From assembly GCA_040220235.1 (NCBI GenBank), contig JAVJTO010000100.1: a stretch of DNA of 33,893 bases; one strand, given 5' to 3'. Shown here piece by piece: positions 1 to 33,893 of the stretch (position 1 is its first letter; every line of letters begins with the position of its first letter). The notes below the pieces were generated by a model. That model searched no databases and was not told the origin of the DNA. It saw only the letters and a list, made by a program, of their open reading frames with translations. Origin of the DNA: Coleofasciculus sp. B1-GNL1-01 (GTDB lineage Bacteria > Cyanobacteriota > Cyanobacteriia > Cyanobacteriales > Coleofasciculaceae). Position numbers and translations under genes: made by a program.

Positions 1-976
1 GCGGTGAAAATGATTTTGGAAGGAAAATCATATCGTGAAGTCAAAGAACTATTAAAAGTTTCTCACAGTTTTATAAGCCAATGGAAAAACCAAGCGCTTT
101 TTCAGGGTGTGGAAAGTTTAAAACTTCAATATAAAGGCAGAGCAGGTTACTTAAAGCCTGAAGAAAAAGACCAAACGATTCAGTGGTTGAGAGAACAAGA
201 TTATCTAAGATTGTCAGATTTGCAAGGTTATTTACGGGAGCAATATAATGTGGTTTTTGAGTCCAATCAAAGTTATTATAGTTTATTCAAAGAGGCTGAA
301 GTAAGTTGGAAAAAGACTCAAAAAAAGAATCCAGCTAAAAATGATGAATTAGTCAAAGCTAAAAAAAAAGAAATAGAGGTAAGGCTAGAAAAATGGAAAC
401 CGGAAATAGAAGCTGGAAACCGGACGGTGCTTATGCTGGACGAATGTCATTTGCTGTGGGGTGATTTGTTAGGTTATGCGTGGGGAAGAACAGATACAAG
501 AATAGAAGTTAAGATAAAAAATGAAAAAGAGAGACAGACTTATTATGGGGCTTTAGATTATCAAACTAAAGAGTTCATGGTTAAAGAATACAAAAGTGGG
601 AACAGCGAAAATACTATCGATTTTATCGAATATTTACAAAGGCAACGACCCGGGAAAAAATTATCGATATTTTGGGATGGTGCAACTTACCATGATTCTA
701 AACAGTTTCGAGAATACTTAACGAAAATTAATCAAGGTTTATCAGAAGAAGACTGGTTGATAACTTGTACAAAATTTGCTCCGAATGCTCCAGAGCAAAA
801 CCCTGTAGAAGATATTTGGCTGCAAGTCAAAACTTTCATTAGACAATTTTATCATCTTTGCAGCTCTTTTAAAATAGTTAAGTGGCTATTTAAGTTTTTT
901 GCTGATGGTCAAATATTCGAGTTCCCAAAAATTTTTCAGTACGGAATTTTGCCACAATCTATTTAGGATTGCTATA
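1..976 (+). mobile_element. IS630-family element; right end ...TTTAGGATTGCTATA at about 961-976
   Basis: Transposase ORF ends inside a terminus finishing in TA (IS630 target dinucleotide); left end is outside the window. Confidence 0.7.
4..966 (+). CDS. IS630-family transposase (HTH + DDE domain), probably 5'-truncated by the window edge
   Basis: N-terminal HTH; DDE motifs LDEC / FWDGATYH / PEQNPVEDIW typical of IS630/Tc1. Confidence 0.9.
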   Translation: MKMILEGKSYREVKELLKVSHSFISQWKNQALFQGVESLKLQYKGRAGYLKPEEKDQTIQWLREQDYLRLSDLQGYLREQYNVVFESNQSYYSLFKEAEVSWKKTQKKNPAKNDELVKAKKKEIEVRLEKWKPEIEAGNRTVLMLDECHLLWGDLLGYAWGRTDTRIEVKIKNEKERQTYYGALDYQTKEFMVKEYKSGNSENTIDFIEYLQRQRPGKKLSIFWDGATYHDSKQFREYLTKINQGLSEEDWLITCTKFAPNAPEQNPVEDIWLQVKTFIRQFYHLCSSFKIVKWLFKFFADGQIFEFPKIFQYGILPQSI

Positions 977-1069
977 AGTATGTAGGCTCTTAGATGTCAG
1001 GGCACGCAAGGCGCGATCGCACGGTCTGTTGAGTCAAAGAAAATAACCTCCTTTTTGAACGGTATTCAA

Positions 1070-1142
1070 CGCCCCCACCAGGATTTGAACCTAGAACTCT
1101 CAGCTTAGAAGGCTGCTGCTCTATCCCTTGAGCTATGGGGGC
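1070..1142 (-). tRNA. trnR: tRNA-Arg(UCU)
   Basis: GCCCCCA/TGGGGGC acceptor, GCTC/GAGC D-stem, anticodon loop CT-TCT-AA, T-loop TTCAAAT; no encoded CCA. Confidence 0.92.
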
Positions 1143-1166
1143 TTATATTTCGTCATTTGTCATTTG

Positions 1167-2009
1167 TCATTCGGCTGAAAAGCGATTGTGGAATTCGGTG
1201 ATTATCCTTTTTTGTTTGGTTGAATCAAGGACAGAAAATAACACTTTTTTGAATTGTCCCAAAAATTGACCATTGGGTAATAGAAAATCAGCAAACATTT
1301 GGGCAACCATTGAGGGTTCATTCTGAAAAACGCCACACCCCCAAGCGCCTAAAACGAGTGCATCACATCCCTGTTCAACTGCTAAACTCAACACTTTAGC
1401 ACCACGACTATACAAAACATCACCTAGTCTTGACCCATCTTTTGGTTGATTGCGCCAAATTGCACCCGCATTGGGAGCAGGACTTGTAATAAAATCGACA
1501 CAATAGGGTTGCTCTAGTAATGTGCCATCATCTTTACGAAAAATTGGACAACCTGGGGAATAAATGATCCGATCTGAGTAGAGGAGTGATTTATGGGAAC
1601 GATGATAGTCATAATAGTCTGGACATTTTAACAAGCTTTTATAGAGGGCAGAGCTTCTAGCTAGACTTTCTTCCTGGGCTTGTGCGCCCTTGATAAAGCC
1701 ACCGCCAGGGTTTTTAGCTGAAGCAAAGTTGAGGACGCCAATCTTGTGAAACTGTTGAGATTGTGCCATGCGTTCTGATCCGATTAAAGTTGTTTCATTC
1801 CTGACCTCAAATTCAGTTGTAGAGAATTTGGGAGTGCTGGAGAGAACATTTTGTTCGAGAGTCGAGAGGCTGTCTGGGTCATAGTATTTTGTCTGCGCCA
1901 AACAAGCGTTTAAATCTTGAGTAATATCAACCCGTTGACCCGTCGGAGAGTCGTAATAGCCAGCATCAAGAATCTTGAGTGTATCTTGCGCGATCGCCAT
2001 CCGGTTCAT
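1167..2009 (-). CDS. TIGR02452 family / bacterial PARG-like macrodomain protein (DUF2263)
   Basis: Motifs LNFASAKNPGGGF..GAQAQEESLARSS and LVLGAWGCGVF.N characteristic of bacterial-type PARG. Confidence 0.88.
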   Translation of the reverse strand: MNRMAIAQDTLKILDAGYYDSPTGQRVDITQDLNACLAQTKYYDPDSLSTLEQNVLSSTPKFSTTEFEVRNETTLIGSERMAQSQQFHKIGVLNFASAKNPGGGFIKGAQAQEESLARSSALYKSLLKCPDYYDYHRSHKSLLYSDRIIYSPGCPIFRKDDGTLLEQPYCVDFITSPAPNAGAIWRNQPKDGSRLGDVLYSRGAKVLSLAVEQGCDALVLGAWGCGVFQNEPSMVAQMFADFLLPNGQFLGQFKKVLFSVLDSTKQKRIITEFHNRFSAE

Positions 2010-2036
2010 AAGTAATAATTTATACCTTATACGTCA

Positions 2037-2160
2037 ATTGTAGGGGCGAGTTTAGGAACAATTGTAGGGGCGGGTTTAGGGACTAAAGTCAGCTATTCAC
2101 CACTAACGAAACAACAAAACCCGCCCTCCCCACCGATAAATGAACAACAAAACCCGCCCT
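2037..2160. repeat. REP-like nested palindromic repeat (GTAGGGGCGGGTTT ... AAAACCCGCCCT)
   Basis: Two left arms followed by two right arms; closely related copy at about 21300-21431. Confidence 0.75.
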
Positions 2161-2318
2161 GAGTCATCAATCATCAACTAAAAAATCTGATGCTAGAATT
2201 AATTAATCTTGCATTAGTATCAACTTAAGGTGAACGGCGCCCTCCTTAAGCAAACTTGGAAGCCAGGAAATAAATTTCCGGAACCTAAAGCTCAAGTAAG
2301 CTTTAGCTTACTACATGA

Positions 2319-2381
2319 AAGGCTTTGAACCCGTTTTAACGGGTTTTAGCTTTTAGCCCGAACTTTAGTTCAGGGCATAAG
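2319..2381. repeat. 63-bp double-hairpin dispersed repeat, copy 1
   Basis: AACCCGTT-TT-AACGGGTT and GCCC.GAAC..GTTC.GGGC hairpins; about 6 mismatches to the copy at 6604-6666. Confidence 0.8.
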
Positions 2382-2403
2382 TTGACTTACTCCCCCGAAA
2401 ACT

Positions 2404-5400
2404 ATGTCCTCGCCACGCCCTGTGAGAATTGAACTCACTATTTCTGCCTCCAATCCCAAGTTGCTCGAAGGTCTAGATACCTGGTTGCGCTTGGGTTTAA
2501 TCAATGATGCCCAAGTTAAGCAATTAAGTCGAATCTCTCTATCTTGTCATCTCCCTGAACCAGAGATTCCGCCGCTTCCATCTCGCCCCCAATCCCGGAA
2601 GGTGGAAACCAAGGTAGAGGAACCCGTTCCTACTGTCTCACCCTTATCCCGTGTCTGGCAGTCATGGCAAGAGGAACTGAGTGTGCGCTGGCTGCTGTTT
2701 TTGGGTGTCTTTCTAGTTGTTGTCTCCTCCGGTGTCTTAGCCGCGACTCAATGGCAGAATTTTCCGCCAGCGGGACAGTATGGTGTGTTATGGACATATA
2801 CCGTTATCTTTTGGGGAATTAGCCTGTGGGCGGGAAAACGTTCTAATTTAAAATTAACCTCTCAAACCTTGCAACTGATTTCCCTGCTTTTAGTCCCGGT
2901 GAATTTTTGGGCGATGGATGGTTTTGGGTTATGGCGTCATTCCTGGGAATGGATTGTTGTGGGGGTGGCGGCGTTAAGTTTAACGGGAATTACGGTTATC
3001 AATCCGTCTATCCAAACCAACTCATTCCGGCTTACCTCCCGCGCTTCTCTAATTTTATGGTTGAGTTATCTACATTGGGGTTGGAATTGGTCACAGGTTC
3101 CATTAGTCGCTGTTTATTTAGGTGTCATCGGCACCGCGATTTTTCTCCCCTCCGCCACTTCAACCCCTCGCGCTTCCCCATCTGTGCCGAATAATGCACC
3201 CACGGGTAGTTTAGTGGTGATTTATGCCCTCACTGTGTTATTAGGACGGGCAATTTTCGTGATGAATGTGCCAATTACCCAACTCGGTTTGGCAATGGGA
3301 ATTTGTGGTTGGTTGTTGGCGCGACAGGGAAAACCTCCAGCCGTCTCACGAGAGTCTGTTTCCTCCTTTAGTACAAAAGTCTGGGATGGAATTGGCGGTG
3401 GATTACTGTTGATGGGTTGGTTAGTTTCGGTAGGAGAAGAAATTCCTTGGCAAGCCACGGTGGTTAGTGGGTTGGCGATTGGTTTTTTCGCCCAGCGCTT
3501 ACAGTATTCTCGGCGGCGTCTGGATTTAGCTGCCATCTTTTTGATTGGCTTGCAAACGCTGTTTTTACTATGGCGATTAATCCCGTTGGCGGTACAAGAG
3601 GAGGTAGTCAGTTTCCTCTCTCAACAGGTGGGTTCAAACGTGGAAGCCTGTTGGGGTGTCGTCCTATTTCCCTACATTATTCTCTGGGTAGGTTTGACCG
3701 ATTGGTTCTATCGAAAGTCGAACCCTAAATTAGCCCGGTTTGGAGAAGGACTCACATTAGGATTGGGTGTGATGTTAACGGTAATCAGTAGCCTGAATCC
3801 GACGGCGCGATCGCTTAATCTATTACTCTCCACTGTCACCCTTGCTATTGTTACCCATCGCCGCCCTCCTCTGCGAATTCCTCTGGTTTATCTTACCCAT
3901 ATCGCCGGATTATTAACCCTCTGTTCGTTTATCGATGGATGGTTTCCAACTCTCAGCGAACCTCGATGGGCAAGTCTATTGTTGGCGTTAATGGTGGCAG
4001 AATGGAGTCTGAGTATAAAGCAGGAAGGGCAAACGGTAGAAGCAAATTCTCCATCTCTTGTCCCCAAACAGAGTTGGTATCTAAGTTGTTGGCACATTGG
4101 TTTTGTCCTCGCTGGAATCAGTTATGTATTACTGGCTGGGGAAAGTGTTACCTATTTGATTTCCTTTCCCACGCACCCTTGGGGACTTTTATGGTTACTC
4201 ACCCCATTAACCTTAACTGGAGTTGCCAGTCTGAGGATGCGATCGCGGCGCATTCAGGCTGCTTCGTGGAGTGCGATCGCTTTATTTCTTGCCCAATGGC
4301 TAACCCTATTCCAACCGCAGATTCGACTGATCGGCTTAGGGGTTGCCACAGTGTTAATGTTCCTGAATAGTCGCTATTTACGCCAAACGGTAGCCGCCGT
4401 CATTACAATTGGTTTTGCCCTCAGCTTTTTGGCAGCATGGCTATGGCAAGGAATTCCTGGATTACCAACCCTATCCATCGCTGATTGGTATGTAGTGGGC
4501 GCGATCGCAAGTTTCGGATTATGGCTGCTACGGGCTAGCTTAATTCCCCATTCTAACGATTTAGCCACATTGTACGCCCAAGTCTCGGATGGATGGGCAA
4601 TTGCCTTGTCTTGTACAGAATTAGGCTTTCTGACGCTGCACAGTACCCAGAGTTACGTCGAACTGATTCCATCCAGTTGGCATTACCTAGCCGCATCAAT
4701 ATTAATTGGCGGTGCGATTTGGTTTCGCTGTTGGCGATCATTTACAGAATTTGGTGTCTATGGCATCAGTTGGGCAATCGAATTAGCGATCGCATATACG
4801 ATTCTGTTACGAAATGGTTCAACCTTAACCTTAGCTACTGCCAATATTATCCTGGCACTTGTGATACTATTCCTCACTGATTGGTGGTTTGCCCGTTTAG
4901 AAGGCGACACAGAGGAACCTGTAGGCGCGTCTAGGGATGCACTGGCGGGTTTACCCTTAATTTATGCCCTAATTGGCATTAGTTTACGGTGGACGTATTT
5001 CACCCCTTATACCGGGTTACTCACCCTCGGTGCAGCGTTAACCGGGATAGGCGTAGGGCGTCGCCGTCTTCCCTGGAAAGGGATCACCTACCTCTCTCTA
5101 GCGGGTATTTCCATTGCTTGGTATGAACTGGTGATTTACCAGATGATGCAAGCCGAGGGCGGAAATCCAGCGGATGGCTTTACCATACTAGCGGGTGTTG
5201 CGGCTGCGATCGCGGTTATTTATCGGGTGTTGGCTTGGTTTTGGCAATCACGCGATCGTTCCACCCTTCTCAACCTCAGTATCACTGAAATTAAAATCAC
5301 CGCCCACATTCACTGGGTAATTGCCAGTTTACTGATGGTGTTAACGGCGGGAATGTCGGTGTTAACCACACCAAACCTGAGAACCATCGGACTTGGCATA

Positions 5401-6321
5401 AGTTGGGGACTAGCTATTTATGCCTTATTACAGGGGCGTACAAGACAAAAACGCCAGTTATCTCCCTCATCTTCCCCATCTCCCAGACGCGCCATGGCAC
5501 GTCTCTACATTGCTGCTAACCTCTGGATATACGCCGGATTAACCGAAGTCGCCGCCACAGGTGTTTATGCGCGTTTGACATGGACACAGTTGAGTATATT
5601 TGACCCCTGGAGAGGGGTAATGGCTTGTTTATTCGCGATCGCGCTTTTTCAACTACCCTGGCGACGCTGGGGATGGAATGATAAACCTTGGCAACATTAC
5701 GCCATCATCTCTCCTTTGCTAACGGTTTGTCTCAATTATCAAAACCTATCTCCAATCAATTTACTGGCAGTTGCCGGGTTTTATGCCTGGGTTGCCAACC
5801 GCCAGTCTAATTTACGCTGGACATATTTGAGTCTATTTTTCGTTGATTGGGCAATCTGGCGGGTTTTAGTCAATCAACAAATAACTGAACCCTTGTGGTA
5901 TGCTGCCTTAATTGGCGGATCTTGTCTCTACATTGCCCAAATTGATCCAGAGTTAAGACGTCCCGGAAAACGACAAACTCGTCACTACTTCCGCTTACTG
6001 GGTAGTAGCATCATTTGTTTAGCCGCCTTATTTTTCCATCGAGACATTGGACTGATTCCGGGAATCATTAGCTTGGTTGCCATATTTGCTGGATTAGGAC
6101 TGCGAATTCGGGCATTTTTAATAGTTGGAACTGCCACATTTGTTCTTACCGTATTTTACCAATTAGTTGTTTTGAGTTTTGATTATCCCTTTTCTAAATG
6201 GGTCATTGGCTTAATCGCTGGCATCATTTTTATTAGCATTGCCGCTAACTTTGAACAGCGACGGGAGCAAATTCTGGGCATTTTCCAAAACTGGGCGAAC
6301 CAGTGGCGAGAATGGGAATAG
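2404..6321 (+). CDS. Large polytopic membrane protein (DUF2157-like)
   Basis: 1305 aa; N-terminal LDTWLRLGLI and WLLFLGVFLVVVSSGVLAA segments, many hydrophobic helices. Confidence 0.8.
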   Translation: MSSPRPVRIELTISASNPKLLEGLDTWLRLGLINDAQVKQLSRISLSCHLPEPEIPPLPSRPQSRKVETKVEEPVPTVSPLSRVWQSWQEELSVRWLLFLGVFLVVVSSGVLAATQWQNFPPAGQYGVLWTYTVIFWGISLWAGKRSNLKLTSQTLQLISLLLVPVNFWAMDGFGLWRHSWEWIVVGVAALSLTGITVINPSIQTNSFRLTSRASLILWLSYLHWGWNWSQVPLVAVYLGVIGTAIFLPSATSTPRASPSVPNNAPTGSLVVIYALTVLLGRAIFVMNVPITQLGLAMGICGWLLARQGKPPAVSRESVSSFSTKVWDGIGGGLLLMGWLVSVGEEIPWQATVVSGLAIGFFAQRLQYSRRRLDLAAIFLIGLQTLFLLWRLIPLAVQEEVVSFLSQQVGSNVEACWGVVLFPYIILWVGLTDWFYRKSNPKLARFGEGLTLGLGVMLTVISSLNPTARSLNLLLSTVTLAIVTHRRPPLRIPLVYLTHIAGLLTLCSFIDGWFPTLSEPRWASLLLALMVAEWSLSIKQEGQTVEANSPSLVPKQSWYLSCWHIGFVLAGISYVLLAGESVTYLISFPTHPWGLLWLLTPLTLTGVASLRMRSRRIQAASWSAIALFLAQWLTLFQPQIRLIGLGVATVLMFLNSRYLRQTVAAVITIGFALSFLAAWLWQGIPGLPTLSIADWYVVGAIASFGLWLLRASLIPHSNDLATLYAQVSDGWAIALSCTELGFLTLHSTQSYVELIPSSWHYLAASILIGGAIWFRCWRSFTEFGVYGISWAIELAIAYTILLRNGSTLTLATANIILALVILFLTDWWFARLEGDTEEPVGASRDALAGLPLIYALIGISLRWTYFTPYTGLLTLGAALTGIGVGRRRLPWKGITYLSLAGISIAWYELVIYQMMQAEGGNPADGFTILAGVAAAIAVIYRVLAWFWQSRDRSTLLNLSITEIKITAHIHWVIASLLMVLTAGMSVLTTPNLRTIGLGISWGLAIYALLQGRTRQKRQLSPSSSPSPRRAMARLYIAANLWIYAGLTEVAATGVYARLTWTQLSIFDPWRGVMACLFAIALFQLPWRRWGWNDKPWQHYAIISPLLTVCLNYQNLSPINLLAVAGFYAWVANRQSNLRWTYLSLFFVDWAIWRVLVNQQITEPLWYAALIGGSCLYIAQIDPELRRPGKRQTRHYFRLLGSSIICLAALFFHRDIGLIPGIISLVAIFAGLGLRIRAFLIVGTATFVLTVFYQLVVLSFDYPFSKWVIGLIAGIIFISIAANFEQRREQILGIFQNWANQWREWE

Positions 6322-6425
6322 AAACTAACAATGTTCTAGGGTGAATGGTACTGACTTGTATAGGAATGTAGCTGACTCATATAGCCAGGAAATAAATGAT
6401 GCTGTTGGTTAATTCACTAAAGAAA

Positions 6426-6533
6426 AGACCCCTCCCAAAACCCCTCCCCGACGCAGGGAGGGGCTTTTCCAGCTCCCCCTTCCCACCCCTTCGGGGAAGC
6501 AAGCTACGCAGGGAAGGGGGCTGGGGGGTTAGG
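6426..6533. repeat. GC-rich palindromic repeat (CCCCTCCCC..GGGGAGGG / CCCCCTTCCC..GGGAAGGGGG) with a small internal insert
   Basis: Stacked inverted repeats between convergent units; related short copies at about 17020-17073 and 21470-21527. Confidence 0.65.
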
Positions 6534-6603
6534 TTGTTCGACTGTGCCAACAGCATCATAAATTGCAGCGTCAAAGCTAAAGTAAGAATCGAACTTACAG
6601 GAG

Positions 6604-6666
6604 AAGCCTTTGAACCCGTTTCAACGGGTTTAAGCTTTTAGCCCCAACTTTAGTTGAGGGCTTAAG
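6604..6666. repeat. 63-bp double-hairpin dispersed repeat, copy 2 (could also terminate the tRNA operon)
   Basis: Direct-orientation match to 2319-2381 with compensatory change GAAC/GTTC to CAAC/GTTG. Confidence 0.8.
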
Positions 6667-6780
6667 GAGCTATCCAAACGGGGAAATTCACCTAAATTAA
6701 GAATGAAATGCTGACCACTCAGCCAGGTGGAAACCTCAAGGTTTTATGGAACCTATAACCAATACCCTGGATTTTATCGA

Positions 6781-6865
6781 TCGTTAACCTTTATGGTTTG
6801 AGGGTTGATGGTCTAACCTTTAACAATTGAAGTTTAAGCGTTAAGCGTTGAGCGTTAAGCTTTAA
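6781..6865 (-). repeat. Twelve phased degenerate heptamers, consensus TYAAnnn
   Basis: TTAAAGC TTAACGC TCAACGC TTAACGC TTAAACT TCAATTG TTAAAGG TTAGACC (A) TCAACCC TCAAACC ATAAAGG TTAACGA. Confidence 0.85.
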
Positions 6866-6871
6866 AGGTAG

Positions 6872-6948
6872 TGGAAGATGGAGTCGGTTGCGAATCGACA
6901 CCTCATGCTTCTCCTAGCATGTGCTCTACGCACTTGAGCTATCCATCT
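6872..6948 (-). ncRNA. tRNA-like element / pseudo-tRNA with 8-nt anticodon loop, ending in CCA
   Basis: AGATGGA/TCCATCT acceptor + T + CCA; TA-GCTC..GAGC D-arm; CATGC-TAGGAGAA-GCATG; T-arm GTCGA-TTCGCAA-CCGAC. Confidence 0.75.
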
Positions 6949-6992
6949 AAATCCATAAATTTAGAGATTTTCGAGTGACCAGCAATTCTATT

Positions 6993-7622
6993 TTAGTCGG
7001 GAATCTCAATCATGGTGCGGGCATTACTAATTGAAAGTACCCGGTCAACCGTTGATTTAAACTCCTCAACAAATGCTTGCCGTCTTTCAATATCTTCTGC
7101 CAGATTAGTGGGATCGAGTAGTTCTACGCCTTCTCGTTCTAAGAAGCTATCCGCCAGAGATTGATATTTTTCAGACGCAGCATTTTTACCCAACACCTCC
7201 TTAGCTAACTTATCCAGTCGCTCTTTCACTCGCGTTTGAGCAGCTTTGTACTCATTTTTAGTGCGAGTATACACCGACACCATCGTGTGAAAAACTGCCT
7301 CATAGTACAAGATAAAATTTTTCATCTCGATAGCTTCAGCCACCGTCATTTCTTGACCCGCGACGGAAACCATGGTGGAGGCATTCGACAAAACAACGGC
7401 TCGTTTAATGGTGCGTCGTCTGTCAATTAAAGCATCAACTCGTTGTAAAGCGGCGCGTGCTTTAGAGGCATGGTCTTCTCGTGATTTGTAGCCTGTTGGC
7501 ACTTTGCCGACTTCCACAACAGCAATTAACGTATTATTATCTAAATTCCCTCGTGCCGAATCAATCCGCTTTTCCAACAGCGTCAATTCTGCCAAAGCAT
7601 CAGTTACCGTCATCGTCGTCAT
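6993..7622 (-). CDS. Hypothetical alpha-helical/coiled-coil protein, possibly distantly related to the DIP1984/DUF6847 family
   Basis: 209 aa; strong SD TAAGGAGGT 6 nt before ATG; internal repeat MTVTDAL...SNASTMV / MTVAEAI...SNARTMI; family link is by motif recall only. Confidence 0.8.
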   Translation of the reverse strand: MTTMTVTDALAELTLLEKRIDSARGNLDNNTLIAVVEVGKVPTGYKSREDHASKARAALQRVDALIDRRRTIKRAVVLSNASTMVSVAGQEMTVAEAIEMKNFILYYEAVFHTMVSVYTRTKNEYKAAQTRVKERLDKLAKEVLGKNAASEKYQSLADSFLEREGVELLDPTNLAEDIERRQAFVEEFKSTVDRVLSISNARTMIEIPD

Positions 7623-7670
7623 TTCTACACCTCCTTAATCTGAAAAACAAAACCTCCAGCATAGTGACTA

Positions 7671-7742
7671 AGCAGGTGGCGAGAGTCGAACTCGCATCGG
7701 AAGGATACGACGCTTCTATGCTAGCCATTACACCACACCTGC
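7671..7742 (-). tRNA. Atypical tRNA: Gly-like body with CGU (Thr) at the anticodon position; possible pseudo-tRNA
   Basis: GCAGGTG/CACCTGC + U73; anticodon arm GAAGC-GTCGTAT-CCTTC with C31-C39 mismatch; T-loop TTCGACT. Confidence 0.65.
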
Positions 7743-7746
7743 ATTT

Positions 7747-7823
7747 TGGTGGCGGGGGCAGGAGTTGCACCTGCTGATATCCAGGATATGAGCCTAGCAA
7801 GCCACTGTTGCTTCATCCCCGCG
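7747..7823 (-). tRNA. tRNA-fMet(CAU)-like, atypical
   Basis: CGCGGGG/CCCCGCC with C1-C72 mismatch, loop CT-CAT-AT, T-loop TGCAACT, encoded ACCA. Confidence 0.75.
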
Positions 7824-7832
7824 TATCACCAA

Positions 7833-7857
7833 TACCCCTGACTGGACTCGAACCAGC
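7833..7857 (-). pseudogene. 3' tRNA fragment (T-arm + acceptor 3' strand)
   Basis: GCTGG-TTCGAGT-CCAGT-CAGGGGT-A with no adjacent D or anticodon arm. Confidence 0.7.
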
Positions 7858-7865
7858 TCCCGTTA

Positions 7866-7945
7866 TGCTCCCGGTGGGAGTCGAACCCACAATTTCAAGA
7901 AATCGGGTTTAAGCCGATCGCGTCTGCCAATTCCGCCACAGGAGC
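7866..7945 (-). tRNA. trnL: tRNA-Leu(UAA), intronless
   Basis: GCTCCTG/CGGGAGC, GGCGGAATTGGCAGACGC D-arm, ATCGG-CTTAAAC-CCGAT, variable arm of 11 nt. Confidence 0.88.
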
Positions 7946-7963
7946 AAGTTGGGCTACAAGAGC
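7946..7963 (-). pseudogene. 5' tRNA fragment (acceptor 5' strand + start of D-arm)
   Basis: GCTCTTG-TA-GCCC-AACT; GCUCUUG can pair with CAGGGGU of the 7833-7857 fragment. Confidence 0.5.
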
Positions 7964-7969
7964 ATCATT

Positions 7970-8044
7970 TGGCTGCCCCGCCAGGTTTTGAACCTAGACC
8001 GTCTGAGTCAAAGTCAGATATGCTGCCAGTTACACCACAGGGCA
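7970..8044 (-). tRNA. trnQ: tRNA-Gln(UUG)
   Basis: TGCCCTG/CGGGGCA, TCTGA-CTTTGAC-TCAGA, encoded GCCA. Confidence 0.9.
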
Positions 8045-8049
8045 ATAAA

Positions 8050-8124
8050 TGGCTGCCCCAGTAGGACTCGAACCTACAACCCCCGCGTTAACAGCGCGTG
8101 GCTCTACCATTGAGCTATAGGGCA
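8050..8124 (-). tRNA. trnN: tRNA-Asn(GUU)
   Basis: TGCCCTA/TGGGGCA, loop CT-GTT-AA, T-loop TTCGAGT, encoded GCCA. Confidence 0.9.
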
Positions 8125-8131
8125 ATGCCAG

Positions 8132-8205
8132 TCCCCCAGGTCAGTATTGAACTGACGACCTCTTGCTTTTCAGGCAAGCGCTCTACCCAACTGAGCTACC
8201 AGGGG
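8132..8205 (-). tRNA. trnF: tRNA-Phe(GAA)
   Basis: CCCCTGG/CTGGGGG, CTTGC-CTGAAAA-GCAAG, T-arm GTCAG-TTCAATA-CTGAC. Confidence 0.88.
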
Positions 8206-8216
8206 AAATGATTGAT

Positions 8217-8290
8217 TGGCGCAGGGACTGAGATTTGAACTCAGATCCTCGGTTTTGGAGACCGAGATGTTGCCGTTACACTATCCCTAC
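8217..8290 (-). tRNA. trnW: tRNA-Trp(CCA)
   Basis: GTAGGGA/TCCCTGC, TCGGT-CTCCAAA-ACCGA, encoded GCCA. Confidence 0.9.
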
Positions 8291-8321
8291 ATTCGATTTG
8301 AACTTTGAAACCAAAATTCAA

Positions 8322-8404
8322 TGGGTCGGGCAGGATTCGCACCTGCAATGCATGAAAGCGGGTGTTTTACAGACACTTGCCCACCCTAATAGGCGAGCCG
8401 ACCC
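8322..8404 (-). tRNA. trnY: tRNA-Tyr(GUA), atypical
   Basis: GGGTCGG/CCGACCC, loop CT-GTA-AA, long variable arm; C8 and T-loop TGCGAAT are non-canonical. Confidence 0.78.
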
Positions 8405-8445
8405 AGAGTCTATGTAGTATGTCTGGCTCGATATACTACATAAAG

Positions 8446-8552
8446 CGGAGAGGACAGGATTTGTTCGCGAAGCTTTCTCGAAGAGTAGCTGCAATGGGTT
8501 GCCCCATGCTTCCTTAGCAGGGAAGTGCTTTCACCAATTCAGCCACCTCTCC
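8446..8552 (-). pseudogene. trnS: tRNA-Ser(GCU) interrupted in the T-arm by a 25-nt repeat insertion
   Basis: GGAGAGG/CCTCTCC + G73, CTTCC-CTGCTAA-GGAAG, long variable hairpin; GCAG[25 nt]CAAATCCTGT replaces GCAGGTTCAAATCCTGT. Confidence 0.82.
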
Positions 8553-8555
8553 AGA

Positions 8556-8627
8556 TAGCCCCAAGGAGACTTGAACTCCTCTTTCTGCCTTGAGGGAACA
8601 GCGTCCTAACCACTAGACGATGAGGCT
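8556..8627 (-). tRNA. trnE: tRNA-Glu(CUC), atypical (C33, two U-G pairs in anticodon stem)
   Basis: AGCCTCA/TGGGGCT, CGTCTAGTGGTTAGGAC D-arm, CTGTT-CCCTCAA-GGCAG. Confidence 0.78.
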
Positions 8628-8634
8628 AGAACAG

Positions 8635-8707
8635 TAGGAGTAGCAGGGATCGAACCTGCGACTGACACCTTATGAGGGTGCTGCTCTGCCGACTGAGCTA
8701 TACTCCC
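8635..8707 (-). tRNA. tRNA with CAU anticodon (Ile2 or elongator Met)
   Basis: GGGAGTA/TACTCCT, GCACC-CTCATAA-GGTGT, T-loop TTCGATC. Confidence 0.85.
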
Positions 8708-8718
8708 AAGCTATTGAG

Positions 8719-8791
8719 TGGGAGCAGCAGGAATCGAACCTGCAACCAGACGGTTAAAAGCCGTATGCTCTGCCAGTTGAGCTATACTCCC
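8719..8791 (-). tRNA. trnK: tRNA-Lys(UUU)
   Basis: GGGAGTA/TGCTCCC, loop CT-TTT-AA, T-loop TTCGATT. Confidence 0.9.
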
Positions 8792-8886
8792 CTTCCTCAA
8801 ATAATCTGCTTCTTGTGAAGGTCAAGGTAGGAGCTGTCAGTATTCCTTTCAACCCCTCGATTACTTGACCTCATTCATCAATGTCA

Positions 8887-8959
8887 TAGCCCCAACGGGA
8901 TTTGAACCCGTGTCTTCTGAGCGAAAATCAGAGATCCTTGTCCACTAGACGATAGAGCC
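8887..8959 (-). tRNA. trnE: tRNA-Glu(UUC)
   Basis: GGCTCTA/TGGGGCT, TCTGA-TTTTCGC-TCAGA, T-arm ACGGG-TTCAAAT-CCCGT. Confidence 0.87.
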
Positions 8960-8965
8960 AGATAG

Positions 8966-9038
8966 CGGGAGCGACGAGACTTGAACTCGCAACCTCAGAC
9001 TCGACAGGTCTTTGCTCTAGCCATTGAGCTACGCCCCC
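8966..9038 (-). tRNA. trnD: tRNA-Asp(GUC)
   Basis: GGGGGCG/CGCTCCC + G73, loop CT-GTC-GA, T-loop TTCAAGT. Confidence 0.9.
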
Positions 9039-9069
9039 ACATTGATCAAAAAATGTGTTACATATTCAG

Positions 9070-9081
9070 TTTTCAAGGTTC
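9070..9081 (-). promoter_or_regulatory. rrn-type boxA antitermination-like sequence
   Basis: GAACCTTGAAAA(CTGAATA) matches the boxA of cyanobacterial rRNA spacers; lies between the promoter and the first tRNA. Confidence 0.65.
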
Positions 9082-9134
9082 GGTATGAGCGTTTGGAGTC
9101 AAGCTGTTTGGATCTTTTCCCTTCGCTCTTAAAT

Positions 9135-9165
9135 ATATACTACAAATATACTACAAACTCGTCAA
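9135..9165 (-). promoter_or_regulatory. sigma70-type promoter of the tRNA array with overlapping 11-bp tandem repeat (putative repressor operator)
   Basis: TTGACG (9165-9160), 17 bp spacer, TAGTAT (9142-9137); ATATACTACAA x2 at 9135-9145 and 9146-9156. Confidence 0.75.
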
Positions 9166-9570
9166 GGGTTTGGGCGAAAAAATTTTTGGACTTGGCTCAA
9201 AAGCTTATAGAGAGGACAATACAAGCGCGATCGCACTTCAGCATCCCCTTTTTGAAGCTATCCCTTGGAGATGGACGAGGTAAAGTCTCACGCTTTAACC
9301 GTGGGTGAGCGCCATAACTCCATCAAGCTTTTTAAAGATTGTATGAAGTTCCGAAAAATGGCTTACCTATAATTTTTATTGATGAGTTGGAACGAGTTTG
9401 CCTTGTTATTCAGTGGTAATTTTTTTAATTATATGAATTTACTTCTATTTGTTTTTTTAGCGATTAAAACTTTCTGGCTGAATTGTCCTTTATTAGAGCT
9501 TTATAGCATTTGTTGCATTTTTTTGTGCGGGTTAGCCGTATTATTATTTTTAGTGAATGGATATTTAGGT

Positions 9571-9927
9571 ATGGATAAGCGTCATATTGTAGGAAGTAAG
9601 GTCAACCTTGTAAGCTGTAATAAGGCTACACAAAAAGTGCTTGATTGGTCTGGAAATCGGAGTTCACGCTATGTCTGCTTGGCTAATGCTCACATGATTA
9701 TGGAGGCTTACGATTCAAAAAAATTTTGGGAAATTTTGAATGCAGCCGACTTAACGCTTCCAGATGGGATGTCATTAGTGGGGAGCCTTAGAATTTTAGG
9801 AGTAGCTAATCAGGAGCAGGTCTGTGGTAGAAACTTAACCCTTTCCCTATGTGAACAAGCAGCTAAAAGGGAAATAGCAGTAGGTTTCTACGGAAGTTCT
9901 AACAAAGTTTTGGTCTTCCGTAGTTAG
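9571..9927 (+). pseudogene. WecB/TagA/CpsF glycosyltransferase, 3'-truncated
   Basis: From ATG 9571: YVCLANAHMIMEA..ADLTLPDGMSLV..QVCGRNL..VGFYGS; breaks at the MITE end at 9912, about half the usual length. Confidence 0.8.
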
Positions 9928-10094
9928 TGTGCTAAATTGTTAGTTTGATTTGCCCGAATATTGGACAACAATAGCTTTAACTATTTTTACCCGGATTTCA
10001 AGTCGTTTTGAGGCGGCTACAAGCTACAGTCCTTGTGTGGTAAGCTTTATGGTTAATCAAAACTGATAGTTTAGCACACTAAGTCCGGAAGACC
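9912..10094. mobile_element. MITE / internally deleted IS with 25-bp terminal inverted repeats (ISL3-like GG ends)
   Basis: GGTCTTCCGTAGTTAGTGTGCTAAA vs reverse complement of TTTAGCACACTAAGTCCGGAAGACC (23/25); no ORF. Confidence 0.75.
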
Positions 10095-10392
10095 CGATTT
10101 TTCCCCAAGAGTATTAAGAAAATCTTAAATATACATGGGTACGAATCAAGAAGGCGAATTGTCTAAAATGCTTATATAGTCGGGGTTTCGGCTTCTATCC
10201 TCAATCGGGATGGGGGGAACTTCAGTTTGAAGGGGGACGGAAGGGGGATCTGAAGGGGGACTTTGATCTACTGTACTTTATTACAGCGCAAAGCGCTGTA
10301 AGTTGACACCCATGCGTGGCGTGCGTCCCTACGGTTTACGGGCGTATGACAAATAACGTAGCTTGCTTCTCGCTTGCGCGAGTATGACGAAT

Positions 10393-10416
10393 GACATAAG
10401 ACATAAGACATAAGAC
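10393..10416. repeat. STRR-like heptamer tandem (GACATAA)x3
   Basis: Perfect short tandem repeat next to a stop codon. Confidence 0.6.
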
Positions 10417-10418
10417 GA

Positions 10419-13400
10419 TTACCAAGGATTTCCCACCAGCGTGAAACCAGACCAATAGTAGGGATGGGTAAAATCAATATCCTCTTGGTTCAATAATTCT
10501 GGAGGTAAGGGAATAACGAGTTCAGGCGTAATTAATTGTCCGTTTTCAATCCGCACCTGACCCTGTTGCAACGCTAGTTGGGTGCGCCGCAAGGCTTCAG
10601 CTTTCATCGGGACTTGCTTGAGTTGTCGGTAAAATTCAGCCATCAATCCTGTCGTTCCCCGATCATCGACATACCAAAGACTGGCTAATGCAGACTTGAC
10701 ACCGACTTGTACCGCTAACCCCGCAAACCCTAACTCCGCTTGTTCATTTCCCAAGGCGGTACGACAGGCGGATAGGACTAATAATTCCACCGGGGGTTTA
10801 TTCCATCCCAACGTCCGTACCTGATCCAATCTTAATTTAGTATCATTCAGTTGAATGAACGAGTTCGAGGGATCGCCAGGAAGAAACTCCGCATGAGTAG
10901 CCAGGTGAATAATGCCAAAGGGAGTTTGCTGACGTTGAGATTTCAGGTTATCTAGGGTAAACTCTTCCGTGACAAAGGATTGGGCTGACCACAGTTGGTC
11001 AATCGTAGACAACTCTATCGGCACAAAGGGTAACGGATCAAGTTCGGTAAACTCACTCGCCCCCATTGCCAGAACGTTCAGGCTGGTGATATCTCGGTAA
11101 CGGGTATCCGTGAGGCTGATACTGGGCATTAAACCAACACTATACCGTTTAATAATAAAATCATTGCCGTCATGCAACGCCGCTAGAGGAATATGGCGCA
11201 ACCCCGCATCGAGAATAAAGCTTAAGTTTTCGATATTGAGTCGCTGCAAGTCCTTTTCTAGGGGACTGACTAGCCATTGATAGACTTGCTGCGCGGGAAT
11301 ACGATAGGCTGTAGGTCGTCTAGCATTGGTCACCGTGGCATGAAAGTCTCGGACAGTAGAGAGGACTTGGCGACGGGTGACATTCAGGGATTTACGAATC
11401 GGCGGTTGGTCAGCCGTCACCAAAATTAATTCTAAGCGATCGCTATCTTGGGGAATCTGCGATCGCAACAGTGACAGCGAGGTATTTTCCCTCCCTTGCT
11501 TCTGAGGAATCGGCGTAATCACTTGGGGTGCAAACATGACATAGATCACCGCTGGTTTGACACCCGTGACGCTGTTTATCTCTTGCAATAGGCTTTGGGC
11601 TTGGTTTAGGGTAATGTCTGAGGTGTTGGCTAAGCCCAAATAGTCGGCATACTCTTGACTGATCGACTGGTCAAGTTCCCCCAGTCCACTGGGTTCCAGT
11701 TTTGGATTGGATATCACCAGTGGTTCAGGTCGTGTCAACGGGTTGGTTAGGTCTACGGGATTAACATCGCCAAGGTTAATAATTTGAATATTACCTTCAA
11801 CATAGCTAGTTGAAAACGATTGAACGGGTTCAATGGTAAACTCACCACTGGTGAGAGAACCCGCCGTCCCATTCTCCTCAGCATCACCCACAGTAAAGGG
11901 AATATCCCGCAATCCCCCCTGATGTGAAATCGTAATCGAACCGCCGCCGCTTCCGCCAGAGGTGGAGATACTCGCCTCTTTATCTAAGGTATCGGGTATT
12001 TCCTCCGGTTCCAGTCCCCCTTCTGGAATCTGCGACAAGGCGTCTTGAGTCATATCGGTAGCGGTGAAAAGCCCTGTTGCTGTCGCCTCAACATCCCCTC
12101 CTGTACCGATATCCAAGGCTTGAGAATTAATGATGGATACCTGAATATCACTCTCATTTTCCGTCACCGTCAACTCAACCGTCCCCGCATCTCCATTCAG
12201 AGAACTGGACACCAGAGGACCCGTAATAATATCTTCACCCGCTTGGAGGGTAATATTGCCACCCTTACCCGTTCCCGCCGAACCAGATAACAAAACACCG
12301 GGATTAGCAATGGTGTCCCCTAAAAATCGCACCTCACCCCCAGACGTATCAATAATACCCCTAGTGCTGGTTAGGCGAATATCTCCACCATCCCCCATCG
12401 CCGACCCAGAACCCAGAGACCCTGTGGTAATATTCCCGTCAGCGTTCATTGTAATATCTCCCCCTCGACCCATTCCCCCAGCAAAGGTAAACACCGCCCC
12501 ATCGACCGCCAGTAAACCACTCCCGGTTTCCAGGGTTAATTCTCCCCGCGTTGGATCAATAAAAATGTTTCCTGTGATACTCGTCAGCGAAACCGCCCCC
12601 CCATCCCCATTCGTTGAACCGGAATCAATCCCGCCTGTGATAATATCTCCCTGTGCCTGTAAACGGATATCTCCGCCTTGACCTTCAGACGCTAAGGAGA
12701 AGAGAGTTTGGCTACTAATCATATCCGCCGTAGCGGTGAGATTAATCGCACCTGCATCAAAATCACTAGACGTATCAATGGTTCCCACGGTGACAGACGC
12801 GCCGGAAATCGTCACATCTCTACCCTCAGCCGTAATCGACTGACTTTTACCCATCAAAAAAGACCCCGCCAAATCCCCATCTGAGTCAGCAGTAAACGTA
12901 ATTGACCCACCACCGGGACTAAAGTTTAGGGATACGCCATCAGCCAGAGTAATATCGTTTGTCGCCTCTAATCGGATATTCCCAGTTTGATTTTCCAGGA
13001 CTGCACTCGACAGGGTAAAATCCACTGCACCCCCATCGCTAGCGAAAATCGTCCCGGCTGGATTACCACTACTGGGACTATTGGGATTCAGTCGGTTATC
13101 GTCTGCACCTGTCTCCACAATCGTAATATTCGTGGGATCAAGGAGGAGTGTGCCATTCACGCCATTGGTAGCCCCAACATTCACCACTCCCGCAAATGCC
13201 AAGTTATTCTTTCCAGAGACTTCTACAAAGCCGCCATCTCCAGCATTAATACCGCCACGGGCGCTAATCGTGCCATAAAATGCAGTTGTATCATCTGCCC
13301 AAACTGTTACCTCACCGCCATCCCCTGTGATTCCTGCATCCGCCTGAATCAACGAATTCTGACTAATAAATGTATGAGTTGCATTGGGTATTATTCCTTG

Positions 13401-14438
13401 ACCCTGAACATTCCCACCAATTCGCACCTGACCCCCGTTGTTCATTCCAGAGGCGTTAATCTCTGCACCGAAGAGTCCAATTTGATTACCAATTATCGTG
13501 ATTGATGGAGGATTCGGGGTTAGCGCATTAGCAGATACATCCAGGGTTCCAGAGATAATCGTTGTATCCTGAGTAGGAATTGCAAAATCAGAATCAGTTA
13601 AAGCGACAGTACCATCAGGTTGAACCGTTAACCCGGTTTCCATTCCCTCGGCTGAACCCGTCAGCAATACGGCTAAATCCAGGGGAGTAATGGGGAGAAC
13701 CTGTCCAGAACTATCGGTGAGGGGTTCAAGTTCCAAACTCAGGACATGTCCAGGTTGACTGATTCTAACTCGATTCTGCCCTGGTATTGACGCGATCGCA
13801 ATCTGTCCGTCCGCAGCTATCAGTTGTCCAGTATTAATTACCGGGTTTCCCAGTAAGGTTAAATTCCCCTCAGTTATTGCTAAGTTTCCTGCATTGACAA
13901 TTGCACCAGGTTGTGATGATTCAAACGTAAAAAGATTGGGTGTACCAATCAAACTCTGGTAATTATTGTCACCCCAAGCCTTAAACCAAAGCGTTTCGCC
14001 AAAACCGATTCCCGTAGCCGTTGTCGCGGTAAAGTCAGCCGGAACATTCAGTTGAGCATTCGCACCAAAAATAAACCCGGCGGGATTCATTAACAAGAGA
14101 TTCGAGTTTCCCCCGGTGACTTGCAGCAAGCCATTAATCAGAGAAGCATCCCCGCCAACGATTCGCCCTAAGATAGTTTGAATCGTGGGTGAACTGATAA
14201 AGGTAGCAATTTGGTCAGCATTCAAATTTAATTGCTCAAAACTATGAAAGAGATTCGCGCCATCTCCGGAATAGCTACCCCCGGTAATCGTAAACTCATT
14301 TCCTGTTTGAATGACTTGGGTTCCAGCCCCATCGTTAGCAGGTGTCACCCCTTGAGCCTTGGCGGGTGCTGAATAAAAGACACTGAGCCAAAAAACAGAA
14401 CTACAAAGCCAGTACAGAGAAAATCGACTCGATTGCAT
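10419..14438 (-). CDS. Filamentous haemagglutinin N-terminal (TPS) domain protein with C-terminal CHAT (caspase-like) domain
   Basis: Signal peptide, NLFHSF and NPAGFIFG motifs, Gly-rich beta-helix repeats, IIHLATHA and LVLSACRTA, HPYYWSGFTLVGNPW. Confidence 0.9.
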   Translation of the reverse strand: MQSSRFSLYWLCSSVFWLSVFYSAPAKAQGVTPANDGAGTQVIQTGNEFTITGGSYSGDGANLFHSFEQLNLNADQIATFISSPTIQTILGRIVGGDASLINGLLQVTGGNSNLLLMNPAGFIFGANAQLNVPADFTATTATGIGFGETLWFKAWGDNNYQSLIGTPNLFTFESSQPGAIVNAGNLAITEGNLTLLGNPVINTGQLIAADGQIAIASIPGQNRVRISQPGHVLSLELEPLTDSSGQVLPITPLDLAVLLTGSAEGMETGLTVQPDGTVALTDSDFAIPTQDTTIISGTLDVSANALTPNPPSITIIGNQIGLFGAEINASGMNNGGQVRIGGNVQGQGIIPNATHTFISQNSLIQADAGITGDGGEVTVWADDTTAFYGTISARGGINAGDGGFVEVSGKNNLAFAGVVNVGATNGVNGTLLLDPTNITIVETGADDNRLNPNSPSSGNPAGTIFASDGGAVDFTLSSAVLENQTGNIRLEATNDITLADGVSLNFSPGGGSITFTADSDGDLAGSFLMGKSQSITAEGRDVTISGASVTVGTIDTSSDFDAGAINLTATADMISSQTLFSLASEGQGGDIRLQAQGDIITGGIDSGSTNGDGGAVSLTSITGNIFIDPTRGELTLETGSGLLAVDGAVFTFAGGMGRGGDITMNADGNITTGSLGSGSAMGDGGDIRLTSTRGIIDTSGGEVRFLGDTIANPGVLLSGSAGTGKGGNITLQAGEDIITGPLVSSSLNGDAGTVELTVTENESDIQVSIINSQALDIGTGGDVEATATGLFTATDMTQDALSQIPEGGLEPEEIPDTLDKEASISTSGGSGGGSITISHQGGLRDIPFTVGDAEENGTAGSLTSGEFTIEPVQSFSTSYVEGNIQIINLGDVNPVDLTNPLTRPEPLVISNPKLEPSGLGELDQSISQEYADYLGLANTSDITLNQAQSLLQEINSVTGVKPAVIYVMFAPQVITPIPQKQGRENTSLSLLRSQIPQDSDRLELILVTADQPPIRKSLNVTRRQVLSTVRDFHATVTNARRPTAYRIPAQQVYQWLVSPLEKDLQRLNIENLSFILDAGLRHIPLAALHDGNDFIIKRYSVGLMPSISLTDTRYRDITSLNVLAMGASEFTELDPLPFVPIELSTIDQLWSAQSFVTEEFTLDNLKSQRQQTPFGIIHLATHAEFLPGDPSNSFIQLNDTKLRLDQVRTLGWNKPPVELLVLSACRTALGNEQAELGFAGLAVQVGVKSALASLWYVDDRGTTGLMAEFYRQLKQVPMKAEALRRTQLALQQGQVRIENGQLITPELVIPLPPELLNQEDIDFTHPYYWSGFTLVGNPW

Positions 14439-14582
14439 GGTTGGTATAGCACTTGTCTTTCAGCATTGTTGCACAATTTTTGACCTGAAACTGCTATATC
14501 TGGATCAGACCGAAAGGCTATAATCTGAATGACGCAACCCTTCGACTTCGCTCAGGGTATCAGGAAGAGGGACAAAGGACGT

Positions 14583-16361
14583 ATGGCATGGACGCCGGGA
14601 CACCAGTTAAAAAGTCGCCCCTTTGTGGTGGATTGTGTCCTGGGAGAGGGCGGATTCGGAATTACCTACAAAGTCCATCATCAAGCCCTAAACCAGGATT
14701 TTGTGATTAAAACGCCCAACGCCCGTTTAATAAATGACCCGGAGTATCAGAAGTATCTGAACCGCTTTATTAAAGAAGGACAGATAGTCGCTAAAATTTG
14801 TCATGACCCCCATCCCCATATTGTCCGGGTGACGGATTTGTTTGAAGAGGCGGGGATTCACTGTCTGGTGATGGATTATGTCCCTGGGGAAAGTTTATGG
14901 AAATACGTGCAGAACCAAGGCGCGTTGTCAGAAGCCCAAGCGGTGCGATATATTCGCCAGATTGGGGATGCGCTGCGTGTGGTGCATCAAGCGGGATTAG
15001 TGCATCGGGATGCCACACCTTTGAATATTATGGTGCGAAGTCCGGAAAAAGCGGTATTAATTGATTTTGGCATTGCTAAGGGATTAATCCCCACCACGAG
15101 TACAACCACGGATAAAGCCGGGAATCGGGGATTTGCCCCCTATGAACAGATGCTACGTGGGAATCGTAAGGTTACGGTTGATGTGTATACCCTAGCGGCA
15201 TCTTTATATTATGCGGTGACGGGTCAGCGTCCCATGGATTCCTTTTCTCGCAAGTTAGATGATGCCGAATTAATACCACCGCAACAGCTTATTCCTGGGT
15301 TAAGTGATGCCACGAACCAGGCTATTTTATCGGGAATGGCATTAGAAGCCAAAAATCGCCCCCAATCAATCGAAGCGTGGTTAGCATTATTAACGTTTGA
15401 ACCGCCAATTATCCTGTCGGTGACATCTTCATCCGTTGAGAGTTCAGCCACAGTTCAGCCTGCAAAAACAGCCAAAACCCTACCTGTGTCAGCATTTGAC
15501 TTTGAGGTGGTGACAGTGGAGGTTAAATCGGGGGTGTTGGGGAAGGAAAGAAAACTAACGCTGAATCGTCGCTCTCATCAGGCTTACCATTACATTGAAA
15601 CCCTTGGCGATGTGCCTCTGGAAATGGTGGCGATTCCGGGGGGTACATTCCTAATGGGTTCACCAGAAACTGAGGACGGACATTCTGGCGATGAAAGTCC
15701 CCAGCATTGGGTGACGATTAAACCCTTCTTCTTGGGTAAATACCCTATCACTCAGGCGCAATGGCAAGCGGTGGCTCATTTGCCCAAAGTTGAGCGAGAA
15801 CTTGACCCTGAACCCTCTTACTTTAAAGGAGAAAACCGTCCTGTCGAGCAGGTATCATGGTATGATTGTGTGGAGTTTTGTGCGCGGTTATCGCAGTACA
15901 CAGGTTGGAACTACCGACTTCCTAGCGAAGCGGAATGGGAATATGCCTGTCGTGCTGGAACAACAACACCGTTTCATTTTGGCGAGACGATTACCACCGA
16001 TTTAGCCAACTATGACGGGAATGATACGTATGGTGCAGGTTCTAAGGGCAAGTGTCGTGAGGAAACTACTTCCGTGGGCAGTTTTCAAATCGCGAATGCC
16101 TTTGGCTTGTACGATATGCATGGAAATGTGTGGGAATGGTGTCTTGACCAATGGCATGATAGTTATGAAGGTGCGCCGTCAGAGGGTCAAGCTTGGATAA
16201 TTGACAATAATAATGATAATCATTATCGGCTGTTGCGCGGTGGTTCGTGGTACAACAATCCCAGGGTCTGTCGTTGTGCCTTTCGCTTCTGGAATACCCC
16301 AGGCCTCTGGAGCAACTACCGCGGGTTTCGGGTTGTCTGTGGTGCGGCGTGGACTCTTTAG
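14583..16361 (+). CDS. Ser/Thr protein kinase fused to FGE-sulfatase (CLec-fold) domain; probable DGR target protein
   Basis: GEGGFGITY, HRD, DFG; RLPSEAEWEYACRAG, DMHGNVWEWC, RGGSW..GFRVV; start set at ATG 14583 because the upstream extension crosses a small palindrome. Confidence 0.9.
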   Translation: MAWTPGHQLKSRPFVVDCVLGEGGFGITYKVHHQALNQDFVIKTPNARLINDPEYQKYLNRFIKEGQIVAKICHDPHPHIVRVTDLFEEAGIHCLVMDYVPGESLWKYVQNQGALSEAQAVRYIRQIGDALRVVHQAGLVHRDATPLNIMVRSPEKAVLIDFGIAKGLIPTTSTTTDKAGNRGFAPYEQMLRGNRKVTVDVYTLAASLYYAVTGQRPMDSFSRKLDDAELIPPQQLIPGLSDATNQAILSGMALEAKNRPQSIEAWLALLTFEPPIILSVTSSSVESSATVQPAKTAKTLPVSAFDFEVVTVEVKSGVLGKERKLTLNRRSHQAYHYIETLGDVPLEMVAIPGGTFLMGSPETEDGHSGDESPQHWVTIKPFFLGKYPITQAQWQAVAHLPKVERELDPEPSYFKGENRPVEQVSWYDCVEFCARLSQYTGWNYRLPSEAEWEYACRAGTTTPFHFGETITTDLANYDGNDTYGAGSKGKCREETTSVGSFQIANAFGLYDMHGNVWEWCLDQWHDSYEGAPSEGQAWIIDNNNDNHYRLLRGGSWYNNPRVCRCAFRFWNTPGLWSNYRGFRVVCGAAWTL

Positions 16362-16438
16362 CACTTGTCCCTTTTGCCCTTTTACCCTTTACCCTGTTTT
16401 CTTTTCCCTCTTCCCGCCGCAGGCGGGTCGATTTTTTT
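16230..16438 (+). other. Putative DGR variable repeat with downstream pyrimidine tract and hairpin
   Basis: Run of NNC/NNT/NGG codons between RGGSW and GFR; CCCGCC-GCA-GGCGGG hairpin at 16413-16427 followed by T7. Confidence 0.6.
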
Positions 16439-16583
16439 CATCAGCTAAGTTCGTAGTTGCGCTGTCTTCGCCATCAACGCTTGTATTGCTTACTACTGGA
16501 GTGGTACAGGTAAAGTCGTGATATAGATACTACCATAAAATCGGGCGCACGTCAGATGTTCGATAGTTTGGCGGTTGTCGCGG

Positions 16584-16673
16584 CTGTAGGGGATGTAGGG
16601 GTTGTAGGGGCTGTAGGGGCGAGTCGCTGCATCAATGTTCGGTGCGAGAATTAACCTATATCGACTCGCCCCT
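16584..16673. repeat. REP-like palindrome preceded by 9-bp tandem TGTAGGGG units
   Basis: Four TGTAGGGG units; AGGGGCGAGTCG ... CGACTCGCCCCT inverted repeat. Confidence 0.65.
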
Positions 16674-16810
16674 GTCTCAATGGGGAGTTTGGTAAGTAGT
16701 CGGACTTTCATTAAAGTTAACGATTGAGATTAAACAATAAGCTGTTTGGCATTTAAACCTTAATATCAATAATGGCGAAAGCCGTGTAGTGCGAGCATCT
16801 TGCTCGCTAC

Positions 16811-16904
16811 TATAGCAGTCGCCAGGGTCATTAGGACATCAGATGAATGCCGCTTATTGTGTCGATGCACGTTTAGTGTCCTAACCGTTGTGGCGGTTGC
16901 TATA
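16811..16904. mobile_element. 94-bp MITE with TATAGCA-N13-TTAGGACA inverted ends (IS630-like)
   Basis: Ends match 20/28; solitary ends at 16926-16953 and 19886-19913; TATAGCA is shared with the IS630 end at 970-976. Confidence 0.65.
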
Positions 16905-17089
16905 ATACCCAATTTAAATGCATGATATAGCAATAGACACATCGATTAGGACATTCGGCACCATTGTAGAGACGTTGCATGCAACGTCTCTACCAAATGA
17001 TGCTTAAAATCAAAAAGAAAGCGATACCTTGATATAAACCCCTCCCTAACCCTCCCCTTGCCAAGGGGAGGGAACTCGAATAGCTAAAG

Positions 17090-19657
17090 TCAACCCGTCA
17101 CTACAAAATTAACCAGCTTTCCAGGTACAACAATCACCTTTTTCACCGTCTTACCCGTGATATAACGCTGGGCAACCTCTGACTCCCTGGCGTACTGTTC
17201 CAAGGCTGATTTATCGGAATCGGCGGGAACCTGAATTGTGCCACGAGTTTTACCCATAATTTGAATCACCAGGGTAATCTCATCAGCCACTAATGCCTCT
17301 GGTTCAAAGGTACACCAAGGTTGCAGGTGTACTGAATCAGTATGACCAATTCCATGCCATAACTCTTCAGCGATATGGGGGGCAAAGGGGGCTAATAATA
17401 GAATCAGTGTTTCGATTCCTTCGGCGTAAACGGGGGAGTTTTTGCACTTGGCATCACCGAGGGCGTTGCTGAGTTTCATTAACTCGGAAACCGCTGTATT
17501 AAATTGATAGTCCCCATCTAAATCATCAGTGACTTCTTTAATCGCTGTGTGAATTGCCCGCCGCAGGTCTTTTTCGGGTTTACTTAACTCATTGGGAGTG
17601 GTGGTGGAACGGTTCGTTCCTTTTGCCGTAAACTCCTCCACCAACCGCCAAACCCGATTCAGGAAACGGAATTGCCCTTCCACATCTGCATCATCCCATT
17701 CCAGGTCTTTTTCTGGGGGGGCTTTAAATAGGATAAACATCCGGGCGGTATCGGCACCATATTTGTTAATTACCTCTTCAGGTGCAACCCCGTTATATTT
17801 AGATTTGGACATAGTTTTGTAGGACACCTCCAACGTTTCCCCGGTTTCTGGGTCTTTGGGGTCACTGGGGTTGACTTCTACCGAGGGAATCCATTTCCCG
17901 GTTCTGGGGTTCATATAGGTTAACCCCTGCACCATCCCCTGAGTTAACAGACGCTGGAACGGTTCATCAAAATTAAGTAAACCGCGATCGCGCAAAAATT
18001 TGGTGAAGAAGCGGGAGTACAATAGGTGCAAAATCGCATGTTCGATACCACCCACGTACTGGTCTACGGGCATCCAGTCATTGGTTTTACTGGAGTCAAA
18101 CACCTGCTGGTGATTATTCGCATCAGGATAACGCAGGAAATACCAGGATGAATCAATAAACGTATCCATCGTATCCGTTTCCCGTTTCGCCGCTGTACCA
18201 CAGGTGGGACAAGGCACATCCGCCCATCCCTCCACCTGGGATAAGGAGGCAACTCGCCCGCCACTCATGGCTACATTTTCCGGTAATGCTACAGGCAGAT
18301 CTTGCTCCGGAACCGGGACAATGCCACAATCAGGACAGTAAATCACCGGAATCGGTGCGCCCCAATAGCGTTGGCGGGAAATTAACCAATCCCGCAGGCG
18401 GTACTGTATCCGGGCTTTCCCCCATCCTTTACGTTCGGCGTATTTGACAATCTCTGCTTTGGCGGCGATGGATTCCATCCCATTAAACAAGTCAGAATTC
18501 ACCACCACACCGGGTTCAGTATACGCCTGTTTCGGTTCAGCTTTCGGGTCAGCCGCATCTGCGGCGACAATTACCGTCTTGATGGGTAACTGCTGTTCCT
18601 TGGCAAATTGGAAATCCCGCGCATCATGGGCGGGAACCCCCATCACCGCCCCTGTACCATATTCATAGAGGACGTAATCGGCAATCCAAATCGGGATTTT
18701 TTCCCCAGTAAACGGATTCATCGCCTTACCCCCAGTGGGAATCCCCCGTTTCGGCTTATCCTCAGCCGTGCGTTCTAATTCGCTTTCCTGAGTTACCTCT
18801 TGAATAAAGGCATCAACCGCAGCTTTGCGGTCAGGAGTCGTAACCTTTGGGGTTAAGGGATGTTCCGGCGCTAACACCACATACGTCACGCCATAAACCG
18901 TATCTGGGCGAGTGGTAAACACACCGATTTTTTCCTCTAACCCAATAATCGGAAACTCTAAATAAGCGCCGACGGATTTGCCAATCCAGTTGGCTTGCAT
19001 CAACTTCACCCGTTCGGGCCATCCCTCCAGCTTATCTAAATCGTTGAGTAATTGTTCCGCATAATCGGTAATTTTCAGGAACCACTGGCGCAATAGTTTC
19101 CGTTCCACTTTCGCACCGGAACGCCAGGAACGCCCCTCACTATCCACTTGTTCATTGGCGAGTACGGTTTGGTCAATCGGGTCCCAGTTGACAGCGGCTT
19201 CTTTCTGATAAGCTAAACCAGCGTGGAGAAACTGCAAAAAAATCCACTGCGTCCACTTATAATAGTCCGGCGCACAGGTTGCCAGTTCCCGGTTCCAATC
19301 GTAGGACAATCCCAGACGCTTTAACTCAGACTGCATCTGAGTAATATTTTGATAGGTCCACTTGGCGGGATGGACACCGCGTTGAATCGCCGCATTTTCG
19401 GCAGGTAGTCCAAAGGCATCCCACCCCATCGGATGCAGGACACGATAGCCCTGCATCCGGCTTTTGCGGGCAATGACATCGGTAATTGTATAGTTACGGA
19501 CGTGACCCATGTGCAGGTTGCCCGATGGATAGGGGAACATGGACAGGGCATAGAATTTGGGCTTATCTGCCTTGTCCTGGGTTTGGTCTAGGTTTTGGTG
19601 TGACCAATGGGTTTGCCACTTTTCCTCTATCTCGACGGGGTTATAACGCGACTCCAC
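17090..19657 (-). CDS. leuS: Leucine--tRNA ligase
   Basis: [13 protein letters not shown] (HIGH), TMSKSK (KMSKS), editing domain [19 protein letters not shown]. Confidence 0.98.
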
Positions 19658-19801
19658 AAAAGAATCTCCTACAGGGTTGAACTCATCCGTTTTAACAATT
19701 TTGGCACATCATCAGGGGAGATGAGGAGTTTGTATGTAGTAAGGGCTTTAGCCCCTTACAATCTTGAGTTGACTACTAGCGTGACAGCGTGACAGCAAGA
19801 A

Positions 19802-19850
19802 GAGGCGATTGAAATCGCTGCTACACAAACAAAGTCCGCCTGCGCGGACT
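19802..19850. repeat. REP-like double hairpin
   Basis: GCGATT-GA-AATCGC and AGTCCGC-CTGC-GCGGACT. Confidence 0.6.
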
Positions 19851-20011
19851 GGGTTATAACAGGGGTAGCTAACCCGGATTTGGTATATAGCACTACGAGG
19901 ATACGTTAGGATATCAGTTGATCTGATCCCAAGAGGGAACAGGGAACGTCTTTACGAGATTTCTGTTAATTGTCCCCAATCCTCTTTCCGCACCCTGAAC
20001 TGTAATAATAA

Positions 20012-21037
20012 TTAGCTAATTTGCAGCACAATTCGACCATTTACTTGACCGTTTCTGAGACGATCAAAAATCTGATTAATTTCCTCTAACGGCTGCTTCT
20101 CCAAGGTTGGCTTCACCTTGCCTTCTGCCGCAAATTCTAAGCATTCTTGCATATCTTTGCGCGTCCCAACAATCGAACCGCGAATCGTAATTCGTTTTAA
20201 TACCACTTCAAAGATAGGTGTGGGAAACTCTCCGGGAGGTAGCCCAACTAAAGCACAAGTGCCACCTCGTCGCAGCGTCCCCAAGGCTTGACGAAACGCT
20301 GCGGTAGACACAGCCGTAACTAAAGCCCCATGCGCCCCACCAATTTTCTCTTGTACCACCGTGGCGGGGTCTTCTTTGGTCACATTCACCGTCAATTCTG
20401 CCCCCAATTGCTTGGCTAATTCCAGCTTCTCATCGCTGGTATCTAAGGCGACAACATGAAGTGCTAAAGCTTTGGCATACTGGACAGCAATGTGACCTAA
20501 ACCACCAATACCAGAAATCACCACCCATTCTCCGGGTTTAGTATTAGTTTCTTTCAAACCTTTGTACGTGGTTACCCCAGCGCAGAGAATCGGACTCGCA
20601 TCAGCAAAATCAACACCATCGGGAATCGGACTTACATAGTCAGCCGGCGCCACCATATACTCGGCATAACCGCCGTTGACGGAGTAGCCTGTGTTTTCTT
20701 GATCAGGACACAAGGTTTCCCAACCCGTGAAGCAATATTCACAATGACCACAAGCACTATGCAGCCAAGGAACACCGACGCGATCGCCTTCTTTATATAA
20801 CGTTACGCCATCACCCACAGCGGCGACATAACCCGCGCCCTCATGTCCAGGAATAAAAGGCAAGGTAGGCTTTACGGGCCAATCCCCATCCGCCGCATGT
20901 AAGTCAGTATGGCAGACACCACAGGTAGCGGTACGGATGAGAACTTGTCCGGCTTTGGGTTCTGGAATCGGAACCTCTTCAATTGATAGGGGTTCGCCAA
21001 ATTTATGCACCACGGCGGCTTTCATCGTCTTTGCCAT
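20012..21037 (-). CDS. adhP: Zn-dependent alcohol dehydrogenase (AdhP/AdhA type)
   Basis: GVCHTD, GHEGAG, CGHCEYC..C structural Zn site, GIGGLG. Confidence 0.93.
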
Positions 21038-21299
21038 AACCTTTATCCTTTCTGACTTGTCGGATTTGCTTGGCTTGATTTTATGTTCACCTCCCCTGGA
21101 ATTGCACCCTCGCAGGGAGGATATATGGGGGGAGAGTTTTGACCCTTCATAATAATGTCCTGACGATTGCCCATAATTGCAATGCTTTAAAAATCAGGAT
21201 TATTATCATCCACCTAGCTTGTTGATCCAGTAACTCCAGTTAGTGATCAAAAGAAGTCATAAGTAGGTAGGTAGGGACGTGCCATGGTACATATTAATT

Positions 21300-21431
21300 A
21301 TAGGGACGGGTTTAGGCATTGTAGGGGCGGGTTTAGGGACTAACGCTAATTAAGATCTGATAACTGAACAACAAAACCCGCGCTTATTCAACCCGATAAT
21401 TGACCGATAATTGACCAACAAAATCCGCCTT
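21300..21431. repeat. REP-like nested palindromic repeat, second copy
   Basis: TTGTAGGGGCGGGTTTAGGGACTAA and AACAACAAAACCCGC shared with 2037-2160. Confidence 0.75.
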
Positions 21432-21541
21432 TAGATGCTTCGCTTCGCTCAGCATAACAGATTCTACCAGAAAGCAATACCTTAAGACAAACCCCTCCCT
21501 AACCCTCCCCTTATCAAGGGGAGGGAATTCAAATTCCTAAT

Positions 21542-22963
21542 TCAATCACATCGCCAAATCTTAATGGTTTTATCCGCACTTCCACTGACAAGAATTTGCC
21601 CATCTAAACTAATCGCCACGGCATGTACAGCAGCCGCATGACCTTTGAGGGTGCGAAGTTTCCGTCCTTTTCTAACCTGCCACAATTTAATCGTTTTGTC
21701 AGCGCTACCACTAGCAAGAATCTGCCCATCAGGACTAAATGCCACCGCATTAACCCGATCATGATGCCCCTTTAAGGTTCGCAGTATCCGTCCACTACTG
21801 AGTTGCCAAAGTTTAATCGTTCCATCGGCACTCCCACTGGCAAGAATCTGCCCATCAGAACTAAAGGCTACCCCATTTACGGTATCAGTATGACCAGTAA
21901 GTGTATGTAATTCCCGCGCCTTTCCCACCTGCCATAACTTAATTGTTTTATCGCTACTCCCACTGGCGAGAATCTTGCCATCTGGACTAATTGCCACCCC
22001 ATTGACTCCAGCAGTATGACCCTTAAACGTGCGTAGTTCTCGCCCTTTAATCAGAGACCAAAGTTTAATCGTTTTATCATCGCTACCACTGGCAATTAAC
22101 TTACCATCGGGACTAATTGTCACCGACTTAATTCCAGCAAATAAACCTGAATGTCCGGTTAAGGTTCGTCGTTCCTTTGCGGTACTAAGTTGCCAAAGTT
22201 TAATCGTTTTATCATTCCCCCCACTCACCAAAATTTGCCCATCGGGACTAATCGCAATGGATTGAACATAGCCAAACCTACCTGCATGTCCTTTGAGAGT
22301 TTGCTGTTCCTTTCCCGTTTGCACATCCCATAATTTAATGGTTCCATCTGTACTACCACTAACCACTGTTTCTCGATCTGGACTAATCGCAACAGCGTAG
22401 ACAAAGTAAGTATGACCTTTAAGAGTATGAACACAGCGCCAGTTCTGCTGGAGTGGCTGCAAGACTACATTTTGTAGCTTACTAATGCAGAAAAGGACAT
22501 CTTGATAGTCTCGCAAATCTTGGTATTGCCAATACAGACTAGCGGCTTGATTAAAATCCGCGATCGCCTGTCGGTGTTCGCCCAGTTGAGAATACGCCAG
22601 TCCGCGATATTTATAGGCTTTAACTAAATCCACATCCAGCCAAATCGCTTTACTAAAATAGTCGATTGCTTGCTGATATTGACAATCCTTTGCCAGTTCC
22701 ATTCCCCACTGGTAATAGGTTGTCGCATCCACATCCTGGTCAACCTCTGGCTGAGGTAACACCGGAGTGTATGACTTCAGATTTTGGTAAGCCTCATTTA
22801 TTTTTTTAAGTTTCTCTTGTCCTTTAGCTTGTCGTTGCGGATCATCAGGAAAACGATCCGGATGCCAACGTCTAGCTAATTCCCGATAAGCTTGTTTAAC
22901 TTCTTCTAAAGACGCACCCGGTTGCAGTCCCAAAATTACATAATACTGATTAAGCTGATCCAT
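21542..22963 (-). CDS. DnaJ domain + TPR + WD40 repeat protein
   Basis: HPD motif in J-domain, TPR helices, seven GH...W repeats. Confidence 0.9.
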
Positions 22964-23006
22964 AAAACTGATGAATTATGAATTTTAATTCCCTGTTCCC
23001 TGTTCC

Positions 23007-24878
23007 CTATTGCCCATATCGCCAAATCTTAATTGTGCCATCGCCACTTCCACTGATAATCATTTGTCCATCTTGACTCAATGCAATCGAATTCACATCC
23101 CTGGTATGTCCCGCTAACGTCGCCGCCACCTTACCACCATGCAAATCCCACACCTTAATTGTGGCATCAGCACTACCACTAACCAGCATTCGTCCATTAT
23201 GACTGAATCTTACCGTTCGCACCCAATCCCCATGTCCTCTGAGAGTAGCCAAGAGTTTACCGTTCCCTAAATGCCATAATTTAATCGTCGTATCGCTGCT
23301 ACCACTGGCGAGTATTTTTCCCTGGGGGTTAATCGCCACAGAATTGACATCCCGTTCATGACCTGTAAAAGTATTGACTAATTCACCATTATCCAGACAC
23401 CATAACTGCACCGTGTTATCACTACTCCCACTCACCAAAAATTGCCCATCGGGGCTAAAAGTAACTGAATTAATCCCGCGTGAATAGTGGAAGGTGTGGA
23501 GTAAATTTCCCGTATCAATTTGCCAGACTTTAATGATTTGGCGATCGCTACCACTTGCCAGGAATTGCCCATCAGGACTAATTGCCAAACATATCGACAC
23601 TCTCGCATCGAAATAATCCGTGATCGTACAGCTTACAAAACCGGATTGCCACTGCCATAATTCGAGCGTGTCATCCACACTACCACTCGCCAAAATTTGA
23701 CCGTCAGGACTAAACGCCACCGACAACACAGGTTTTATATGTTTGATCAGCGTATGCAACAATTCCCCTGTCTGAATATTCCACAATTTAACCGTTTTAT
23801 CAAAACTTCCACTCGCCATACATTGTTCATCGGGACTAATTGCCACTGAACAAACCGAACTTGAATGACCGATGAGCGTATGAATGCATTTCCACGTTTT
23901 TTTCTGAGTAATAAGTTGATTAATTTTCGGTATAGTTAGCCTTTGAACTTGAGCAAAATAGCGGTGACGTGTCGTCAGTGAATCAGGATTCAAGTCCTGT
24001 AAAACATCTCGCGCTTTTTGATAGCGCCGCCGGACGGGACGTTGCAACAATTTATCGAGAATTTGCTCTAATTCCGGACTCAGGGATGTAGTTAAATAAT
24101 CTCGCCACACCCAATCCCCCTCATTCACACAATAAAGTTCTAGGGGATGGCGTCGAGTCAACAGATGAATACAAGTGACACCCAGACTATACAAATCACT
24201 CGCAAAAAACGCTTGTCCTAACGCCTGTTCTGGTGCCGCATAGCCAGCCGAACCAATAATCGTTCCTTTGCGAGTGAGAGCGGTAATCGTAGCAAATTTA
24301 GCCGCACCAAAATCCACAAGTACCAGTTGTCCTTTTCTGGCTCCCCGGAAATTTGAGCAAGAACGACAAATCACATTGGCTGGCTTAATATCCCGATGAA
24401 TAACATTATGACTATGAATAAAATCTAGCAATAGCAACAAACTATTGAGTAAGTCTCGAATTTGCTGTTCAGTGAAAGCACCTTGATCGATTAACATTTG
24501 AGCTAAATCGTACCCCGGAATATATTCTTGTACCAAATACTGGCGATTATCCCGATTAAAATGGGCAAACAGTTCTGGAATTTGGGGATGGTAGCCTAAA
24601 TCATCAAGACGCACCGCTTCTTGCTCAAACAGTTCCGCCGCTTTCTGGACAGTATCGGTTCCTTGAGCTTGAGGATAAAATTGTTTGATGACACAATGCG
24701 GCTTAGACGGTTTATCCTCATCCACAGCTAAAAACGTTCTGCCAAATCCCCCCTGTCCAATCAATCGAAGCCCCCGATAACGCTCTCTCAATAGCAAATT
24801 TGACCCACAACTTTGGCAAAATCGATTACCATCGGGGTTCTCAGGCTGTAGGCATTTAGGGTTGAGACAGTAGCTCAT
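23007..24878 (-). CDS. Ser/Thr protein kinase with N-terminal 4-Cys motif and WD40 repeats
   Basis: MSYCLNPKC..FCQSCG, GQGGFGRT, HRDIKPAN, DFG, APE; seven WD40 repeats. Confidence 0.92.
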   Translation of the reverse strand: MSYCLNPKCLQPENPDGNRFCQSCGSNLLLRERYRGLRLIGQGGFGRTFLAVDEDKPSKPHCVIKQFYPQAQGTDTVQKAAELFEQEAVRLDDLGYHPQIPELFAHFNRDNRQYLVQEYIPGYDLAQMLIDQGAFTEQQIRDLLNSLLLLLDFIHSHNVIHRDIKPANVICRSCSNFRGARKGQLVLVDFGAAKFATITALTRKGTIIGSAGYAAPEQALGQAFFASDLYSLGVTCIHLLTRRHPLELYCVNEGDWVWRDYLTTSLSPELEQILDKLLQRPVRRRYQKARDVLQDLNPDSLTTRHRYFAQVQRLTIPKINQLITQKKTWKCIHTLIGHSSSVCSVAISPDEQCMASGSFDKTVKLWNIQTGELLHTLIKHIKPVLSVAFSPDGQILASGSVDDTLELWQWQSGFVSCTITDYFDARVSICLAISPDGQFLASGSDRQIIKVWQIDTGNLLHTFHYSRGINSVTFSPDGQFLVSGSSDNTVQLWCLDNGELVNTFTGHERDVNSVAINPQGKILASGSSDTTIKLWHLGNGKLLATLRGHGDWVRTVRFSHNGRMLVSGSADATIKVWDLHGGKVAATLAGHTRDVNSIALSQDGQMIISGSGDGTIKIWRYGQ

Positions 24879-25019
24879 AATTTGTTTATGTCATTTGTTT
24901 ATGTCATGTGTCATTTGAATCCAAGCCGTAGGAATGCACGAGTGTACTGTATGTATCTATAGTAAACCTTCGACGCACTGGCGACAGAGACAGCGATCGC
25001 GTCCCTTATTCTTCTCAGT

Positions 25020-25961
25020 TTAACTCTGGGTATTATCTTGTAACCAAGCGGTTAAATCGCTAACATCAGTGAAGGTTAGGACAGCATCGGCTAAGGCTTC
25101 TAGTTGCCCAGAGGATAATTGACGGAGGCGGGTTTGCAGTTCCGGCGCGATCGCTCCGATACGACGTTCTAATAAACGTAAGATTATTCCAATTTCTCCT
25201 TCTTGTTTACCTTGCTCTAAACCTTGTTCTAAACCTTGCTCTAAACCTTGTTCAATGCCTTTCAAAATAGCGCCACGTTGGTCTTCTAGAAACATCTGCT
25301 GCTTTTCTAGCGTTTCCAACTCTTCCAGACTTAAGTTCGCTTGATTAGCAATTCTAAACGCTTTCTGAATAGCAGCAACTTCATCCATTGTTTCCGGTAC
25401 ACTATCTAAGTTGCTCGTTTGTTTCATGAAATAAATCCATTTATCGGTTAATGTTTCCAATTCATTTAAATCTTTCTGAAAATTCGGCAACTCTACAAAA
25501 ATCAATTCTAAAGGATGTTCCGGATATATGAATAAATCCTCCATATCGGCAAAAGTAAATCGAGAAATAACTTTATTTCGCTGGGGAAACATCTGAAAAT
25601 CTGTAATCGTTAAAGCAATGACAGAATTCAGTCTTGAGTATCCTTCTCCCGATTTAAGTTGAGTCGCAAAGGTTTTAGCCGCATTGAAGACAACTCGTTT
25701 ATCAAAAGCAACGACATTTAATACTTGCATTTCAATGATAACGATTTTGTTTCCGGTGATTTTCGCCTTAACGTCCAAAAATGTGTCTTTTAGACCAGGA
25801 ATACTCGGCGGCAAATACGGATCGATAATCTCTAAGTCTTCGATGGTTGGATTACCTTCGTATAGAAGCGCATTTAAAAAGCTAATCAGGATGTCTTTAC
25901 TATCGGTAGAGCCGAATATTTTTTTGAAAGCAAAGTCTGTTTTGGGGTTGATAAAAGTCAT
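25020..25961 (-). CDS. Rpn-family PD-(D/E)XK nuclease / putative transposase with DUF4351-like C-terminus
   Basis: FINPKTDFAFKKIFG, LDVKA..IEMQ, GLEQ repeats, QLEALADAVLTF..L..WL; start may be ATG 25961 or three codons earlier. Confidence 0.88.
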   Translation of the reverse strand: MTFINPKTDFAFKKIFGSTDSKDILISFLNALLYEGNPTIEDLEIIDPYLPPSIPGLKDTFLDVKAKITGNKIVIIEMQVLNVVAFDKRVVFNAAKTFATQLKSGEGYSRLNSVIALTITDFQMFPQRNKVISRFTFADMEDLFIYPEHPLELIFVELPNFQKDLNELETLTDKWIYFMKQTSNLDSVPETMDEVAAIQKAFRIANQANLSLEELETLEKQQMFLEDQRGAILKGIEQGLEQGLEQGLEQGKQEGEIGIILRLLERRIGAIAPELQTRLRQLSSGQLEALADAVLTFTDVSDLTAWLQDNTQS

Positions 25962-26138
25962 ATATAGCACCTACTTTATTTATGGAATTACCGAGTAATA
26001 GGGGTAACATCAAAGAAAATAGTTTACAATTCTTGAGGTTAGCTATAGAGAAGAGGGGACTATAAAACATTGTATTATGTTATCAAGTTATTGACAGATA
26101 GAATCTTGATCGCGGCGCAAGGTTGACTGGACTGGAGT

Positions 26139-27467
26139 TTAGGCGCGATCGCACTCTTCAAGCCTACGCCAGATCTTAATGGTCTTGTCGCTACTCCCAC
26201 TAATCAATCGCTGTCCATCGGGACTGAAAACCACGGATGTTACTGCACCCGCATGGTCAGATAAAGTGTCAATTAACTCCCCATCCTCCAGATTCCAGAG
26301 TTTCAGGGTTTGGTCACAACTTCCACTGACTAAGGTTTTCCCATCCCGACTAAAGGCAAGACAGCGCACCTCATCAGTATGTCCCTTTAATGTATATCTT
26401 TCCTGTCCAGTTCTCATGTCCCATAATTTAATCGTCCAGTCTGCACTTCCACTCGCCAGCCATTGTCCATCGGGGCTAAATATGACCGCATAAATTCCCC
26501 TTTGATGTCCGTTGAGTGTGATCGTATCGTTGCGAACAGAGGAACGCACATCCCAGAGTTTAATCATGCCATCCCGACTCCCACTCGCTAGGATTTGTCC
26601 ATCGGGACTAAAGGCTACTGTATGAACTTTGTCCCCATGTCCTTTAAAAATGCGTTTTTGGGCTAACGTATTAGCATCCCAAAGTTTAACAGTACAGTCA
26701 GCACTCCCACTTGCCAAGGTTAAACCATCGGGACTAAAGGCGACGGCGAGAAAATAGTAAAAATAGCCCTTTAGACTGCGTTTTTGCTGTCCAGTACGAG
26801 TATCCCACAGCTTAATCGTATGATCCGCACTACCACTGGCTAAGGTTTGTGCGTGAGGATTAAAGGCGATGGATAAAACTGGCTGGGAATGTCCTTTAAG
26901 GATGAGGTGTTTTTGTTCAGTTTGAATATCCCACAATTGGATTGTATTGTTAATCGTGTTAGTGGCGATAATCTGCCCGTCTGGATGAAGTGTAAGCGTG
27001 GTAATTGGCGCTAAATTTCCGGTTAGGGTGTTGACACATTGCCATCGGGGAATGGTGTCTGGTAAAAGCGGTTGAATTTCTACAGCAGGCTCAATCGTGG
27101 GAGAATTGGGTTCTAGGGTTGGGAATTGTGCGATCGCACTCTGTAATTCCGTAATCTGGGATGGGAGAGAGTCTAAGTTAGTAACTTGTTGTTGGAGTTG
27201 TGCGATCACACTCTGTAATTCTGCAATCTGGGATGGGAGAGATTCTAAGTTAGTAACTCGTTGCTGGAGGAGTGCGATCGCTGTTTCTGTCTGTTGATGA
27301 GTCTTCTGATCAAATCGCCCTCGATTAGCTAGATTCAATCCCAGAGTAATCGTAATCGGTGCGGCGGCGTAAACCGCCTGCTGAGTAGCGGCGGCGATAA
27401 CCGTTCCCAATCCTGAACCAGCGAGGAAAAGGTATTCGGTAATCTTTAGCCAGTGGCGGTTACTCAT
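26139..27467 (-). CDS. WD40 repeat protein with N-terminal hydrophobic segment and coiled coil
   Basis: Seven WD40 repeats; 24-aa duplicated coiled-coil unit. Confidence 0.9.
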   Translation of the reverse strand: MSNRHWLKITEYLFLAGSGLGTVIAAATQQAVYAAAPITITLGLNLANRGRFDQKTHQQTETAIALLQQRVTNLESLPSQIAELQSVIAQLQQQVTNLDSLPSQITELQSAIAQFPTLEPNSPTIEPAVEIQPLLPDTIPRWQCVNTLTGNLAPITTLTLHPDGQIIATNTINNTIQLWDIQTEQKHLILKGHSQPVLSIAFNPHAQTLASGSADHTIKLWDTRTGQQKRSLKGYFYYFLAVAFSPDGLTLASGSADCTVKLWDANTLAQKRIFKGHGDKVHTVAFSPDGQILASGSRDGMIKLWDVRSSVRNDTITLNGHQRGIYAVIFSPDGQWLASGSADWTIKLWDMRTGQERYTLKGHTDEVRCLAFSRDGKTLVSGSCDQTLKLWNLEDGELIDTLSDHAGAVTSVVFSPDGQRLISGSSDKTIKIWRRLEECDRA

Positions 27468-27622
27468 AGCGGGTGCAACGGGAAATGGGCGGCGGGATTA
27501 GGTAAAAGGGTAGCCTAATTTTCACCGCATCTGGCAAAATCAGGGAATAACTCAAATTAGAGCGATCGCGACCCATTTCCCGATACAATATCTGGGCATT
27601 GTCGCAGCAAAAGGTAGGCAGA

Positions 27623-28495
27623 ATGGTACAGGCAACGATTGGTATTATTGGCGGTAGCGGACTTTACCAAATGGATGCCCTCAAAGATGTGCAAGAGGTG
27701 CAAGTGGATACCCCCTTTGGCAAGCCGTCTGATGATTTAATTGTGGGTACTCTAGAAGGAACGACCGTTGCCTTTCTTGCCCGTCATGGTCGTAACCATC
27801 ATCTCATGCCCACTGAATTACCCTTCCGCGCCAATATCCACGCGATGAAACAGTTGGGTGTTAAGTATCTGATTTCCGCCTCAGCCGTGGGCTCCCTCCA
27901 GGAAGAAGCCAAACCTTTAGATATGGTCATACCCAATCAATTTATTGACCGCACCAAAAATCGTGTATCTACCTTTTTCGGTGAGGGGATTGTGGCACAT
28001 ATTGGCTTTGCTGAACCCGTATGTCATCAACTCGCCGGGGTTTTAGCTGATGCGGTGGCTAGCTTACAGTTAACTGATGTCACCCTGCATCGCGGTGGCA
28101 CATACATCTGTATGGAAGGACCCGCCTTTTCCACTCAAGCTGAATCCCATCTCTACCGGAGTTGGGGTGCAACGGTGGTTGGAATGACGAATTTACCCGA
28201 GGCAAAACTAGCGCGAGAAGCCGAAATCGCCTACGCCACCTTAGCCCTAGTCACCGATTATGATTGCTGGCATCCTGATCATGACAGCGTAACCGTAGAA
28301 ATGGTGATTGGCAATTTACGGCGCAATGCGACGAATGCTCAACAGGTGATTCAAGAAACCGTGCGGCGTCTTGCCCAAAATCCCCCCCCATCCGAGGCAC
28401 ACTCAGCGTTAAAGTACGCGATTTTGACCCCACTCGACAAAGCGCCAGAGGCGACGAAGCAGAAGTTAAGCCTCTTCTTACAGAAATACCTTTGA
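27623..28495 (+). CDS. mtnP: S-methyl-5'-thioadenosine phosphorylase
   Basis: [47 protein letters not shown]. Confidence 0.95.
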
Positions 28496-29254
28496 TGTTA
28501 TTCGTCATACTCGCTTCCCGAAAAGAAGCTGCAATAACTTGTGCCAGACTGAGAAAGTTTGCGTAATACAACGTAATATTAACAAACGTAAACTTATACC
28601 CATATTTACGTTTCCAACTGTGTATGATGGTTTGTATGACCCAACTGTATTACAGCGGCATCAAAAGATTTTCTCAAATCGCCGTTGTTACAGAAAGCCT
28701 CTGTTAGCTACAGGTTCTGACCCTGGTTGAGAGATGGTTAACAGAGGTTGGGTAAACAGGGTGCATCTACTATTCATACTCAGACGCTTATGTGTCCCTC
28801 GACTCTCTCATTCAAATATCTCATACAACACTATTTGTAATACAAAATAAAATCTTCGTAATACGTTGGCTGTAGTGAGAGCAATCTCCCAGAGGAGAGT
28901 CTGAGTAAATCACTCACGATCCTGGGAGATTTAATTAATTTATATGACAGGTATAAAAAAGTTACTTACACAAAAGCTGACGTTGCTAGCGTTTTAGGTT
29001 AGGGTTATGTATTAAGAGAGTTGTAAATTTCTGTAATCTCGACCGAGTAGTGGGAAGAAATCAAAAACAGGGTTTAGGGAATAGCGGCTGAGTGACTAAC
29101 GCTCGAAAGTCGCCGCTTCCACCCGGAAGGGGAGAGAGAACATCTATGCGATATGTGGGTAATCTTTTGAGGGAACGTTGCTATCTCACCGAACTCAACT
29201 CCCAGATCAACCAAATTATTACTCAGGATGCTGCTGCTAATACAAATAGATTAA

Positions 29255-31990
29255 GTGATTGCAACTAGAAAGCAGAGTAGGGGTTCAAAGGAATTGGCAA
29301 ACGATGCTCAAATTAACAACACCAAACGTTGGCAAAACCAAACGATGGTGTTATTCGAGTTGACTCAATCTCAGAGACTCAACGCCGGAGATTTGACCAC
29401 CGTAATTTGTGACTTGACAAAAGCCGCCGCCGATGCATTAGACGTTGAGCGAGTCAGCGTATGGTTGTACAACGATGCAGCTTCTCAGCTTAATTGTGTG
29501 GAACGGTATGAGAATGGTAAACACTATCATGGCTGGGACAAAACCCCAGGACAAAACCAGGGAAAAGATATCAGTCCACCTGTATTACCGAAGACGTGTT
29601 GTTGTCTTACCAGTCCCCTATTGCTGGGGCGATTGGATGTACCGATCTGGCAAAATGAAAAAATAATCGGTATTCTCAGCTACGAACAAAGCGTATCCAG
29701 TCCGAGGGAGTGGACGCCTCAAGACAAAACCTTTGCCAGCGCGATCGCGAATTTAATTGCCCTGCGACTGGAACAATGGCATCAGCAACAGGCAATGCAG
29801 GAGTTGAATCAGGGAGAAAGCCGTTACCGATTACTGGTTGAGAAGTCTCCCGATCTGATTTCTCAACATCGGACAGATGGGGTCTATTTATATGCTTCAC
29901 CCGCTTGTCGTACCCTCTTAGGATACGAATCTGATCAGTTGGTGGGACATTCCATTGACGAGTTGGTGCATCCTCAAGATGTCACCGCGATTAAACAGAT
30001 CTACTCCAACCCAACGGATTGCCAACATCAGCAGCCAATTCGCTACCGTATCCGTCATCAAAGCGGCGATTATCGGTGGCTAGAAAGCACGATCAATCCT
30101 ATATGCCATCCTCAAACCAATCAAGTAACCGAACTTGTCGTTGTCTCGCGGGAGATTAGTCAACCCCAGCCCGCCGCAGAATCACGCCACAAAGCCACAC
30201 CTCACGCCTTGAAGATGAACCCCTTAGCCGTGGCAAAACAGGCAAACCCATTTAAACCCTTGGGCTTAGGGTCCCGCCTTTCCCGATTAACCCATACCCC
30301 GGCGATGCCGACAACCCCCGCTCCACCCAGCCACAGCCGGATTTCTGCACTGGCGGCGGTGGTAGAAGATCGGCTGATGAGTGGCATGATGTTATTGGGG
30401 AATCAATCCCTTAACTCAGAATCTCGGCGTACCTTTAGCTGGGTTGCCAATGCCATTGCCGTTGCCATTGACCAATATTGGGCGCGTTCAGAACTACTCA
30501 GCCGTCGCGAATCTCTGCTTTTTGGGCTTGCCAATCAAATTCGCAACTCTCTAGAACTTCATACTATCCTGGAAACAGCAGTAGAATCGATTCGCACCCT
30601 ACTCAAAATCGATCGCTGTCAATTTCTCTGGTATCGACTCAAAACACAACCCCCCCATTGGGATGTCGTCAAAGAAGCCAGAACACCTAATTTATCCAGC
30701 TCTATCGGTCAACATTCAACCGAGCAAATTGCCCCCCTTGCCCAGCGGATTCTCCAGCGAGAAATTGTTCAGGTTGATGATGTGGAAACTTGTGATGACC
30801 CGATCCTAAAACAGTTTTTAACCCGACAGGGATATACCTCAATCTTGTCCCTACCGATTAAAACCCGGGCGGGAGACATTGGCGCGATTAGTTGTATTCA
30901 CGGGACAGAACAACGTCCCTGGGATAATAGTGAGGTGGAACTATTGCAAGCGGTTGTCGCTCAACTGACGATCGCACTCGATCAAGCCTCCCTCTACACC
31001 CAAGCCCGTGAAAGCGCTGAGATTGCCCAAGCCCAAACCCAAGAACTTGAACAAACCCTAAACCAGCTTCAAGCCACCCAAGCCAAACTGGTGCAGAGTG
31101 AAAAAATGTCCAGTTTAGGACAATTAGTGGCAGGTGTGGCACATGAACTGAATAATCCAGTTAATTTTATTCACAATAACTTGACCTACGCCAGTGCCTA
31201 TTTTTATGACCTCTTAAATCTGGTACGCCTTTATCAAGAGCATTATCCCAATCCGGCGGCGGCTATTGCCGAGCAAGAGGAACTCATTGATGTGGACTTT
31301 ATCGCTGATGACTTACCCAAACTGCTGCGTTCTATGCAACGGGGAACGGATCGGATTAGTTCTATTGTCCTCAGCTTACGCAACTTCTCCCGCCTGGATG
31401 AAGCCGAGATGAAACAGGCTGACTTAAATCAGGGAATTGAGAGTACTTTACTGATGTTACAACATCGCCTCAAACCCAAAGGGAACCAGCCAGAGATTAA
31501 AGTGCTGACCGAGTATGGGGATTTGCCCCAGGTAGAATGTTATCCTGGACAGCTAAACCAGGTATTTCTGAATATTCTCAACAACGCGATCGATGTTTTG
31601 GAGCAGTCTTTTAAAGATAATCCTGATTATCCTGCACCGATTATTGCTATTCGCACGGAGTTATTAGAAAGCTCTCCAGATTCCTCACACCAGCCCGACT
31701 CGCAGCTAGATATTCAGAATGAGGACAAGAAACTATCCGTAATGAATTGTCCCCGAATTGTGATTCAAATTGCTGATAATGGACAGGGAATTACAGATGA
31801 GGTAAAAGCACGGCTATTTGATCCGTTCTTTTCCACCAAAGCGGTTGGACAAGGGGTGGGTTTAGGATTAACGATTTGTTATCAAATTGTCGTCGAACAT
31901 CATCATGGTGTTCTCAACTGTACCTCTACACCGGGCAAAGGGACTGAATTTTGGATCGAGATTCCAATTCAACAAGTTATAACCTCATAG
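29255..31990 (+). CDS. GAF-PAS-GAF sensor histidine kinase
   Basis: H-box LVAGVAHELNNP, N-box QVFLNILNNAID, DNGQGI, FDPFFSTK, GLGL; start codon uncertain. Confidence 0.92.
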   Translation: MIATRKQSRGSKELANDAQINNTKRWQNQTMVLFELTQSQRLNAGDLTTVICDLTKAAADALDVERVSVWLYNDAASQLNCVERYENGKHYHGWDKTPGQNQGKDISPPVLPKTCCCLTSPLLLGRLDVPIWQNEKIIGILSYEQSVSSPREWTPQDKTFASAIANLIALRLEQWHQQQAMQELNQGESRYRLLVEKSPDLISQHRTDGVYLYASPACRTLLGYESDQLVGHSIDELVHPQDVTAIKQIYSNPTDCQHQQPIRYRIRHQSGDYRWLESTINPICHPQTNQVTELVVVSREISQPQPAAESRHKATPHALKMNPLAVAKQANPFKPLGLGSRLSRLTHTPAMPTTPAPPSHSRISALAAVVEDRLMSGMMLLGNQSLNSESRRTFSWVANAIAVAIDQYWARSELLSRRESLLFGLANQIRNSLELHTILETAVESIRTLLKIDRCQFLWYRLKTQPPHWDVVKEARTPNLSSSIGQHSTEQIAPLAQRILQREIVQVDDVETCDDPILKQFLTRQGYTSILSLPIKTRAGDIGAISCIHGTEQRPWDNSEVELLQAVVAQLTIALDQASLYTQARESAEIAQAQTQELEQTLNQLQATQAKLVQSEKMSSLGQLVAGVAHELNNPVNFIHNNLTYASAYFYDLLNLVRLYQEHYPNPAAAIAEQEELIDVDFIADDLPKLLRSMQRGTDRISSIVLSLRNFSRLDEAEMKQADLNQGIESTLLMLQHRLKPKGNQPEIKVLTEYGDLPQVECYPGQLNQVFLNILNNAIDVLEQSFKDNPDYPAPIIAIRTELLESSPDSSHQPDSQLDIQNEDKKLSVMNCPRIVIQIADNGQGITDEVKARLFDPFFSTKAVGQGVGLGLTICYQIVVEHHHGVLNCTSTPGKGTEFWIEIPIQQVITS

Positions 31991-32005
31991 GATTAATGTT
32001 CCAGA

Positions 32006-32244
32006 CTGCCTGTTGGGAGGATGATGGGGTTGATATAGATTACCTGAAATTCATTGCGCCTACTTTATATAATTTTGCCTTGCGACGTGCTGAACAAAAA
32101 AGTAAGTATAAAGGTGAAATATTTCCCGCTAATTACCCAGCTAATGATGCTGGAACAGTCTATTTAGATTTTTTTCAATTTGACACCAGAACGAATACGC
32201 GCAAAGGAATTCTGTCTATAGAGTTACAGAGGTGGACACCCTAA
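32006..32244 (+). pseudogene. C-terminal remnant of a DUF6932-like nucleotidyltransferase-fold protein
   Basis: ACWEDDG..YKGEIF..DFFQ.D..KGILSIEL.RW.P aligns with the C-terminal half of 32819-33265; the N-half with the GS/DxD motif is missing. Confidence 0.75.
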
Positions 32245-32759
32245 TGATAAAAAATGATCAACAATATCAGCAATCCTTAGATTGGTTGCGGCGCTTTGAA
32301 CAGTCTGTCGCCGAATTGGATAGTAATGATAACTTGAAAGCTGAACCAGTACGCTGGCAGCTTCATAGAGACTCCTATCAAAGTCAAGTTAACGAGTTAA
32401 AAGAAGAAATTGCTGAATATGAAAGACTGATTAATTGTGACAATAGCCAGCCGATTCAAATAAAAGTTGAGAGTTTGAATAAGCTGCCCGATGCTTTAAT
32501 CAAAGCCAGAATAGCTGCCAAAATGAGCCAAGAAGAACTGGCTGATTTGCTGGGAATTGAGCAGCAACGAGTTAAGCAATATGAGGACACCGATTATCAA
32601 TGTGCCAGTTTTGTAGAAATCCTGGAAGTTAGCACCGCGTTGGGTGTGGAATTTGAGACGGCTGTGATGCAGGTAGATTTTGCGGAAATAGAAGCGGTTA
32701 AACAAAGTGTAGAAAAATGGCGAAATAAAAATATGAATATGGTAACTAAAACGTCATAA
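32244..32759 (+). CDS. XRE-family HTH protein (putative antitoxin), copy 1
   Basis: MIKNDQQY start overlapping upstream stop (TAATG); LIKARIAAKMSQEELADLLGI..Q.V.QYE HTH. Confidence 0.85.
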   Translation: MIKNDQQYQQSLDWLRRFEQSVAELDSNDNLKAEPVRWQLHRDSYQSQVNELKEEIAEYERLINCDNSQPIQIKVESLNKLPDALIKARIAAKMSQEELADLLGIEQQRVKQYEDTDYQCASFVEILEVSTALGVEFETAVMQVDFAEIEAVKQSVEKWRNKNMNMVTKTS

Positions 32760-32818
32760 AGAATAATTGTGATACACTTAATAGCCAGACAATCGATTGG
32801 TGACACAGGTGTGAGGAA

Positions 32819-33265
32819 GTGATTCCAGAATTCGATAAAAACGGCAATCTACCACCAGGAGTTCATTTTTGCGAGTGAGAAGAGTTTCAGCAGAGATTTA
32901 GTACAACCTTGAAGAGACAGAACATGATAGATGGTTTGGAACTGGCAATGACCCAATTAAAAGCCGCAGGTTGTCGAACTATTTATATTGATGGTAGTTT
33001 TGTCACCAGTAAACCAAACCCGGGTGATTTTGATGCCTGTTGGGAGCCGGAAGATATGGATTACGATTATCTCCGCAAAAATGCCCCTAGATTACTAAAT
33101 CATTTAGATCGTAGCGCCCAGAAATTAACGTATAAAGGTGAACTTTTTCGTTCCGATCAATCTGTAGGAGATTACGGGTTAGTTTCTATAGAATTTTTTC
33201 AGCGAGATAGACAGTTCAATCCAAAAGGAATTATTGCCATAGATTTATTGAGGTGGGAACCATGA
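32819..33265 (+). pseudogene. DUF6932-like nucleotidyltransferase-fold protein with internal TGA at codon 20
   Basis: GTG 32819 after GAGG: MIPEFDKNGNLPPGVHFCE*EEFQQRF continues in frame into IYIDGSFVTSKPNPGDFD. Confidence 0.8.
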
Positions 33266-33768
33266 TTAAAAATGAAAAGCAGTATGAATACAGCCAAGAA
33301 TGTGCTAGAAAATTTGAATATTCCATCAAGACGTTAGATCAAGATGAAGCACTCAAGAAGAAAGATCCTGATGGTTGGCAGCTTTCTCGTGATGTAAAAC
33401 AATCTCATCTCATGGCTTTACAAGCCGAAATTACTGAATATGAAAGGCTAATTAATTGCGACAAGAGCCAGCCGATTCAAATAAAAGTTGAGAGTTTAAA
33501 CAAGCTGCCTGATGCTTTGATTCAAGCTAGGATAGCAGCAAAAATGAGCCAAGGCGAACTAGCTGATTTGTTAGGAATTGAGCAGCAACGAGTTCAGCAG
33601 TATGAAGATACCGATTATCAATGTGCCAGTTTTGTAGAAATCCTGGAAGTTAGCACCGCGTTGGGTGTGGAATTTGAGACGGCTGTGATGCAGGTGGATT
33701 TTGAGGAAATAGAAGCGGTTAAACAAACTGTGGCAAAATGGCGAAAGAAAAAGGCTCTTTCAGACTAG
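33262..33768 (+). CDS. XRE-family HTH protein (putative antitoxin), copy 2
   Basis: ATGA overlap with upstream stop; C-terminal two-thirds almost identical to copy 1. Confidence 0.85.
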   Translation: MIKNEKQYEYSQECARKFEYSIKTLDQDEALKKKDPDGWQLSRDVKQSHLMALQAEITEYERLINCDKSQPIQIKVESLNKLPDALIQARIAAKMSQGELADLLGIEQQRVQQYEDTDYQCASFVEILEVSTALGVEFETAVMQVDFEEIEAVKQTVAKWRKKKALSD

Positions 33769-33893
33769 CTATGATAAATTACTAAAAAATAATCTCCATA
33801 ATCCTTGCTACGCAAGAATCATGGAGATTAAAAAAAGCAATTCTAATAAAACAAGCTTTTGATTCTGTTGGAGCCTTTGCTACTTAAGAGTTT

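Follow-up and report, generated by a model that had tools for sequence, protein, structure and literature searches.

Several described systems share features with the locus reported here, which lies in a 33,893-nt stretch of Coleofasciculus DNA (hereafter, the window). TRAP is an 11-mer, and its trp leader target carries (G/U)AG repeats. The repeat tract in the window resembles this arrangement in that it combines fixed and free positions in a periodic motif and, as we propose, may offer one unit to each protein subunit, but it differs in having a 7-nt period and in residing within a dedicated closed RNA rather than a leader. Moreover, the predicted structure of the neighboring 209-amino-acid protein is mostly helical whereas TRAP is formed of beta-sheet, and TRAP is not present among the fold matches listed. 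Ro60/Rsr and its Y RNA partner (YrlA) provide another parallel, which includes a protein gene with an accompanying RNA, a stem that closes the RNA ends, a tRNA-like module, and a connection to RNA repair and translational stress. Y RNAs are not known to carry a periodic tract, and the locus is not a Ro60-Y RNA system, as judged by finding neither a TROVE domain nor a YrlA match at the RNA.

The genomic setting recalls a third system, the cyanobacterial tRNA L-arrays. As described in the available portions of two reports (PMC8421152; PMC10272220), TrcR represses such arrays, which are induced when translation is impaired, and the TIGR02452 family is induced in a trcR mutant (PMC10272220). The same portions of these two reports make no mention of the 209-amino-acid protein gene or of an embedded RNA that is not a tRNA. 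Two additional points of comparison are the protein family DUF6847/DIP1984 (PF20935, NF038048; PDB 3KDQ) and the orphan RNA motif RAGATH-27 (RF03100).

The repeat tract in the window and in relatives

A preliminary description of this DNA claimed twelve TYAA heptamers, including the variants TTAG and ATAA, with one unit extended to 8 nt. This pattern is exact on the minus strand, where the twelve units occupy positions 6865-6781 in the register TYAANNN. Homologues instead define the register YAANNNU, in which the 85-nt tract spans positions 6864-6780 (minus strand) and is composed of seven heptamers, an 8-nt hinge unit (6815-6808, minus strand) and four more heptamers. Among homologous units, position 2 is A in 100%, position 3 is A in 97% and position 7 is U in 90%, while position 1 is U in 56% and C in 44%. 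Because C is so frequent at position 1, a role for the UAA triplets as stop codons, which the initial reading had raised, is not supported.

The tract had also been viewed as weakly structured, and this proved to be only partly correct. Its predicted folding is not more stable than that of dinucleotide shuffles (z -0.63), but its pairing potential is not depleted, with a mean z of -0.96 relative to mononucleotide shuffles among 44 homologues and a predicted unpaired probability of 0.42 versus 0.37 for the rest. Within the tract, covariation analysis gave only scattered column pairs that do not stack, and no stacked covarying helix.

When the 8.66-Mb genome was scored for phased TYAA motifs, the tract yielded the maximum (18), followed by a homogeneous repeat (12), and windows simulated with the same dinucleotide content reached at most 6 (n = 100); the scoring motif, however, was picked after the tract had been seen, and so the real test of the tract is its conservation. 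The repeat number and period were counted downstream of homologous genes, as had been recommended, for 69 distinct cyanobacterial tracts with a 3′ anchor. Sixty of these carry the same series of seven heptamers, an 8-mer and four heptamers, and most of the nine that do not fit have an extra slip or insert. Each unit nevertheless occurs in 6 to 22 sequence variants across the cyanobacterial tracts, and column entropy is 0.0-0.23 bits at unit positions 2, 3 and 7 versus 0.75-1.28 bits at positions 4-6. This combination of a fixed unit number with a drifting unit sequence fits a model in which each subunit of a protein would contact one unit.

One relative (L180) carries a 38-nt hairpin precisely at the 8-mer, which marks this unit as a hinge, and a similar insert is present in another (L184). 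Insertions are tolerated at three places: the hinge, the vicinity of the last unit, and a variable domain on the 5′ side of the tract.

Tracts from more distant sources retain the period with a modified layout. Autocorrelation peaks at 7 and 14 are evident in 29 phage or gut-type tracts, which carry seven units, a hinge of 9-11 nt and about five more units, for a total of 98-107 nt when free of inserts. Steps of 7 and 8 nt occur side by side in phage T5 and certain others. Given these mixed steps, and the presence of 12 units in cyanobacteria versus about 13 elements in gut phages, the number of subunits in any ring cannot be taken as strict. In one phage clade of 11 near-identical loci, the flanking helices P1 and P3 (see below) are kept and the tract is eroded and irregular. 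A unit profile, which was derived from cyanobacterial tracts, gave scores of at least 25 downstream of the gene at 74 of 78 cyanobacterial, 27 of 44 viral or gut, and 2 of 10 named-phage loci, and at none of 129 upstream controls. The motif and its period are common to cyanobacteria and to Enterobacteria, Bacillota and Deinococcus hosts.

These data bear directly on whether the tract is simply an ordinary cyanobacterial short tandem repeat (STRR) that lacks a function of its own. Part of the tract is called by TRF as a 7-mer tandem, and similar homogeneous heptamers exist in the genomes G020, G036 and G060, where the tract part of the search model alone gave 31, 28 and 30 weak matches, respectively; the four of these that were read (L242-L245) are ordinary repeats of a unit nearly identical to that of the tract. 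The preliminary description had named scattered heptamers and absence beside homologous genes as observations against a binding track, and the first of these indeed applies to other cyanobacterial genomes, whereas the second does not, in that the tract does occur beside homologues. As had also been claimed, the tract is unlike the STRR tandems of the window, such as the GACATAA triplicate that is present at position 10393. Eleven of its 12 units differ from each other, it is the only such site in the genome, its unit count is fixed among homologues, it occurs in phages of unrelated hosts, and it is enclosed by covarying helices. Conservation across phyla largely refutes the ordinary-repeat explanation, to which we assign a negligible probability.

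Alternatively, the tract might act as a CsrB-like sponge that sequesters an RNA-binding protein or nuclease of the host, in which case the protein encoded next to it would stabilize the core or merely travel along. The many short motifs displayed in a closed loop, the association with stress and phages, and the occurrence of the same heptamers elsewhere in some cyanobacterial genomes are all compatible with this possibility. However, a sponge would require neither a fixed count nor a fixed hinge position, and the motif and period are kept from cyanobacteria to Enterobacteria, Bacillota and Deinococcus, always beside one gene. We therefore consider a sponge improbable.

A predicted RNA that encloses the tract

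The tract is part of a predicted non-coding RNA of 276 nt (6984-6709, minus strand) that begins 8 nt past the stop codon of the 209-amino-acid protein gene. Its ends are joined by P1, a closing helix of 13 bp (5′ strand 6984-6972, 3′ strand 6721-6709, minus strand) that is bordered by a conserved GAAAA junction after the 5′ strand and a conserved GGCUG junction before the 3′ strand. P2 is formed by 5′ strands of 4 bp (6967-6964) and 7 bp (6959-6953) and by 3′ strands at 6749-6743 and 6737-6734, all on the minus strand, and exhibits two-sided changes in 3 of 4 and 7 of 7 pairs, respectively. A conserved AAAU junction together with the P3 5′ strand (6770-6766) occupies positions 6775-6766, and the P3 3′ strand is located at 6727-6723 (both minus strand). 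P2 crosses P3 to form a pseudoknot, and the tract resides in the loop between the 5′ strands of P2 and P3.

Comparative data support this architecture. Among 31 cyanobacterial sequences, 96.5% of the cells in the core pairing are paired and 20 of 29 pairs carry two-sided changes; slid controls reached only 32-43% and none of 500 shuffles scored as high, a test that is inflated by the relatedness of the sequences, many loci being close kin. Additional evidence comes from 46 dereplicated RNAs from all sources, two of which (L114 and L116) have doubtful 5′ ends and were left out of later counts. In this set, the GAAAA, AAAUCC and GGCUG junctions are nearly invariant, and two P3 positions that were unconstrained by the search are paired in 45 of 46 and 46 of 46 RNAs, using all four Watson-Crick pair types. 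P1 forms a closed helix of 13-14 bp, although its complementarity was partly selected by the search procedure. P2 is clear in the cyanobacterial alignment and weaker across all groups, where the cognate partner exceeds the mean non-cognate partner in 36 of 46 RNAs but is the best of all partners in only six. We are nearly certain that the RNA is real, and the tract represents the loop domain of a conserved, pseudoknot-closed RNA gene rather than a free-standing repeat. A role at the level of DNA is unlikely because the flanking helices covary and include conserved G-U pairs on one strand.

Rfam searches of this region of the window yielded no match over the RNA, and RAGATH-27 itself has no match in the window at E 1. 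In 2 of 16 phage loci scanned, however, this motif does match: in the gut-phage loci L066 and L069, it coincides, above the gathering score, with the 5′-terminal 82-88 nt of RNAs of this class. The overlap encompasses the P1 5′ strand, the GAAAA junction and the P2 5′ strand. RAGATH-27 corresponds to a 5′ fragment with only one hairpin, and it differs from the RNA proposed here in lacking the tract, P1, P3 and the pseudoknot.

The position of the RNA raises the possibility that it is a cis-acting element, either a 3′ regulatory signal or an antitermination or processing signal for the mRNA or the tRNA operon, perhaps with feedback by the protein. It is always located on the strand of the gene just past the stop codon, and many cyanobacteria have further tRNA genes beyond it, as might be expected for such an element. 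Against this, its ends are paired in the closed 13-14-bp helix, and inspection by eye revealed a terminator-like hairpin and U run directly after the RNA in several phages (L108, L110 and L111). Furthermore, the downstream genes vary, and in L039 and L070 another ORF separates the gene from the RNA. We judge a cis-acting role to be about as improbable as a sponge.

The adjacent gene and its association with the RNA

The gene upstream of the RNA (7622-6993, minus strand) codes for a 209-amino-acid helical protein of the PHROG 1491 family (T5.085-like), as indicated by a full-length profile match (E 4.6e-51, residues 1-207). Searches of Pfam, NCBIfam and PDB sequences with the single protein gave no match, and the closest database proteins are labelled Coleofasciculus. 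The family comprises 734 phage records, 18 plasmid records and 2005 clusters at 50% identity. Its structure is confidently predicted (pLDDT 95.7) as a long hairpin of helices together with short strands, and basic residues are conserved at positions 14, 19, 69, 73 and 101, the first of which is Thr in the protein examined here. The PHROG label 'tail fiber' is probably wrong, given the fold, the placement in tRNA regions and the occurrence in cyanobacteria. A genome scan with a distant homologue gave no match.

The closest fold is that of DUF6847 (PDB 3KDQ), which is the first-ranked Foldseek match (E 3e-3). It is also the top match by VIA-align, with all 152 residues aligned, a Z score of 11.6 and an rmsd of 8.5 (next best Z 7.8). 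Because this Z score is below the value of about 13 advised for helical bundles, the assignment relies on the agreement of four methods, which include profile-profile comparison (probability 91-92%) and another comparison (E 0.04). Only the profile-profile result is convincing among the profile searches, the match of the profile to a single DUF6847 sequence being weak (probability 3.8%). The protein is larger than DUF6847 members (209 versus about 150 amino acids) and has no PF20935 or NF038048 match at E 0.1, with weak matches in 6 of 150 relatives. Taken together, these comparisons indicate that the protein is a remote sister of DUF6847 and not a member. No DUF6847 family match was found in genome G000, and a viral scan with a DUF6847 protein likewise gave none.

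True DUF6847 genes have a conserved RNA-like element of their own downstream. As judged by eye, it contains short repeats and in many cases a T-loop, and its core differs from the one described above. The present model matched this element in none of seven loci, and no Rfam family covers it. The elements were seen mostly after the genes in L209-L215, L218-L228, L234 and L235, with L214 seemingly lacking one. YrlA is located just upstream of one DUF6847 gene (L220).

The association between the gene and the RNA is consistent across sources. The gene is present in 26 of 61 related genomes, the same conserved block lies downstream of it in 26 of 26 relative loci, and the full-length RNA occurs in those 26 genomes plus one other (G031). 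To extend this comparison, we used a search model that consisted of the tract and 3′ core and was derived from 31 loci (these necessarily match). Among loci that were not used to build it, the model matches 10 of 10 from named phages and 3 of 4 from plasmids. It also matches 70 of 80 viral contigs (nine in the model, and many near duplicates), the ten missed contigs belonging to the single clade of 11 near-identical loci in which the core is kept and the tract is eroded, and 73 of 78 genome loci (13 in the model). Of the five missed genome loci, three end near or in the gene and two (L202 and L203) carry gene fragments. The RNA is always on the strand of the gene, and in 103 of 135 loci it starts no more than 35 nt from the stop codon.

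In phage T5, the RNA follows gene T5.085 (model E 3.7e-12) and lies at about 43,500-43,150 on the minus strand. It is unannotated in the T5 record and is distinct from the annotated RNAX, a separate stable RNA of 719 nt (40848-41566, corresponding to L247 2849-3567) that lies 1.6 kb away. The T5 annotation lists RNAX as an RNA of unknown function. In two phage contigs, the gene is preceded by a RAGATH-36 RNA (L027 928-1055 and L093 299-428).

The sole RNA without an adjacent gene is the one in G031 (L241, G031:C53), which is almost intact and embedded in a tRNA array. At this locus, an inverted macrodomain-like ORF is located upstream in place of the gene, and two junction bases deviate from the consensus. 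Co-occurrence across phyla and across phages lends strong support to the link between the tract and the adjacent gene that the preliminary description assumed, and the RNA very probably works with the 209-amino-acid protein.

One form that such a partnership might take is that of an antitoxin-like keeper, wherein the RNA would hold the protein, as a ring or filament, in an inactive state and RNA loss would free the active protein, as in type III toxin-antitoxin systems. The tight one-to-one linkage is in keeping with this proposal: the RNA occurs once without the gene, no intact gene with enough flank lacks the RNA core among the loci examined, and two fragments of the gene (L202 and L203) have no RNA match. 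Yet the protein matches no nuclease family or known toxin fold, the units are 7-nt motifs rather than repeated folded modules, the RNA is downstream rather than upstream of the gene, and the pair is common in lytic phages. A keeper function is for these reasons improbable, if less so than a sponge or a cis-acting element.

Genomic setting and a possible RNA-protein particle

Directly upstream of the gene lies a tRNA array (9038-7671, minus strand) with 12 genes called by ARAGORN and two degenerate ones (8446-8552, with an insertion in the T arm, and 7751-7822, both minus strand) that were identified by Rfam and not by ARAGORN. The array is preceded by a sigma-70-like promoter (9165-9136, minus strand) whose -10 element is overlapped by a direct-repeat box of the TrcR type. 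The direct-repeat motif of the Anabaena trn operon, taken from the available portions of PMC8421152 and PMC10272220, has one exact match (9155-9136, with 0.06 expected). By its long array and the published motif over the -10 box, the locus qualifies as a TrcR-regulated tRNA L-array, and it shares with this regulon a nearby TIGR02452 gene. By analogy, it may be induced when translation is impaired.

The recurrent cyanobacterial neighbors of the gene-RNA pair are PARG (17 loci), NADAR (13), macrodomain (10), HNH and RNA ligase genes. In the window, a PARG-like TIGR02452 gene (2009-1167) and a tRNA-Arg gene (1142-1070) are encoded on the minus strand, as is the array. Relatives carry the TIGR02452 gene directly after the RNA, whereas here a 1305-amino-acid protein gene intervenes, possibly because the operon was broken up by a rearrangement. 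Elsewhere (G000:C35 37485-47358, L246), TrcR-type boxes occur three more times, ahead of a second L7/L12 gene with a gene for a 493-amino-acid VWA-like protein, and of GNAT genes. This VWA-like protein is 69% identical to the protein encoded immediately before DUF6847 in L211.

The RNA also includes a variable 5′ domain between P2 and the tract. In the window, this domain is a captured pseudo-tRNA (6948-6872, minus strand) with a cloverleaf, an 8-nt anticodon loop, a non-canonical T loop and an encoded CCA; it is called by neither ARAGORN nor Rfam. Cloverleaf-type inserts with covarying stems and drifting anticodons are present in 40 of 62 distinct cyanobacterial RNAs (CCA in 29), and the other 22 carry different hairpins, other tRNA-like forms or deletions. 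ARAGORN makes no call for 17 of the 40 and 13 different calls for the rest, and the T loop is canonical in 17 of the 40. A functional tRNA is thus not indicated, in view of the 8-nt anticodon loop, the altered T loop and the unstable anticodon calls among relatives. A tmRNA was also rejected: neither ARAGORN nor Rfam makes such a call, and stops interrupt all three frames. A circularly permuted tRNA shape, with the T arm ahead of the D arm, is present in L081 and L120-L122, and L115 looks similar by eye. T-loop motifs are rare in gut-phage RNAs, and relaxed ARAGORN searches of the RNAs returned mostly noise. The pseudo-tRNA cannot be the core function, as 22 of 62 cyanobacterial RNAs lack it or have something else in its place and T loops are rare in gut phages. 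The variable module is optional yet repeatedly tRNA-shaped.

We consider slightly more likely than not a model in which the repeats form the loop of the RNA that follows the 209-amino-acid protein gene and act as the binding track for an oligomer of that protein, predicted to be a ring of about twelve subunits that each contact one YAANNNU unit. Periodic binding of the tract by the protein is the somewhat firmer part of this proposal. The number of sites, about twelve, points to a ring with a similar number of subunits, although a closed ring near twelve has slightly less than an even chance of being correct.

In our model, the RNA would be co-transcribed with the array under translational stress, or made during phage infection, and would then be released as a stable RNA that folds into a closed loop. 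The tract would wrap around the protein oligomer, with one unit per subunit, such that the protein reads YAA and U and leaves the remaining bases of each unit free. The 8-nt hinge would loop out, P1-P3 would clamp the loop, and the variable 5′ domain would be displayed outward. In the most speculative step, the particle would be a protected scaffold in conflicts that target translation, here presenting a tRNA-shaped decoy. The module it presents would be swappable, being a captured tRNA in this case and a circularly permuted tRNA or hairpins in others, and the particle would operate both in phages such as T5 and in stressed cyanobacteria. Among possible roles, we think a scaffold in such conflicts the most likely because of the tRNA arrays, the TrcR box, and the PARG, NADAR, macrodomain, HNH and RNA ligase neighbors. 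Even so, a decoy or display role for the particle is doubtful at present, and the complete picture of a widespread, undescribed RNP class, with a helical ring of about 12 subunits, a clamped RNA loop and a swappable module used for decoy or docking in attacks on translation, is only slightly less tentative.

A search of mainly open-access literature uncovered no description of the gene-RNA pair, which is also not mentioned in the available portions of PMC7824862 and bioRxiv 2023.03.15.532788; the original description of RAGATH-27 may mention the link to the gene. The pair likely forms a particle hitherto undescribed in the literature searched. If this is true, then bacteria and phages share a new kind of RNA-protein particle, whose gene is found in 734 catalogued phage genomes. 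Among these is the model phage T5, whose record labels the gene as tail fiber and has no annotation for the RNA. The orphan motif RAGATH-27 would gain a full structure and a partner, and an RNA ligand would be suggested for the unexplained 3KDQ/DUF6847 fold. Moreover, such a ring, with its tolerance for large RNA inserts, could serve as a display scaffold, and the function of the pair is open to direct testing in T5 and Escherichia coli.
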